Source: Bacteroidales bacterium
GTDB lineage: Bacteria; Bacteroidota; Bacteroidia; Bacteroidales; CG2-30-32-10
Direction: 5' to 3'
DNA length: 52,540 nt
Assembly (NCBI GenBank): GCA_038214085.1
Contig: JBBQSF010000002.1
Span: 1 to 52,540 of the forward strand
In this document: positions 1 through 52,540 of the stretch, piece after piece
Numbering within the stretch: position 1 is the first letter of the stretch
How the letters are laid out: every line of letters begins with the position of its first letter
Translations under genes and position numbers: made by a program
The notes under the pieces: model-generated
Seen by the model: only the letters and a program-made list of their open reading frames with translations
Told to the model about the DNA's origin: nothing
Database searches by the model: none

Positions 1-46
1 TATCATGGAGAAATCACGCTATTGGGCGAATAAATACTAAAGCTTT

Positions 47-466
47 TTATTTTTTAATTTCTTCCAAGCAGTATTTTTCAATAAGTTTGTATGCCTGATT
101 AAAACCAAGTTCGAAGGATTTAGACCAGTCTTCGCATGCTCCGGTTTTATCAGCAAGTTCAAACTTCGCCATACCACGAATATCATACACCTCGGCATAG
201 TCAGGGATAAGTTTTAAAGTAGCATCTAAATCATCAACACAACCCAAATAATCCTTAAGTTGGTATTTTACCATTCCTCTACCTGCCCATGCTTCACCAA
301 ATGTGGAATCCTGCACTATAATCTGAGTATAAAAATCGGATGCTTCTTTATAATTTTTCAGGTATTCTGCATTGCTTGCTTTTTTGTATAAATCCTCTAT
401 CGACTCCTGAGAGTATGAAAATGTGGCAATAAAAACCAGAGCAATGGATAAAAATAATGTTTTCAT
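47..466 (-). CDS. TPR-repeat protein with N-terminal signal peptide
   Basis: I trimmed ORF 47..553 to the internal ATG at 464-466, which gives MKTLFLSIALVFIATFSYSQ, a signal-peptide-like N-terminus. The body has TPR-like repeats (YKEASDFYTQ, GEAWAGRGMVKYQLKDY, YAEVYDIRGMAKFEL). Confidence 0.65.
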   Translation of the reverse strand: MKTLFLSIALVFIATFSYSQESIEDLYKKASNAEYLKNYKEASDFYTQIIVQDSTFGEAWAGRGMVKYQLKDYLGCVDDLDATLKLIPDYAEVYDIRGMAKFELADKTGACEDWSKSFELGFNQAYKLIEKYCLEEIKK

Positions 467-589
467 AATGTTACAAATTTTGTCAAAGATATAAAATAAA
501 GCAAAAACGAACCAAACACCATACCAAAAAAACAGAATAAAATATATCTGCATATCTAAATATTCTTAATTTTGATGAAAATATTTGTC

Positions 590-2545
590 ATGAAAAGTAC
601 AATTACCACATTAATTGCTTTGTTAATTTGTTCTATTAGCTACTCTCAAAGGGTTTCGGAGAACGAATCATCCATTAAATGCGGACATCTGAATAATAAA
701 AATACTGTTCCTTTCCGCGTTGCTCCTCAACCTCAGGAAATGAACAATTACGATGTAAAGTTCTACTGGCTCGATGTGGCCCTTGAACGTACTTCTACTT
801 ATATTTCGGGCAATGTTACCATTAATGCTACTGTGCAGAACAATCCTTTAGATACGTTTGTTGTAGAGTTGATTGATGCACTTATAATTGATTCTGCAAA
901 AATCAATAACACCATTCAACCAGCCATTCATTCCGGCGGATTAGTGAAAGTCCCAATGGGTGCCGCAACAGCCGTAGGAACAGATTTTTCAGTTCAAATT
1001 TTTTACCATGGTACACCTGTTTCGAGTGGTTTTTTTGCAGGCATGTCCAATGCCACCTCCGGATCGTGGCAAAACCGTGTTACTTGGTCGCTTTCCGAAC
1101 CTTTCAATGCAAACCAGTGGTGGCCTTGTAAACAATTTCTTGAAGATAAAGCTGATTCATCATGGGTTTTTATCACCACCGACAATACAAATAAAGCAGG
1201 ATCGAACGGATTGTTAACTGCAGTAACTCCAATGCCCAACAATAAAAACCGCTATGAATGGAAATCAACAAACCCAATAGCTTATTATCTAATTTCTGTT
1301 GCCGTTGCCAAATATGTTGATTATACTATTTATGCCCATCCCACCGGAACAACGGATTCTGTAATGATTCAGAATTTTGTATATGACAATCCGCAAACAC
1401 TTCCCTATTTTCAGGATGAAATTGACAGTACTGCCGAAATGATTGAACTTTACAGCGAATTGTATGGTTTGTATCCCTTTATCAACGAAAAATACGGTCA
1501 TTGCATGGCGCCTTTAAGTGGAGGAATGGAACACCAAACCATGACGACCCTTGGCTTTTTTGATTTTGACCTTATTTGTCATGAGCTTGGCCACATGTGG
1601 TGGGGCGACAATGTTACCTGCAAAACCTGGAGCGATATCTTTATCAATGAAGGATTTGCATCGTACAGCGAATATCTGAGCCATCAGTATCTGCGCTCTT
1701 GGGGCTCTGCACAAACTGTTATGGCCAGCGTTCATTCCAATGTTATGTCGCAACCCGGTGGCAGTATTTTTATTCCTGTGGCTCAAACCAACGACGAAAA
1801 CCGTATTTTCGACAGCCGCTTATCTTACGACAAAGGTTCCGCTGTTATTCACATGATTCGCTTCGAAATGCAGGATGATATCGCTTTTTTTAATACTCTT
1901 AAAAATTTTCAATCCATTTATGGCGACAGCACTGCCAGTGGCGATGATTTTAAAGCCGTTGCGGAAGCCAATTCCACTGTGGATTTCACTGATTTTTTCA
2001 ACCAATGGTTTTATGGCGAAGGCTACCCAACATACAGTTTGATATGGCATCAGGCTAATGATACTGTTTATTTTACAACAACTCAAACAACTTCGTCAAC
2101 TGTAACGCCTTTGTTTAAAATGCTCATGGAGTATAAATTGAATTCACCTTCGGGCGACACATTGATAAGGGTTTATCAAACAGGCAATGTGAACAGTTTC
2201 AAAATTCCTACACACAAAACAATTACCGGAATGGTGGTAGATCCGAACAACTGGGTGTTGAACAAGGTTGGAACGATTACAGTAGGTGTTGAAGAAAATG
2301 AAAATCCAGTGCATTTTATGTTGGGGCCAAATCCGTGCACCAACGAATTATCTGTTTTTGTAAACGAAAATAATTCTGCAAAGCATACTCTTGAAGTGTT
2401 TGACGTGTATGGAAAAAAGATTTCTGAAAACATTTACAACCAGAATACGATTCATCTCAACACTTCTGATTTTGCAAAAGGTTTTTACATGGTTCGCATT
2501 ACGGGCAACGGAAACACGCTTGTGAAGCGATTTGTGAAGGAATAG
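590..2545 (+). CDS. M1-family zinc aminopeptidase with T9SS C-terminal sorting domain
   Basis: It has the gluzincin signature HELGH-X18-E (HELGHMWWGDNVTCKTWSDIFINEGFASY) and a GGMEH variant of the GxMEN exopeptidase motif. The last ~80 aa (LGPNPCTNELSVF...GFYMVRITGNGNTLVKRFVKE) look like a Por secretion tail. The start is uncertain: the ORF opens at TTG 572 / ATG 575, but a TAATTTTG -7 box sits at 567-574. ATG 590 gives a clean signal peptide (MKSTITTLIALLICSISYSQ). Confidence 0.85.
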   Translation: MKSTITTLIALLICSISYSQRVSENESSIKCGHLNNKNTVPFRVAPQPQEMNNYDVKFYWLDVALERTSTYISGNVTINATVQNNPLDTFVVELIDALIIDSAKINNTIQPAIHSGGLVKVPMGAATAVGTDFSVQIFYHGTPVSSGFFAGMSNATSGSWQNRVTWSLSEPFNANQWWPCKQFLEDKADSSWVFITTDNTNKAGSNGLLTAVTPMPNNKNRYEWKSTNPIAYYLISVAVAKYVDYTIYAHPTGTTDSVMIQNFVYDNPQTLPYFQDEIDSTAEMIELYSELYGLYPFINEKYGHCMAPLSGGMEHQTMTTLGFFDFDLICHELGHMWWGDNVTCKTWSDIFINEGFASYSEYLSHQYLRSWGSAQTVMASVHSNVMSQPGGSIFIPVAQTNDENRIFDSRLSYDKGSAVIHMIRFEMQDDIAFFNTLKNFQSIYGDSTASGDDFKAVAEANSTVDFTDFFNQWFYGEGYPTYSLIWHQANDTVYFTTTQTTSSTVTPLFKMLMEYKLNSPSGDTLIRVYQTGNVNSFKIPTHKTITGMVVDPNNWVLNKVGTITVGVEENENPVHFMLGPNPCTNELSVFVNENNSAKHTLEVFDVYGKKISENIYNQNTIHLNTSDFAKGFYMVRITGNGNTLVKRFVKE

Positions 2546-2571
2546 GTGTTTCTTTTTCTTTTTGAAAAAAT

Positions 2572-2662
2572 CCACTTCTTATTCAAAACAATTCTGAAAG
2601 TGCGCCCTTATAGGGAATGTTGCTATGCCAACTATTTTTCCTTTGTAATTGTCTTCTATAAT
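2572..2662 (-). pseudogene. Decayed fragment of a histidine-kinase 3' end (remnant A)
   Basis: This ~90 nt stretch aligns by eye with the 3' end of the intact kinase gene at 5521 and with remnant B (cttattcaaaacaatyctgaaagtg...tttcctttgt...cttctataat). The stop codon is lost (tta->cca) and a 1-nt deletion breaks the frame. Confidence 0.55.
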
Positions 2663-2788
2663 AATAACCAACATTCTAAACGCAAAAAGTTCAGCGATTA
2701 TTTTTGATATGCGGAGAATAATTCGTATATTCGCCGCATATTTGCGTAGAATAGCCTTTTTTATTTGCCGCAGGATTATTTAAGAACG

Positions 2789-3880
2789 ATGGCAAAATAT
2801 ATATATCAACATAAAGATTGGACTAATTTTACTTGGAACGATTCGGCTATTAACAACATATTTGGAGAAGTCCGGCATTTGCAGGGTGAAATTTCCGGAT
2901 ACATGAAAGCAATTGGGTTTTCAACAAAAGAAGAAGCTACACTTAGCACACTTACACTCGATGTTGTAAAATCTTCGGAAATAGAAGGTGAATACCTTAA
3001 CTACCAACAGGTTCGTTCATCAATTGCCCGTCGCTTGGGAATTGAAACAGCTGGTTTAAGCATTGTCAACAAAAACGTAGAAGGAATAGTAAACATGATG
3101 CTGGATGCTACTCAAAACTTCAGGAATTCATTAACTGAAGATAGATTATTTTCATGGCATTCTGCACTTTTTCCGTCGGGGTATAGTGAAATGCATAAAA
3201 TAGAAGTGGCTCGATACCGTACAGGCGAAATGCAGGTGGTTTCGGGTGCTATGGGTAAAGAAAAAATACATTATCAGGCAATAAACCCTAAGAATGTTAA
3301 ATCCGAAATGAACAAGTTTCTCAATTGGTTTAACCATAACAATACAATTGATCCCGTTTTTAAAGCAGCAATTGCGCATTTTTGGTTTATTATCATTCAC
3401 CCTTTTGATGATGGTAATGGCAGAATTGCAAGAGCAATTTCTGATATGCTGCTTGCCCGTTCCGAATCCAATTCAGAAAGGTTTTACAGCATGTCCAACC
3501 AAATACTTTTAGAACGGACACGCTATTATGAAGTATTGCAAAAAGTGCAGCATAGCAGTGGCGATATAACAGAGTGGATAAATTGGTTTCTTCATTGCAT
3601 GAAAAAAGCCTTAATGCAAACAGAAGGTACTTTGAATAACATTTTACATAAGGCTGAGTTTTGGAAAGTACACGAAAACACACCAATAAATGAACGTCAA
3701 CGTTTGGTTTTGAATAAGCTTTTAGATGGATTTGATGGAAAATTAAAAACTTCAAAATGGGCAAAAATATCAAAATGCTCACAGGACACAGCAATCCGCG
3801 ACATTAACGATTTGATAAATAAAAATATATTAAAAAAAGATGATGCCGGAGGAAGAAGTACCAATTATGAATTGGTTTAA
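2789..3880 (+). CDS. Fic family protein (AMPylase-type)
   Basis: It carries the canonical Fic motif HPFDDGNGRIAR, i.e. HxFx(D/E)GNGRxxR. An N-terminal SSEIEG matches the (S/T)xxxE(G/N) auto-inhibitory helix motif. ATG 2789 is preferred over TTG 2765. Confidence 0.9.
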   Translation: MAKYIYQHKDWTNFTWNDSAINNIFGEVRHLQGEISGYMKAIGFSTKEEATLSTLTLDVVKSSEIEGEYLNYQQVRSSIARRLGIETAGLSIVNKNVEGIVNMMLDATQNFRNSLTEDRLFSWHSALFPSGYSEMHKIEVARYRTGEMQVVSGAMGKEKIHYQAINPKNVKSEMNKFLNWFNHNNTIDPVFKAAIAHFWFIIIHPFDDGNGRIARAISDMLLARSESNSERFYSMSNQILLERTRYYEVLQKVQHSSGDITEWINWFLHCMKKALMQTEGTLNNILHKAEFWKVHENTPINERQRLVLNKLLDGFDGKLKTSKWAKISKCSQDTAIRDINDLINKNILKKDDAGGRSTNYELV

Positions 3881-3888
3881 GGGAATAT

Positions 3889-4047
3889 TTATTTCTTATT
3901 CAAAACAATCCTGAAAGTGCTGCCCTTATAGGGAATGCTGCTGTACACAATTATTTTTCCTTTGTGATAATCTTCTATAATTCGTTTTGACAGCGACAAT
4001 CCCAAACCCCGTTGTTTTCTTGTGTCTTCAGGTTTGAAAATAACATT
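3889..4047 (-). pseudogene. Truncated histidine-kinase C-terminal fragment (remnant B)
   Basis: The minus-strand translation by hand is VIFKPEDTRKQRGLGLSLSKRIIEDYHKGKIIVYSSIPYKGSTFRIVLNKK*. The intact kinase ends VFKPGYTSKQRGWGLGLSLSKRIIEDYHKGKIFVYSSIPNKGTTFRIVLNKK*. About 52 codons stay in frame with a 6-nt deletion. The upstream ~440 codons are missing, and an in-frame stop lies near 4078. Confidence 0.75.
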
Positions 4048-4224
4048 TTTTTCACTTAGGCTGCACTTTCTGGTTTATTTATTTAAGCTCAGATTTATCC
4101 GAATAAATATATTCATAGTTAAACGTGAAAAGCGCAGCCCATAAAGTTTTTAGTGAAGAATATATTGCCAGGTCATAGAGGAGAAAACTTTGTTTTACGC
4201 ATAATTAATAGAAATAAATCTTCT

Positions 4225-4232
4225 TATCTTTG
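4225..4232 (+). promoter_or_regulatory. Bacteroidota -7 promoter box (TATCTTTG)
   Basis: It matches the TAnnTTTG consensus and lies 77 nt upstream of the antiporter ATG. Confidence 0.4.
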
Positions 4233-4308
4233 TATGGATTTCCGAATAACTATTACAATAAACGCAAAAGATTTAACGCAATTTACGCAATAACATACGC
4301 AATAGGTC

Positions 4309-5502
4309 ATGACAACTACAATAATAATAGTATTTTGCGGCTTACTTTTAATTGCATACCTGTTTGACCTTACCTCCTCAAAAACCAAAATACCTTCAGT
4401 AATTTTATTATTATTATTAGGATGGGTTGTAAAACAATTAACACTTTTTTTTGATTTAAAACTTCCTGATTTTTCATTGATATTACCCATACTTGGAACC
4501 GTTGGGCTCATTCTGATTGTGCTTGAGGGATCACTGGAACTTGATTTTAATAAATCCAAAATCCGACTTATTACAAAATCCTTTCTAGGAGCTTTGCTAC
4601 CAATGCTCGGCCTTGTAATTATTATTGCATATCTGTTCAGGTATTTTGGCGACTTTTCGATGAAAGACAGTTTGCTCAATGCTTTGCCTTTTTGCATTAT
4701 CAGCAGCGCCATTGCCATTCCAAGTGTCAGAAACCTGACATCAAAGAGTAGAGAATTTATTATTTACGAAAGCAGTTTATCCGATATTTTAGGAGTATTG
4801 CTTTTTAGTTTTATTGCATTTAATGATACCATTACTATTACTTCATTTGGTTTGTTCGGATGGGAATTACTAATCATGATAATTATTTCATTAGTTGCAA
4901 CCATCGGCCTTGCCTTTTTATTAAGTAAAATTCAGCATCATATTAAATTTTTTCCCATTATCTTGCTTATCATTTTAATTTATGCCATTGCAAAAATTTA
5001 TCATTTGCCAGCGCTAATTTTCATTCTTTTATTTGGTTTATTTATAGGTAATATTGAAAAATTTAAGCAGTTTAAATGGATTGAAAAATTTAAACCCGAA
5101 TTGTTACACATCGAAGTTCAAAAGTTTAAAGAACTTACCATTGAAGCGGCTTTTTTGGTAAGGGCATTGTTTTTTCTGCTTTTTGGTTATTTGCTCGAAA
5201 CCTCAGAAATCCTGAATCCAGATACTCTTTTGTGGGCTTTTGCAATTGTATTTTTATTGATTTTTCTTCGAATTATTCAACTTAAATTATCCAACCTTGC
5301 ATTGTCGCCATTGCTGTTTATAGCTCCACGAGGACTTATTACCATTTTGCTATTTCTTTCCATTGAGCCATCGCAACAAATATCCGTTGTAAATAATTCA
5401 TTGATTATTCAGGTAATAATACTTACCGCATTGTTTATGATGCTTGGTTTGATGCTGAACAAAGAGCCCGAAATAACTAAAATCGAATCGCCTAAAGAAT
5501 AG
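4309..5502 (+). CDS. Cation:proton antiporter (Na+/H+ exchanger family) membrane protein
   Basis: This is a 397-aa, almost entirely hydrophobic polytopic protein with roughly 11-12 TM segments by eye. The N-terminus and overall layout are typical of CPA-type sodium:proton antiporters. The family call rests on recognition only. Confidence 0.65.
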   Translation: MTTTIIIVFCGLLLIAYLFDLTSSKTKIPSVILLLLLGWVVKQLTLFFDLKLPDFSLILPILGTVGLILIVLEGSLELDFNKSKIRLITKSFLGALLPMLGLVIIIAYLFRYFGDFSMKDSLLNALPFCIISSAIAIPSVRNLTSKSREFIIYESSLSDILGVLLFSFIAFNDTITITSFGLFGWELLIMIIISLVATIGLAFLLSKIQHHIKFFPIILLIILIYAIAKIYHLPALIFILLFGLFIGNIEKFKQFKWIEKFKPELLHIEVQKFKELTIEAAFLVRALFFLLFGYLLETSEILNPDTLLWAFAIVFLLIFLRIIQLKLSNLALSPLLFIAPRGLITILLFLSIEPSQQISVVNNSLIIQVIILTALFMMLGLMLNKEPEITKIESPKE

Positions 5503-5520
5503 AACTGTAGGAACACAGTA

Positions 5521-7026
5521 TTATTTCTTATTCAAAACAATCCTGAAAGTGGTGCCTTTATTGGGAATACTGCTATATACAAATATCTTTCCTTTGTGAT
5601 AATCTTCAATAATACGCTTGGATAGCGACAATCCCAAACCCCAGCCACGTTGTTTACTTGTGTATCCTGGTTTAAAAACGGTTTTAAATTTTGATTTAGG
5701 AATTCCTTTGCCCGTATCGGAAATATCAATACTAACAGTATCTTCCTCTTCGGTTATTGCAATATCCAGCTTTCCTTTTCCTTCCATTGCATCTACTGCA
5801 TTTTTTGTGAGATTTTCAATTACCCATTCAAACAAATGATAATTAAGCGGAATAAAATATACATAATCCTCTGGAAGATTGATATTGAATTTTACATTCT
5901 TCGAGGTACGGTTCTTCATGTACGAAATCATTTCATAAATTACTTTTACCAGGTTTTCATTTTCAAGTTTAGGCATCGAACCAATGTTTGAAAATCGCTG
6001 CGTAATGGTATCAAAGCGATGTATGTCTTTTTCAATTTCGATAATGGTTTCCTCGTCGAAATTTTTCATGCGCAAAATTTCAACCCATGCCATGAGCGAA
6101 GATAATGGAGTTCCCAGCTGATGCGCGGTTTCTTTTGCTAAGCCAACCCAAACCTGATTCTGTTCTGCTTTTCGTGAAGTTGAAAATAAAAAATACGCTG
6201 CAATTAAAAACAATCCGATTACAAAAAATTGCACATAGGGGTAATACTTTAATTGCGTGAGCAAATACGAATCCTTATAATACACGTAACTTTTTTGCTG
6301 ACCGGTAAGATCAATGATAAGAGGCTTGTTCTGCGATTTCATGGAAGCAATCATCTCATCAGCATACGCCTTGTTCTGCATCTTAAGCGAATCTACATTT
6401 CCAAAAGCAATAACTTTACTTTGCAAACTGTCAGTAATGATTACAGGCGACGAAGCCGAATTCATCACAACTTCCGAAATAAAGGATTCTATAAGGTCGT
6501 CGAGCACTTTTCTTAATTCTGAAAAAAGCTTTGATTCCTTGTAATACAGGTAGTTCTTCGTATTCACAAAACTCACTTCTATGGGCGCATAAACCGAAAA
6601 TTCTTTTTTTAGGGTTGAATCCAGTGTTGTAATAGAATCGGTATTGAAATCAACATTAATTGAAGCTGTAATGTTTCCTTTGGCATCGCACAACACAACA
6701 GGAATATTGGTGTTTCCGGAAATAATTTCGGAATAAAAAGTAAGATCTTCAGAAGGTTCGGCATTGATAAGTCTTTTGGTAGCTTCGGCCCACAACTCAA
6801 CACGTTTGCGCTCTTCGGCCTGTAATTTTTCAAAAAACTCTCCGGTGTATTTAACCAGACTGGCTTTTTTTTGAACGGCTTCGGCCCAGGTATGCACCTT
6901 GCTGCGTTCTTCGCGGGCAATTTTGCTCACCAGGATATTGGTGTACCAAAGCGATGCGCCTACAATAAGCACCGCAAAAGCCATCAGCAGCCATTTCCAT
7001 CGTTTCTTTTGATTGTAAATATTCAA
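5521..7026 (-). CDS. Sensor histidine kinase (HisKA + HATPase_c)
   Basis: It has two TM segments flanking a ~230-aa extracytoplasmic region. The H-box is AHQLGTPLSSL, the N-box NLTKNAVDAM, and the G-boxes DTGKGIP and GWGLGLSLSK. No response regulator is adjacent. Confidence 0.9.
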   Translation of the reverse strand: MNIYNQKKRWKWLLMAFAVLIVGASLWYTNILVSKIAREERSKVHTWAEAVQKKASLVKYTGEFFEKLQAEERKRVELWAEATKRLINAEPSEDLTFYSEIISGNTNIPVVLCDAKGNITASINVDFNTDSITTLDSTLKKEFSVYAPIEVSFVNTKNYLYYKESKLFSELRKVLDDLIESFISEVVMNSASSPVIITDSLQSKVIAFGNVDSLKMQNKAYADEMIASMKSQNKPLIIDLTGQQKSYVYYKDSYLLTQLKYYPYVQFFVIGLFLIAAYFLFSTSRKAEQNQVWVGLAKETAHQLGTPLSSLMAWVEILRMKNFDEETIIEIEKDIHRFDTITQRFSNIGSMPKLENENLVKVIYEMISYMKNRTSKNVKFNINLPEDYVYFIPLNYHLFEWVIENLTKNAVDAMEGKGKLDIAITEEEDTVSIDISDTGKGIPKSKFKTVFKPGYTSKQRGWGLGLSLSKRIIEDYHKGKIFVYSSIPNKGTTFRIVLNKK

Positions 7027-7071
7027 GTTTTTGAATTTGGGAGTAAATATAACGAAGTTCTTTAAATAAAT

Positions 7072-9696
7072 TTATTTATCATCCTCATCCCATTCAATCA
7101 CAAACTTCCCTTCCTCTTGTTTTTTAAGGTTTTGCTTGTCTTTATCTTTTGGTTTGAGCTTAAGTTCGGGCGTTTTATTATCGACTTTTTTGATGCTGGT
7201 ATCTTTTTTAAACCACCCAAATTCCTCATTTAACATGCTTTTAAGCGTTTGCTTTTCCTTAATAAAGCTTACCACAATATTTTCTTTTACACCTTTAGCA
7301 TCGTATTTATAAATAGGATTTTCAACCGTTCCGGTAATCAGAATAAACAATGAAGTTTTACCAAGACCATCGTCTTCTACCACACCAAATTCCTCGTTTT
7401 CGGGTTTTGCTGCTCTGGCTTTTTTTGCTAAAATTTCCGAAAGCTGAATCTTAAGTTTATATTTTATCACATTGTCAAATGTATGTTCGCCCGAAGCAAC
7501 AATATTTACAGCGCTCGATTTGATTTCCATTGCCGGAATATAAATAGTACGGTTTTTTATTTCAATCTGGTTGTGAAGGTTGGCAAACTTAACATCATTC
7601 AAGTCGCTTACTTTTAAAAACTTCGACAAACCCTTCATGGGCGCATAATTCAACAGTTCTCCATTTTCAATTTTTATATCTGCCTTAGCATACATTTTTT
7701 CCATATCTGGCAGCAGTTGTGTGCTCCATACACCTGCAAATTTCACATCGGCATTAACTATTCCTTTAAGATTTTCATCCTTCATGCTTTCCTGCCCAAA
7801 ATTGCCAAATTCGTAAAACAGTTTACTGATGTTTACTTTTGTAATCTGTGCATCGCAACTTATCAGCAATTTATTTTTCTGACTGCCGTCAACTATGAGA
7901 AATGCGTCAGTACTGCCTTCCTGCGAATTGAATTTAATATCAGATGCATTTAGCAGTTGATTTTTAAGTTTTACTACCCCTTTAAGGCTGGTAGCATTGA
8001 ATTTATTAAAATTTAGTTTTGCAATATCAATATTTACTTTCCACGAAATATTATTTGGGAAAACCAACCGATAAGTAGTATCGTTACTGCTGGAACTGGT
8101 TCTCAAAAGCTCATCGAGATCTGTATTTACCGATGTAACTGTTCCATCAATTAAAAGATTCTGATTCTTCAGAAAAAGATACGACAGCACATTACGGAAA
8201 TAGCCCTTAACAGAGAAATCTGACGAAGAAATATTTCCTGTGAGTTTATTTACAATTATATCATTGTTACTGAATTCGCATTGTGCATTGATGTTTTTAT
8301 ATTCATGCGGATCGTTTTTTAGTGAAAAATTCACACTTGTGAAATTTATAGTCCCCGATGTTTTTGAATCAATAAAATCCTGTGCCGTGAGATTGTTTCC
8401 TTTGTTCAGCTTGCCCTTGAACGACATTTTTAAATCTACATTTCCCGAAATTGATTTGAGTGTATCCACATTTAAAAAATCAGTAATCTCTTTCAGTTCC
8501 GATTTGGCATAAAGTATAAGGTCGAGCACAGGATTTTCAAAATCACTGATATACATTTCTCCCCTGAAAGTACTTGATTTCAGCTTGGCAGAAAAATCAT
8601 TGAATCGCAGCGAAGTTGTTTTTAAATTCTGTGATGTTCCATTTGTAAACACTGCATTTAGGTTTACATCCTCCAACGAAAGTTCGGATGATTTTTGTTC
8701 AATTTTTCCTCCTTTAATGCTAAAAGTTATCGTAACCTGCGGAATGTTTTTCCCCTTATATGATCCAGAAATTTTTGTTTTAAATTTAAAGTCCCCAACT
8801 CCTTTGTAGTCACTGATATATTTATGATATGCCGTAGGAACTTCGTTTAGTAATGCCTGAAGCTGAAATTTACTCCCGGTAATATCAACATCAAGCTTTT
8901 GGGTTGTTTCATTATGAACCACATATCCGGCAACTTCAAATTTTAAATCGCCAATCTTTAAATTACCTGTTTCAAATTTATAGGTACCGCTATTGTTGTC
9001 AACCGATAAAGTCATGTCAATATCTGTAAGCTTTCCGGGGAAATATGAAACATCGGAAACATTGAATTTATTTATCAATAAACTTCCATAAATGGCCAAA
9101 TCATACTGTTGGTTTTTAAACTTGCCTTTAATGATAAAATCATTGGCAATACCATAATAATCCTGATTGTTCGGAAAATCGCGATATCGAATTCCAACAT
9201 TATTCAGAATGAGCTTTTGCAAATCGAAGCCAAAAGAATCGTCTTTTTTTGCAGTTGAATCTTCCTTCCAGAAATGAAAATTATCAGTGCCATCAGCATA
9301 AACCATAAGATTAATATAACCCTGATCTACTTCAATTTTTTTTATTCGGTAATTTCCATCGAATATATCCCAGATGTTAAAATTCAACAGAACCTGCTGG
9401 GCTTTAAGTAAATTTCCTTTATTTACAGATGTTATAGCATCTTTTGCAATTACTTCATTGAAAATAAGTGTTGCATCCGGAAATTTTTTAAGCAGCGAAA
9501 GTTCAATATCTTTAACCTGAATCTCCGAATTCAGTTGCTTATTGATACGATCCACTACAAATTTCTTTACAGAATCTTCATAAAAATATGCAATTATAAA
9601 GGCTGTAAGAAACAACAGCGTAAGCAGAGAGAAGAACACAATGAGTGTCCACTTGAGATATTTGAGCGCTTTTTTGAAGTATTTTCCCGTTTTCAC
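7072..9696 (-). CDS. AsmA-family outer-membrane biogenesis protein
   Basis: It is 874 aa with a single N-terminal TM anchor (WTLIVFFSLLTLLFLTAFIIAYF). A long beta-rich repetitive body and a basic C-terminal tail follow. The layout is typical of AsmA/TamB-like proteins. Confidence 0.7.
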   Translation of the reverse strand: MKTGKYFKKALKYLKWTLIVFFSLLTLLFLTAFIIAYFYEDSVKKFVVDRINKQLNSEIQVKDIELSLLKKFPDATLIFNEVIAKDAITSVNKGNLLKAQQVLLNFNIWDIFDGNYRIKKIEVDQGYINLMVYADGTDNFHFWKEDSTAKKDDSFGFDLQKLILNNVGIRYRDFPNNQDYYGIANDFIIKGKFKNQQYDLAIYGSLLINKFNVSDVSYFPGKLTDIDMTLSVDNNSGTYKFETGNLKIGDLKFEVAGYVVHNETTQKLDVDITGSKFQLQALLNEVPTAYHKYISDYKGVGDFKFKTKISGSYKGKNIPQVTITFSIKGGKIEQKSSELSLEDVNLNAVFTNGTSQNLKTTSLRFNDFSAKLKSSTFRGEMYISDFENPVLDLILYAKSELKEITDFLNVDTLKSISGNVDLKMSFKGKLNKGNNLTAQDFIDSKTSGTINFTSVNFSLKNDPHEYKNINAQCEFSNNDIIVNKLTGNISSSDFSVKGYFRNVLSYLFLKNQNLLIDGTVTSVNTDLDELLRTSSSSNDTTYRLVFPNNISWKVNIDIAKLNFNKFNATSLKGVVKLKNQLLNASDIKFNSQEGSTDAFLIVDGSQKNKLLISCDAQITKVNISKLFYEFGNFGQESMKDENLKGIVNADVKFAGVWSTQLLPDMEKMYAKADIKIENGELLNYAPMKGLSKFLKVSDLNDVKFANLHNQIEIKNRTIYIPAMEIKSSAVNIVASGEHTFDNVIKYKLKIQLSEILAKKARAAKPENEEFGVVEDDGLGKTSLFILITGTVENPIYKYDAKGVKENIVVSFIKEKQTLKSMLNEEFGWFKKDTSIKKVDNKTPELKLKPKDKDKQNLKKQEEGKFVIEWDEDDK

Positions 9697-9742
9697 GAAA
9701 TTTGTTTTATAGATAACGAATAAAAAACGTTTTGTATATAAA

Positions 9743-11098
9743 TTACTTCAACATTTTAAGCATATTCACTTCCATTTGGGTTAAAAAGCGCCAGCGTCCT
9801 CTCGGAATATCTTTTTTTGTAAGGCCGGCAAAATAAACTCTGTCCAAACGGCGAACATCATAACCAAGGCTTTCAAAAATACGGCGAACAATTCTGTTTT
9901 TTCCTGAATGAATTTCTATACCAAGGCTTTTTTTATCGGCACCATTGCCTTCGTAGGCAATCGCGTCCACTTTTGCTGGGCCATCTTCAAGTTCAAGACC
10001 GGCTGCAATTTTTTCCATATCCGTTTTGCTCATGGCTTTATCCAGTTCAACATGGTAGATTTTTTTAACTCCAAATCGCGGATGAACCAGCTTTTTGGCT
10101 ATGTCGCCATCGTTTGTAAAAAGCAATAATCCGGTGGTTGCTCTATCGAGGCGACCTACAGGATATACACGTTCGCGGCAAGCATCGGCTATTAGAGTCA
10201 TTACCGTTTTTCTTCCTTCAGGATCGTCTAAAGTTGTTATATAATCTTTTGGTTTATTAAGCAGTATATAAACAGGTTTTTCTTTGCGAAGGGTTTGTCC
10301 TCCGTAATTTACCACATCATTAACGGTAACTTTTGTGCCGAGCTCGGTAACAATTTTTCCATTTATTGATACAGCGCCGCTTTCAATCAGTTTGTCGGCT
10401 TCCCTGCGTGAGCAAATACCCGCATTTGCAATGTACCTGTTAAGGCGCGTAAAACCATCGTCGGTATTTCTCTTTTTAAATTCTGGTTTGTACGAACTTT
10501 TGCCCTTAGCTGTACGGAAAGAACTTTTTTCTCTTCTTTCGCCGGAATCCGTTTTGCTTCCTTTATAGGTTTTTCTTTCTGTTTTTTCAGAATTGTCGGC
10601 ATTTTCAGGATAGCGTCCCTTTGCATTTCTGGTGGGTCGTTTACTATCCGATGAAGAAAATCTGGATTCTTTTTTTCCAAATTTATTTTTGCATTCTCCT
10701 GAATCTTTTGAAATATCATTATCGTTATCGGCAGGTCTACTTTTTTTGAAATCAACTTTTTCAGTATTCTCAGCCCTTTCCGAAAATCTTGTGTTTACTT
10801 TTCTGACAGGTTTTCTGGTTTCCGATGTACGGAAAGGTCCTTTTTTCCGCTTATCTTTTGCGGCTGCTCTATTTTCTTTAAAAGTACTTCTTTCGCTTTT
10901 TTCAGTATTATCAGTGCTTTCCGAAAATCTTTCTTTTACAATCCGGCTTGGTTTTTTTGTTTCAGGTGACGAATCCGTGCCATCCTTTTTAACAAAACTT
11001 CTTTTGGGTTTTCCTATATCTTTTTTTGAGAATTTACGGTCGTTTGAAGAATTTTTTACTTTACTTCCTTTACCCACATTTCTTTTTTTTTCGCGCAT
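9743..11098 (-). CDS. rluB: rRNA pseudouridine synthase (RluB/RsuA family) with long basic N-terminal extension
   Basis: An S4 domain (LNRYIANAGICSRREADKLIESGAVSING) precedes a pseudouridine synthase core (GRLDRATTGLLLFTNDG). The first ~205 aa are a K/R/S/E-rich low-complexity region. Confidence 0.85.
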   Translation of the reverse strand: MREKKRNVGKGSKVKNSSNDRKFSKKDIGKPKRSFVKKDGTDSSPETKKPSRIVKERFSESTDNTEKSERSTFKENRAAAKDKRKKGPFRTSETRKPVRKVNTRFSERAENTEKVDFKKSRPADNDNDISKDSGECKNKFGKKESRFSSSDSKRPTRNAKGRYPENADNSEKTERKTYKGSKTDSGERREKSSFRTAKGKSSYKPEFKKRNTDDGFTRLNRYIANAGICSRREADKLIESGAVSINGKIVTELGTKVTVNDVVNYGGQTLRKEKPVYILLNKPKDYITTLDDPEGRKTVMTLIADACRERVYPVGRLDRATTGLLLFTNDGDIAKKLVHPRFGVKKIYHVELDKAMSKTDMEKIAAGLELEDGPAKVDAIAYEGNGADKKSLGIEIHSGKNRIVRRIFESLGYDVRRLDRVYFAGLTKKDIPRGRWRFLTQMEVNMLKMLK

Positions 11099-11113
11099 AA
11101 AAAATTTCTTATT

Positions 11114-12505
11114 TTACTTTTTCTTAATAATACCTTTTTCTTCTTTCCACAAGCGGTTAAATGATTTGGGCTGAATTACGGGCAGATCTCGGCGATCGCC
11201 CCAAGCTTTTGAAAAAAACTTTTTTAGAAAATAATTTTTCATTTTGGCACTGCCCATTTCCATAAGTTTGCGCTTCATTAGAGCTTTTTTGGCCACATAC
11301 ATCGAAAATTTTTCCGAACGTTTTACATTGCCGGTTTTCACAGCTTCGTTACGATTGTGCAACAATAGTTTGTGAAGATTTATTTTAACCGGACAAACTT
11401 CTGAACATTTTCCGCAAAGCGTGGAAGCATAACTCAAGTGTTTAAATTCGGCCATTCCGCGCATTAGCGGTGTTAAAACTGCACCTATAGGGCCACTGTA
11501 TGTTGTGCCGTAACTGTGTCCGCCAATATTTTTATAAATGGGACAACCGTTGAGGCAGGCTCCGCATTTAATACAGGAAAGGGCTTTGCGTTGGTTTTCG
11601 TATTTTAAAACATTGGTTCTGCCATTGTCGAGCAAAACAAGTATCATTTCCTCCGGTCCATCAGTTTCGCCTTCCTGGCGCGGACCAGTAAGTATGGTAT
11701 TGTAAACAGTAACTTTTTGCCCTGTTCCGTGAGTGGATAATAATGGCCAAAATAAATGCAAATCTTTTACTGATGCAATTATTTTTTCGATACCAGCAAT
11801 AGCAATATGTAATTTAGGGAAAGAAACACTCATCAATGCATTGCCTTCGTTTTCGGTAAGCGCAATTGCTCCAATATCAGCAATAAGAAAATTGGCACCT
11901 GTAATTCCCACATCAGCTGATGTAAATTTATCGCGAAGTAAGCGGCGAACAAATGCGGTAACCTGTTCAGGCGTGGCATCCAGAGGCATCCCGAATTTCT
12001 GGTTGAACAATGCAGTAACATCTTCCTTTGATTTATGCATTGCCGGTGTAATAATATGGTACGGCTTTTCACCAGCAAGCTGTACAATATATTCACCCAG
12101 ATCTGTTTCGAGCGATTCAATATCATTTTCTTTCAAATGATCATTTAAATCAATCTCTTCAGTAATCATTGATTTTGATTTTACTACATATCTGGCATCG
12201 TTTTTTTTCAGAACTTTTACAATTTCTTTAACCGCTTCGTCCTGATCCTGAGCCCAGATAATTTTTCCTCCACGAGCAGTAAATGCAGCTTCAAATTCGG
12301 CTAAGTATTTATCAAGGTCATTGATAACTCTGTGTTTTAAGTAAGAAGCCCTATCGCGTGCAAGGTCGAGATTTTTATACTGCAGTTTTCCTTTTTCAAC
12401 GGCAGCATAATATTTTGACATGTTGAAGCGGATTATCGACCGGTGCCTCTTATCAAAAGCTTTTAATTCGCTGTCCTTAAAAAATTTTAATGCTTGTTCC
12501 GACAT
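11114..12505 (-). CDS. lutB: LutB/LldF-type iron-sulfur protein (LUD domain + 2x[4Fe-4S])
   Basis: It is 463 aa with a LUD/DUF162-type N-terminal part and ferredoxin motifs CIKCGACLNGCP and CGKCSEVCP. No lutA or lutC lies next to it. Confidence 0.75.
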   Translation of the reverse strand: MSEQALKFFKDSELKAFDKRHRSIIRFNMSKYYAAVEKGKLQYKNLDLARDRASYLKHRVINDLDKYLAEFEAAFTARGGKIIWAQDQDEAVKEIVKVLKKNDARYVVKSKSMITEEIDLNDHLKENDIESLETDLGEYIVQLAGEKPYHIITPAMHKSKEDVTALFNQKFGMPLDATPEQVTAFVRRLLRDKFTSADVGITGANFLIADIGAIALTENEGNALMSVSFPKLHIAIAGIEKIIASVKDLHLFWPLLSTHGTGQKVTVYNTILTGPRQEGETDGPEEMILVLLDNGRTNVLKYENQRKALSCIKCGACLNGCPIYKNIGGHSYGTTYSGPIGAVLTPLMRGMAEFKHLSYASTLCGKCSEVCPVKINLHKLLLHNRNEAVKTGNVKRSEKFSMYVAKKALMKRKLMEMGSAKMKNYFLKKFFSKAWGDRRDLPVIQPKSFNRLWKEEKGIIKKK

Positions 12506-12516
12506 GCTATATTCGT

Positions 12517-12963
12517 TTACTTTATATTTATTTTTTCAATTCTTGTTTGATGCCTGCCCCCTTCAAATGCGGTGTTTAAAAATGCGTCAAGAATTTGCGA
12601 GGCTTCTTCTTCATTTACAAACCTTCCGGGAACACATAAAATATTGGCATCGTTATGAAGCCTTGCAAGTTTTGCAATTTCCTGGTTCCAGCAAAGAGCT
12701 GCCCTGATATCAGCGTGCTTATTGGCAGTCATACATATTCCATTTCCGCTTCCACATACTAATACTCCACTGGCACAAGCACCAGAAGTAATATCATTTG
12801 CAACCAAATGTGCAAAATCAGGATAATCGACACTTTCTAAACTATAAGCTCCTTTATCAATTACCTGATAGCCTAAAGCCAATAGTTTGTTTTTAATAAA
12901 TTCCTTGATGCTAAAACCCGCGTGATCGCTTCCTATAGCTATTTTTTTTTCAGTATTATTCAT
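12517..12963 (-). CDS. rpiB: Ribose-5-phosphate isomerase B
   Basis: It is 148 aa, with KIAIGSDHAGF and CGSGNGICMTANK motifs typical of RpiB/LacAB. Confidence 0.9.
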   Translation of the reverse strand: MNNTEKKIAIGSDHAGFSIKEFIKNKLLALGYQVIDKGAYSLESVDYPDFAHLVANDITSGACASGVLVCGSGNGICMTANKHADIRAALCWNQEIAKLARLHNDANILCVPGRFVNEEEASQILDAFLNTAFEGGRHQTRIEKINIK

Positions 12964-13388
12964 TGTTAATAACTATTTTTTTACAAAAATAATCTTAATT
13001 ATAACATTATTCCAATATATCTAATAATAAACAGATTAATATTAATAAGGTTTTTATTAAAATGGACTTATTTATATAAAATGGACTTATACTCAGATGT
13101 TTTTAATTGTTTTAACATTTAACTGTTAATATCCCTGTATAATTGTTAACAAGAAAACAATAGAATTATGGTTTAACTAAGCTAAAAAAATCCTGTTATC
13201 AATTTTATTTATACTTTTTATAAATCTTATTACTTTTTTTGCAAATAACTGAACAAAATACTAACAGTTTTTATAGGTAAATATTTACATAATTTATTAA
13301 TAATTACTTTTACTGACCATTTGTTAATAAAAACATAATTTATTTCATTTCAAGTGTTTTTATATAATTTAATTGTTAAAAAGATGTT

Positions 13389-13396
13389 TATATTTG
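13389..13396 (+). promoter_or_regulatory. Candidate -7 promoter box (TATATTTG) for nadA
   Basis: It matches TAnnTTTG and lies 114 nt upstream of the nadA ATG, inside the 546-bp AT-rich gap. Confidence 0.3.
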
Positions 13397-13509
13397 TTAA
13401 TAAATCACATTACCTATAATAACTAACTATTTTTTTTAACGCTATTAACCGCCTTATATTCATAATATAATAAATTTAAATTTTTAATAATATAATACCC
13501 TTTTTTAAA

Positions 13510-14445
13510 ATGCCTAGTAACGAATTTTATATAGAACAAATAAATAAACTACGAAAAGAAAAAAATGCAGTAATACTTGCGCATTATTATCAAATTCCGG
13601 AAATTCAGGATATTGCCGATTTTATTGGCGACAGCCTTGCATTATCTCAGGAAGCAGCACGAACAAATGCCGATATTATTGTATTTGCCGGAGTTCATTT
13701 TATGGCCGAAACAGCAAAGATAATTAATCCTGATAAAAAAGTTTTACTTCCTGATATGAAAGCAGGTTGCTCGCTTGCTGATTCATGCCCTGCTCCGAAA
13801 TTTGAAAAATTTATTAAAGAAAACCCAGGACACAAAGTGATTTCTTATATCAATTGTTCTGCCGAAGTTAAAGCCTTATCTGATATTATTTGTACGTCGG
13901 GAAATGCAGTAAAAATTGTAAATTCATTTGCTGAAAATGAAAAAATAATATTTGCGCCGGATAAAAATTTAGGAAGTTATATAAATAATTTAACAGGAAG
14001 GTCAATGCTGCTGTGGAATGGAACCTGCGAAGTTCATGATGTTTTATCCATTGAAAGAATTTTGCAATTAAAGGCTGAACATCCCGATGCAAAACTTATT
14101 GCACATCCCGAATGCAAACAAGTAATTTTAGAAGTTGCTGATTTTATTGGATCTACAACAGCATTATTAAATTTTTCAATTAAAGATTATGCAAAAAAAT
14201 ATATTGTAGCTACAGAAACCGGCATTATTCATCAAATGCAAAAATATTCTCCTGATAAAATATTTATTATTGCCAGTAATGATAGGACATGCGCGTGCAA
14301 CGACTGCCCGTATATGAAATACAATACACTTGAGAAAATTTTTACTAATTTAGTAGTTGAAAACAACGAAATTATTTTAAGTGATGAATTGATAGCAAAG
14401 GCACGATTGCCGATAATGAGAATGCTAGAACTATCAAAAAGCTAA
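13510..14445 (+). CDS. nadA: Quinolinate synthase
   Basis: The 311-aa protein is recognisable as NadA over its full length (ILAHYYQ..EIQDIADFIGDSL, VHFMAET, CPYMK). Confidence 0.93.
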   Translation: MPSNEFYIEQINKLRKEKNAVILAHYYQIPEIQDIADFIGDSLALSQEAARTNADIIVFAGVHFMAETAKIINPDKKVLLPDMKAGCSLADSCPAPKFEKFIKENPGHKVISYINCSAEVKALSDIICTSGNAVKIVNSFAENEKIIFAPDKNLGSYINNLTGRSMLLWNGTCEVHDVLSIERILQLKAEHPDAKLIAHPECKQVILEVADFIGSTTALLNFSIKDYAKKYIVATETGIIHQMQKYSPDKIFIIASNDRTCACNDCPYMKYNTLEKIFTNLVVENNEIILSDELIAKARLPIMRMLELSKS

Positions 14446-14450
14446 TTGAA

Positions 14451-15971
14451 ATGAAAAAGATTTTATTTTTTCTGCTGGGAAATATTTTTTGGATATGCAG
14501 TATGGCCCAAGATACTCTACCAAAGGGTTATACCTTTTTTTATTACGACAATGGAAAAAAATCTAGTGAAGGAGTATTGGTTAATGGAAAGCCCGATGGA
14601 TATTGGAAAACTTATAGTGAATTAGGAATTATAAAATCAGAAGGAAACAGAAAAAACCTAAAACTCGACAGTCTCTGGAAGTTTTACAATGATTCAGGCA
14701 AAGTTATTCTTGAAATAAATTACAGTGAAGGAAAAAAAAATGGAATAAAAACTACATATCAGGAAAATGAAAAAATTACAGAAACTTACGTAGATGATAT
14801 TAAGCAAGGACCTACTACGTATTATTATCCGGAGGGAAATATTCGACTTGTTATAAATTTTTTAAAAGGAAAAGAACAAGGCTTTGCCAAAGAATATGCT
14901 AAAGATGGTACTGTTATAACGCTTATTGAATATAAAAGTGGATATGTATTACACAGAGAAAAAATTAACCGTAAGGATATAAACGGTTTAAAGCAGGGAA
15001 GTTGGAAGGAATATTATTTAAGCGGAATATTAAAATCGGAAGGAATTTATTTAAATGATGTTAAAAACGGATATTTTAAGGATTATGATGTTAGCGGTAA
15101 CCTGATTTCTGTTTCAAAATACATTAATGGCGAACTGCAGCTAAATGCAAAGGAAGTTGCAAAAGTGGATATAAAAACAGATTATTATCCAACGGGAAAA
15201 GTGAAAGCAGTGGGAAGTTATAAAAATAATATTCCTGATGGTGTAATGCGCGAATATTCTCCCGAAGGTATTATTACTGCATCCAAAATTTTTAAGGATG
15301 GAACAGTGGTTGGCGAAGGAATTGTTGATGCTTTAGGTGTGAAACAAGGCTCATGGAAAGAATTTTATGATTCGGGCGAAATCAGGAGCGAAGGAATTTA
15401 TGTTAATGGCTTAAAAATTGGCAACTGGAAATATTATTACAAGAATGGAAAAACAGAACAGATTGGTAAATATTTAAAAAACGAAAAACCTGAAGGTGAA
15501 TGGAAATGGTATTTTGATAACGGAAATATACTCCGCGAAGAAACCTTTGATAATGGGATAGAAATCGGCAACATGACAGAATACAATGATACAGGTTCTG
15601 TGGTTGCAAAGGGCGAATATGTCGATGGGCTTGAAGAAGGTCCCTGGTTTTATCATTATGGAGATTATACCGAAGAAGGAATTTACAAAGAAGGAAAACG
15701 TAATGGTATCTGGAAAGCATATTATGATAACGGCATCCTGCTATCTTCTGGAAATTATTTTGACGATAACCCTGATGGAAAACATATTACCTATTGGGAC
15801 AACGGCAACAAAAAAGAAGAAGGAATTTATATCATGGGGCAACGCGAAGGCGATTGGTATAAGTACAATTACGATGGAACTGTTTTTTTAATAACTACAT
15901 ACAAAAACAATGTGGAAATAAAATATAACGGTATAAAAATTAAACCCCCATTACCTGAAGTTACTGACTAG
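14451..15971 (+). CDS. MORN-repeat-variant (YwqK-like) repeat protein with signal peptide
   Basis: It is 506 aa with an N-terminal signal (MKKILFFLLGNIFWICSMAQ). About 20 tandem units of the G-x-W-x-x-Y-x-x-x-G type follow (e.g. GYWKTYSELG, GSWKEYYLSG, GNWKYYYKNG). Confidence 0.75.
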   Translation: MKKILFFLLGNIFWICSMAQDTLPKGYTFFYYDNGKKSSEGVLVNGKPDGYWKTYSELGIIKSEGNRKNLKLDSLWKFYNDSGKVILEINYSEGKKNGIKTTYQENEKITETYVDDIKQGPTTYYYPEGNIRLVINFLKGKEQGFAKEYAKDGTVITLIEYKSGYVLHREKINRKDINGLKQGSWKEYYLSGILKSEGIYLNDVKNGYFKDYDVSGNLISVSKYINGELQLNAKEVAKVDIKTDYYPTGKVKAVGSYKNNIPDGVMREYSPEGIITASKIFKDGTVVGEGIVDALGVKQGSWKEFYDSGEIRSEGIYVNGLKIGNWKYYYKNGKTEQIGKYLKNEKPEGEWKWYFDNGNILREETFDNGIEIGNMTEYNDTGSVVAKGEYVDGLEEGPWFYHYGDYTEEGIYKEGKRNGIWKAYYDNGILLSSGNYFDDNPDGKHITYWDNGNKKEEGIYIMGQREGDWYKYNYDGTVFLITTYKNNVEIKYNGIKIKPPLPEVTD

Positions 15972-15972
15972 T

Positions 15973-18654
15973 GTGAAAAATTATAGGAAAAATATAAATA
16001 AGTTTTTTACAGAAAAGGTTGTAAATATTTTCAGAAGCTACCTTTTTTTCATGCTGCTGCTTGCTGCATTATTTTCCTATCGTTTATTAGATTCAGAACT
16101 CTATTTACTGTTAAAAATCAACATTGGTTTTGGCATAATGTTTTTCATGCTTTTTGTTTTTTCCCTATTTAGATTTTTAATTGTTATATATCGCCGAAGA
16201 TTGGCGGCAATTATAACTTTCACTTTGTTTATTTATATTACTTTTCTTATTTTCTTTAACATTAACTATGCGTTTGTTATTATTTTGATTGTTTTTTTAA
16301 TAACTTATTATTACGAAAAATTCAATCAGATATTATTTTTTGTTTTACTTTCAGCAGTACTTATTTCGGTTATTTTTATCTACAGCAATATAAGTATAGC
16401 AAACAAAATCAACCTTTTGATATTTGTTATTGCATATAATTTAACAGCGTTTTTATATTTCAAAAAGAATTTAAAAATAAGAAATGAACTTTCATTTAAC
16501 GATACCCTTCTTAACTCACTTTACGAGGAAATTAACGAAGGTTTAATGATCGTAAATATCCGCAGAAGAGTTGTAATTCAGTGTAATTCGCGTTTTGCCG
16601 AAATTTTTGAAGCTCCTGACAAAGACAAACTTATAGGTAAAAATGGCTTTTTATTTGTTGCAGAAGTAATTAATGAATATTTAGAAACAGAAACTTTTCT
16701 CGAAAATACCTGGATTAAATCATTTTTACTCACATCCTATTCGGGGAAGAAATTTTGGGGAGAAATTACAATTACCCCTATTTCGGGAGAGAATGCAAAT
16801 AATGCTATTCTTAAAGTTTCAGATATTACTGAAAAGAGGCAACAGGAAGAAATAATTCAGAAGCTGTCAATTGCCCTTAAGCAAAATCCGGGTATCATTT
16901 TAATTTTCAATAAAGACGGAATTATAGAATACGTAAATCAAAAATATACCGAAATCACTGGGTATTCCTATAAAGAAATTGTAGGAAAAAAGATTTTTAA
17001 CCTTGGATTTCAAACCAATGAACCGTTTAAAAATATTCTTAAAAAGTTAAAAACACTTAACAAATGGAACGGAGAAATTCAGACTTTCAGTAAAAGCGGA
17101 ATATCAATTATTTCTCGTTTATCCATTTCCACAGCTATTGAATCGCAAGGACATGCCGAACGTTATATTGCCGTTGCTGTAGATATTACTCAGCAAAAAA
17201 ATGCTGAACTTGCTGCCAGTATTGCACAACAAAAAAATAAAGCTATTCTGGAGGCTATTCCCGACATGATGTTTACACTTGATAAAAACGGAATTTTTAC
17301 TGATTTTAAAATAGACAACAGTATTAAATTTCTTATTCCTGTTGATAAAATTATAGGTTCCAACTTAAGTGAAATTGGCCTCCTGCCCGAAGCACTCGAC
17401 CTTGCAATAATTTCTCTGAATAAAATTATCAATAAAGAGTCGCAAATTGAAATTTTTGAATATAATGTCGACATTAAAGAAGTTAGAGGTTATTATGAAA
17501 CCCGAATGATTGCACTTGGAAGAGATGAAGTTCTATGCATTATCCGCAACATCACTGCAAGAAAAATTGCAGAGCAAAAGTTCAAGGAAAATGAACTGAA
17601 TTATAAAAATCTTGTAGAGTTCTCGCCAAACGGAATCCTATTGCATCAGGATGAAGAAATTATATATGCAAATATTACTGCACTGAAAACACTCGGATTA
17701 AAATCACTTTCAGACATTGGTACACTTACTATTTCAGATATGGTAATGCCAGAAGAACTTGATTTTGTTAGACACAGATTTAAACAAGTGTTCGAAGGTA
17801 TTGATGTGCCTTTTGTTGAAATGCATATTAAAAGACCTTCAGACCAACAGTTGATTGAAATTGAAAGCAAACCCACCATTATCGAATACAATAACCAGAA
17901 AGTGATTCAGGTAGTTTTTAGAGATATTTCTGTAGAAAAAAAGTTACTTCAGGAAAAACAAAGAGTCCAGCAGGCCGAAGAGGTTAACCTTGAACTTAAA
18001 ACAGAAATGCTTGAGCGTAAAGAAGCAGAAATTCGACTAAAAAAATCGCTCCTCGAAAAAGAAGTTTTACTCAAAGAAGTTCATCACCGTGTAAAAAATA
18101 ACATGCAAATCATTTCCAGTATTTTAAATCTGCAATCGAGCAATATCAACGACCCCGGTATAAAACGGCTTTTTGAAGAAAGTCAAGACAGAATTAAATC
18201 AATGGCGCTGGTTCACGAAAATCTTTACCGCACTAAGGACTTTGCTAATATTGATTTCGACAGTTACATTACCAGTCTGATTGAAAATATGTATCGCTCT
18301 TACGACGTTGACAGCCGGAGAATAACCTATGATCTGGATCTAGACAAGGTTCAATTGAATATTGATCTTGCAATTCCCTGTGGATTAATCATTAACGAAT
18401 TAATTTCAAATTCGATCAAACATGCATTTGGTAGCTCGAATAAAGGTACTATCTTTGTCTCATTAAAAAGAATTGGCGAACAAATAATCCTCTCAGTTGG
18501 TGACAATGGAAAAGGAATAGACAAAAATGTTAATATTTACGAAACACAATCGCTTGGGTTTCAATTAGTAACAGCTTTAGTCCAACAAATTGAAGGAAAT
18601 ATTTTAGTCGAAACACTTGCGGGAACAAAATTTATAATTACTTTTACACTTTAG
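15973..18654 (+). CDS. Membrane-anchored multi-PAS sensor histidine kinase (HisKA_2-type H-box)
   Basis: It starts at a GTG 1 nt after the upstream stop. An N-terminal block of ~6 TM segments is followed by several PAS-like modules and a coiled coil. The H-box HHRVKNNMQIISSILNLQS and an HATPase_c domain (NELISNSIKHAF, DNGKGI) complete it. Confidence 0.85.
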   Translation: MKNYRKNINKFFTEKVVNIFRSYLFFMLLLAALFSYRLLDSELYLLLKINIGFGIMFFMLFVFSLFRFLIVIYRRRLAAIITFTLFIYITFLIFFNINYAFVIILIVFLITYYYEKFNQILFFVLLSAVLISVIFIYSNISIANKINLLIFVIAYNLTAFLYFKKNLKIRNELSFNDTLLNSLYEEINEGLMIVNIRRRVVIQCNSRFAEIFEAPDKDKLIGKNGFLFVAEVINEYLETETFLENTWIKSFLLTSYSGKKFWGEITITPISGENANNAILKVSDITEKRQQEEIIQKLSIALKQNPGIILIFNKDGIIEYVNQKYTEITGYSYKEIVGKKIFNLGFQTNEPFKNILKKLKTLNKWNGEIQTFSKSGISIISRLSISTAIESQGHAERYIAVAVDITQQKNAELAASIAQQKNKAILEAIPDMMFTLDKNGIFTDFKIDNSIKFLIPVDKIIGSNLSEIGLLPEALDLAIISLNKIINKESQIEIFEYNVDIKEVRGYYETRMIALGRDEVLCIIRNITARKIAEQKFKENELNYKNLVEFSPNGILLHQDEEIIYANITALKTLGLKSLSDIGTLTISDMVMPEELDFVRHRFKQVFEGIDVPFVEMHIKRPSDQQLIEIESKPTIIEYNNQKVIQVVFRDISVEKKLLQEKQRVQQAEEVNLELKTEMLERKEAEIRLKKSLLEKEVLLKEVHHRVKNNMQIISSILNLQSSNINDPGIKRLFEESQDRIKSMALVHENLYRTKDFANIDFDSYITSLIENMYRSYDVDSRRITYDLDLDKVQLNIDLAIPCGLIINELISNSIKHAFGSSNKGTIFVSLKRIGEQIILSVGDNGKGIDKNVNIYETQSLGFQLVTALVQQIEGNILVETLAGTKFIITFTL

Positions 18655-18674
18655 TCTTACAAATACAATAAATC

Positions 18675-19427
18675 ATGGCAAAAATTAAAATCTTAGTCGT
18701 AGAAGACGAAAGCATCGTTGCAAAAGATATTCAAAATAGCCTTAAAAAATTAGGATATGCAGTACCTACAGTGGTTGCTTCTGGCGAAAAAGCTCTGGAA
18801 GAAATAGAACAATCACGTCCGGAATTGATCCTTATGGATATTATGCTTAAAGGTGAAATGAATGGAATTGAAACAGCAAATGCAATCCGCGAACGGTTTG
18901 ATATACCTGTTATTTTTCTTACAGCTTATGCCGATGACAACACGCTGAGCAAAGCAAAAATAGCTGAACCTTACGGATATATTATCAAACCATTCAAAGA
19001 AAAAGAACTCCAGACAACCATTGAAATGGCTGTTTACAAACACGAAAAAGATTCTCAGCTTAAACGCGAAAGAGATCTTTATCACTCAATTGTTGAAAAC
19101 AAAGAATCAAAGGATAGCATTTTTGTTAGAGCTGATTATCGCTTAAACAAAATTAAATTCGATGATATTTATTTTGTCGAAGCACTAAAGGATTATGTTG
19201 TTATTAATACATCCGACAACATTTATACTACGCATACCACAATGAAAGAAATGATCCGTATTCTTCCTGCAAAGGATTTTGTAAGGGTTCATCGTTCATT
19301 CATCGTACGTCTGGATAAAATATTCTCTATAAAATACCCGGATCTCGTTATCGAAGGTAAAATGAAAGTTATTCCAATTGGCGGTTTGTATCGTAAAGAA
19401 CTTTTCGGAAGATTAAACCTAATTTAG
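18675..19427 (+). CDS. LytTR-family response regulator
   Basis: It has a receiver domain (ILVVEDE..., phospho-acceptor context LILMDIML) and a C-terminal LytTR DNA-binding domain (VRVHRSFIVRLDKI). Confidence 0.92.
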   Translation: MAKIKILVVEDESIVAKDIQNSLKKLGYAVPTVVASGEKALEEIEQSRPELILMDIMLKGEMNGIETANAIRERFDIPVIFLTAYADDNTLSKAKIAEPYGYIIKPFKEKELQTTIEMAVYKHEKDSQLKRERDLYHSIVENKESKDSIFVRADYRLNKIKFDDIYFVEALKDYVVINTSDNIYTTHTTMKEMIRILPAKDFVRVHRSFIVRLDKIFSIKYPDLVIEGKMKVIPIGGLYRKELFGRLNLI

Positions 19428-19449
19428 ACGAATAAAATTGAATAAAGAA

Positions 19450-19478
19450 AACGGGAGTTTATAGCTCCCGTTTTTTTT
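19450..19478 (+). terminator. Rho-independent terminator after the response regulator
   Basis: The hairpin is aaaacgggag-tttata-gctcccg, followed by eight T residues. Confidence 0.7.
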
Positions 19479-19565
19479 GTTACGCAAAGTTTCACCACTT
19501 TTTTAAAGGGAAAAGAGCATCGCAACGAAATAGTTTTATCTTGAAAAAAATAATTGATCAAAAAG

Positions 19566-19580
19566 TTACCATTATGGTAA
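19566..19580. promoter_or_regulatory. Perfect 7-1-7 palindrome TTACCAT-T-ATGGTAA, candidate HigA operator
   Basis: It sits 8 nt upstream of the TATCTTTG -7 box of the higBA promoter. Type II antitoxins typically autoregulate through such palindromes. Confidence 0.45.
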
Positions 19581-19588
19581 TTCTTTTA

Positions 19589-19596
19589 TATCTTTG
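19589..19596 (+). promoter_or_regulatory. Bacteroidota -7 promoter box (TATCTTTG) for higBA
   Basis: It matches TAnnTTTG and lies 17 nt upstream of the higB ATG. Confidence 0.45.
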
Positions 19597-19613
19597 CAGA
19601 AGATAATTTTTAT

Positions 19614-19907
19614 ATGAGAGTGACTGCTAAGAAACCTTTACGTGATTTTTGGAATACGCATAAAGATGCAGAACAACAGTTGAAGGCTTGGTATTCGGAA
19701 GCATCAAAGGCTTTGTGGAAATCTCCTAATGACATAAAGAAAGAGTATCCGAAAGCAATTATTATTGGCAATAACAGAGTAGTATTTAACATATGTGGCA
19801 ATAAATACCGGGTGATTGTTAAAATTAATTACTTAAGGGCGTGGGTATTTATTAGGTTTATAGGCACCCATATTGAATATGGTAAAATTAATTTAGAAAA
19901 AATATAG
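19614..19907 (+). CDS. higB: Type II toxin HigB (RelE-superfamily mRNA interferase)
   Basis: It is 97 aa. MRVTAKKPLRDFWNTHKDAEQQLKAWY...NRVVFNICGNKYRVIVKINY...IRFIGTHIEYGKI is the characteristic HigB-family pattern. The toxin-first gene order also fits HigBA. Confidence 0.85.
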   Translation: MRVTAKKPLRDFWNTHKDAEQQLKAWYSEASKALWKSPNDIKKEYPKAIIIGNNRVVFNICGNKYRVIVKINYLRAWVFIRFIGTHIEYGKINLEKI

Positions 19908-19910
19908 ATT

Positions 19911-20261
19911 ATGAAATTAAAAGTGATAAAAACAGAAGAAGATTATCAACGGGCTTTAAAGCATTTTGAAAAGCTTTTTGATGCTCCTGCGGATTCTTCC
20001 GAAGGTGAAGAAGCTGAAATATTATCTATTTTAATTGAGAAATATGAAGATAGCAATTTCCCAATCGAAGCACCAGACCCGATTGAAGCAATAAAATTTA
20101 GAATGGAGCAAAGTGATATGACAAGAACTGAACTTGCTAATATTATTGGATATAAAAGTAGGGTTTCAGAAATACTCAATTACAAGAGAAAGCTTACACT
20201 TACAATGATTAAAAGGTTACATACAAAATTAAACATTCCATACGAGGCATTAATCGCATAA
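19911..20261 (+). CDS. higA: HigA-type antitoxin (XRE-family HTH)
   Basis: It starts 3 nt after higB and is 116 aa. The C-terminal HTH reads MTRTELANIIGYKSRVSEILNYKRKLTLTMIKRL. Confidence 0.8.
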   Translation: MKLKVIKTEEDYQRALKHFEKLFDAPADSSEGEEAEILSILIEKYEDSNFPIEAPDPIEAIKFRMEQSDMTRTELANIIGYKSRVSEILNYKRKLTLTMIKRLHTKLNIPYEALIA

Positions 20262-20347
20262 AATTATACACTTGGATATTGCGATCATACTCTCGTGCCT
20301 GTTTTAATGCAGTGATGGCTATCGAGATGGTTTTCAGAAGTGCGGTA

Positions 20348-22516
20348 TTAGTTCACTTCGGCAAATACAAAATCCAATTGCTTTTTAGCCAGGTTGGCTT
20401 TTTTCACAGTAATCCTAACATTATCGCCAAGCTTGTAAATTTTGTTGTGCCTCTGCCCTATTACGCAATAATTTTCTTCATCCAAATAATAATAATCATC
20501 GTCCATATCGCGCAATGAAACCAAACCTTCGCATTTGTTTTCTTTTATTTCAACAAATATTCCCCACTTGCTCACACCGGAAATTACTGCATCAAAGTCC
20601 TTCCCTACCTTGTCCTGCATAAATTCCACCTGTTTGTATTTAACCGAGGCGCGTTCGGCTTCAGCAGCTTTCTTTTCCATTTCGGAAGAATGCTTACATA
20701 AATCTTCGTATACATCCTTACTTACCGAAGGTTTTGCGTTCAAATAATCAAATAATAATCTGTGCACCAATAAATCAGGATATCGGCGTATGGGTGAAGT
20801 GAAATGTGTATAATATTTAAAAGAAAGCCCATAATGACCAATATTGTTGGTGGAATAAATTGCTTTTGCCATGGTGCGTACAGCAAGCGATTCCACCATA
20901 TTTTGTTCGCCCTTTCCATTAACATCTTCAAGCAGTTTATTCAGCGAATCAATGGTACTTTTCCGTGATTGTATCTTAAGCTTATAACCAAGTTTTGCAA
21001 CAAATGCTGTAAATGTTGAAAGTTTTTCCGGATTGGGTTCATCGTGTATGCGGTAAACAAAAGTTTTAGGGTTTTTGTTCTGATCTCCGGGTTTGCCAAT
21101 CATTTCAGCCACTTTTCGGTTTGCCAGAAGCATAAAATCTTCAATTAATTTATTTGAATCTTTGTTTTCTTTGATATACACACCAAGCGGTTTGCCGTTT
21201 TCGTCGAGGCGGAATTTAACTTCGGTAGTTTCAAAAGCTATGGAACCATCCTTAAACCTAAGATTTCTTAGTATTACCGCCAGTTTGTTCAGGGTAAGAA
21301 TTTCTTTCGACAATTCTCCTTCCCCGTTTTCAATAATTTGTTGAACTTCTTCGTAATTGAAGCGTCGAGCAGAATTAATAATTGTTTTCCCGAACCATTG
21401 GTCCGAAATTTCGGCTTTTTCGTTCATCTCAAAAACTGCCGAAAAACATAATTTATCAGTATGTGGGGATAATGAGCACACGCCATTCGAAAGTCGCTCA
21501 GGAAGCATCGGAACCACCCTGTCAACGAGATATATTGATGTGCCACGGTCGTAAGCTTCTTTATCAAGCGGCGATCCTTCCTTTACGTAATAACTCACAT
21601 CAGCAATATGAACACCCACTTCAATTTTACCATTGGGCAACCATTGAATAGAGAGGGCATCGTCGAAATCTTTAGCATCCTCAGGGTCTACGGTAAAAGT
21701 TGTTATTTTACGAAAATCCCTTCGGTTTTTAATTTCCGAAGCCGGAACTTCGGCAGGAATGCGCTCAGCGTCGGCTTCCACGTTTTTGGGGAAGGATAGC
21801 GGGAAATCAAATTCGGCTAAAATGGAATTCATTTCCACATTATTATCGCCGGGACGGCCAAGCACATCAGTGATTTTACCAAACGGATTCTTTGAATTTT
21901 CAGGCCAGTCAATTATTTCAGCAATGGCTTTTTCGCCATCTTTCGCTTTTTTAATGTTTTCGAGCGGAATAAAAATATCCACAGGCATTGAGCCAGTATC
22001 AGGAATAAGGAAAGCGAATTTCGGATAAACCTTTACAATGCCGACAAATTTTGTTTTGGCACGCTCAACTATTTCAATAATTTCACCTTCGGTACGACGA
22101 CTTTTGCGTTTAGGAAAAATAAAAACTTTCACAATATCGCCATTCAGCGCACGGTTGGTGTTGTTGGGAGCAATTTCAACATCTTCGGCAAGCTCATCGC
22201 TTATAATATAGGCTTTACCGGAATTTTTCATATCCACTTTACCCGTGATATAAGATTTCTGCGTACTGTGGAATTTTACCATTGCAGGATTGATGCGAAA
22301 TTTGCCGCGTTTTTCTTCAAAAATTGCTGAACTTTTCACCAGATCTTCCAGCATAATATTCATCAGTTGCCTGTTGGAACGGTCGTTGATATTGAGTTGT
22401 GCAGCCACCTGTTTATAGTTGAACGATTGTTGCGGATTGTTTGCAAATACGCGCAAAACATCGTTAAGTAAGTTATTTGGGCTGCCGTTTGATTGTTTTC
22501 TATTAAGCTTTGACAT
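20348..22516 (-). CDS. rnr: Ribonuclease R
   Basis: It is 722 aa with cold-shock/OB N-terminal domains and an RNB catalytic domain (TVDPEDAKDFDDALS, HYGLSFKYYTHFTSPIRRYPDLLVHR). A C-terminal S1 domain follows (GVSKWGIFVEI). Confidence 0.93.
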   Translation of the reverse strand: MSKLNRKQSNGSPNNLLNDVLRVFANNPQQSFNYKQVAAQLNINDRSNRQLMNIMLEDLVKSSAIFEEKRGKFRINPAMVKFHSTQKSYITGKVDMKNSGKAYIISDELAEDVEIAPNNTNRALNGDIVKVFIFPKRKSRRTEGEIIEIVERAKTKFVGIVKVYPKFAFLIPDTGSMPVDIFIPLENIKKAKDGEKAIAEIIDWPENSKNPFGKITDVLGRPGDNNVEMNSILAEFDFPLSFPKNVEADAERIPAEVPASEIKNRRDFRKITTFTVDPEDAKDFDDALSIQWLPNGKIEVGVHIADVSYYVKEGSPLDKEAYDRGTSIYLVDRVVPMLPERLSNGVCSLSPHTDKLCFSAVFEMNEKAEISDQWFGKTIINSARRFNYEEVQQIIENGEGELSKEILTLNKLAVILRNLRFKDGSIAFETTEVKFRLDENGKPLGVYIKENKDSNKLIEDFMLLANRKVAEMIGKPGDQNKNPKTFVYRIHDEPNPEKLSTFTAFVAKLGYKLKIQSRKSTIDSLNKLLEDVNGKGEQNMVESLAVRTMAKAIYSTNNIGHYGLSFKYYTHFTSPIRRYPDLLVHRLLFDYLNAKPSVSKDVYEDLCKHSSEMEKKAAEAERASVKYKQVEFMQDKVGKDFDAVISGVSKWGIFVEIKENKCEGLVSLRDMDDDYYYLDEENYCVIGQRHNKIYKLGDNVRITVKKANLAKKQLDFVFAEVN

Positions 22517-22625
22517 GTTCTTGTTTTTTGTAAAAGTACGGTTTTAAAATAATCTATGTTTATTGTGTTTAATTTTAGGAATCCCAGAATATCTAAAAAT
22601 GGCCAAAATGCATGTATAAATTCCT

Positions 22626-22633
22626 TACCTTTG
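22626..22633 (+). promoter_or_regulatory. Bacteroidota -7 promoter box (TACCTTTG)
   Basis: It matches TAnnTTTG and lies 68 nt upstream of the ATG at 22702. Confidence 0.4.
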
Positions 22634-22701
22634 TAAGTTAATATTAAATAAAGAAAATACTAAAATCAACAAAAAATCGTTTTTAGAATTCAATAAAATA
22701 A

Positions 22702-25700
22702 ATGGATACAAATTATTCCATACTGATTACAAAACTCAACGAATTTATCAGGAAATACTATAAAAACCTGTTGATTCGAGGGGCTATTTATTGCTTTACT
22801 TCGTTGCTGGCTTTTTACCTTGTGTTGGTATTGTTTGAGTATGCTGGAAATTTTAATACCCTTGTCCGTACAGTTTTGTTTTATTTATATTTTACACTGA
22901 ATGCCTTTTTGCTCTATAGATATTTTGTAATTCCGCTTTCAAAACTTTACAAAATAGGAGAGACGCTAACCCACGAACAGGCAGCAAAAATAATTGGTAA
23001 ACATTTCGCCGATGTAAAAGATCGTTTATTAAATACATTGCAGTTAAAAACAGAATACGATGCCGATCCTGCCAATTCTGAACTTATAAAAGCAGGAATT
23101 GACCAAAAAATAGAAAAACTGCGCCCAGTACCTTTTGCTTCAGCAATTGACTTAAGGCAGAATAGAAAATATGTTAAATATGCTGCAATTCCTCTAGCAA
23201 TTCTTATCCTTGCTTTATTCGCTGCGCCAAGCCTTATAACCGGGCCAACACAACGACTCATACACCATTCAAGGTTCTATGAAAAAGAAGCACCTTTTAA
23301 GTTTGAAATTCAGAACAAAAGTCTCGATGCAATTCAGCAGGAAGATTATACGCTAAATGTAAAAATAACAGGCGATGAAGTTCCTGAAAATGTATTTATC
23401 GAAATTGACGGCAACCAGTATGCAATGGAAAAAGACAATACGGTAAACTATCATTATGTTTTTAAAAATCCTCAGAAAAATACCAACTTCCAGTTTACTT
23501 CCGAAAATGTGTTTTCATCAGAGTACACGCTTAAAGTGCTTCCCAAACCTATTATTTTAAATTTTGATGTAAGCCTTAATTATCCAGCCTATATAGGCAA
23601 AACAGATGAAACACTTTTAAATTCTGGCGACCTCGTAATCCCGGAAGGAACTCAGGTTAAATGGAAATTTTTAACTCGAGATACCCGCGATATACTTATG
23701 CGTTTCAAAAGCAAATCTTTTAAACTTTCCGAAAACGGAAAATACTTTACTTTTTCTTCTGCATTTGCCGAAAATCAAGCTTATTCAATAATTACATCCA
23801 ATCAGTATTTTACTGGGAAAGATTCCTTGTTATACACCATAAGTGTTATTCCTGATGCATATCCTGTAATCAAAGCTATTGAATTTAAGGATTCAGTTTA
23901 TGAAAACAATTGCTATTACAAAGGCATGATTAAAGATGATTACGGTTTTAAACTTCTGACATTTAATTACCGGAAAATTAACGCAAAAGATACGCTGAAT
24001 GCAAAAGCAGAATATGTTAAAACCCCTGTAAATATTACCAATTCGCTAACCCAACAGGAATTTTATTATTACTTTGATTTTAAAACATTGCTTGCAAAAC
24101 CCGGCGACGAATACGAGTACTTTTTCGAAGTGTGGGATAACGATGGGGTAAATGGAAGTAAGTCAACTCGTTCTACCAAAATGATTTACAAACTCTCTAC
24201 GCTTGATGAGCTGGAGAAAAAAACTGAAGAAACCAACAAGCAAATCAAGTCGGATCTAACACAATCCATAAGCGAAGCAAAAAAACTTCAGAAAGAAATA
24301 GAAGAGCTTAACAAAAAGTTCATGGATAAGAAGACACTTACCTGGCAGGAAAAAAAGCAGGTACAGGATCTGATTGACAAACAGCTTTTGCTCCAGGAAA
24401 AAATGGAAAGCATTCAAAAGGATAACTTTGAAAAAACCCTCAAAGAGCAGCAATATCAGACAGAAAATGAAGAATTGCTTAAAAAGCAGGAGGAATTGCA
24501 AAAACTTTTTGATCAATTGCCCGAAGACATCAAGGATTTGTTAAAAGAAATGCAGGAAATGCTCGACAAGCTTGATAAAAACAAGGTAAGCGAAATGCTT
24601 GATAAAATGAAACTGAGCAATAAAGACCTTGAAAAAGAACTCGACAGAAACCTGCAACTATTCAAGCAATTGGAATTTGAAAAGAAATTGAACGAAACCA
24701 TTGAAAAGCTTGATAAACTTGCCGAAAAGCAGTCAGATCTTTCTAAGGAAACAGAAAACGCAAAACAGGAAAACAACCCTGAACTAAAAGAAAAACAGGA
24801 CACATTAAACAAGGAATTTGAGCAATTGAAGGAAGATATTAAGGAGATGGAAAAGAAGAACAGCGAACTCGAAGACCCCAATAAACTTCCAGATACACAG
24901 GAAAAACAGAAAAGTATTGAGGAAGAGATGAAGAGTAGTTCGAGCAATTTGGGCGGAAATAAAAATAAAAAGGCTTCGCAGTCGCAGAAAAACGCCTCTG
25001 ATCAGATGAAAGAATTGTCGAAAAAGCTTGAAGAGTCGCAGCAAGAAATGGATGAAGAAAACACCGGGGAGGATATCAATACTTTGCGCGGAATATTAGA
25101 GAATCTTGTTAAAGCATCCTTTTCGCAAGAAGATTTAATGGGGCAGGCAGCTAAAACAAAAACTTCCGATCCAAAATTTACAGATATTATTAAAGATCAA
25201 AAAAAGTTGCAAGACAATCTCAAAGTGATTGAGGATTCTTTATTTGCATTGAGCAAGCGTCAGGCTTCCATTGAATCATTTGTGAACAAGGAAATTGCCT
25301 CCATTAACGACAATGTCGACAAAGCTCTGGAAGCGCTTGCTTGGCGAAACACAGGCATATCTTCAGTTAAACAGCAACTTGCAATGACTTCTATTAATAA
25401 TCTTGCTTTATTATTGTCTGAAACCTTAACTCAGATGCAGCAGCAACAGGCGCAACAGAAATCAGGAAGCTGTAAAAAGCCCGGAAGTTGCAGCAAGCCT
25501 GGAAGCGGAAGCCAGTCGCTCAAATCTATCAAGCAAATGCAGGAAGCATTAAACAAACAGATTCAGGATTTAAAGGACGGGAAAAGCCCAGGCAAGGATG
25601 GAAAGCAATCAATGAGTGAATCGCTTGCAAAATTGGCTGCGCAGCAAGAAGCCATTCGTAAACAGTTGCAGGATCTGATCAATTCCATGAAAAAGGAAGG

Positions 25701-26037
25701 CAGTACCAACACCGGTGAATTAAATAAGCTGATGGATAAAATGGAAAAATCCGAAACTGATCTGGTGAATAAAATCTTGAATAATGAACTGTTAAAGCGT
25801 CAGGAAGAAATTTTAACCAGACTTTTAGAATCAGAAAAAGCCGAGAAGGAAAGGGAGCAGGATGAAAAAAGAGAGTCGAATGAATCAAAAAATCAAAAAA
25901 TAAGTAACCCTGCCGACTTTTTTAAGTATAATAGGTTAAAGTTAAAAGAAGTTGAATTGTTAAAAACCGTTCCCCCTTCGTTAAAACCTTTTTATAAGAA
26001 CAAAGTGAATGAATATTTTTATAATTTTGAGGAGTGA
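22702..26037 (+). CDS. Large membrane-anchored coiled-coil protein (DUF4175-like)
   Basis: It is 1111 aa. Three N-terminal TM segments are followed by a ~300-aa beta-rich region and then a ~600-aa extremely E/K/Q-rich predicted coiled coil. An SGSCKKPGSCSKPGSGS insert is also present. The family name rests on recollection of conserved Bacteroidota proteins of this layout and was not verified. Confidence 0.55.
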   Translation: MDTNYSILITKLNEFIRKYYKNLLIRGAIYCFTSLLAFYLVLVLFEYAGNFNTLVRTVLFYLYFTLNAFLLYRYFVIPLSKLYKIGETLTHEQAAKIIGKHFADVKDRLLNTLQLKTEYDADPANSELIKAGIDQKIEKLRPVPFASAIDLRQNRKYVKYAAIPLAILILALFAAPSLITGPTQRLIHHSRFYEKEAPFKFEIQNKSLDAIQQEDYTLNVKITGDEVPENVFIEIDGNQYAMEKDNTVNYHYVFKNPQKNTNFQFTSENVFSSEYTLKVLPKPIILNFDVSLNYPAYIGKTDETLLNSGDLVIPEGTQVKWKFLTRDTRDILMRFKSKSFKLSENGKYFTFSSAFAENQAYSIITSNQYFTGKDSLLYTISVIPDAYPVIKAIEFKDSVYENNCYYKGMIKDDYGFKLLTFNYRKINAKDTLNAKAEYVKTPVNITNSLTQQEFYYYFDFKTLLAKPGDEYEYFFEVWDNDGVNGSKSTRSTKMIYKLSTLDELEKKTEETNKQIKSDLTQSISEAKKLQKEIEELNKKFMDKKTLTWQEKKQVQDLIDKQLLLQEKMESIQKDNFEKTLKEQQYQTENEELLKKQEELQKLFDQLPEDIKDLLKEMQEMLDKLDKNKVSEMLDKMKLSNKDLEKELDRNLQLFKQLEFEKKLNETIEKLDKLAEKQSDLSKETENAKQENNPELKEKQDTLNKEFEQLKEDIKEMEKKNSELEDPNKLPDTQEKQKSIEEEMKSSSSNLGGNKNKKASQSQKNASDQMKELSKKLEESQQEMDEENTGEDINTLRGILENLVKASFSQEDLMGQAAKTKTSDPKFTDIIKDQKKLQDNLKVIEDSLFALSKRQASIESFVNKEIASINDNVDKALEALAWRNTGISSVKQQLAMTSINNLALLLSETLTQMQQQQAQQKSGSCKKPGSCSKPGSGSQSLKSIKQMQEALNKQIQDLKDGKSPGKDGKQSMSESLAKLAAQQEAIRKQLQDLINSMKKEGSTNTGELNKLMDKMEKSETDLVNKILNNELLKRQEEILTRLLESEKAEKEREQDEKRESNESKNQKISNPADFFKYNRLKLKEVELLKTVPPSLKPFYKNKVNEYFYNFEE

Positions 26038-26540
26038 AGATTGATATGTTACCAGAAAAACTACAAATAAAATTCGCTTCTCTGCCCGAAAACATCCATC
26101 AGGTAGAGCAGTTTGTTGAGAATATATGTGACCAGTACAATATAAACAACACTTATTTCGGCAATATTCTTATTGCCTTAACCGAAGCGGTTGACAACGC
26201 AATTATTCACGGCAATAAAAAAGATACATCAAAGTACGTAACTATTGGTTTTGAGTCGAAACCTGAAGGACTGGTTTTTTCTGTTTCTGATCAAGGCAGC
26301 GGATTTGATCCTGCTTCTGTTCCAGATCCTACGGATTTGAAATATGATGAGAAGAGTACCTCCGGCCGGGGCATGTTTTTAATACAACATCTTGCCGATA
26401 AATTTGAATATAAAAAAAATGGCACAATTGCTGAAATTGTTTTTAAAATTTCAAGCATCAACAACGAGCTTGCATGTGAGCGAATCAAACAGTTAAAACA
26501 ATATTCACAGCAAAATCAAGTTAAAGAAAGCCGTAAATAA
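26034..26540 (+). CDS. Small GHKL ATPase / anti-sigma-factor-type Ser kinase (RsbW/SpoIIAB-like)
   Basis: The N-box is EAVDNAIIHGN, and the G-boxes are DQGSGFD and GRGMFLIQ. The GTG at 26034 overlaps the upstream stop (GTGA). An alternative ATG lies at 26046. Confidence 0.7.
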   Translation: MKIDMLPEKLQIKFASLPENIHQVEQFVENICDQYNINNTYFGNILIALTEAVDNAIIHGNKKDTSKYVTIGFESKPEGLVFSVSDQGSGFDPASVPDPTDLKYDEKSTSGRGMFLIQHLADKFEYKKNGTIAEIVFKISSINNELACERIKQLKQYSQQNQVKESRK

Positions 26541-26560
26541 GACTATAGAGCTATTTATTT

Positions 26561-27010
26561 ATGGCTAATCTACGTTCCAAGGGAATCATATCTTTTACAG
26601 TCATTCACAATGATTTTAAGCTAAAAAAACGCACAATACTTAAAGAGTGTATAACCAGTTTTATACACTCATCTGGCTTTGCTTTGCAGACCATAAGTTT
26701 TGTTTTTTGCAATGATGAGTATCTTGCGCAAATAAATAAAAAATATCTTAATCACAATACGTTCACAGATATTGTTACCTTTGATTATAAAGAAAATAAG
26801 GAAACACTAAGCGGTGATATAATTATTAGTATAGATCGTGTGATAGAAAATGCGAAGAAGTTTAAAGTTTCCTTTAATAATGAGCTATACAGAGTAATTT
26901 CACACGGAATACTCCATTTGATGGGCAATTCCGATCATTCAAAGAGTGAAAGAGTTGATATGAGGGCAAAAGAGGATGATGCATTGAAATTTTACGATAA
27001 ATTAACGTGA
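26561..27010 (+). CDS. ybeY: rRNA maturation endoribonuclease YbeY
   Basis: It is 149 aa with the zinc motif HGILHLMGNSDH (H-x3-H-x5-H). Confidence 0.88.
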   Translation: MANLRSKGIISFTVIHNDFKLKKRTILKECITSFIHSSGFALQTISFVFCNDEYLAQINKKYLNHNTFTDIVTFDYKENKETLSGDIIISIDRVIENAKKFKVSFNNELYRVISHGILHLMGNSDHSKSERVDMRAKEDDALKFYDKLT

Positions 27011-27025
27011 TGTTTCACGTGAAAC
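27011..27025. repeat. TGTTTCACGTGAAAC motif (contains the 14-bp perfect palindrome GTTTCACGTGAAAC), copy 1
   Basis: It begins at the first base after the ybeY stop codon and is identical to the copy at 28913-28927. Confidence 0.8.
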
Positions 27026-27034
27026 AATAATACG

Positions 27035-28912
27035 ATGCTGGGCGAATATGACATTATAGTAGTTGGTGCCGGTCATGCAGGTTGCGAAGCAGCTTTGGCA
27101 GGAGCAAACCTTGGGTCAAAGGTTTTGCTGGTTACCATGAATATGATGTCAATTGCGCAAATGTCGTGTAACCCAGCTATGGGTGGCGTGGCAAAAGGAC
27201 AAATTGTTCGTGAAATTGATGCGCTTGGAGGCTATTCAGGAATTGTAACCGATAAAACCATGATACAGTTCCGTATGCTTAACCGGTCAAAAGGACCAGC
27301 AATGTGGAGCCCCAGAGCACAAAGTGACAGAATGTTGTTTGCTTTAGAATGGCGTAAAAAACTAGAGAATACACCAAATCTTTATTTATGGCAGGATACT
27401 GTTGTTGAAATTCTCGAAAATGACGGCAAAGTTACCGGTGTAAAAACAATTTTGGGAATAGAAATAAAAACAAAAGCCGTTATCCTAACCAATGGAACTT
27501 TTTTAAATGGCATCATTCATATTGGTGAAAAGAATTTTGCCGGTGGCCGATATAGCGAACCATCTTCGGTGGGATTAACAGAAAGTTTAATTAAACTTGG
27601 TTTTGAAAGTAAAAGAATGAAAACTGGAACTCCTGTACGGGTGGATGGCAGAAGCATAAATTTCGCCAAACTTGAAGAGCAGAGTGGCGATGAAAACCCA
27701 CAGAAATTTTCCTTTACCGATACACCAAAACTATCAAAACAACGCAGTTGTTATCTGGCGTACACCAATCAAAAAGTTCACGACGTTTTAAAAACAGGAT
27801 TCGAAAAATCACCCTTATTTGTGGGGAGAATAAAAGGAGTTGGTCCAAGATATTGCCCCTCAATTGAAGATAAAATTGAACGCTTTTCGGATAAAACCAG
27901 ACATCAGTTGTTTGTAGAACCTGAAGGGTGGGAAACACAAGAATATTACATCAATGGCTTTTCGTCTTCCTTGCCCGAAGATGTTCAATTAAGTGCATTA
28001 AAGGAAATCAGCGGATTTGAAAATGTAAGGATCTACCGCCCAGGTTATGCCATTGAATATGATTATTTCCCTCCAACCCAATTAAGATTTTCTCTCGAAA
28101 CAAAACGTATAAAGAATTTATTCTTTGCTGGACAAATTAACGGAACTACAGGATACGAAGAAGCAGCAGCTCAAGGTTTGATTGCAGGTATTAATGCACA
28201 CAGAAAAAATAACGAACTTCCCGAATTGATACTGAAGCGTTACGAGGCTTATATTGGAGTTTTGATCGACGACCTTATAACTAAAGGTACTGAGGAGCCT
28301 TACCGTATGTTTACTTCGAGAGCCGAATATCGTATTTTACTCAGGCAGGACAATGCCGATATCAGGCTTACACCTATTGGATATGAGCTGGGCCTGATAG
28401 GCAAAGAGCGTTTTGAAAAACTTGAAAAGAAAAAGGAAGATATAATTGCTCTGATGGATTTTTTGAAGGATCAGAGTATCATACCCGAATTGATAAATGA
28501 TTTATTATTGCAACAAGAAACTGCAACAATTTCACAAAAAGAAAAACTTCAAAAATTATTACTTCGACCACAGATATCTCTGCGAAATCTTTTAACTGTT
28601 TCCGAACCTCTACAGCATTTCATTATCGAATTATCTGATGAGAATGTTAAAGATGAAATAATAGAAGAAGCTGAAATTCTTATTAAATACGAAGGTTATA
28701 TTTTTCGTGAAAAAGAATTGGCTGATAAAATTAAACGACTTGAAGAAATAGAGTTGGCGGAAAATTTCGATTACTATAATCTCAAATCTCTTTCGAGTGA
28801 AGCGAGAGAAAAATTAAGCCGAGTCAAACCAGGTACTATTGGTCAGGCATCGCGCATCAGCGGTGTTTCTCCATCTGATATTTCGGTATTGCTGGTTTAT
28901 ATTGGAAGGTAG
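27035..28912 (+). CDS. mnmG: tRNA uridine-5-carboxymethylaminomethyl synthesis enzyme MnmG (GidA)
   Basis: It is 625 aa with an FAD-binding N-terminus (DIIVVGAGHAGCEAALA). It is recognisable as GidA/MnmG over its full length (GPRYCPSIEDKI, GQINGTTGYEEAAAQG). Confidence 0.95.
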   Translation: MLGEYDIIVVGAGHAGCEAALAGANLGSKVLLVTMNMMSIAQMSCNPAMGGVAKGQIVREIDALGGYSGIVTDKTMIQFRMLNRSKGPAMWSPRAQSDRMLFALEWRKKLENTPNLYLWQDTVVEILENDGKVTGVKTILGIEIKTKAVILTNGTFLNGIIHIGEKNFAGGRYSEPSSVGLTESLIKLGFESKRMKTGTPVRVDGRSINFAKLEEQSGDENPQKFSFTDTPKLSKQRSCYLAYTNQKVHDVLKTGFEKSPLFVGRIKGVGPRYCPSIEDKIERFSDKTRHQLFVEPEGWETQEYYINGFSSSLPEDVQLSALKEISGFENVRIYRPGYAIEYDYFPPTQLRFSLETKRIKNLFFAGQINGTTGYEEAAAQGLIAGINAHRKNNELPELILKRYEAYIGVLIDDLITKGTEEPYRMFTSRAEYRILLRQDNADIRLTPIGYELGLIGKERFEKLEKKKEDIIALMDFLKDQSIIPELINDLLLQQETATISQKEKLQKLLLRPQISLRNLLTVSEPLQHFIIELSDENVKDEIIEEAEILIKYEGYIFREKELADKIKRLEEIELAENFDYYNLKSLSSEAREKLSRVKPGTIGQASRISGVSPSDISVLLVYIGR

Positions 28913-28927
28913 TGTTTCACGTGAAAC
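28913..28927. repeat. TGTTTCACGTGAAAC motif, copy 2
   Basis: It begins at the first base after the mnmG stop codon and is identical to the copy at 27011-27025. Confidence 0.8.
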
Positions 28928-28937
28928 GTAAAAAAAT

Positions 28938-29825
28938 ATGATGGAAGAAATTAAACAATGTCCGATTTGTGGAAACGAAGATTTTAAACAACTACTGAAT
29001 TGTGTTGATTATTTTTTAACAAAGGAAACATTTAACCTGGTTTCCTGCAAAAATTGTGAATTTGTTTTTGTAAACCCTCGTCCTTCCCAAAATGAATTGT
29101 CTAGGTATTATGATACACCTGAGTATATTTCACATTCGGGAACTAGAAGGGGCTTTGTAAATTATTTATACCTGAAAATACGAAATATTACCCTGAAAAA
29201 AAAGTTTAACCTTGTAAACAAAGTGTCTTCCGGAAAATCTATTCTCGACATTGGATGTGCAAGCGGAGAATTGTTAAATTATTTTAAGCAGAAAAACTGG
29301 ACTACTTTAGGAATTGAACCAGATGAAAAAGCCAGAAATTTTTCACGAACAAATTTTAATTTACAGGTTGAACCTGAAAACCATCTCAATAATATTTCTG
29401 ACAAGTCGTTTGATGCAATAAGTATGTGGCATGTACTTGAACATGTTTCAGAACTGAAAAAACGAATGGAGCAAATTACTCGAATAATAAAAGATGATGG
29501 CACTATAATAATTGCTTTACCCAATCACTTATCTTATGATGCCGAATTTTACAAATCATATTGGGCAGCATATGACGTTCCCCGACATTTGTATCATTTT
29601 TCCCAAAAAAATATCGAACAACTTTTTTCTAATTATGGTTTCAAAATGATTTCTTTGCTGCCAATGAAATTTGATTCCTATTATGTGTCGATGCTGAGTG
29701 AAAAATATAAAACTGGAAAACAGAGCTTTGTCAAGGGACTTTACAGAGGATACATCTCAAACCTATATGCACGTAAGCGTAGCAACAATTATTCAAGTCT
29801 GATATACGTGTTTAAAAAAAAATAA
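28938..29825 (+). CDS. Class I SAM-dependent methyltransferase with N-terminal zinc-ribbon
   Basis: CPICGN...CKNCEF forms a CxxC...CxxC ribbon. SAM motif I is ILDIGCASGELL. Confidence 0.8.
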   Translation: MMEEIKQCPICGNEDFKQLLNCVDYFLTKETFNLVSCKNCEFVFVNPRPSQNELSRYYDTPEYISHSGTRRGFVNYLYLKIRNITLKKKFNLVNKVSSGKSILDIGCASGELLNYFKQKNWTTLGIEPDEKARNFSRTNFNLQVEPENHLNNISDKSFDAISMWHVLEHVSELKKRMEQITRIIKDDGTIIIALPNHLSYDAEFYKSYWAAYDVPRHLYHFSQKNIEQLFSNYGFKMISLLPMKFDSYYVSMLSEKYKTGKQSFVKGLYRGYISNLYARKRSNNYSSLIYVFKKK

Positions 29826-29975
29826 ACGCAATTTAAGGCTTGAAAATTCAGTTTTTCGGTGTTGTTGGATTTTATATCTTTATAGAAATTTTCATGCATC
29901 AGAGGGCTTAATTTTGGCTCGCCTTTTGTAGCCCAATAAAATCAACTGTTTTGATAACCCGAAAAGATTTTTATA

Positions 29976-32900
29976 ATGGTTTCTAATATACTGAAGAAAA
30001 AAACGATACTTTTTTTTATACTTTTTTTGGTATTTATACTTTTTTCATTTTTTTTGAAAACAAATATTTTTTCTGATAAAGATTACATTCAGAAAGCAAA
30101 AAAGATTGAAAAAAAATTAATTGAAAAAAAGAAATTAACTCAAGAAGCTTTTCAGAAAATTGAAAAAGAAATTCAAGATTCTGTAATTTTCAGAGAAGAG
30201 CTAAAAAATGATTATTATTTCCGTCTTGCCGCAACCGATGAAATTTATATTTATGTTTTTAAAAACGATTCGCTTTGTTTTTGGTCCGATAATAAATTAT
30301 TAATCGAAAATCCCGCTGCAGATTCACTAAAGAAAAATCGGGTAATAAAATACGACAATGGCTGGTATTACCAATGCCATAAATCGGGTAATTTATATGA
30401 TATTTATGGATTGATCCTGATTAAAAATAAGTACAGGTATCAGAATGATTACCTTGTAAACGGCTTTCAGGAGGATTTTAACACAGCCAATGATTGCCGG
30501 ATTTCAAAAGAAAAAGGGAAGTATAATATTGCAGATGAAAACGGAACATTTTTATTTTCACTTATAGAAAAAACCAAGGAACAAGAAGATAATAATCTTG
30601 TGTTTCTGGTATTGCTCTCTTTTATTTTGGCTTACATTTTTTTTATTTCATTTTTAATGGGATTTACGGGATTTATTGAACATAAATTCAGAAAAACGGG
30701 ATTTTTGTTTGTTCTTTTCCCTTTGTTCCTTATACTTTTCCGGGCTTTAACATTCTGGCTAAAATTTCCGGACTTTATATATAGTCTTGATTTGTTTGGA
30801 CCGAAGTATTTTGCCTCAGCTGAGCTCTTGCCATCGCTAGGAGATATGTTATTAAATGTGGTGGTTTTGTTTTTTATTTCTTTGTACATTTTCAGCCGCA
30901 TTCGTCGCATAAAAAAGAAAGTAAAGTTTCCCGAAAAAATTAAGATGCCTTTAGCGGCTCTGCTAATGATCACTGTTATTGCTTTGTATTATTTTGTTGT
31001 AGTATTATTCAAAGGACTAATTGTAAATTCAAGCATAAGCTTCGATCTGAACAATATTTTTACATTAAACCTTTACAGTTTAATCGGATTTTGCATCATT
31101 TCTTTTTTATTGCTATCGTTCTTTTTTGCTGTATTTACAATTGGATTTGTTGTTATTGGATGGCTTAAGCGCTTATCTTCCTATCTGATTATGCTCGCGA
31201 TTTTGTTCCTGTTGGCATTTATATTTAATCAGGCTTATTTGTTTTTTGAAACGCCATATCTTCTATTTCTATTGGTATTTCTCGTTTTCATGGGGTTTTC
31301 ACTTAATAGTAACGGAATTAAATTCAGCATAAAATCTATAATTACATATATAATTTTGTTTGCACTTGTCTCCACATTTTTAATTTATGAGCAGAATAAA
31401 TATAAAGAAAGAGAAAAGCGGAAACTATTGGTTATGCAGCTTTCGATAGAACAGGATCCTATTGCCGAATATCTTTTTTCAGATATTGAGAAAAAAATTG
31501 TTAGCGATACAGTCATAAGCAGAATAATTTTTGACAAGGATACTGACGAAGAAAAGATCATGGAAATTTTAAAAGATCAGTATTTTACAGGTTTCTGGTC
31601 CAAATATAACACCCAGGTTACAGTTTGTAAACCCGGACAGGAGCTCATTATAAAGCCCGAAAATGTAAAAACCCAGTGTGATTCTTTTTTTAGTAAAATG
31701 ATAGGATTTAATGGTATTGAAACAATGAATCCGCACTTATATTATTTGGATAACGGCAGCGGCCGAAACAATTATATTGCCGCTATTCCCTATTTTAAAA
31801 TGATAAATGATACGTTACCAATTGCAACCTTGTATGTTGAACTGTATGCTAAATTTTATCCCAAGGAAATGGGATACCCCGAATTGCTGATTGATAAAAA
31901 TATCCGTATCAATAAAGAAGTTTATAATTACAGTTACGCTAAGTATAAAAACAATGAACTTCTGGTTCAGTACGGAAAGCTTTCGTATCCTATGCGTTCG
32001 ACATTTTACAAAAAGTACAGCAACGAATTTGAGTTTTTTACTTCAGGAGAATACGATAATTTGCATTACAATGCCGGAAAAGGTAATGAAATTGTAATCA
32101 GCAGGAAAAGCCACGATTTACTTGATATTATTGCTCCATTTTCGTATGTATTTATCTTTTTCTGCATCATATCATTTCTGTTTATTGTGCTTTATAAAAT
32201 TCCTTTTTCTGTAAAAGAAATTTCAATTAATTTTAAGAGTCGTTTACAACTTTCAATGATACTTGTGTTGGTAATTTCGTTTGTTATCATTGGATTTTCC
32301 ACTCTTTATTTCATCATAAACATTTACGAGAAAAAGAACAATGATATTATAATAGAAAAAGCACATTCGGTACTTATTGAAATAGAAAGCAAGCTGGGAG
32401 AGGAAAAAGCAATTGCTCCAGATATGAGCACATACATTGCTGAGCTTTTAACAAAATTTTCAAATGTTTTTTTTACCGATATCAATGTTTACGACCTAAA
32501 TGGAATGCTTATAGCTTCTTCGCGTCCGCAAGTATTTGATGAAGGAACCATTTCAAAAAAGATGGACCCAATGGCCTACTGCGAACTTTTGGTAAATGCA
32601 AAAACGTTATTTGTTCATCAGGAAAAAATAGGAAGACTTGAATATACCTCGGTTTATGTGCCACTCATGAACAACGAAAACACGATTATTGGCTATATCA
32701 ACCTTCCATATTTTGCCAAACAAAGCGAGCTGAAAACCGAAATAGCAACATTTTTCGTTACTTTTATCAATATTAATGTGCTGATAACGGCGTTGGCAAT
32801 CATTATCGCCCTGTTGATTTCGAATTATGTTACCCGGCCTTTGCGTATTATTAAAACCCAAATGGGGCGGTTTTCACTTGGAAAAAAGAATGAGAAAATT

Positions 32901-33680
32901 GAGTGGAAACGTCGCGATGAAATAGGAAACCTTATTCTGGAATATAACCGCATGATCGACGAGCTAAGCATGAGTGCTGAGCTTTTGGCACGCTCAGAAA
33001 GAGAGAGCGCTTGGCGCGAAATGGCAAAACAAGTGGCTCATGAAATTAAGAATCCGCTTACGCCTATGAAACTGAGTATTCAGCACCTGCAACGCTCTTG
33101 GTACGACAAACCCGCCGACTGGGAAGCACGGTTGAATAGGTTCACCAATACCATGATAGAACAGATTGATACTCTTTCGAAAATTGCATCCGAATTCTCC
33201 ACATTTGCTAAAATGCCCATAGCAAATATCGAAGAAATAGATTTTATTCAGCTTATTGAAAGTACTATTGTTTTATATGCAGATTATTCAACTCCTATTA
33301 TTCTCGAAAAAGCAGAGGGAAGCCATATTATTAAAGCCGACAGAACCCAGCTGATAAGGGTTTTCAATAACTTAATAAAAAATTCAATTCAGGCAATTGA
33401 TGAGAAAATCGATGGAAAAATTCAGATCATAATCAAACAAGCCGAAGACCATTACCTGATTACGGTAAAGGACAATGGCAGCGGCATTCCTGAAGAAAAA
33501 CGCGATAAGATATTTTCGCCTTACTTTACCACTAAAACCGGAGGAATGGGGCTTGGATTGGCAATGGTGAAAAGTATTATTGAAAGCATGAACGGGAAAA
33601 TCTGGTTCGAAACCAGAACAGCTGAAGATTCTGATGAAAGTGGTACTTCGTTTTTCTTCACGATTTCAAAGGAAAATTAA
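29976..33680 (+). CDS. Very large polytopic sensor histidine kinase (HAMP + HisKA + HATPase_c)
   Basis: It is 1234 aa with at least 12 hydrophobic segments by eye, separated by two large soluble regions. A HAMP-like segment follows the last TM. The H-box is AHEIKNPLTPM, the N-box NLIKNSIQA, and the G-boxes DNGSGIP and GGMGLGLAMVKS. Confidence 0.8.
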   Translation: MVSNILKKKTILFFILFLVFILFSFFLKTNIFSDKDYIQKAKKIEKKLIEKKKLTQEAFQKIEKEIQDSVIFREELKNDYYFRLAATDEIYIYVFKNDSLCFWSDNKLLIENPAADSLKKNRVIKYDNGWYYQCHKSGNLYDIYGLILIKNKYRYQNDYLVNGFQEDFNTANDCRISKEKGKYNIADENGTFLFSLIEKTKEQEDNNLVFLVLLSFILAYIFFISFLMGFTGFIEHKFRKTGFLFVLFPLFLILFRALTFWLKFPDFIYSLDLFGPKYFASAELLPSLGDMLLNVVVLFFISLYIFSRIRRIKKKVKFPEKIKMPLAALLMITVIALYYFVVVLFKGLIVNSSISFDLNNIFTLNLYSLIGFCIISFLLLSFFFAVFTIGFVVIGWLKRLSSYLIMLAILFLLAFIFNQAYLFFETPYLLFLLVFLVFMGFSLNSNGIKFSIKSIITYIILFALVSTFLIYEQNKYKEREKRKLLVMQLSIEQDPIAEYLFSDIEKKIVSDTVISRIIFDKDTDEEKIMEILKDQYFTGFWSKYNTQVTVCKPGQELIIKPENVKTQCDSFFSKMIGFNGIETMNPHLYYLDNGSGRNNYIAAIPYFKMINDTLPIATLYVELYAKFYPKEMGYPELLIDKNIRINKEVYNYSYAKYKNNELLVQYGKLSYPMRSTFYKKYSNEFEFFTSGEYDNLHYNAGKGNEIVISRKSHDLLDIIAPFSYVFIFFCIISFLFIVLYKIPFSVKEISINFKSRLQLSMILVLVISFVIIGFSTLYFIINIYEKKNNDIIIEKAHSVLIEIESKLGEEKAIAPDMSTYIAELLTKFSNVFFTDINVYDLNGMLIASSRPQVFDEGTISKKMDPMAYCELLVNAKTLFVHQEKIGRLEYTSVYVPLMNNENTIIGYINLPYFAKQSELKTEIATFFVTFININVLITALAIIIALLISNYVTRPLRIIKTQMGRFSLGKKNEKIEWKRRDEIGNLILEYNRMIDELSMSAELLARSERESAWREMAKQVAHEIKNPLTPMKLSIQHLQRSWYDKPADWEARLNRFTNTMIEQIDTLSKIASEFSTFAKMPIANIEEIDFIQLIESTIVLYADYSTPIILEKAEGSHIIKADRTQLIRVFNNLIKNSIQAIDEKIDGKIQIIIKQAEDHYLITVKDNGSGIPEEKRDKIFSPYFTTKTGGMGLGLAMVKSIIESMNGKIWFETRTAEDSDESGTSFFFTISKEN

Positions 33681-33750
33681 TGTCTTCCTCGTATTATCAG
33701 AACACAATAAAAATAATAAGCCAAATCTCCCGTTAAAAAGAGTAATCAAT

Positions 33751-33758
33751 TAACTTTG
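33751..33758 (+). promoter_or_regulatory. Bacteroidota -7 promoter box (TAACTTTG)
   Basis: It matches TAnnTTTG and lies 17 nt upstream of the TTG start at 33776. Confidence 0.35.
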
Positions 33759-33775
33759 CACAAATTTACGTTCAA

Positions 33776-35245
33776 TTGAATCCAATTAAGCAACTGGCCG
33801 GACAAACGGCTGTGTACGGACTAAGCAGTATTTTTGCAAGAGTATTGTCCTACTTGCTGGTTCCCATTTATACTCGTATTTTTTTACCGGAAGAATACGG
33901 TATTGTAAACGAAATGTATACGTATGTTTCCTTACTTATAGTTGTTCTAACCTATGGTTTTGAAACAGGTTTTTTTCGGTTTTACCAATTAGAAACAAAT
34001 AAAAAAAAGGTTTATAGCACCGCGCTGATTTCATTGATTTCCACATCAATGCTTTTTATTTTGGCAGCAATACTCTTTGCTCAACCGGTAGCAGATGTTC
34101 TTAGATACCCTAACAACAAAGAATACGTAATTTGGTTTTCTATGATTATTGCAATGGATGCGCTTTCTTCGATACCATTTGCATTGCTTAGGCAACAAAA
34201 TAAAGCAAAGCGATTTGCCACAATTAAAATAATAGGCATTATTATTAACGTTGCATTCAATCTGTTTTTTCTTATTCTTTGTCCTTATTTGAAAAACAAG
34301 GGCATTCTTACTGATTTTGTAGATACGGTTTATAAAGGTAAAATAGGTGTTGGCTACGTCTTTATTTCAAACCTGATTTCGAGTGGAATTACAATAATAC
34401 TTCTTTTACCCGAAATTACTAAGGTTTCGTATATTTTCGACTATAGTTTGTGGAAAAAAATGATGCGATACTCTTTGCCTTTATTGCTCGTTGGGCTGGC
34501 GGGAATTATAAATGAAACTATGGATCGTATTTTTTTGAAATACATGCTCCCCAGAGAAATTTCGATGGCTCAGGTAGGAATTTACGGAGCCTGTTATAAA
34601 ATTTCAATTCTAATGACTTTGTTTATTCAGGCTTTTCGCTTTGCGGCAGAACCTTTTTTCTTTTCACAAGCCAAAAGTGACAATGCAAAAAAAGTTTACG
34701 CAGATGTAATGAACTATTTTGTAATTGTGTGTGCCTTCATTTTTCTGGTAATAATGCTTTATATTGATGGAGTGAAATATTTTGTGGGAGAAAAATATTA
34801 TGAAGGTCTTCCTGTTGTACCTATTTTACTGATGGCTAATTTATGCCTTGGAATTTATTATAATCTGTCTATCTGGTACAAACTTACCGGTCAAACAAAA
34901 TATGGAGCCGTAATATCTGTTGTGGGTGCGCTGATTACTGTGGTGCTCAATATATGGCTTATTCCTATTATCGGTTATATGGGATCGGCCTGGGCTACAT
35001 TTATCTGCTATTTTATAATGATGGTACTTTCTTATATGCTGGGCATGAAATTTTATCCGGTAAAGTATGAACTGAAAAAAATACTTGGCTATATTGGTTT
35101 ATCGCTTCTGCTATATGGAATAAGCTGTTTCATTAAGCCCGATAACTCCCTTGTGTTGTATTCTTTTAATTCCTTTTTACTTATGGTATTTGTAGCGGCT
35201 GTGTTTTATTCAGAAAAAAAACGTAAACTAAATGCAATAAAATAG
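33776..35245 (+). CDS. Polysaccharide/oligosaccharide flippase (MOP/Wzx-like) family membrane protein
   Basis: It is 489 aa with ~14 TM segments. The N-terminus (QLAGQTAVYGLSSIFARVLSYLLVPIYTRIF) is typical of Bacteroidota polysaccharide biosynthesis flippases. The TTG start is the only in-frame start before the conserved N-terminus. Confidence 0.72.
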   Translation: MNPIKQLAGQTAVYGLSSIFARVLSYLLVPIYTRIFLPEEYGIVNEMYTYVSLLIVVLTYGFETGFFRFYQLETNKKKVYSTALISLISTSMLFILAAILFAQPVADVLRYPNNKEYVIWFSMIIAMDALSSIPFALLRQQNKAKRFATIKIIGIIINVAFNLFFLILCPYLKNKGILTDFVDTVYKGKIGVGYVFISNLISSGITIILLLPEITKVSYIFDYSLWKKMMRYSLPLLLVGLAGIINETMDRIFLKYMLPREISMAQVGIYGACYKISILMTLFIQAFRFAAEPFFFSQAKSDNAKKVYADVMNYFVIVCAFIFLVIMLYIDGVKYFVGEKYYEGLPVVPILLMANLCLGIYYNLSIWYKLTGQTKYGAVISVVGALITVVLNIWLIPIIGYMGSAWATFICYFIMMVLSYMLGMKFYPVKYELKKILGYIGLSLLLYGISCFIKPDNSLVLYSFNSFLLMVFVAAVFYSEKKRKLNAIK

Positions 35246-35308
35246 CCATTATGCTTTTATGTAAAGGAATAAACCAACTGCATAGCTTAAGAGTTTCTGA
35301 ATTTTAGT

Positions 35309-35316
35309 TATTTTTG
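35309..35316 (+). promoter_or_regulatory. Bacteroidota -7 promoter box (TATTTTTG) for dut
   Basis: It matches TAnnTTTG and lies 18 nt upstream of ATG 35335. This argues against the TTG 35314 start in the ORF track. Confidence 0.4.
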
Positions 35317-35334
35317 TTTTTTATCAAAAAAGAT

Positions 35335-35769
35335 ATGAAAATTCGAATTGTAAATAAATCCTGTCACGCTCTTCCCGAATATGAAACCATTCATGCTGCG
35401 GGTATGGATTTGCGTGCCAATCTTGAAACTCCTGTTGTGTTAAAGCCACTTCAGCGTGCTTTAATACCAACTGGGCTATTCGTTGAAATCCCTGTAGGAT
35501 ATGAAGCTCAGGTTCGCCCAAGAAGCGGGCTGGCTTTTAAAAAAGGCATTACAGTGTTAAATACTCCTGGAACTATTGATGCAGATTATCGGGGAGAAGT
35601 AAAAGTGATATTGATTAACCTTTCCGAAGAAATTTTTGAAGTTCAGAATGGCGAACGTATTGCACAAATGGTAATAGCAGCACACGAACGTGCCGAATGG
35701 GAGCAGGTTGAAAAGCTTTCGGAAACTGTTCGTGGCGAAGGTGGATTCGGGCATACAGGAAAATCATAA
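35335..35769 (+). CDS. dut: dUTP diphosphatase
   Basis: It is 144 aa from ATG 35335, with dUTPase motifs [24 protein letters not shown] and [10 protein letters not shown]. Confidence 0.92.
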
Positions 35770-35789
35770 TTTAATTAATTTTTTATAAA

Positions 35790-36791
35790 ATGAAAATTAT
35801 TGTCCCCATGGCTGGAATGGGAAAAAGAATGCGGCCGCACACACTTACCGTACCCAAACCCCTGATTCGTATTGCAGGTAAGCCTATTGTACAACGTCTG
35901 GTTGAAGATATTGCAGGAATGTGCAACGAAAAGGTTGATGAAATAGCCTTCATTATTGGCGATTTTGGAAAAGAAGTTGAAGCAAATCTTATTGCCATAG
36001 CAGAAAATCTTGGTGCCAAAGGGAGTATTTATTATCAAGAAAATCCACTGGGAACAGCCCATGCGGTTTTATGTGCCAAAGAAAGTCTTGAGGGAAAAGT
36101 AATTGTTTCTTTTGCCGATACTCTTTTCTGCGCTGATTTTATGATTGACGATTCCAGAGAATCAATTATATGGGTTCATAAAGTTGAAGATCCCTCGGCC
36201 TTTGGTGTTGTGAAAATTGACAGCAACAACTGTATAACAGATTTTATTGAAAAGCCAAAAACATTTGTTTCGGACCTTGCAATTATCGGAATATATTATT
36301 TCCGCGATGGAAATAATTTAAAAAATGAATTGCAGTATCTGATTGATAACGACGTTCAGAAAGGCGGAGAATATCAACTTACCGATGCGCTTACAAATAT
36401 GAAAAACAAAGGAATGGCGCTATACACCGGCGCCGTTGACGAATGGCTCGACTGCGGCAACAAAGATGCTACTGTTTATACCAATCAGCGAATTCTTGAG
36501 TTTAATAAAGATAGTAAATTGATTGCCGATACCGCTATTGTGGAAAACTCCGTTATTGTTCATCCCTGCTTTATTGGCGAAAATGCAAAAATCATCAACT
36601 CGGTTATTGGCCCTTATGTTTCGGTTGGAGGAGATACCACATTAGAAAACTCTGTAATTTCTAACAGTATCATCCAGACAAACAGTAAAATAACCAACGT
36701 AAAAATTGACAACTCTATGGTGGGAAATTATGTTGAATACAATGGTACCGTCCGCGAAGTAAGTATTGGTGATTACACTATTATGAAATAA
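35790..36791 (+). CDS. Sugar-phosphate nucleotidyltransferase with C-terminal left-handed beta-helix
   Basis: The N-terminal motif VPMAGMGKRMRP is of the GxGxR nucleotide-binding type. The C-terminal part has hexapeptide-like repeats (IVENSVIV..., IGENAKIINSVIG..., VGGDTTLENSVIS...). Confidence 0.8.
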   Translation: MKIIVPMAGMGKRMRPHTLTVPKPLIRIAGKPIVQRLVEDIAGMCNEKVDEIAFIIGDFGKEVEANLIAIAENLGAKGSIYYQENPLGTAHAVLCAKESLEGKVIVSFADTLFCADFMIDDSRESIIWVHKVEDPSAFGVVKIDSNNCITDFIEKPKTFVSDLAIIGIYYFRDGNNLKNELQYLIDNDVQKGGEYQLTDALTNMKNKGMALYTGAVDEWLDCGNKDATVYTNQRILEFNKDSKLIADTAIVENSVIVHPCFIGENAKIINSVIGPYVSVGGDTTLENSVISNSIIQTNSKITNVKIDNSMVGNYVEYNGTVREVSIGDYTIMK

Positions 36792-36801
36792 TCTGCTGAT
36801 T

Positions 36802-38529
36802 ATGCTGAAAAAAAACAAAATAGTTTGTCTGTTTATATTGTCGGTATTGATTTTTTCTTCTTGTGGAATATTGCACAAAAAAGCTAAACAAGGCAATTTA
36901 TCAGAAAAAGTGCAGTTGGAAGTTACCACTTCATTTATCAATGGAGTTCGTGAGAAAATACTCGGTAATTACGAAAAGGCCATCACTTATTTTCTTGAAA
37001 GTCTGAAAAACAATCCAAATCATGCAGCTTCAATGTATGAACTTTCTGAAATTTATTTTCTTCAGAAAAAGGACAAAGACGCACTGAGTTATATTGAAAA
37101 AGCTGCAAAAACAGATCCTGAAAATAAATGGTACCTTACGTCGTATGCCGAAACATTAATTGCAAACAAAGATTACAAAAGTGCTTCGGCAGTTTACAAA
37201 ACCCTTTCCGAAAAATTCCCCTTCGAAGTTGATAATTATTTCAACTGGGCAATGTGTTACATTTATCTTGGCAGATATGCCGAAGCAATTGATGTTTACA
37301 ATAAAATTGAAGATGTTTACGGAGTTACGGAAGAAATTTGCCTGCAGAAACAAAAAATATATGTACAGATAAACAAGTTTTCAAAGGCTGTTGAGGAAAT
37401 TCAGAAACTCATTGACCTGAACCCCCAAGAACCAATTTATTATAATTATCTGGCAGATTTATATCTGGAAAACAAAATGTACGATAAGGCATTTGCTACA
37501 TATCAAAAAATTCTTGAAATTGATCCCGAGAATGGAGCTGTAAATTTGTCGTTGGCCGACTACTATCGTACAAAAAAGGAATACGAAAAATCATTCGAAT
37601 CGTTGAAAAAAGCTTTTGCTTCACCCAGCCTTGAGGTTGATGTAAAAATAAAAATTCTGCTTTCGTATTATTCGCTTACAGAAAAATCGAACGATTTAAA
37701 AAGCCAGGCAGATACACTTATGCAAATTCTTACTGTTAACGAACCCAATGAACCAAAGGTATTTGCAATGTATGCCGATTTTCTTTACCGCGACAATAAA
37801 CTTAAAGAAGCCGAAACGCAGTTGATTAAGGTGTTATCTCTCGACAGCAGTAAATATGCCGTATGGGAACAGTTGCTATTTATTGAATCAGACCTTAACA
37901 ATACGGATGAACTTGAAAAAAACAGCAAAGCAGCAATTGAACTTTTTCCTGAGCAAGCCATGCTTTATTTGTTTAATGGAATGGCTAATTATCTAGGAAA
38001 AAATTACGATGAAGCAATTATTTCATTGAACAAAGGGATAGCCTTAGTTGTTTACAATAATTCATTATTGACGCAATTCTTAAGCTATTTAGGAGATTCT
38101 TATTATTTTAATAAAAACTATACCGAAGCATACGCCACTTATGATAAAGTTCTGTCCATTGATTCAAAAAACCAGTATGTGCTTAATAATTACAGTTATT
38201 ATCTGGCTTTGGCAGGAACAGATTTAGACAAAGCACAAAAAATGGCAAAAAAATTGGTTGAGCTCAATCCAAATAGTGCGTCATACATAGATACTTATGG
38301 TTGGGTGCTCTATAAATCAGGTAATTTTTCCGATGCAGAAAGCCAGATCAGTACAGCACTTACAAAAGGCGGTGATAAAAATGCAATAATACTCGAGCAT
38401 TATGGCGATGTTCAGTACAAGCTGAAAAATACCGTTAAGGCTCAGGAATACTGGAAAAAAGCTCAGGATGCCGGAAAAGGCTCCGAATTATTAGATAAAA
38501 AAGTAACCGAAGGAATACTGTTTGAATAA
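36802..38529 (+). CDS. TPR-repeat lipoprotein
   Basis: The lipoprotein signal is LSVLIFSSC. TPR units continue throughout the 575 aa (e.g. YEKAITYFLESLKNNPNH, YDKAFATYQKILEIDPEN). Confidence 0.8.
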   Translation: MLKKNKIVCLFILSVLIFSSCGILHKKAKQGNLSEKVQLEVTTSFINGVREKILGNYEKAITYFLESLKNNPNHAASMYELSEIYFLQKKDKDALSYIEKAAKTDPENKWYLTSYAETLIANKDYKSASAVYKTLSEKFPFEVDNYFNWAMCYIYLGRYAEAIDVYNKIEDVYGVTEEICLQKQKIYVQINKFSKAVEEIQKLIDLNPQEPIYYNYLADLYLENKMYDKAFATYQKILEIDPENGAVNLSLADYYRTKKEYEKSFESLKKAFASPSLEVDVKIKILLSYYSLTEKSNDLKSQADTLMQILTVNEPNEPKVFAMYADFLYRDNKLKEAETQLIKVLSLDSSKYAVWEQLLFIESDLNNTDELEKNSKAAIELFPEQAMLYLFNGMANYLGKNYDEAIISLNKGIALVVYNNSLLTQFLSYLGDSYYFNKNYTEAYATYDKVLSIDSKNQYVLNNYSYYLALAGTDLDKAQKMAKKLVELNPNSASYIDTYGWVLYKSGNFSDAESQISTALTKGGDKNAIILEHYGDVQYKLKNTVKAQEYWKKAQDAGKGSELLDKKVTEGILFE

Positions 38530-39344
38530 TGAAAAAAAGAAAATATATATTTCTGCTATTAATATCTATTATTGCAATTATTGCATGTAATCCGCAGAAA
38601 AAAATCATTAAAGAACCCATAAAGGAAAAGGGTGCCGATTATTTGTTTGATCAACTAAAAAAACATGAATTTAAATATGACGGATTGAATATTAAATTTT
38701 CCGCAGACTTTGAAATGGAAAAAAAATCAAATTCATTTAGCGGTACACTTCGTATACGTAAGGATAGTGCTATTTGGATGACGGTTTCGGCACTGGGACT
38801 TGAAGCATTCAGGGCTTTAATTACACACGATTCAATTAAAATGCTCAACCGATTGAACAATACATATTATGCCGAAGGGTTTTTATTTCTTAATAAATTA
38901 CTGAGCACCAATATGGATTTTGATATGCTACAGTCATTACTTACCGGTAATGATTTTTCGTTATATCAGGGAGATATATTTAAGGCTTCAATTGAGAATA
39001 AACAATACAAATTAAGTACTGTTGGCAGGGGAAAACTTAAAAAATATATCGCAAATACCGAAGACAGTCTTCGGTTGTTAATGCAAGATATTTGGCTCGA
39101 TCCCGAAACATTTAAAATTTCTAAAGTAATGTTGAAGGAAATCAAAGAGAATAGAAAGCTTGAAGTAGAATATTCTGAATTTCAATTAATTGACACTATG
39201 TACATCGCAAATAAAATGAAATTTGATTTTTCGAATTTGAATCAGAAAATAAAATTGGATATTAATCTCAACAAAATATCTAGAGTAAATGCTTTGGAAT
39301 TTCCGTTCACAGTTAGTCCAAAATACACTAGAATTAAACAATAG
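38529..39344 (+). CDS. Lipoprotein, DUF4292/LolB-like
   Basis: The lipoprotein signal is LLISIIAIIAC. Its start overlaps the upstream stop (ATGA-type). Its position between the TPR gene and the EnvC-like gene matches a conserved Bacteroidota cluster. The family name comes from recollection. Confidence 0.55.
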   Translation: MKKRKYIFLLLISIIAIIACNPQKKIIKEPIKEKGADYLFDQLKKHEFKYDGLNIKFSADFEMEKKSNSFSGTLRIRKDSAIWMTVSALGLEAFRALITHDSIKMLNRLNNTYYAEGFLFLNKLLSTNMDFDMLQSLLTGNDFSLYQGDIFKASIENKQYKLSTVGRGKLKKYIANTEDSLRLLMQDIWLDPETFKISKVMLKEIKENRKLEVEYSEFQLIDTMYIANKMKFDFSNLNQKIKLDINLNKISRVNALEFPFTVSPKYTRIKQ

Positions 39345-39348
39345 CAAA

Positions 39349-40629
39349 ATGACAACAAAATTGTTAACTCGCTTTCTTGTTCTTTTAGTTACTGCATTCC
39401 TGATATTTTCTTGTGGTTTGGTGAATGCACAAAAAACAAAGGACAAACTTCAGGAAGACAAAACCAAGCTGGAAGACGACATTGCCTATACAAATAAACT
39501 TTTATCCGAAACCAAAAAAAACAAACAGGTTTCATTGAATCAACTCATTATTTTAAACAATAAAATCAATCAACGCGAAGAGCTTATCAATACGATAAAT
39601 AGCGAAGTAAGTGATCTGGAAAAGGAAATTATTGTAAATTCAAAAGAAACAGAAAAATTAAACAATAATTTAAAAGAGCTGAAGCAGGAATATGCTAAAA
39701 TGATTGTATTTGCATACAAAAATAGAAACTCTTTTACCCGCTTGATGTTTATTTTTGCGTCATCTGATTTTTATCAAGCGTTTTTACGAATAAAATACTT
39801 ACAACAGTACACGAAGTATCGGAAAAAACAAGCTGAAATGATTCTGACTACCGGAAAGCTGCTTGCAAGTAAAATGGAAGAATTGCTGAACATTAAAACC
39901 GGTAAAACAAAACTTCTTACCAATCAGGAGAAAGAAAAACTTTCCCTTGATGTTGAAAAAAAAGAAAAAAACTCTTCGGTTAAAACACTACAGAATAAAG
40001 AAAAAGAATTGGTAACCACGATAAAGCAAAAAGAAAAAGAATCGAAAAAGCTGAAAAAGGCAATTGAAAGCGTTATAGCCGAAGAAATAAAAAAAGCAAC
40101 AGAAAAAACAAAAAATGTTGATAAAACTTCAACGGATAAAATTACTACTACTAAAAATAAAACAGAAGTTAGCATCGAAATTGGGCTCACTCCTGAAGAA
40201 GTAATTGTGTCAACTAGCTTTGCTTCAAACAAAGGGAAATTACCCTGGCCTGCCGAAAAGGGTATTGTAACAAGCACTTTTGGAAAACATCCGCATCCTG
40301 TACTGGAAGGCATTACAATTCAGAACAATGGTGTGGATATTTCCACTACTGATGGCTCTAAAGCAAGAGCCGTTTTTGAAGGCAAAGTAACCGGAGTAAT
40401 AAGTATACCTGGTGCAAATAAAGCAATTATAGTCAGGCATGGCGATTACCTAACCGTTTATTCAAATCTGGCTTCTGTTTATGTAAGTACTGGCGACAAA
40501 GTAAAAGCAAAGCAGGAATTGGGGTTGATTTTTACAGATACCGACGAATCCAAAACCGAGCTGCATTTTGAAGTGTGGAACGGGAAAGTACTAACAGATC
40601 CAATAGGATGGCTTTCGCCAAAAAAATAA
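39349..40629 (+). CDS. EnvC-like murein hydrolase activator (coiled coil + degenerate LytM/M23 domain)
   Basis: ATG 39349 gives a signal peptide (MTTKLLTRFLVLLVTAFLIFSC). A ~250-aa coiled coil and then a C-terminal LytM domain follow. The M23 zinc motifs look degenerate: NNGVDI replaces HxGxD, and ELHFE replaces HxH. Confidence 0.82.
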   Translation: MTTKLLTRFLVLLVTAFLIFSCGLVNAQKTKDKLQEDKTKLEDDIAYTNKLLSETKKNKQVSLNQLIILNNKINQREELINTINSEVSDLEKEIIVNSKETEKLNNNLKELKQEYAKMIVFAYKNRNSFTRLMFIFASSDFYQAFLRIKYLQQYTKYRKKQAEMILTTGKLLASKMEELLNIKTGKTKLLTNQEKEKLSLDVEKKEKNSSVKTLQNKEKELVTTIKQKEKESKKLKKAIESVIAEEIKKATEKTKNVDKTSTDKITTTKNKTEVSIEIGLTPEEVIVSTSFASNKGKLPWPAEKGIVTSTFGKHPHPVLEGITIQNNGVDISTTDGSKARAVFEGKVTGVISIPGANKAIIVRHGDYLTVYSNLASVYVSTGDKVKAKQELGLIFTDTDESKTELHFEVWNGKVLTDPIGWLSPKK

Positions 40630-40655
40630 TTTTTATTCAAATTTAAAAATTTATA

Positions 40656-40663
40656 TATCTTTG
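40656..40663 (+). promoter_or_regulatory. Bacteroidota -7 promoter box (TATCTTTG) of the rSAM / Tyr-repeat operon
   Basis: It matches TAnnTTTG and lies 7 nt upstream of ATG 40671. Confidence 0.45.
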
Positions 40664-40670
40664 GTAAGTT

Positions 40671-41669
40671 ATGGCAAATATACTTCTTACACAAAAATGT
40701 GTCCGATCATGTCCATATTGTTTTGCGAAAAAGCACATGGCCGATGCGGAACCGGACGACACCCTTTCATGGGATAATTTAATTTATATCGCTGATTTAA
40801 TGGAACATTCCCGCGAAATGGGAGTGTCATTATTAGGTGGTGAACCAACATTGCATCCTGATTTTGTAAATATTGTTCTCTATATGCTTGAACGAAATTT
40901 TCATGTTAATGTGTTTACCAGCGGAATTATGAGCGAGAAAATGTTTTCAGAAATGGAACGAAATCTAAGCAATGTACCTTCTGATAGATTATCATTTGTA
41001 TGCAATGTAAACGATCCTGAAAAAACATCTTTTTCTGAACTTGAAACTGTTAGACGCTTTTTGAAAGCCTTTGGACATCTCAGCACAGCAGGATTTAATA
41101 TCTATAAACCGGATTTTAAATTTGATTTCCTTTTTCAGTACATCAATGAGTTTGGTCTACACAGACATTTACGCTTAGGTTTAGCACATCCAATTCCCGG
41201 AAAGCAAAACATGTATGTTCCCATTGATAAAATGCCTCAAATGGCAGAAAAACTCATTTCCTATTTGCCTCAGTTGGAAATGATGAAAGTTAAAGCTGGT
41301 TTCGACTGCGGTTTTCCTTTGTGTATTTTTACAGAAGAACAAATAGGAAGGCTTTACATGCACAACAAAGGACATTTAAGTTTTGGCTGCGGTCCCGCTG
41401 TGGATATTGGCCCTGATATGACAGTTTGGGGTTGTTTTCCATTATCAAATATTCACAAAAAATCCCTTTTTGATTTTGATTCAATGCAGGATATCCGCAA
41501 ATATTATATGGAAATACATCACAAAGTTAGGATTGAAGTTGCAGGTATTTATGAAAAATGTGATGAATGCGTTTATAGAGAAGAAGGTTTGTGTATGGGC
41601 GGCTGTCTGGCTCATTCATACAACCATTTTATAAAAGAACCCGAAGTACGACATAAAGGATTATTCTAA
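40671..41669 (+). CDS. Radical SAM enzyme with Cys-rich (SPASM/twitch-like) C-terminal domain
   Basis: The CxxxCxxC motif appears at the N-terminus (QKCVRSCPYCF), and the SAM-binding motif is LLGGEPTL. Eight C-terminal Cys are present, including FDCGFPLC, FGCGP, WGCFP and CDECVYREEGLCMGGC. Confidence 0.85.
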   Translation: MANILLTQKCVRSCPYCFAKKHMADAEPDDTLSWDNLIYIADLMEHSREMGVSLLGGEPTLHPDFVNIVLYMLERNFHVNVFTSGIMSEKMFSEMERNLSNVPSDRLSFVCNVNDPEKTSFSELETVRRFLKAFGHLSTAGFNIYKPDFKFDFLFQYINEFGLHRHLRLGLAHPIPGKQNMYVPIDKMPQMAEKLISYLPQLEMMKVKAGFDCGFPLCIFTEEQIGRLYMHNKGHLSFGCGPAVDIGPDMTVWGCFPLSNIHKKSLFDFDSMQDIRKYYMEIHHKVRIEVAGIYEKCDECVYREEGLCMGGCLAHSYNHFIKEPEVRHKGLF

Positions 41670-42538
41670 TGAGAGAACAAATATTAGTTTTTCAATACGA
41701 TCAGGGGTTACTCAGTAAGATTCATGAGAAGCCTATAATAGTAAAAGCCACTGATTACAGTCAATTGCATCAGATAATGGACGAAGCCAATCGGAACCAC
41801 AATCATGTACATTGTCTCGTTTTTAACCATAAAGGCGCTTTTTCAAATATTCCTTTGCAAAAGGAATGGAAAGGCATTCCTATAGCAATTTACGCAACAG
41901 ATTTTGGAAATTTTAAAGAGGTATTAAGTAAGATTCAACTCTTAAGAGAATTAAATTTGCGTGTTTTTCTTTCAACTGACGAAAAAGCCAATTTTACCAA
42001 TCTTCATATTCTGGCGTCACTGGGTGTAGATTGTGGGATTTATTTTGGTGAAAAACCGGTTGACTGGGAAAGTATGCATGATTTACTTTCGTATGCCATT
42101 TATAGCAAGGTTGGTCATGGCTCAATTGAACCATTTCATTATTTGGTTTCCGCATACCACCCGCATCGTTTTACCGAATTCAATACCATTTATTTTAATA
42201 ATCCTGAGCGCTATTTACATATCGACGAGGATGAAAATATTGCATTAAATGCTGTGGATTTAAAAGAGAAAAAATTTATTTCCAAAGGGCTGGAAAATAT
42301 TCAGAAGATCAGTGATGATGAAACTTACTATGATAAACTTTTTGAATGGCAAACCCATTTTCAGGATATTGCGGGCTGCTCAGTATGCCCAGCATGGAGA
42401 GTATGTCTTGGTAAATTTTCAGATCAGGTAAAAGACAATCCTGGTTGTACAAAGTTTTTTGAAGAATTAATGGATGGAGCTGATTTTTTTCTTGCTAGGC
42501 AAAATCAATCAAAAAATAAGGAATTATGGCAACCATAA
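41669..42538 (+). CDS. Accessory protein lacking CxxxCxxC but with a C-terminal CxxCx5C...C motif (pseudo-rSAM-like)
   Basis: It is 289 aa and translationally coupled on both sides: a TAATG overlap at 41669 and a 13-nt overlap with the next gene. There is no N-terminal radical SAM Cys triad. The C-terminus is AGCSVCPAWRVCLGKFSDQVKDNPGCTKFF. The function is unknown. Confidence 0.5.
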   Translation: MREQILVFQYDQGLLSKIHEKPIIVKATDYSQLHQIMDEANRNHNHVHCLVFNHKGAFSNIPLQKEWKGIPIAIYATDFGNFKEVLSKIQLLRELNLRVFLSTDEKANFTNLHILASLGVDCGIYFGEKPVDWESMHDLLSYAIYSKVGHGSIEPFHYLVSAYHPHRFTEFNTIYFNNPERYLHIDEDENIALNAVDLKEKKFISKGLENIQKISDDETYYDKLFEWQTHFQDIAGCSVCPAWRVCLGKFSDQVKDNPGCTKFFEELMDGADFFLARQNQSKNKELWQP

Positions 42539-43617
42539 TATTTAAGCCTACAGAAAAATGTAATTCCAATTGCATTTATTGCGATGTGGTAACCAGAAAA
42601 TCACCAAAAACAATGTCCTTGGATTTGCTGGAACATATTTTTAAAAATATCAATGAATATCTCCAAAAATTACCCCAGGAAAGAATTCAATTGATTTGGC
42701 ATGGTGGCGAACCATTACTTTTAGGAGAAGAATATTTTCTCAAAGCAATTGGTTTTCAGGAAAAGCACTGCCCCGAAACAAAAGACAGGATTGACCATGC
42801 CATGCAATCGAATCTGACTCTGGTAAAACAAAGTTACCTTGATATTTTTAAACGCATGGGAATGAACCAATTGGGCACAAGTTTTGAACCTTTACCCGGC
42901 ATGCGTGGTCCTGGAAAAAACCGCGATTCAAAAATTTATAATACTCAGTTTTTTAAAGGAGTTAGTCTTTTAGAAAGAAATAATTTCGGTTGGGGTTTTA
43001 TTTACGTTGTTACAAAAAGATCCTTAAAGAAACCTCTTGATATTTTTTATTTCTTGTCGAACATAAGGCTTAATGGCTGTTTTATGCTTAACCCTGTTCT
43101 GATTTACGGTGAGGACAAGGATAAAATTGCAATTACACCCGAGGAATATGCTGATTTTCTAGGTGCAATATTTCCTCATTGGTGGAAACACCGCGACCGC
43201 TTTCCAGATGTGAATCCTTTTAAGATGTTTACCGATAACATCATTGAGAAAAAACCTGTTCTTGGTTGTGCAGACACTGGTAAATGCGCCTACGGACATG
43301 TTTACATAGGGCCAAGTGGCGAAGCATCACAGTGTGGCAGAGCAGGCGACTGGGAAATAATTTCCTATGGCAACATCAAGGAACGATCACTTTTAGAAAT
43401 AATGAAAGATAAACAAAGGGAACAATTTCTTGAACGTGATGAAATTTTAAAAAATGGTGAATGTACCGATTGCAAATACTGGGAATTTTGTCATGGAGGT
43501 TGCCCTCTTGATTCCTACAGCAAACATAAGGATTTTGTGCATAAAACAGAGTGGTGTGAAGCCAAAAGGATTTTTCTAAAAAAATATTTCGAACCCATTA
43601 CCGGATTTACCGTATAA
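42526..43617 (+). CDS. Radical SAM/SPASM-domain maturase
   Basis: The CxxxCxxC motif is EKCNSNCIYCD and the SAM-binding motif WHGGEPLL. A classical SPASM C-terminus is present (GCADTGKCAYGHVYIGPSGEASQCGRAG ... GECTDCKYWEFCHGGCPLDS). Size and layout resemble AnSME-like peptide/protein maturases. Confidence 0.9.
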   Translation: MATIIFKPTEKCNSNCIYCDVVTRKSPKTMSLDLLEHIFKNINEYLQKLPQERIQLIWHGGEPLLLGEEYFLKAIGFQEKHCPETKDRIDHAMQSNLTLVKQSYLDIFKRMGMNQLGTSFEPLPGMRGPGKNRDSKIYNTQFFKGVSLLERNNFGWGFIYVVTKRSLKKPLDIFYFLSNIRLNGCFMLNPVLIYGEDKDKIAITPEEYADFLGAIFPHWWKHRDRFPDVNPFKMFTDNIIEKKPVLGCADTGKCAYGHVYIGPSGEASQCGRAGDWEIISYGNIKERSLLEIMKDKQREQFLERDEILKNGECTDCKYWEFCHGGCPLDSYSKHKDFVHKTEWCEAKRIFLKKYFEPITGFTV

Positions 43618-43626
43618 GAATAAATT

Positions 43627-44532
43627 ATGGCTAAAATTTCTGCAACAAAAACAAAATTGCCAAAAGCAAAAGAAACAAGCAAAAAAAAGGAGAAGGAACC
43701 TCTCTGGGTTAATCCAGTTGGTGGTTTTGGAGATATTCTAATGCTTTCAGGAGTTCTGAAGCTGGCTTATGATAAAGACCCATCACAAAAGTATAATCTG
43801 ATAAGGCGCACCAAATACTCGCATTTATTGCAAGGTCATCCTGCAATAGATAAAATTGGATTTCCGACCAAAAACGACAAAATATTGGATACAACTTACT
43901 GGTCGGACGATGTTTATGAAAAAGGAGAAGAGAGAGCCTATCAGTTGCTGGCAAAATCATTTGGATTGAAAACACCAGTGGATGAGAAATTATTTGTAGC
44001 TGGAGATTTGGAAATAGATCCTGTTTTGGATAAGCTAATTCCTTGGAAGAAAAAGAATGTAATTATTTCACCTACATCAGATTCGCCAAGAAAAATGATG
44101 CATCCGATGATATGGCATAATATAGTTGAATTCCTTGTGCAGCAAGGGTTTCTTGTTATACAAGTAGGCGTATCAAGGGATATACACATAAAAGGCGCGT
44201 ATTCCTTAATAAACTTAACTACTCCAAGACAATTGATTTCATTAGTTAAAAAATGTAATTTTGTTGTTAGTTCTGATAATTTCATCATGCATGCTGCTCA
44301 TTTGGTAGAAACTCCTGCGGTAGTTGTTTGGGGTCCAACAAAAGCAAATGTATATGGTTATGCTGAACAAGTGCATATTCAGGCTCCGCTTGATCATTGT
44401 AATTTAAAAAATGAATGCCTCGGACCAAAATATGCGCAAAATTATGCTACAATGTGTCCCCTTGGTCAAGAGCATTGTATTAGTAAAATTAGAATTGAAG
44501 ATATTATTCATCATATAAATAACTTATTGTAA
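43627..44532 (+). CDS. Glycosyltransferase family 9 (heptosyltransferase-like)
   Basis: The N-terminal GGFGDILMLSGVLKLAY and the C-terminal VSSDNFIMHAAHLVETPAVVVWGPT resemble the two conserved GT9 blocks. It is 301 aa. Confidence 0.7.
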   Translation: MAKISATKTKLPKAKETSKKKEKEPLWVNPVGGFGDILMLSGVLKLAYDKDPSQKYNLIRRTKYSHLLQGHPAIDKIGFPTKNDKILDTTYWSDDVYEKGEERAYQLLAKSFGLKTPVDEKLFVAGDLEIDPVLDKLIPWKKKNVIISPTSDSPRKMMHPMIWHNIVEFLVQQGFLVIQVGVSRDIHIKGAYSLINLTTPRQLISLVKKCNFVVSSDNFIMHAAHLVETPAVVVWGPTKANVYGYAEQVHIQAPLDHCNLKNECLGPKYAQNYATMCPLGQEHCISKIRIEDIIHHINNLL

Positions 44533-44550
44533 AACCAATTCTTAATTAAT

Positions 44551-44715
44551 ATGGATCAAAATCTTGAAAACATGGACCCCAAAAGCCTTGAGCAACAAAA
44601 TCAAGGAAATGATCCCAAGTTATCCAGAAGAGATGCTCTTAAACGTGCAGCCAAACAAACTTTGGGTCTTGCAGGACTGTTTACCGTACTTCCAGCATTT
44701 TCTGCTGTTGCGGGA
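44551..44715 (+). other. Predicted twin-arginine (Tat) signal peptide
   Basis: The RR motif is at 44623-44643 (tcc aga aga gat gct ctt aaa). The h-region and AVA-G cleavage site end at about residue 55. Confidence 0.6.
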
Positions 44716-45129
44716 TTGACAAATAACGAAGAAAAACTTCCGGCTTATTACGACTATTATAGTTACTATTCTAACTACTATAGTTACTATTCTAACTATT
44801 ACAGTTATAGTTATTCGAGTTATAGTTACTACAGCTACAGCTATTACTACAACTATTACAGTTATAGCTATTACTACAACTATTACAGTTATAGTTATTC
44901 AAGTTATAGTTACTATAGCTACAGCAACTATCAAAATTACTATAGCTACAGCTATTACTACAACTACTATAGCTACAGCTATTACTACAACTATTATAGT
45001 TACAGTTATTACTACAACTATTATAGCTACAGCTATTACTACAACTACTATAGCTACAGTTATTACTACAACTATTACAGCTACAGCTATTATAGCTATT
45101 ACAGCCAGAACCAGAATCAACTTATTTAA
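44551..45129 (+). CDS. Tat-signal-bearing Tyr/Ser/Asn repeat protein, the putative substrate of the rSAM cassette
   Basis: Residues 25-31 (SRRDALK) match the twin-arginine consensus S/T-R-R-x-F-L-K. A hydrophobic h-region (TLGLAGLFTVLPAF) and an AxA site (SAVA|G) follow. Residues 66-185 contain 73 Tyr, 34 Ser, 11 Asn, 1 Asp and 1 Gln by hand count. The repeat units differ only at synonymous sites, so the ORF is under protein-level selection. Confidence 0.78.
   Translation: MDQNLENMDPKSLEQQNQGNDPKLSRRDALKRAAKQTLGLAGLFTVLPAFSAVAGLTNNEEKLPAYYDYYSYYSNYYSYYSNYYSYSYSSYSYYSYSYYYNYYSYSYYYNYYSYSYSSYSYYSYSNYQNYYSYSYYYNYYSYSYYYNYYSYSYYYNYYSYSYYYNYYSYSYYYNYYSYSYYSYYSQNQNQLI
44746..45105 (+). repeat. In-frame 27-bp tandem repeat array encoding YYSYSYYYN, with an 84-bp higher-order unit
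   Basis: There are seven perfect YYSYSYYYN units, five of them consecutive at 44938-45072. Two 28-aa higher-order units read YYSYSYSSYSYYSYS(YYYN/NYQN)YYSYSYYYN. Unit-to-unit DNA differences are TAC/TAT and AGC/AGT only. Confidence 0.92.
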
Positions 45130-45148
45130 AAGGTTCCTAAATATTTAC

Positions 45149-45182
45149 GAAATTCCGGTGTAAAACCCGGAATTTCTTTTTT
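45149..45182 (+). terminator. Rho-independent terminator closing the rSAM / Tyr-repeat operon
   Basis: A perfect 10-bp stem (gaaattccgg / ccggaatttc) has an 8-nt loop and is followed by tttttt. Confidence 0.78.
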
Positions 45183-45194
45183 AAATTTTTATAT

Positions 45195-45362
45195 ATGTAT
45201 TTATTGTTTTTTAATCGTTTAGGTGTAACTGAAATTATATTAATTTTGGTAATTATACTTTTACTTTTTGGCGGGAAAAAAATCCCTGAATTAATGCGGG
45301 GCTTAGGTAAAGGGGTTAAAGAATTTAAAGATGCAAAAAGCATCGAAAACGAAACAAAATAA
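45195..45362 (+). CDS. tatA: Twin-arginine translocase subunit TatA/E (short paralogue, 55 aa)
   Basis: It is absent from the ORF track, probably because it is under 60 aa. My hand translation is [55 protein letters not shown]. It shows the canonical TatA TM helix, hinge and amphipathic helix. Confidence 0.8.
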
Positions 45363-45381
45363 ATCAACTTAAACTTTAATT

Positions 45382-45600
45382 ATGCAAAGAATTGGTGTTA
45401 CAGAAATCATTTTAATACTTCTTATAGTATTGTTGTTATTTGGAGGGAAAAAAATCCCTGAACTTATGAAAGGTCTTGGAAGAGGAGTTAAGGAATTTAA
45501 AGACGCCTCCAAAACAGAGACCAAAACTGGAGACGTTAAACCTACCGATGACAAAGAAATTGACAGTAAACCAATTGTTGAAACAGAAGAAAAAAAATAG
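45382..45600 (+). CDS. tatA: Twin-arginine translocase subunit TatA/E (72 aa)
   Basis: The sequence is [44 protein letters not shown], followed by an acidic/Thr-rich tail. Confidence 0.9.
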
Positions 45601-45631
45601 GTTTTTAAGAAAATAAAGTCTTTTATTTATT

Positions 45632-45662
45632 AAAAGGGCACTCTCTGATGAGTGCCCTTTTT
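45632..45662 (+). terminator. Rho-independent terminator after tatA
   Basis: The stem gggcactc / gagtgccc has a 6-nt loop, an A-tract upstream and ttttt downstream. Confidence 0.72.
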
Positions 45663-45826
45663 GAGTAATAAACAAGTTATTAACAATGAATTGTTGTTTA
45701 AAATCAGTTAACGGTAAACTTCATTTATAAAATATTTTGTATATTGCAGTCATTATAAGCAATAACATCAACAAGTACATCGTTTCTATTAAACAAAAAC
45801 CATTGTCTATCTAAAGTATAAACAAT

Positions 45827-47473
45827 ATGAAATATAAAAAAGCAAGGTTAATACTCAGTTTTTTTGCGATAAGCATATTTGTATCCTCAGTTTCTGCTCA
45901 GAACATTTCAGATACATCCGTTATTAAATATAAAGCTCCGGTTGTATCGAAAGATAATCCTATTGCTGCCGCTCTCGACAGTGTTGCTAACCTGAGATGT
46001 TTTGAGAAAAACACATTTTCGACAGATGTGTCTAAGTTAAATAAGTATAAGTTTGCGGCTGGTTATGTTCCAGTATACCCTGATTCTATTTATGCTCAGC
46101 GTATTGCTAAACTGAATGCCAAATCGCCATTTGGACTTATTTATAATTCAGATGTTAAGGCATTTATAGACTTATATGCAGTAAAAAAACCTAAACTAAC
46201 CGCCAGAACGCTTGGATTGGCTGAATTGTATTTTCCTTTGTTTGAGGAAATGCTGGATAAATATAAAATGCCTTTGGAACTAAAATATCTTGCCGTTGTT
46301 GAGTCGGCACTTAATCCTGTGGCAAAATCTCCTGCAGGAGCCGCCGGATTATGGCAATTTATGTACACTACAGGAAAAATGTATGATTTAAAAGTTGATT
46401 CCTATGTTGACGAACGCCTCGATCCGTATCAGGCTACTGTAGCGGCATGTGAGCACATGAGAGATCTGTATAAAATATACAAGGACTGGGCTTTGGTTCT
46501 GGCTGCATACAATTCAGGACCAGGTAATGTAAATAAAGCGATCAGAAAATCAGGCGGCGAAACTGATTTCTGGAAAATTAAACAATTCCTTCCAAAAGAA
46601 ACTCAGGGTTATGTTCCTGCATTTATAGCTGTAGTTTATGTTATGAATTATGCAACAGAGCATAATATTTATCCTGTTGCCCCATCAATTTTTAGCGAAG
46701 ATATTGACACTATTATGGTGAAACAAAAACTTACCTTCGAGAAAATCTCAGAATTTTTAAATATTCCACTCGATATGGTAACATATCTTAATCCATGTTA
46801 TAAAGAAGGTGTTATTCCTGCTTTTCTTACTGATAAATATCCATTGCGCCTTCCAAAGAAATACATGGGTCCCTTTATGGTTAACGAAGATTCAATATAC
46901 AATTTTAAAACAAAAGCAGAGGTCCAAAAAGAACAACTTCTTGCAATGAAGCTAAAGGAGCAGGCAAAAAAAGATTCCGCAAAAAAAACCAATACAGTAG
47001 TTTATAAAACGGATACCAGTATTGCAAAAATCAATTCTAATTCCTCAGATAAAACCAGAACAGTTTATACCGTTAAATCAGGTGATGGATTGGGCATAAT
47101 TGCTTCAAAATACAACTGTACTATTGCCAATATTCAAACTTGGAACAATTTAAAATCAGCAAGCATTTATCCGGGGCAAAAGTTGTATGTTCAGGCTCCT
47201 GTAATTGTTAAAGACGATTCCACGTTTGCTGATAAAAGTGTAAAAAAAGACAGCGTAGTAGTTAATAAAACCGTAAATAAAAGTACTGACAACAAAATAG
47301 CGACACAACAAACCAATGTTAAGTACTATGTAGTTCAAAAAGGTGATACTCTTTGGGGAATTGCAAATCAATACAAGGGTGTAAGTGTAGAGGAAATCAA
47401 AAAGCTGAACAATCTCACAACCACAAGCACTTTGTACGTAGGACAAAAGCTGAAAATTAAAACAGACAGTTAG
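45827..47473 (+). CDS. Lytic murein transglycosylase (SLT domain) with two C-terminal LysM domains (MltD-like)
   Basis: It has a signal peptide. The SLT motifs are AVVESALNP and AGLWQFM ... AYNSGPGNV. The two LysM repeats are YTVKSGDGLGIIASKY...GQKLYV and YVVQKGDTLWGIANQY...GQKLKI. Confidence 0.88.
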   Translation: MKYKKARLILSFFAISIFVSSVSAQNISDTSVIKYKAPVVSKDNPIAAALDSVANLRCFEKNTFSTDVSKLNKYKFAAGYVPVYPDSIYAQRIAKLNAKSPFGLIYNSDVKAFIDLYAVKKPKLTARTLGLAELYFPLFEEMLDKYKMPLELKYLAVVESALNPVAKSPAGAAGLWQFMYTTGKMYDLKVDSYVDERLDPYQATVAACEHMRDLYKIYKDWALVLAAYNSGPGNVNKAIRKSGGETDFWKIKQFLPKETQGYVPAFIAVVYVMNYATEHNIYPVAPSIFSEDIDTIMVKQKLTFEKISEFLNIPLDMVTYLNPCYKEGVIPAFLTDKYPLRLPKKYMGPFMVNEDSIYNFKTKAEVQKEQLLAMKLKEQAKKDSAKKTNTVVYKTDTSIAKINSNSSDKTRTVYTVKSGDGLGIIASKYNCTIANIQTWNNLKSASIYPGQKLYVQAPVIVKDDSTFADKSVKKDSVVVNKTVNKSTDNKIATQQTNVKYYVVQKGDTLWGIANQYKGVSVEEIKKLNNLTTTSTLYVGQKLKIKTDS

Positions 47474-47476
47474 TCT

Positions 47477-49288
47477 TTATTCTCCTGCGGAAACCGCTTC
47501 ACTTTTTAGAGATAACCTTACTCTTTTCTGGTTTTCTGAAATTACTTCTGCAATATCTTTCACTACAATTCCTGTTTTTCCCTGAAAAGTCTTTTTACAT
47601 AGCGGACAAGAAGTAACAAGCAACTCCGGATTCGATTCGGTTAAATGCGATATCTCATGGCTGGTGATTTGATTGCGGTTTTCCTGCCCCAAAACCAAAC
47701 TCCCTAGGCTTCCACCACAACAAAGGGTTTTGTTTTTTTCATAATCGAGATTTTGTAGTTCGAGCGCCATTGATAAAAGTTCTCTGGGTTCTTTGTATAT
47801 TCCTGAGCCTCGTCCAAGTTCGCAGGGGTCATGGTAAACAGCTGATATTTCCTCTTTATTTAATGTTATTTTTCCACTTTCAACCAACCTGAGCAAATAC
47901 TGTGTGTGATGCAAAACCTCAATGTCCAGATTATAATCTTCTTTAAAAATTCTATAACATATCGGACAAGATGTAACCAATAATTTGGCTTTGGAATCAG
48001 CAATTAATAATTTGTTTTTTGTAGTAAGTTCTTCTGCTTTTGAAAAATCACCGGCAACCATCGAAGGTCTGCCACAACAAATACTTCCATCCTTGTCGAT
48101 AAATGAATAATCTACACCTGCCTCGTTGAAATTTTTTTCCATTGCCCTTGGAATAGAGGGCGTAAGGTGCGACATACAACCTGCAAAATATGCCACTTCG
48201 CTTGTTTTTGCCTTTGCTGGGATTACATAATCAAGGGTATTGCCACTAACTTTAAAATATTTTGCCCTTTCGCCAATTCTTATGTTGTTTATATCAATTC
48301 CTACGGGACAAACTTCCATACAACGGCCACACAACAAGCAATCAAATGTTGGTGTTTCCTGTGACTCCTTGTTTCTTATTGATTGCAGAAAGTAAACTGC
48401 CTGAGTTTGGGTCACCCCAATGGTTTTTGAGAGTTTGCACTTTCCAATACAGATTCCACATCGGGGGCAAGCATTTATCTCAATTTCAGAAAATATCGAC
48501 AATCGTTTTTCAGAACTTATTCCAAAATTTTTCAAAAATATTAAAACGATCTCCGTTGGAATATGCATGTATCGTGAAAAAGGCAAAGAAATAAAGAACA
48601 AACCGAGCGATAAAGAATATGCCCACCAAATAGGATAGGAGAGTATTTCTATAGGTAAAAAGGATGCAAAAAATTGCCCTGAGTTATTTGTTAAAAACCC
48701 ACCATTTTGAAAAGTACCAGCGGTAAAGCTTTCGGCCAAATAACGCAATGGAAAAATAAACCACAAAGTATAAAGCGCTAGCTTATCAAAAGGCTTATAT
48801 ACTGTTGTACTGCACATTCCAAATAGTTTTTTATACATTCTTTTGGTAAATGCAAGTGTAATACCGGCCAGTACAAATAAAAGCAGAAAATCCATGATAA
48901 ACTGGAATTCGTTTGCCCAAGGAAAAGAGGAAATATTATGATTGAAAAATTTAAAGAATATTGGTTCGTAAGGCATGCTGAAGGCCCTGTGACTGTGAAT
49001 TTTAGATTCGATAGTTCCCCCGATAATCAGTAAAAACCAGCCGAATGCAATACTCATGTGCATGTAGCCTAGTACCGGATTAACTTTAAATACTTTTCGG
49101 TGTAAAAGACTTTCGAAAAAGACTTCCTTAATGGCTTTAAAAAGCTTAAAGCTAAATATTCCTTTCAGAATTTTGATTTTATCTGTTTTTTTAAAACGAA
49201 TGAGCCATGAAAAATAGCGATAGATTAGCATTGCAAAAAGCAATACCATTCCTATAGAAAAGGGAAGAACAAAAGGATCGTAATTCAT
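47477..49288 (-). CDS. Membrane-anchored HdrD/DsrK-like Fe-S protein (polytopic N-domain + 2x[4Fe-4S] + two CCG domains)
   Basis: The N-terminal ~250 aa carry ~6 TM segments and conserved-looking His residues. Ferredoxin motifs CPRCGICIGKC and CLLCGRCMEVCP follow. The two CCG domains are (GCMSH...CCGRP...SCPICY) and (DPCELG...CCGGS...SCPLCK). Confidence 0.8.
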   Translation of the reverse strand: MNYDPFVLPFSIGMVLLFAMLIYRYFSWLIRFKKTDKIKILKGIFSFKLFKAIKEVFFESLLHRKVFKVNPVLGYMHMSIAFGWFLLIIGGTIESKIHSHRAFSMPYEPIFFKFFNHNISSFPWANEFQFIMDFLLLFVLAGITLAFTKRMYKKLFGMCSTTVYKPFDKLALYTLWFIFPLRYLAESFTAGTFQNGGFLTNNSGQFFASFLPIEILSYPIWWAYSLSLGLFFISLPFSRYMHIPTEIVLIFLKNFGISSEKRLSIFSEIEINACPRCGICIGKCKLSKTIGVTQTQAVYFLQSIRNKESQETPTFDCLLCGRCMEVCPVGIDINNIRIGERAKYFKVSGNTLDYVIPAKAKTSEVAYFAGCMSHLTPSIPRAMEKNFNEAGVDYSFIDKDGSICCGRPSMVAGDFSKAEELTTKNKLLIADSKAKLLVTSCPICYRIFKEDYNLDIEVLHHTQYLLRLVESGKITLNKEEISAVYHDPCELGRGSGIYKEPRELLSMALELQNLDYEKNKTLCCGGSLGSLVLGQENRNQITSHEISHLTESNPELLVTSCPLCKKTFQGKTGIVVKDIAEVISENQKRVRLSLKSEAVSAGE

Positions 49289-49620
49289 AATGCTGATTTT
49301 TCGAAGTATTCTCTGATTTTAAGAATCATGTTTCTGGTATTTACGCCTCTTGGGCAAGCTAAATAGCACTTTCCGCAGAACATACATTTTGAAATTTCTT
49401 CTTTCAAACCGTCGATTTCTCCTCTGCGAAGCAAGGTTTGAAGTTTTCGAATATTGAAATCGGTAAAATTTGCTGCACTGCAAGTGGCGGTACATGTTCC
49501 ACAGCCAATACAGGTTTTAAACGAAGGTTCCTTTTCGCAAACATAGGCAGCTATTTTTAGATCGTTCTTATCGAGATCGATTTGCCTGTCCTTACTGAGT
49601 TTGTATCCGAAGTTGATCAT
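49285..49620 (-). CDS. 2x[4Fe-4S] ferredoxin-like protein (HdrC2-like)
   Basis: It is 111 aa with CIGCGTCTATC and CMFCGKCYLACP. It overlaps both neighbours by 4 nt. Confidence 0.75.
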   Translation of the reverse strand: MINFGYKLSKDRQIDLDKNDLKIAAYVCEKEPSFKTCIGCGTCTATCSAANFTDFNIRKLQTLLRRGEIDGLKEEISKCMFCGKCYLACPRGVNTRNMILKIREYFEKSAL

Positions 49621-50672
49621 GCCTTTTTAGGAATTCTGTTTTCAATAGTATAACCTTCGAGATAACTGGCAGTGAGTAATGCTGCAGCACGGGCATCGGC
49701 AAACACATTGTTAATGGTTCTGGGCGCCATGCAACATCCTGCAAAAAACACCCCAGGAACATTTGAAACCGTAGTCATGGTATGTTGATCCTGACATTTA
49801 AGGAAGCCGTTTACGCCAAAGTTCATTCCCAGCATGGTTCCTATTTTTTTTGTTCCTTCCGAAGGAATCATTCCTACCATTAGAACCAACAAGTCAACAC
49901 TCATACGTAAGGGGCGGCCTGCCAACGTATCTTCTACTTTAACCAGTATGGTGCCATCTATGTTTTCGCATGCTTCAGAAAGTCTGCCACGAATAAAATT
50001 GACGCCATGTTTTTCTTGCGATTGTTTGTAAAGCGATTCAAAATGCATCCCAAACATGCGAAGATCCATGTAAAAGCAATACACTTCTGACTCGGGAATC
50101 ATTTCTTTTATTTCAATGGCTTGTTTTACTGCGGTTACACAGCAAACTTTGGAACAATAAACATTTCCGACTTTTTCGTCGCGCGAGCCAACACAATGTA
50201 CAAATCCTACCTTTTTAGGCACACGACCATCGGTGGTTGTTATTTTTTCTCCTGTCAAAAATTTTTCTTCAAGTTCGGCCGAAGTAATTACATTATCGTA
50301 AATTCCATAGCCATATTCTTCTTTTTTCCGGGCATCAAATAAATCGTAACCTGTTGTAACAACCACTGAATCTGCTTCAAATACTCTATTATCGGCAAGT
50401 TTTATAATAAAACCATTATCAACTTTTGTAGCATCTGTAATATCTGCATTGTATTCCACTTTTACTTTTGCAAGGTCAATTCCTTTATTTAGAAAATCTA
50501 CTACTTCGCTTCCCAGACTCATAGTTGGAAATAATTTCTCCCATTTCAGCAATCGACCGCCAAGTTTATTGGTTTTTTCCATTAGGGTTACCTCATAACC
50601 CAAGGATGTGAGATAAGTGGAAACTTCCATTCCTGCAATTCCACCTCCAATTACAATTACTTTTTTTGCCAT
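49617..50672 (-). CDS. HdrA-like FAD-dependent oxidoreductase (short, sHdrA-sized)
   Basis: The FAD motif is VIVIGGGIAGMEVS. The HdrA cluster motif is CVGSRDEKVGNVYCSKVCC, i.e. CxGxRDx(6-8)CSxxCC. It is 351 aa. Confidence 0.82.
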   Translation of the reverse strand: MAKKVIVIGGGIAGMEVSTYLTSLGYEVTLMEKTNKLGGRLLKWEKLFPTMSLGSEVVDFLNKGIDLAKVKVEYNADITDATKVDNGFIIKLADNRVFEADSVVVTTGYDLFDARKKEEYGYGIYDNVITSAELEEKFLTGEKITTTDGRVPKKVGFVHCVGSRDEKVGNVYCSKVCCVTAVKQAIEIKEMIPESEVYCFYMDLRMFGMHFESLYKQSQEKHGVNFIRGRLSEACENIDGTILVKVEDTLAGRPLRMSVDLLVLMVGMIPSEGTKKIGTMLGMNFGVNGFLKCQDQHTMTTVSNVPGVFFAGCCMAPRTINNVFADARAAALLTASYLEGYTIENRIPKKA

Positions 50673-50711
50673 GTGCTTTTTGCCATTACTTTATAATAAT
50701 ACAGAAGTATT

Positions 50712-51824
50712 TTAAATAGAATTAGAACTTTCAGAGATTTTTGGAATTCCTAAATTTTTACCATTTACTCCTTGATACTTTTCTTCAGCCTTATAAACTA
50801 CTCCCATTTTGTCCAAAACAGGTTCGCAATCAATCTGATGCATTTGCAAACCCAAATCCCAAGGATTATATCCAAGAACAAGACCTGCAACTTCTTCGTA
50901 AGTAAAAACAGGAATTCCCTGGCCGTCAGAACCATATTTTTTACCTTCCATTTCGGCTATGGCATATTGCCATTTATCCAAAAACATAGGGCAGCCCGGA
51001 CAGTTGGTAATAATCATATCGGGTTTGTAAGGCTCCATGGATTCAAACTTTTTATGAGAACACGACATGGAATAGCCGCGGTTTGCCTGAACAAGATATT
51101 GCCTGAATCCAAAGCCACAGCAATGGCGGCGTTCGGGATAATCAATAATCTGTCCGCCCCAATCTTCAACCATTCCAATAAGAACATAAGGGTATTCGGC
51201 ACCACCAATACCTTTGTTGGGGAACATTTTAGAATAATGACAGCCAATATGTTCAACAACTCTTAATGGTTCGCCAGTATTTTTATTTACTAATTTATAT
51301 TTGGCTCTTGAAGCAATCTCTTTACGAAATTTAAAAATAATATCGCTGGCATGTGCTATGTTTTCGGGTATTTCAAATTCACGCCCGGTAGCCTCTTTGA
51401 GGTATTTCCTAATTTGTGCTTCCTTTTCGGGAAAATGATGCCAGGTGTCAAGCACTTCAGTATAAATACCAAATGAAGTGATGCAAGATGGAACAAGATT
51501 TTTATATCCCGATTCTGTCATTAATGCAAATTGTCGCGCAACTACAGTCATCATTGTGTCAATAGGGACAACATCTCCGTGATATCCAATGCCTGTACAG
51601 GTTGTATGACAAGGGTTTTCGTGAATATCTTTGCCTAATTCCTCTCGCATTATGCGTAAAAATGTGGTTTCTGAACCCGGGAAAAAATTTTGGCGCACAC
51701 AGCTTCTCACATAAAAGTAATGGTCATCAGCTATTTCTTTCTGATATTCTTTCCAGATATTATGTTTGCCTTCAATTTTCATCTCTGGTATGTTTATTAT
51801 TATTTTGTGTGTAAATGTGTTCAA
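50712..51824 (-). CDS. HdrB-like CCG-domain protein
   Basis: CCG-domain signatures RRHCCGFG and NCPGCPMF are present. The ORF-track start overlaps hdrC1 by 53 nt. An alternative ATG at 51782 (MKIEGKHNIW) would overlap by only 11 nt. Confidence 0.8.
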   Translation of the reverse strand: MNTFTHKIIINIPEMKIEGKHNIWKEYQKEIADDHYFYVRSCVRQNFFPGSETTFLRIMREELGKDIHENPCHTTCTGIGYHGDVVPIDTMMTVVARQFALMTESGYKNLVPSCITSFGIYTEVLDTWHHFPEKEAQIRKYLKEATGREFEIPENIAHASDIIFKFRKEIASRAKYKLVNKNTGEPLRVVEHIGCHYSKMFPNKGIGGAEYPYVLIGMVEDWGGQIIDYPERRHCCGFGFRQYLVQANRGYSMSCSHKKFESMEPYKPDMIITNCPGCPMFLDKWQYAIAEMEGKKYGSDGQGIPVFTYEEVAGLVLGYNPWDLGLQMHQIDCEPVLDKMGVVYKAEEKYQGVNGKNLGIPKISESSNSI

Positions 51825-52488
51825 AATATTCGTTGTCGAGGCCTTCTCCGAATTTTAGTCCCATTTCCTCCGCTTTTTTTCTTGAAAAGTTTTCAATTTT
51901 TTCAAAACGGTCATTTCCTCCTGTCACTTCAAATATTTTGCGAATTTCATTCATTGAATTTTCTGGAATTTTACGTAGTATTCCTGGACCATCGCCTTGA
52001 TAATTTGCGCCAAGGCGTTCAAACAAATCGTGCCAGTTTTCCTGTATCCAATCCCAAACTGGACCTTGTTCTGGATGTAAAGATGTTCCAACCCCATGTA
52101 AGTAAAGACAATAGCCATGTGCTAAAATCCAGTCGCCTACCGTACGTTTAACAGCAAGTTGCTGGCGTCCTTTTTCCGATTCTGTAAAATAACCCAATTC
52201 CTGCGACAATGAACGCAAGGCCATTATAATAAGCCCTGGCGCATTACCGCGCGGACAACGGGTTTTGCACGACATGCATTCGCCGCAATACCAAATAGTT
52301 TCACTTTTTAGCAATTCAATAATTGAGTCATCGTTGCGAGATTGTATCGTGTCCACTATATTACGGGGATCGTAATTATAAAATTCGGCAGCAGCGCAAA
52401 TAGCAGTGCAGGTTCCGCAGTTGATGCAGGCTTTGAGGCCTTCTTCAAGCCGCACATCCTCAGCCAGTTTATTAAAAAGTGAACCCAT
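51772..52488 (-). CDS. HdrC-like 2x[4Fe-4S] protein (HdrC1-like)
   Basis: It is 238 aa with CINCGTCTAICAAAE and CGECMSCKTRCPRGN. It is the first gene of the operon. Confidence 0.8.
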   Translation of the reverse strand: MGSLFNKLAEDVRLEEGLKACINCGTCTAICAAAEFYNYDPRNIVDTIQSRNDDSIIELLKSETIWYCGECMSCKTRCPRGNAPGLIIMALRSLSQELGYFTESEKGRQQLAVKRTVGDWILAHGYCLYLHGVGTSLHPEQGPVWDWIQENWHDLFERLGANYQGDGPGILRKIPENSMNEIRKIFEVTGGNDRFEKIENFSRKKAEEMGLKFGEGLDNEYFEHIYTQNNNKHTRDEN

Positions 52489-52528
52489 GTTTATCTATTA
52501 ACAATATAAAGTATATCGGATTAGTATG

Positions 52529-52536
52529 CAAAGATA
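52529..52536 (-). promoter_or_regulatory. Bacteroidota -7 promoter box (TATCTTTG on the minus strand) for the hdr-like operon
   Basis: The plus-strand caaagata is the reverse complement of TATCTTTG. It lies 40 nt upstream of the ATG at 52488. Confidence 0.4.
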
Positions 52537-52540
52537 AAAA

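Follow-up and report, generated by a model that had tools for sequence, protein, structure and literature searches.

A five-gene radical SAM and GT9 cassette with a candidate Tyr-X-X repeat substrate in a Bacteroidales contig

The genes g1 to g5 of the window (the whole 52,540-nt stretch of DNA analysed) are a real five-gene operon, conserved, by the labels of the related contigs, in at least eight bacterial phyla. They are best read as a cassette devoted to the maturation of a ribosomally synthesised repeat protein with an export signal; the chemistry we infer. The cassette is apparently new to the literature; no description of it was found in the literature searched, and in the profile search none of its enzymes reached the curated NCBIfam cut-offs. 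The features were as follows:

40656..40663, + strand: -7 box TATCTTTG, Bacteroidetes-type, candidate promoter, read directly
40671..41669, + strand: g1, 332 aa, radical SAM enzyme of an uncurated family
41669..42538, + strand: g2, 289 aa, partner without the radical SAM triad
42526..43617, + strand: g3, 363 aa, radical SAM/SPASM enzyme, candidate cross-linking enzyme
43627..44532, + strand: g4, 301 aa, GT9-fold glycosyltransferase
44551..45129, + strand: g5, 192 aa, candidate precursor/substrate with a leader and a Tyr-X-X repeat core
45149..45182, + strand: intrinsic terminator (stem, loop, T run)

Layout of the operon

From g1 to g5, the first two junctions were overlaps of 1 nt (TAATG) and 13 nt, and the other two were gaps of 9 nt and 18 nt. 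The terminator consisted of a perfect 10-bp stem with an 8-nt loop (45149-45176), followed by the T run; the stem was kept in the orthologous locus L028, with a different loop. The gene borders, Cys motifs, junctions, terminator and Tyr/Ser/Asn block described in the original prediction all matched the sequence. Neither a protease nor a transporter was encoded in the cassette.

The box TATCTTTG stood, as originally proposed, 7 nt 5' of the g1 ATG. If it is the promoter, the g1 mRNA would be near-leaderless. The 24 nt 5' of the ATG, including the box, were identical in L028, and the remaining spacer had diverged. The motif TANNTTTG had 77 occurrences in the window where chance alone would give 84, and therefore the box by itself is no evidence of a promoter.

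The repeat protein and its linkage to the enzymes

The signal-like leader of g5 (residues 1-54) contained LSRRDALKR (nt 44620-44646) together with an h-region and closed with AVA (residues 52-54). The predicted Tyr/Ser/Asn block was recovered as a Tyr-X-X core at residues 66-184 (nt 44746-45102), with 61% Y, 28% S and 9% N, and its DNA was a tandem repeat with periods of 27, 54 and 81 nt. No NCBIfam match for g5 was obtained at E <= 0.01. Across the precursors the repeats had a period of 3, Y-X-X, and X3 in the YxxY units was mostly S (230), Y (162), N (121) or D (52), then G, Q, K and R. Tyr at lag 3 reached up to 2-3.5 times the expectation, and lag 2 was depleted in distant members. For the window g5 the lag 3 value was 1.12, with Tyr at many X3 positions; the period-3 signal is weak here because Tyr reaches 61% of the core. 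The constant of the precursors was Tyr with period 3, not Ser, and distant members carried YDK, YGQ and YNK units without Ser. The core units varied in sequence and number among loci, and YSK recurred in the L003a precursor.

From its sequence, the leader is plausibly a Tat signal. Against the TAT_signal model TIGR01409 (cut-off 16.7 bits), the precursor of L018 passed with 17.7 bits, and those of L021 and the window scored 16.5 and 11.7 bits. The twin-arginine signal originally proposed for g5 is thus plausible but scores below the cut-off, and in three distant loci KK or KR stood in place of RR. A lipobox-like Cys followed the hydrophobic stretch in L009, L012, L014, L018, L023, L026 and L027. 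The three precursors of L017 had a Cys directly behind their hydrophobic stretch, and in this locus g3, GT9 and Lgt were fused in a single ORF. The L014 precursor ended in an intramolecular chaperone domain (PF13884, E 4e-16), a hint from this one precursor that the product is possibly fibre-like.

The comparison set comprised 28 fetched related loci and the window, 29 in total. The relatives were all metagenome or MAG contigs with eight phylum-level labels, and some carried frameshifts (L008). The order g1-g2-g3 (rSAM, Fe-S partner, rSAM-SPASM) was kept in 28/28 fetched loci, and a GT9 gene was detected by tblastn in 22 of these 28. In 28 of the 29 loci, window included, the enzymes were adjoined by a Tyr-rich ORF bearing the [ST]RR[DE]ALKR leader and a hydrophobic stretch; at the sole exception, the contig stopped right after the third gene. 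The precursor ORF was located upstream or downstream of the enzymes, never apart from them, in 1 to 3 copies per locus. Furthermore, an extra g3 paralog occurred only in L012, L018, L026 and L027, exactly the four loci whose precursors end in GS[LI]YYYS..C, and this co-variation adds support for g5 as the substrate. On these sequence comparisons, g5 is almost certainly the substrate of the adjoining enzymes. The expectation that homologues of the radical SAM genes would be linked to Tyr/Ser-rich ORFs elsewhere was confirmed in essentially all loci, with ORFs carrying the same leader. Together with the lack of a curated match and the co-variation, this linkage supported the predicted maturation cassette with g5 as its substrate.

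Properties of the four enzymes

The g1 protein carried the motifs CVRSCPYC and GGEPTL and matched PF04055 with 48.6 bits. Its eight further C-terminal Cys (C213, 218, 240, 255, 297, 300, 308 and 312) were confirmed; seven occurred in 21/21 homologues and C312 in 95%, and the arrangement is consistent with a SPASM-like pattern holding two auxiliary clusters. At 38.7 bits, the best NCBIfam match stayed below its cut-off of 180 bits. The g1 family comprised >1600 clusters at 90% identity and 317 at 50% identity with E<1e-30, and none of 10 sampled relatives belonged to a curated family.

The CxxxCxxC motif was absent from g2, and its C-terminal C237, 240, 246 and 260 (CxxCx5C..C) were invariant in 18 homologues. 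No Pfam or NCBIfam match was found for g2 (E <= 0.01). The SPASM model TIGR04085 was weakly matched by 6 of the 18 homologues, and g2 aligned to the C-terminal half of g3 with E 1e-3 (hhalign). The best PDB matches of the AF2 model (pLDDT 86) were AbmM, PqqE and BtrN, all weak (best E 5e-3, TM 0.39-0.45). These weak matches suggest an rSAM-like partial-barrel fold with a SPASM-like 4-Cys end. The earlier label of 'pseudo-rSAM' therefore holds only in part, for the fold and the Cys end, and g2 falls outside the GG-Bacteroidales pseudo-rSAM family. With 98 synonymous and 69 non-synonymous differences from L028, g2 was the fastest-evolving protein of the set.

The g3 protein contained CNSNCIYC and CTDCKYWEFCHGGC and matched PF04055 and the SPASM models PF13186/TIGR04085, with the SPASM Cys conserved. 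Its NCBIfam scores were 164 bits for DynA (cut-off 450), 143 for AnSME (cut-off 349), 134 for DarE, 110 for AmcB and 97.5 for GrrM, all below the cut-offs, and the AnSME score nearly equalled those against cross-linkers. Judged by these scores, g3 falls in the DynA / DarE / AnSME / cyclophane-synthase clade and is a candidate cross-linking enzyme.

The GT9 assignment of g4 was upheld by PF01075 (30.9 bits, cut-off 22). The enzyme retained a GD motif in its N-terminal part and, C-terminally, the segment DNFIMHAA, which aligned to DSGLMHVA of WaaF; it also had four invariant C-terminal Cys (C258, 264, 277 and 284). In Foldseek, its AF2 model (pLDDT 89.8) matched the GT9 entry 3tov (E 9e-12), WaaF and WaaC; the highest TM-score, 0.70, was obtained with TibC (E 1e-9). 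The model makes g4 a candidate protein O-glycosyl (heptosyl) transferase.

Proposed mechanism, alternatives and known systems

On balance we lean towards cytoplasmic modification, with radical cross-links at many sites and O-linked sugars, and then export of the Tat type; we infer the chemical steps, the sugar, the order, the route and the location. Once translated, g5 would carry a Tat-type signal at its N-terminus ([ST]RR[DE]ALKR and a hydrophobic stretch, with AxA or, as several lineages have it, a lipobox Cys), ahead of Tyr-X-X units whose number varies. In the cytoplasm, g3 would take a hydrogen off the side chain at X3 (Ser, Asn, Asp or Lys), or off a neighbouring residue, and staple that residue to the Tyr ring; as in triceptides, this would recur at many Y-X-X sites. 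As pure conjecture, g1, a second radical SAM enzyme with three clusters from an uncharacterised family, and g2, catalytically dead and Fe-S-binding, might add a second radical modification; alternatively, g2 might present the substrate or leader. The g4 enzyme, whose model resembles TibC, may glycosylate Ser or Tyr hydroxyls. The stiff, decorated product would exit through Tat to the envelope, soluble or lipid-anchored, and possibly form a fibre.

The same cassette and substrate could also serve another chemistry, AnSME-like Ser oxidation (formylglycine/oxo-residue) or rSAM epimerisation, hydroxylation or methylation, with g4 decorating the product, which we regard as unlikely. AnSME was the second-best NCBIfam match of g3, anSME 4k37 was the only solved structure aligning to g3 over its full length (E 8e-14), and Ser is the second commonest residue of the core; but the AnSME score is far under the cut-off, and the precursors keep period-3 Tyr rather than Ser. 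Pro and Arg are both absent from the g5 core, and so the sulfatase motif C/S-x-P/A-x-R is missing. In addition, where anSME has Asp277, adjoining a conserved Cys, g3 has an almost invariant Gly; Asp277 was reportedly proposed by Goldman et al. in 2013 as the anSME catalytic base. Repeat precursors yielding many small products exist, and radical SAM enzymes make both PQQ and mycofactocin (the latter glycosylated) from Tyr. Hence g5 might be a multi-core precursor releasing a Tyr-derived small molecule (a PQQ/mycofactocin-like cofactor, redox mediator or short cyclophane peptide) through a protease encoded elsewhere. The best PDB match of g1 was indeed PqqE (E 9e-5). However, its similarity to PqqE (32 bits, cut-off 381) and MftC (27 bits, cut-off 265) was weak and N-terminal, and a conserved protease, peptidase or exporter was missing from all 28 loci. 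The variable core units, unlike those of cofactor precursors, and the signal peptide, lipobox Cys, Lgt fusion and chaperone domain, which point to an exported protein product, make this quite improbable.

It is very improbable that g5 is a co-transcribed envelope protein, with the rSAM and GT9 enzymes acting on another target such as a glycolipid, the LPS core or a cofactor. The heptosyltransferases of LPS are the classical GT9 enzymes, and in the window the cassette sits among envelope genes (M23 peptidase, SLT/LysM, tatA); but these neighbours are lineage-specific synteny absent from the other loci, where the precursor changes sides yet always stays beside the enzymes. The paralog co-variation and the peptide- and protein-modifying clade of g3 also argue against it. 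Finally, the 27/54/81-nt repeat leaves the opposite strand and other frames open too, and gene callers picked another frame in L024 and L025, as would be expected of a tandem DNA repeat open by chance. That reading is effectively refuted. The leader differs from L028 by 28 synonymous and 8 non-synonymous changes (purifying selection), and the repeat number changes in frame (192 aa in the window, 217 in L028), which shows that g5 is a real coding gene; moreover, the same leader motif and Tyr-rich frame recur across 28 loci whose DNA repeat units are unrelated.

For the favoured cross-linking and glycosylation, two known systems offer comparison. Ω1-X2-X3 motifs, of which YSK is one, define the triceptides, with a loss of 2 Da per motif, and characterised triceptides are released by proteolysis (PMC12912966); the Y-X-X repeats resemble these motifs, but the cassette has no protease. 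Ser residues of a repeat protein are hyper-glycosylated by the protein O-heptosyltransferase TibC, whose 4-Cys iron finger (C339-C370) lies late in the sequence, inserted in the catalytic domain (PMC4358343). The four invariant Cys of g4 are likewise late, a likeness in number and late position alone.

Layout of the operon and its relatives

Five same-strand genes had been described in the original prediction, and this was borne out by the ORF listing and by direct reading. The junctions were also as claimed (a 1-nt TAATG overlap, a 13-nt overlap, and gaps of 9 nt and 18 nt), and every Cys motif quoted there was found. The genes are referred to as g1 to g5, and the features of the locus were as follows.

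Features of the operon and its borders in the window
40656-40663: -7 box TATCTTTG, 7 nt 5' of the g1 ATG
40671-41669, same strand as g2-g5: g1, radical SAM (rSAM) enzyme
41669-42538, same strand as the other four genes: g2, Fe-S partner
42526-43617, same strand as the other four genes: g3, rSAM/SPASM enzyme
43627-44532, same strand as the other four genes: g4, GT9 glycosyltransferase
44551-45129, same strand as g1-g4: g5, Tyr-rich precursor
45149-45176: terminator, perfect 10-bp stem
45195-45362 and 45382-45600: two tandem TatA/E paralogs (TIGR01411, 66 and 65 bits)

The operon is compact (4.5 kb) and can be tested directly by co-expression. The -7 box lies where it had been predicted. It was dropped as statistical evidence, since its motif occurs in the window no more often than chance would give (77 times, 84 expected), and it counts solely through L028, the ortholog of the window locus, in which the final 24 nt 5' of the g1 ATG are conserved. 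The terminator stem is likewise conserved in L028. The core of g5, that is, its Tyr-rich repeat part, is encoded by 27/54/81-nt tandem repeats, and the repeat number shifts in frame between the two loci. The N-terminal, signal-like leader of g5 differs from that of L028 by 28 synonymous and 8 non-synonymous changes. Purifying selection acts on g5.

For comparison, 28 related loci (L001-L028) were fetched. All were on metagenome or MAG contigs, no isolate was seen among the matches, and the phylum-level labels were Bacteroidota, Spirochaetota, Nitrospirae, 'delta proteobacterium', Acidobacteriota, Thermodesulfobacteriota, Vulcanimicrobiota and Gemmatimonadetes. The order g1-g2-g3 was identical in 28/28 loci and GT9 was detected by tblastn in 22/28, counts that are slightly inflated by the near-duplicate pairs L002/L003 and L024/L025. 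GT9 was unscorable in four loci, namely L010, L019 and L026, where the contigs end too soon, and L009, where the ~1.6 kb after g3 gave no tblastn match and no long ORF. In L016 and L020 it was undetected despite several kb of downstream flank, and a look for substitute tailoring genes there gave nothing informative beyond an ORF of the IS200-like transposase type and one small T9SS-CTD protein. The predicted linkage of the rSAM homologues to Tyr-rich ORFs was found in 28/29 loci, the window included, the ORF having a leader [ST]RR[DE]ALKR and a hydrophobic stretch. The sole locus lacking it was L010, whose contig stops 160 nt after g3. In close relatives the Tyr-rich ORF is downstream of the enzymes, whereas in most of the distant loci it is upstream; the copy number is one to three. 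Since different lineages have unrelated flanking genes, the conserved unit is the five-gene set.

An extra g3 paralog, 35-40% identical to g3, was present only in the following four loci.

Coordinates of the extra g3 paralog
L012: 10891-11979
L018: 10000-11073
L026: 9084-9782
L027: 9997-11064

The precursors of exactly these four loci carry a Cys-containing GS[LI]YYYS..C ending, a co-variation whose statistic is weakened by the kinship among them. In L017, on a 1-Mb 'delta proteobacterium' MAG contig, one uninterrupted 949-codon ORF (8854-11700) comprises g3, GT9 and the prolipoprotein diacylglyceryl transferase Lgt (PF01790, E 1e-43), and the three upstream precursors have a Cys soon after the hydrophobic stretch (..QGQDEC[TS]GGY). 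In L008, g1 (6964-7960) and g3 (8846-9938) each appeared as two overlapping tblastn pieces in different frames, reflecting either long-read assembly frameshift errors or pseudogenes.

Several further observations concern gene content. Between L002 and L003 (11000-12000), the enzyme genes and flanks are identical and the precursor content differs, with one 98-aa precursor in L002 and two of 115 and 107 aa in L003, which suggests fast turnover of substrate genes between strains. In two separate loci of Bacteroidales (L001 11775-13328 and L024 11492-12997), the gene right after the precursor encodes a signal-bearing WG_beta_rep protein (PF14903) of ~500 aa, possibly a lineage-specific accessory or outer-membrane partner. 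B12-binding radical SAM genes next to or near the cassette (L023 8336-9772, L027 1-707) are possible extra tailoring (methylation) enzymes.

The first TatA/E paralog of the window starts 13 nt past the T run of the operon terminator. A single tatA occupies the equivalent place in L028 and L005, and no tatC was found within the window. The adjacency of tatA was seen only in the window, L005, L028 and the P0006 contig and was absent elsewhere; an M23 peptidase upstream and SLT/LysM downstream accompany it in 4/4. Because it is confined to this syntenic Bacteroidales lineage, the adjacency may be coincidence, and the tatA pair was read as synteny and rejected as a member of the system. The local tatA duplication beside a putative Tat substrate is curious.

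Tyr-rich precursors, their repeat and their leader

The g5 core of 119 residues (66-184) consists of 61% Tyr, 28% Ser and 9% Asn. To our knowledge, no counterpart has been described for a signal-bearing protein with a tyrosine content of up to 60-70%. The constant feature of the precursors is Tyr with a period of 3, the lag-3 enrichment being 2-3.5-fold at most and lag 2 being depleted. A Tyr content of 61-69% in the lineage of the window blurs this period. The third position (X3) of the YxxY units was occupied by S (230), Y (162), N (121) and D (52), then by G, Q, K and R, and YSK units were present in the L003a precursor. The triceptide motif Ω1-X2-X3, in which Ω1 is aromatic, X2 is free and X3 has a C-beta that can be cross-linked, includes YSK and receives one -2 Da C-C bond per unit (PMC12912966). 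This motif was found in the precursors, the period signal being weak in the Tyr-dense copy of the window. The Y-X-X repeat is the Ω1-X2-X3 grammar of triceptides.

The leader of g5 has LSRRDALKR at residues 24-32, then a hydrophobic stretch, and AVA at residues 52-54. Compared with the Tat consensus [ST]-R-R-x-F-L-K, SRRDALKR has Ala where Phe is expected. The NCBIfam model TIGR01409 TAT_signal (cut-off 16.7 bits) gave 11.7 bits for the window, 14.5 for L013a, 16.5 for L021 and 17.7 for L018, which passes. These near-threshold scores came from TIGR01409 alone, and the Pfam TAT_signal model had no match on ten leaders. The RR pair is replaced by KK or KR in L016, L019 and L020, and by CR in L011. 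Both L016 and L020, which are without RR, are also without a detectable GT9 gene, a weak correlation (n = 2) suggesting that glycosylation of the product goes with a need for Tat. Moreover, a lipobox-like Cys follows the hydrophobic stretch in the precursors of L009, L012, L014, L018, L023, L026 and L027. This Cys lies at the same place as that of the L017 precursors, which argues for a true export signal at the precursor N-terminus.

The Tyr/Ser-rich precursor of L014 (8604-9353) runs into a Peptidase_S74 intramolecular chaperone domain (PF13884, E 4e-16). Domains of this family trimerise phage tail fibres, spikes and endosialidases, and L014 is the one locus that hints at a fibre as the mature form of the repeat. 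The tail of this precursor beyond the chaperone domain is coiled-coil-like. The L027 precursor (6084-6926) contains a Cys-containing globular insert of ~130 residues with no Pfam match, positioned between the lipobox-like LLWGC and the Tyr/Ser-rich C-terminal region.

Public gene calls in L024 (11017-11442) and L025 (11017-11430) are in the wrong frame and give an Ile/Val/Thr-rich 'protein', and the true leader-bearing Tyr-rich ORF of L024 (10872-11492) is uncalled in the public annotation. The opposite-strand ORF 44899-45120 of the window is a mirror artefact like these calls. Tyr-repeat precursors are probably widely mis-annotated. Because gene callers mis-frame the precursors, routine annotation and genome mining overlook the family.

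Enzymes of the cassette and curated families

The system had been predicted to be an undescribed one. In keeping with this, no curated family was above cut-off for any of the five proteins in the profile searches, apart from generic Radical_SAM, SPASM and GT9. The g3 protein is a full rSAM/SPASM enzyme, with 47.5 bits for TIGR04085 (cut-off 27) and 30.7 for PF13186 (cut-off 21.5). Its top curated matches were DynA (164 bits), AnSME (143), DarE (134), AmcB (110) and GrrM (97.5), all well under the cut-offs. Within the cyclophane/darobactin/AnSME clade, g3 is a new branch.

Scores under the cut-offs of curated maturase families (bits, score/cut-off)
Cyclophane-forming XyeB: g3 68.6/450
Cyclophane-forming GrrM/OscB: g3 97.5/310
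Cyclophane-forming FxsB: g3 60.1/370
Cyclophane-forming AmcB: g3 110.2/425
Cyclophane-forming YhhB: g3 87.2/445
DarE (NF038005): g3 133.9/650
DynA (NF041298): g3 163.8/450
AnSME (TIGR03942): g3 143.2/349.45
His-Xaa-Ser HxsB: g3 74.5/370, g1 22/370
QhpD: g3 59.6/453
PqqE: g1 32.4/381
MftC: g1 27.3/265

For g1, only the generic Radical_SAM domain was matched, and its best curated matches were ≤39 bits over the first ~100 residues only. It has a CxxxCxxC triad and eight more conserved Cys, a SPASM-like pattern that would fit two auxiliary clusters, but in this respect only a weak CefB-region match was obtained. Maturation of PQQ and mycofactocin combines PqqE or MftC with a PqqA/MftA-type precursor and a PqqD/MftB RRE; in the cassette, neither a gene nor a domain for an RRE was found. 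Relatives of g1 formed more than 1600 clusters at 90% identity, and 317 at 50% identity when E < 1e-30 was required. This rSAM family, with its several hundred clusters at the 50% level, is without a characterised member.

The partner g2 had no match in Pfam and NCBIfam. Its four C-terminal Cys are invariant, the SPASM model TIGR04085 was weakly touched by 6 of 18 homologues, and its profile aligned weakly to the C-terminal half of g3 (hhalign, probability 20%, E 1e-3). The nearest solved folds to its confident AF2 model (pLDDT 86) were AbmM, PqqE, BtrN and TIM barrels, all weak. Because of these results, g2 is regarded as a protein whose rSAM-like scaffold lacks the SAM cluster and probably binds one Fe-S cluster. 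It evolves fastest, with 69 non-synonymous changes against 24 in g1 in the comparison with L028, and only 18 relatives were detectable among 5.8 billion proteins. Although the fold is rSAM-like, descent as a decayed copy of g1 was rejected (hhalign probability 0.7%). The ten distant g1 relatives and all 18 g2 homologues searched in NCBIfam and Pfam had no family above cut-off, generic domains aside. The predicted 'pseudo-rSAM' character of g2 was thus borne out in part, by its rSAM-like fold without a SAM cluster. The protein is outside the GG-Bacteroidales pseudo-rSAM family, whose NCBIfam model matched neither g2 nor its 17 homologues even at E <= 1. Like that system, the cassette pairs a Bacteroidota rSAM with an rSAM-like protein lacking the SAM cluster; the GG-Bacteroidales precursor is, however, of another type, and the g2 family gives weak SPASM-domain matches only.

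The g4 protein belongs to GT9 (PF01075, 30.9 bits against a gathering score of 22) and had 238 relatives at E < 1e-10. It keeps the N-terminal GD motif and a C-terminal DNFIMHAA segment, which aligns to the DSGLMHVA segment of WaaF, and its four C-terminal Cys are invariant. The AF2 model (pLDDT 89.8) showed the GT-B fold of WaaC/WaaF and matched the GT9 enzymes 3tov, 1psw and 2h1h in Foldseek (E 9e-12 to 2e-10), the highest TM-score being that of TibC (0.70). TibC is an iron-finger protein O-heptosyltransferase that hyper-O-glycosylates Ser of the TibA repeat protein in the cytoplasm before export, and its iron finger is formed by four Cys (C339-C370) inserted in the catalytic domain (PMC4358343). 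Enzymes of the TibC/Aah (BAHT) type are defined by an N-terminal beta-barrel, a beta-hairpin thumb, a 4-Cys iron finger, a dodecamer and ADP-heptose transfer to Ser of a repeat protein. The GT9-like fold and four Cys late in the sequence are common to TibC and g4. However, no match was found between them at the sequence level, TibC chains have 371-390 aa whereas g4 has 301 aa, making it shorter by about 100 aa and leaving no room for the N-terminal beta-barrel, and the Cys spacing is Cx5Cx12Cx6C in g4 and Cx2Cx15Cx11C in TibC. Furthermore, TibA/AIDA-I are autotransporters, unlike the proposed substrate g5. The g4 protein is a compact GT9 that resembles a protein glycosyltransferase.

Four genes upstream of the cassette, the window encodes a sugar-1-phosphate nucleotidyltransferase (35790-36791; NTP_transferase and left-handed beta-helix). 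Its synteny extends to L028 and the P0006 contig, whereas in other lineages it is unlinked to the cassette. It could be a source of activated sugar.

Proposed maturation and known systems

Architecture, conservation, co-variation, folds and cluster motifs are what the analysis shows, and a dedicated maturation cassette with g5 as its substrate is highly probable. We infer every chemical step of the mechanism. In the cytoplasm, g3 would staple the precursor by radical chemistry at its Y-X-X units, g1 would carry out a second radical step, for which g2 would be the Fe-S partner or would present the substrate, and g4 would O-glycosylate the precursor. Tat-type export, with signal cleavage or lipidation, would come last. 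The combination of a dedicated cassette, g5 as substrate and a cross-linking mechanism is slightly favoured on balance; cyclophane-type cross-linking specifically is a serious candidate that we would stop short of calling probable.

Chemistry without cross-links, AnSME-like or other, is distinctly unlikely. AnSME aligns end to end with g3, both have the three-cluster SPASM architecture, and in both cases a whole protein would be modified before export, many sulfatases being periplasmic. The sulfatase motif C/S-x-P/A-x-R is absent, as the g5 core is without Pro or Arg; a sulfatase gene is absent too, and a Gly of g3 aligns to Asp277 of anSME, which we take to be the catalytic base. The precursor might instead be a multi-core source of a small Tyr-derived molecule, as a repeat would allow, but neither a protease or exporter nor the cores themselves are conserved, and this reading is improbable. 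With a Tyr-rich ORF beside the enzymes in nearly every locus, a substrate other than g5 is very improbable, and that g5, a reading frame under purifying selection, is not a gene is scarcely credible.

If the cross-linking reading is true, triceptide-type chemistry would reach beyond short peptides to entire exported proteins, each with dozens of sites, and this would hint at a new envelope material in anaerobic Bacteroidota, Nitrospirota, Acidobacteriota and other phyla. The most far-reaching form of this reading, rather unlikely in all its parts together, is an unrecognised class of envelope protein. It would be an exported (Tyr-X-X)n fibre or rod, rSAM-stapled at dozens of sites as a poly-cyclophane ladder, O-glycosylated by a TibC-like GT9 and then Tat-exported, lipid-anchored in some lineages and in one provided with a trimerising tail-fibre chaperone domain; g1 would be a new rSAM family and g2 its obligate Fe-S partner.

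No description of such a Tyr-rich-protein system was found in the literature searched on radical SAM maturation, and the Mitchell-lab rSAM-RiPP compendium holds no mention of Tyr-rich, repeat or Tat. Every defining part lies outside the curated families. Maturation of ribosomal products by rSAM enzymes is already known as a kind of system; the cassette adds a new class of substrate, together with two protein families that are uncharacterised.

Among known systems, His-Xaa-Ser (HxsA with HxsB/HxsC/HxsD) also has an rSAM pair adjoining a short-period repeat protein, but its repeat is H-x-S instead of Y-x-x, and it is without GT9 and a Tat-like leader. In the QhpD/QhpC system, an rSAM/SPASM enzyme makes several intra-protein cross-links in the cytoplasm and the protein acts in the periplasm. 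However, QhpD forms thioethers on a small Cys-containing enzyme subunit (quinohemoprotein amine dehydrogenase gamma), not on a repeat protein. DarE and DynA, the third and first curated matches of g3, cross-link aromatics by radical chemistry without an RRE, and a common origin of cyclophane synthases and daropeptide maturases has been described (PMC12912966). In contrast to g5, a daropeptide has one short Ω1-X2-Ω3 core and is secreted as an antibiotic, and this core was not matched, Y-x-Y spacing being depleted in most of the distant precursors.

The triceptide 3-CyFEs (XyeB, GrrM/OscB, FxsB, AmcB, YhhB, MicB and ChlB) are likewise rSAM/SPASM maturases without an N-terminal RRE, and their precursors have repeated aromatic-X-X units (e.g., YSK), some in multi-repeat form (GrrA/OscA type). 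Triceptide precursors are short leader-core peptides from which a short peptide is released by proteolysis, whereas g5-type substrates have 100-300 aa, a signal peptide and dozens of units, with Tyr as nearly the sole aromatic, and no protease was conserved in the cassette across the 28 loci. The cassette also differs in its three extra conserved partners (a second rSAM, the Fe-S partner g2 and GT9). By analogy, the exported fibre or rod would be in effect a protein-scale triceptide, and the cassette would work like a triceptide/daropeptide pathway combined with TibC-like protein glycosylation.

What the first reader, a model, noticed from the sequence alone, without database searches (positions are those of the whole stretch)
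44746..45105. 120-residue Tyr/Ser/Asn block kept identical at the protein level only
By hand count, residues 66-185 are 73 Tyr, 34 Ser, 11 Asn, 1 Asp and 1 Gln, which is about 60 percent Tyr. There are seven perfect YYSYSYYYN units, five of them consecutive. There are also two 28-aa higher-order units, YYSYSYSSYSYYSYS(YYYN/NYQN)YYSYSYYYN.

The five consecutive 27-bp units differ only by TAC/TAT and AGC/AGT changes. For example, unit 3 is tat tat agt tac agt tat tac tac aac and unit 1 is tac tat agc tac agc tat tac tac aac. The repeat is therefore old and kept by selection on the peptide. It is not a recent slippage artefact.

The sequence is densely tiled with Y-x-S, Y-x-Y and Y-Y-N triplets. 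These fit the aromatic-X-X motif logic used by three-residue-cyclophane rSAM/SPASM enzymes, including F-x-S-type precursors. There is no Cys, Lys, Gly or Pro. The composition resembles eukaryotic [S/G]Y[S/G] low-complexity domains and Tyr-cross-linked structural proteins. The product could be a cross-linked periplasmic or envelope material, or a redox-active polymer.
Basis: partly seen in the sequence, partly recalled or inferred. Interest (0 to 1): 0.8.

Follow-up and report, generated by a model that had tools for sequence, protein, structure and literature searches.

The report
Poly-tyrosine substrate of radical-SAM cassette
The tyrosine/serine block is a real gene for an export-signal-bearing repeat protein that always sits next to a rare, undescribed set of radical-SAM peptide-modifying enzymes, so it is very probably the raw material for a new kind of heavily modified secreted peptide polymer.

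Summary
ORF 44551-45129 (+) encodes 192 aa, and residues 66-185 are 73 Tyr, 34 Ser, 11 Asn, 1 Asp and 1 Gln, with seven YYSYSYYYN units that differ only at synonymous third positions.

It is a real gene. It has a conserved N-terminal twin-arginine-type leader (RRDALKR plus a hydrophobic stretch). It belongs to a family of about 300 protein clusters whose cores carry Tyr every third residue, as Y-x-[S/N/D/Y].

In all 30 related loci the enzyme genes lie in the same order: radical SAM, a Cys-rich pseudo-radical-SAM, then an anSME-like radical SAM/SPASM. A GT9 glycosyltransferase usually follows. A Tyr-rich leader-bearing ORF lies beside the enzymes wherever the contig allows. These loci come from uncultured Bacteroidota, Nitrospirota, Spirochaetota, Acidobacteriota and Desulfobacterota.

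The SPASM enzyme scores best against cyclophane/cross-link synthases (DynA, DarE, AmcB, GrrM, YhhB, XyeB, FxsB), but below every curated cut-off.

Best reading: a protein-sized RiPP-like substrate that is cross-linked at Y-x-x triplets, perhaps glycosylated, and then exported, probably by Tat (two tatA genes follow it). The chemistry, export route and function are inferred, not shown. I found no description of the system. The window's lineage carries hyper-expanded cores.

The parts
40671..41669 (+). Radical SAM enzyme 1 (332 aa). It has an N-terminal CxxxCxxC and a C-terminal SPASM-like Cys cluster (CDECx7Cx3C).
   Evidence: Pfam Radical_SAM 1.4e-12. Only generic rSAM matches in NCBIfam, all far below cut-offs. 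Weak PDB hits to PqqE and SkfB. It is the first gene of the cassette in 30/30 related loci.
41669..42538 (+). Pseudo-radical-SAM protein (289 aa). It has no CxxxCxxC and four invariant Cys (C237, C240, C246, C260). It is the signature gene of the system.
   Evidence: No Pfam or NCBIfam hit. Only 18 clusters among 5.8 billion proteins. AF2 pLDDT is 86; the best PDB fold matches are the rSAM enzymes AbmM (prob 0.99, TM 0.39) and PqqE (TM 0.45), with BtrN also listed, and no match reaches E <= 0.001.
42526..43617 (+). Radical SAM/SPASM enzyme (363 aa), anSME-like architecture. It is the candidate cross-linking maturase.
   Evidence: NCBIfam: DynA 164 bits, anSME 143, DarE 134, AmcB 110, GrrM/OscB 98, YhhB 87, XyeB 69, FxsB 60, all below cut-offs. 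It aligns end to end with anSME 4K37 (E 8e-14), but the residue I recall as anSME's catalytic Asp277 aligns to Gly. It also hits the ChlB rSAM domain 9gm3 (4.7e-10). C12, C16 and C19 plus 7 SPASM Cys are invariant.
43627..44532 (+). GT9-family (heptosyltransferase-like) glycosyltransferase (301 aa) with an invariant 4-Cys/His motif near the C-terminus.
   Evidence: Pfam PF01075 at 30.9 bits versus gathering 22. LPS heptosyltransferase equivalogs are far below cut-off. PDB matches cover only the sugar-nucleotide-binding motif of GT9 enzymes. Invariant C258, C264, C277, C284 and H283. Present in 25/30 loci.
44551..45129 (+). Precursor/substrate gene (192 aa). Polar N-region (res 1-25), RRDALKR (res 26-32, nt 44626-44646), hydrophobic stretch T37-A54 ending in AVA, 11-residue linker, 120-residue Y/S/N block, and N/Q tail.
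   Evidence: AF2 predicts only helix 26-40; the block has pLDDT 30-46.
44551..44712 (+). Leader / twin-arginine-type signal region (res 1-54).
   Evidence: R26, R27, A29, L30 and R32 are invariant in 17 sequences. TIGR01409 scores 13 bits versus cut-off 16.7 for the window protein, and 9 of 17 relatives match it at E<=1, best 5.6e-4. Against L001 the leader has 16 synonymous versus 6 non-synonymous codon differences.
44746..45105 (+). The reported Tyr/Ser/Asn block (res 66-185).
   Evidence: 73Y/34S/11N/1D/1Q. 36 non-overlapping Y-x-x triplets cover 108 of 120 residues. Codon use differs from background: TAC 51% versus 31%, AAC 10/11, AGY 30/34.
45149..45176 (+). Intrinsic-terminator-like hairpin with a T-run, directly after the precursor stop codon.
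   Evidence: 10-bp stem with 5 GC pairs, followed by TTTTTT.
45195..45362 (+). TatA/E paralog 1 (55 aa).
   Evidence: TIGR01411 66.4 bits (cut-off 53.9); Pfam TatA_B_E 2e-16.
45382..45600 (+). TatA/E paralog 2 (72 aa).
   Evidence: TIGR01411 64.7 bits; Pfam 1.9e-17. A single TatA sits at the same place in L016 and among the precursor genes of the P0005 contig.

Best explanation
ORF 44551-45129 encodes the ribosomally made substrate of the four enzyme genes immediately upstream: radical SAM, pseudo-radical-SAM, anSME-like radical SAM/SPASM, and a GT9 glycosyltransferase.

Proposed pathway (chemistry, export route and function are inferred, not shown):
1. The precursor is translated with an N-terminal leader that carries RRDALKR and a mildly hydrophobic stretch.
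2. In the cytoplasm the radical SAM enzymes work along the unstructured Tyr/Ser/Asn block. They act on the Y-x-[S/N/D/Y] triplets that tile it. The most likely reaction joins the Tyr ring to the beta-carbon two residues downstream (triceptide-type three-residue cyclophanes) or makes a related C-C/C-O cross-link. The pseudo-radical-SAM probably serves as a scaffold or leader-binding partner.
3. The GT9 enzyme probably adds sugars to Ser or Tyr hydroxyls.
4. The now rigid, bulky product is exported, most likely by the Tat pathway, and the signal is removed at about A54/G55. Two tatA genes follow the precursor.

The window's lineage has expanded a core that is normally 30-60 residues long into a 120-residue poly-Tyr array.

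What is shown: the gene is real, it is under peptide-level selection, it belongs to a family, and it co-occurs tightly with the cassette.
For: 1. Real gene.
- The leader is conserved while synonymous sites have diverged (16 synonymous versus 6 non-synonymous codon differences against L001). Repeat units differ 8:2 synonymous to non-synonymous.
- Orthologs L015, L016 and L001 keep the frame despite different unit types and numbers.
- L023 achieves the same composition with TCN rather than AGY Ser codons.

2. Family.
- 57 relatives were found by the word-indexed profile search.
- An exhaustive HMMER search found 303 representative clusters at E<=1e-3.
- 116 of 124 new members carry the RR-x-A-L-K-R-type motif.

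3. Period-3 Tyr.
- Observed/expected Tyr-Tyr spacing is 1.99 at lag 3 and 0.65 at lag 2.
- X3 is S 41%, N 21%, D 11% and Y 10%.

4. Co-occurrence.
- Five of five precursor look-ups landed beside the cassette.
- Three of three look-ups with the 289-aa protein found adjacent Tyr-rich ORFs.
- Of 17 further species-representative loci, 15 have a Tyr-rich leader-bearing ORF. The other two have no precursor-side flank: L019 lies on a 4.9-kb contig and the stored L020 locus ends just after the SPASM gene.
- Enzyme order is identical in 30/30 loci across at least 5 phyla, and the precursor can lie upstream (L002, L012) or downstream.

5. Enzyme type. The best NCBIfam matches of the SPASM enzyme are cross-link/cyclophane synthases. 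Triceptides are defined by aromatic-to-C-beta links on aromatic-X2-X3 motifs (PMC11499958).

6. Operon. The junctions overlap or lie 9-18 nt apart, and a strong terminator follows the precursor.

7. Export. Tat-like motif. TatA lies adjacent in the window, in L016 and in the P0005 contig. Many relatives have a lipobox-like Cys after the hydrophobic stretch (21 of 124), which fits a true signal peptide.

8. The block has no predicted fold, as expected for an enzyme substrate.
Against: - There is no expression, peptide or mass-spectrometry evidence for anything in this system.
- The SPASM enzyme is below every curated cut-off (best 164 bits versus 450 for DynA), so the type of bond is a guess.
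- The window's own leader is below the TIGR01409 cut-off (13 versus 16.7 bits).
- The most divergent loci have KR, KK or CR instead of RR (L021, L026, L029, L030). The conserved motif may therefore be an enzyme-recognition sequence rather than, or as well as, a Tat signal.
- TatA is adjacent only in the giant-core sublineage, and no tatC is in the window.
- GT9 is absent from two complete loci (L026, L030).
- A close relative's precursor is truncated by an IS element, so the product is dispensable at least there.
Confidence: 0.7

Rival explanations
1. Same substrate-enzyme relationship, but different chemistry. The anSME-like enzyme might oxidise Ser to formylglycine-type aldehydes. Alternatively, the two rSAM enzymes might make ether (C-O) or biaryl Tyr-Tyr links, epimerise residues, or otherwise modify them, rather than form three-residue Tyr-to-C-beta cyclophanes.
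For: The SPASM enzyme aligns over its full length with anSME (E 8e-14), and TIGR03942 is its second-best family (143 bits). Ser is the commonest X2 and X3 residue. DarE and DynA, the other top matches, make ether, C-C and C-N links of differing ring size (names; chemistry from PMC9055067 and PMC11499958 as listed). A sulfatase and a phosphodiesterase follow the cassette in L002.
Against: The residue I recall as anSME's catalytic Asp277 aligns to Gly (CGR versus CDF). The block has no Pro or Arg, so it lacks the sulfatase C/S-x-P/A-x-R motif. The strict period-3 placement of Tyr fits a three-residue motif better than isolated Ser oxidation. The sulfatase neighbour occurs in one lineage only.
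Confidence: 0.2
2. The Tyr-rich protein is an unmodified, secreted low-complexity structural or fibre protein, and its position next to the enzymes is incidental or merely regulatory.
For: The block is predicted disordered. Some family members are fused to a C-terminal PF13884 intramolecular-chaperone domain of the type found on trimeric fibres (P0065; a similar tail in L024). Cell-wall enzymes (M23 and SLT/LysM) flank the window locus.
Against: Co-occurrence with the cassette holds in unrelated genomic contexts and in at least five phyla, with the precursor on either side. The M23 and SLT neighbours are confined to the window's own lineage (the window, L016, L008/L009 and the P0005 contig). 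The 289-aa signature protein is extremely rare (18 clusters), and every related locus with enough flank also has a Tyr-rich ORF.
Confidence: 0.07
3. It is a multi-core precursor. The array is cut, for example after each Asn, into many copies of a small modified nonapeptide, as in multi-core RiPPs.
For: The 9-residue unit ends regularly in Asn. Tandem multi-core precursors are known in other RiPP classes (my own knowledge).
Against: No protease is conserved in the cassette. Most family members have short, irregular, non-repeating cores. Unit length and sequence differ between close orthologs.
Confidence: 0.08
4. The block is a non-coding tandem repeat, or the opposite-strand ORF (44899-45120) is the real product.
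For: A 73-aa ORF is open on the minus strand.
Against: The minus-strand frame is open automatically, because reverse complements of TAY, AGY and AAY are RTA, RCT and RTT. It has no conserved start or leader. The + frame has a conserved leader, synonymous-biased divergence, in-frame length variation among orthologs, the same strand as the operon, and a terminator.
Confidence: 0.02

Closest known systems
Triceptides: three-residue cyclophane RiPPs made by rSAM/SPASM 3-CyFE enzymes (XyeB, YhhB, GrrM/OscB, FxsB, HaaB, HtkB, ChlB)
   Same: Cores are built from aromatic-X2-X3 motifs, often several per precursor. The maturase is an rSAM/SPASM enzyme related to anSME. The window enzyme's NCBIfam hit list is dominated by these families plus DarE and DynA. 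It also hits the rSAM domain of ChlB, which acts on a YDR motif (PMC11499958).
   Different: No curated model reaches its cut-off. The precursor is protein-sized, with up to 36 tiled motifs and 61% Tyr. The leader looks like a Tat or lipoprotein signal peptide rather than a cleaved cytoplasmic leader. The cassette adds a second rSAM, a pseudo-rSAM and a GT9 glycosyltransferase. The hosts are uncultured Bacteroidota, Nitrospirota and others.
Darobactin / dynobactin maturases DarE and DynA
   Same: DynA is the best-scoring curated family for the SPASM enzyme (164 bits) and DarE is third (134 bits). These single rSAM/SPASM enzymes install cross-links between aromatic side chains and neighbouring residues.
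   Different: Scores are far below cut-offs (450 and 650). Daro/dynobactin cores are 7-10 residues and Trp-based, with no signal peptide and no repeats.
Anaerobic sulfatase-maturating enzyme (anSME)
   Same: Collinear over the full length, with all three Fe-S cluster motifs. Like anSME, it would act in the cytoplasm on a protein destined for export.
   Different: The residue I recall as anSME's catalytic Asp277 is replaced by Gly. The substrate has no sulfatase motif. The score is 143 bits versus a cut-off of 349.
His-Xaa-Ser repeat system (HxsABCD) and poly-cyclopropylglycine TVGG-repeat peptides (TvgA/TvgB, PMC9062424)
   Same: A precursor made of many short repeats, with the repeats in TvgA modified by a radical SAM enzyme; that Hxs has paired rSAM genes plus an accessory protein of unknown role is from my own knowledge.
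   Different: The repeat motif and residues differ. HxsB scores only 74.5 bits versus a cut-off of 370. Those systems have no Tat-type leader and no glycosyltransferase.
Cytoplasmic O-heptosylation of repeat proteins by GT9-like BAHT enzymes (Aah/TibC acting on AIDA-I/TibA)
   Same: A GT9-like enzyme encoded next to a Ser-rich repeat protein that is later exported. This is a resemblance recalled from my own knowledge and serves only as a lead.
   Different: No sequence match to TibC structures in the PDB. The acceptor and the sugar are unknown here.

Membership tests
Triceptide / 3-CyFE RiPP system | Precursor core contains aromatic-X2-X3 motifs | tested here: met
   36 non-overlapping Y-x-x triplets cover 108/120 residues. 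Family-wide lag-3 Tyr enrichment is 1.99-fold. X3 is S/N/D/Y in 83% of triplets.
Triceptide / 3-CyFE RiPP system | Maturase belongs to a characterised cyclophane-synthase family (passes a curated model) | tested here: not met
   Bits versus cut-off: AmcB 110/425, GrrM/OscB 98/310, YhhB 87/445, XyeB 69/450, FxsB 60/370, DynA 164/450, DarE 134/650. The enzyme is related to these families but outside every defined one.
Triceptide / 3-CyFE RiPP system | Aromatic carbon to C-beta cross-link on residue 3 (loss of 2 Da per motif) | not testable with these tools
   Needs co-expression, LC-MS/MS and NMR.
Anaerobic sulfatase-maturating enzyme | Score at or above the TIGR03942 cut-off, and catalytic Asp277 (anSMEcpe numbering) | tested here: not met
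   143 bits versus 349. The alignment to 4K37 places Gly opposite D277. The role of D277 is from my own knowledge of the anSME structure papers.
Anaerobic sulfatase-maturating enzyme | Substrate carries C/S-x-P/A-x-R | tested here: not met
   The 120-residue block has no Pro, Arg, Ala or Cys.
Tat (twin-arginine) exported proteins | S/T-R-R-x-F-L-K-like motif, then a mildly hydrophobic h-region and an A-x-A site, passing a curated signal model | tested here: inconclusive
   S25-R-R-D-A-L-K31, h-region T37-A54, and AVA at 52-54 (read from the sequence). TIGR01409 scores 13 bits versus 16.7 for the window protein. 9 of 17 relatives match at E<=1. Divergent loci have KR, KK or CR.
Tat (twin-arginine) exported proteins | Tat machinery present, and export depends on it | tested here: inconclusive
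   Two TatA genes pass TIGR01411 directly downstream, and TatA is also adjacent in L016 and the P0005 contig. No tatC is among the window ORFs scanned against Pfam. Dependence on Tat cannot be tested here.
Glycosyltransferase family 9 | Passes the Pfam PF01075 gathering threshold | tested here: met
   30.9 bits versus 22. The DxGxMH-like motif region aligns to the GT9 structures 3TOV and 1PSW.
LPS heptosyltransferase I/II (WaaC/WaaF equivalogs) | Passes the NCBIfam equivalog cut-off | tested here: not met
   TIGR02195 scores 27.9 versus 134.6, and TIGR02193 scores 16.7 versus 185.3.
His-Xaa-Ser (Hxs) system | HxsB/HxsC equivalog rSAM pair and a His-x-Ser repeat precursor | tested here: not met
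   HxsB TIGR03978 scores 74.5 versus 370 for the SPASM enzyme and 22 bits for rSAM1. The block contains no His.

The most novel reading that the evidence does not exclude
This would be the founding example of a protein-sized, Tat-exported RiPP. A 120-residue poly-tyrosine chain would be converted in the cytoplasm into a ladder of dozens of contiguous three-residue cyclophanes (and glycosylated), then moved folded and rigid through Tat to become a new kind of covalently stiffened periplasmic or envelope polymer in anaerobic Bacteroidota and other uncultured phyla. The pseudo-radical-SAM would act as a novel leader/signal-binding chaperone that couples modification to export.
Probability: 0.3. 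Interest if true: 0.88.

Novelty: new variant of a known kind. Interest (0 to 1): 0.72.

Why it matters
If the reading is right, this is an uncharacterised class of radical-SAM-modified ribosomal products, and it has three unusual properties.

1. **Size and composition.** The cores are protein-sized and up to about 60% tyrosine. They would be by far the densest arrays of aromatic-x-x motifs known, and a natural test of how processive a cross-linking rSAM enzyme can be.
2. **Leader.** The leader looks like a Tat or lipoprotein export signal rather than a disposable cytoplasmic leader. That links RiPP-type maturation to folded-protein export.
3. **Enzyme set.** Two rSAM/SPASM enzymes, a Cys-rich pseudo-rSAM and a metal-site-bearing GT9 enzyme have no described counterpart.

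The system is confined to uncultured lineages. It has about 300 precursor clusters, and its signature gene forms only 18 clusters among 5.8 billion proteins. Sequence mining is therefore the only way it would be found. Short family members of 80-100 aa give tractable constructs for heterologous reconstitution.

Tried and rejected
- **Curated families for the precursor.** The Pfam and NCBIfam scans reached no curated cut-off; the only matches were weak ones (E of about 6e-4 or worse), such as TIGR01409 in 9 of 17 relatives and QcrA_N in 4 of 53.
- **Literature.** Searches combined tyrosine-rich, radical SAM, SPASM, twin-arginine, RiPP, heptosyltransferase, triceptide and Bacteroidetes/Bacteroidota. 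None returned a paper describing this system.
- **Strain-level repeat variants.** A degenerate DNA pattern for two consecutive YYSYSYYYN units found nothing in metagenome contigs. The single-unit pattern gave six unrelated chance hits. No repeat-number comparison of the exact unit was possible, so orthologs with other units were used instead.
- **Origin of the pseudo-rSAM.** Profile-profile comparison with the two rSAM families gave only a 37-column match over the CxxC..W..C motif (probability 5%) and nothing else. A recent paralog origin is not supported; the rSAM-like fold comes from the structure search only.
- **GT9 and protein O-heptosyltransferases.** Sequence and profile searches of the PDB found only LPS-type GT9 enzymes, and only over the nucleotide-sugar motif. 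TibC was not found.
- **AF2 of the precursor.** No fold was predicted for the block, so no structure search was run on it.
- **Rejected: anSME function.** The residue I recall as anSME's catalytic Asp is missing and the substrate has no sulfatase motif.
- **Rejected: functional link to neighbouring cell-wall genes.** The M23 peptidase and the MltD-like gene are absent from most other loci.
- **Rejected: antisense ORF.** It is an automatic by-product of the codon set.
Full report
**1. The observation**

Window 44551-45129 (+) is a 192-aa ORF.
- Residues 66-185 (nt 44746-45105) are 73 Tyr, 34 Ser, 11 Asn, 1 Asp and 1 Gln.
- There are seven perfect YYSYSYYYN units, at residues 93, 102, 130, 139, 148, 157 and 166. 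Five are consecutive.
- There are two 28-residue higher-order units, at residues 83-110 and 111-138.
- Tandem Repeats Finder sees periods of 27, 54 and 81 nt at only 77-79% matches.

The seven perfect units occur as six DNA versions, and all five variable sites are third codon positions. Selecting identical peptides and then finding only synonymous differences is partly circular, so I used two fairer counts.
- The two 84-nt higher-order units differ at 8 synonymous and 2 non-synonymous codons.
- The leader differs from its ortholog in L001 at 16 synonymous and 6 non-synonymous codons out of 33.

Tyr makes up 4.6% of 29 other ORFs in the window. Codon use in the block also departs from background: TAC 51% versus 31%, AAC 10/11 versus 35%, and Ser AGY 30/34 versus 31%.

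**2. Anatomy of the protein**

Read from the sequence and from alignments A1 and A4, the protein has these parts:
- a polar N-region (res 1-25);
- S25-R-R-D-A-L-K-R32;
- a Gly/Ala/Leu-rich hydrophobic stretch, T37-A54, ending in A-V-A;
- an 11-residue linker;
- the 120-residue block;
- an SQNQNQLI tail.

R26, R27, A29, L30 and R32 are invariant in 17 homologs. AF2 with a 53-sequence alignment predicts only a helix at residues 26-40 (pLDDT 73-80). The block gets pLDDT 30-46, meaning no fold is predicted.

The window leader scores 13 bits against the Tat-signal model TIGR01409, whose cut-off is 16.7. Nine of 17 relatives match that model at E<=1, with a best value of 5.6e-4.

**3. Genomic setting**

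The ORF is the last of five co-directional genes. Their junctions overlap or lie 9-18 nt apart.
- **40671-41669.** A radical SAM enzyme with CxxxCxxC and a SPASM-like C-terminal Cys cluster.
- **41669-42538.** A 289-aa protein with no Pfam or NCBIfam match.
- **42526-43617.** A radical SAM/SPASM enzyme.
- **43627-44532.** A GT9-family glycosyltransferase (PF01075, 30.9 bits versus gathering 22).
- **44551-45129.** The Tyr-rich ORF itself.

A strong hairpin with a T-run (45149-45176) follows the stop codon. Two TatA/E genes come next, at 45195-45362 and 45382-45600, and both pass TIGR01411. The rest of the window is ordinary Bacteroidota chromosome, including a T9SS-tailed M1 peptidase, histidine kinases, NadA, MnmG and an Hdr-like cluster. 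It has no tatC among the ORFs scanned against Pfam.

**4. The enzymes**

*SPASM enzyme.* Its best curated matches are DynA (164 bits), anSME (143), DarE (134), AmcB (110), TIGR04083 (108), DarW (104), GrrM/OscB (98), YhhB (87), HxsB (75), XyeB (69) and FxsB (60). All are far below their cut-offs.
- It aligns end to end with anSME 4K37 (E 8e-14) and with the rSAM domain of the triceptide synthase ChlB (9gm3, 4.7e-10).
- In that alignment, the residue I recall as anSME's catalytic Asp277 faces Gly (CGR versus CDF).
- The block lacks Pro and Arg, so it has no sulfatase motif.
- The enzyme therefore belongs to the anSME/cyclophane-synthase radiation but to no defined family.

*289-aa protein.* It has four invariant Cys (C237-x2-C-x5-C-x13-C260) and no CxxxCxxC.
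- Its AF2 model (pLDDT 86) matches the rSAM enzymes AbmM (probability 0.99) and PqqE (TM 0.45) best, with BtrN also listed; no match reaches E <= 0.001.
- I call it a pseudo-radical-SAM.
- Profile comparison with the two true rSAM families shows only the CxxC..W..C motif in common.

*GT9-like protein.* It carries an invariant Cys258/264/277/284 plus His283 motif. It matches solved GT9 enzymes only around the sugar-nucleotide motif.

**5. Related sequences**

*Protein family.*
- The protein alone found ten relatives, each with the same leader and a Tyr/Ser-rich tail.
- A profile search found 57.
- An exhaustive HMMER search of 1.84 billion representatives found 303 at E<=1e-3 and 66 at E<=1e-10. 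Most are 70-145 aa.
- 116 of 124 new members carry the RR-x-A-L-K-R-type motif, and 21 have a lipobox-like Cys after the hydrophobic stretch.

*Core pattern.* The cores share one feature, which is Tyr every third residue.
- The mean observed/expected Tyr-Tyr spacing is 1.99 at lag 3, about 1.5 at lags 6 and 9, and 0.65 at lag 2.
- In 1701 Y-a-b-Y triplets from 178 members, the third residue is S 41%, N 21%, D 11% and Y 10%. The second residue is more varied.
- In the window block, 36 non-overlapping Y-x-x triplets cover 108 of 120 residues.

**6. Co-occurrence with the cassette**

- The 289-aa protein is very rare, with 18 clusters at 90% identity among 5.8 billion proteins.
- Every look-up that started from a precursor (P0005, P0009, P0042, P0066, P0051) landed beside the cassette.
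- Every look-up that started from the 289-aa protein (P0021, P0019, P0028) found adjacent Tyr-rich leader-bearing ORFs.
- A profile scan of 185,579 species-representative genomes returned 18 loci, all from metagenome-assembled genomes. Most are Bacteroidota/Bacteroidales. The rest are two Spirochaetota, two Nitrospirae, a 'delta proteobacterium', a Thermodesulfobacteriota and an Acidobacteriota.
- By tblastn, the order rSAM1, pseudo-rSAM, SPASM is identical in 30/30 loci.
- GT9 is present in 25. Three of the five exceptions are cut soon after the SPASM gene, by a contig end (L019, L029) or by the stored range (L020); L026 and L030 truly lack it.
- Fifteen of the 17 new loci have a Tyr-rich precursor-like ORF. 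In the other two, L019 and L020, the sequence held ends at or just after the cassette.
- The precursor lies downstream of the cassette in most loci but upstream in L002, L012 and others. Flanking genes are otherwise unrelated. This is the signature of a self-contained substrate-plus-enzymes module.

**7. The window's sublineage**

The close relatives are L001, L015, L016 and the P0005 contig. Their enzymes are 65-77% identical to the window's, except the pseudo-rSAM at 46-49%. Their cores are similarly huge: 77-80 Tyr in L015 and L016, and at least 106 in the truncated L001.

Their dominant units differ from the window's YYSYSYYYN:
- YYSYYYYYN in L001 and L016;
- YYSYYSNYY in L018;
- a 14-residue NYYNYYNYSYSDYY unit in the two tandem precursors of L023. 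These use TCN rather than AGY for Ser.

All variation is in frame. So composition and the Y-x-x register are selected, while the arrays themselves turn over by concerted evolution.

TatA lies next to the precursor in the window (two copies) and in L016 (one copy, in the same synteny with the MltD-like and Hdr-like genes). It also lies among the candidate precursor genes of the P0005 contig. It does not lie next to the precursor in the other lineages.

**8. Mechanism**

Shown:
- a real, selected gene;
- a leader resembling a Tat or lipoprotein signal;
- an unstructured core tiled with Y-x-[S/N/D/Y];
- obligatory linkage to two rSAM/SPASM-type enzymes, a pseudo-rSAM and, usually, a GT9 enzyme.

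Inferred:
- The rSAM enzymes act in the cytoplasm on the triplets. The most economical chemistry is the triceptide reaction, which links an aromatic carbon to C-beta of residue 3 on aromatic-X2-X3 motifs (PMC11499958). Ether, C-N or other rSAM chemistry cannot be excluded.
- The GT9 enzyme glycosylates Ser or Tyr.
- The modified, rigid product leaves by Tat, the route that accepts folded or cross-linked cargo.

Caveat: the most divergent loci have KR, KK or CR in place of RR. The conserved x-A-L-K-R helix may therefore be, or may also be, the enzymes' recognition element.

I put 0.7 on the substrate-of-cassette model as a whole. I put roughly 0.4 on triceptide-type links specifically and roughly 0.55 on Tat export.

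**9. Comparison with known systems and novelty**

- The closest kind is the triceptide/cyclophane rSAM-RiPPs. The motif logic and the enzyme superfamily match.
- Membership in any defined family fails on curated scores, and the product bond is untested.
- anSME membership fails on score, on the catalytic residue and on the substrate motif.
- Hxs and TVGG-repeat peptides are analogous, because a repeat precursor is modified unit by unit, but they are not homologous at family level.

I found no curated model for the precursor or the 289-aa protein. Source annotations are 'hypothetical protein' apart from one generic JGI 'radical SAM protein with 4Fe4S-binding SPASM domain' label on P0015. No paper in six full-text searches describes the system.

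I rate it a new variant of a known kind. It is an undescribed rSAM-modified precursor family with a signal-peptide-type leader, an unusual enzyme set and, in this lineage, protein-sized poly-Tyr cores. There is no expression or chemical evidence, and all hosts are uncultured.

Noticed in passing
window 45195-45362 and 45382-45600: Two tandem TatA/E paralogs (55 and 72 aa) lie directly after the precursor's terminator, with no tatC among the window ORFs scanned. The syntenic locus L016 has a single TatA at the same place, so the window carries a local tatA duplication.
   Followed up: partly
L008 7001-7219, L009 6036-6254, L010 52-270 with transposase at L010 481-1758 (-): In the closest relatives, the precursor gene (P0042, 72 aa, seen on 7 contigs) keeps the leader but loses homology right after the signal region. 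In L010 it runs into an IS element carrying a DDE_Tnp_1 transposase. The Tyr-rich core has been replaced or deleted there, so the product seems dispensable, or the repeat attracts insertions.
   Followed up: partly
P0006-P0009, P0033, P0036, P0038, P0044; L002 8001-8375 and L002 16363-16375: One subfamily of precursors ends in a conserved PG(A/G)TCFIDTLxKKKK tail. This tail weakly matches NCBIfam NF041763 'CFI-box putative sorting motif'. The L002 locus also carries an Rce1-like (CAAX-protease family) gene, and a sulfatase and a phosphodiesterase lie right after the cassette. Other subfamilies end in YYNYYVVSW or in a two-Cys QYCSG...YYYSYYCS motif.
   Followed up: no
P0065 (240 aa) and L024 8595-9350: Some family members fuse the leader and Tyr/Ser core to a C-terminal domain recorded as PF13884, the intramolecular chaperone/auto-processing domain of trimeric fibre proteins. 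This hints that at least some products assemble into fibres.
   Followed up: no
L023 4264-4680 and 4753-5277: A MAG labelled Draconibacterium orientale has two tandem giant precursors built from a 14-residue NYYNYYNYSYSDYY unit. They use TCN rather than AGY Ser codons. This looks like an independent expansion to the same composition.
   Followed up: partly
window 43627-44532 (GT9-like), residues C258, C264, C277, H283, C284: The GT9-like protein has an invariant Cys4/His cluster in its C-terminal part in all eight orthologs aligned. This suggests a structural or redox metal site not found in the LPS heptosyltransferases it matches.
   Followed up: no
L021 5609-5944, L026 5346-5726, L029 5577-5987, L030 9020-9502: In the most divergent cassettes the leader's twin arginine is CR, KK or KR, while the downstream A-[LIMF]-K-R is kept. 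L026 and L030 also lack the GT9 gene. This raises doubt that the motif is only a Tat signal.
   Followed up: partly
L011 7383-11816 versus L012 7645-11477: The same Nitrospirota precursor (P0066) sits next to an intact cassette in L012. In L011 the cassette is broken into seven short gene calls. This is either pseudogenisation or frameshift errors in that assembly.
   Followed up: no
L007 4593-5687 and L028 8931-10108: Some loci insert an extra gene between the SPASM enzyme and the GT9 gene. In L007 it is a third radical SAM enzyme of 364 aa.
   Followed up: no
window 47477-52488 (-): A heterodisulfide-reductase-like cluster (CCG-domain, Fer4 and FAD/NAD oxidoreductase proteins) lies downstream. 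At least its first genes are conserved in the same position in L016 and the P0005 contig. This suggests a strictly anaerobic host and shows that the cassette sits at a fixed chromosomal site in this lineage.
   Followed up: no
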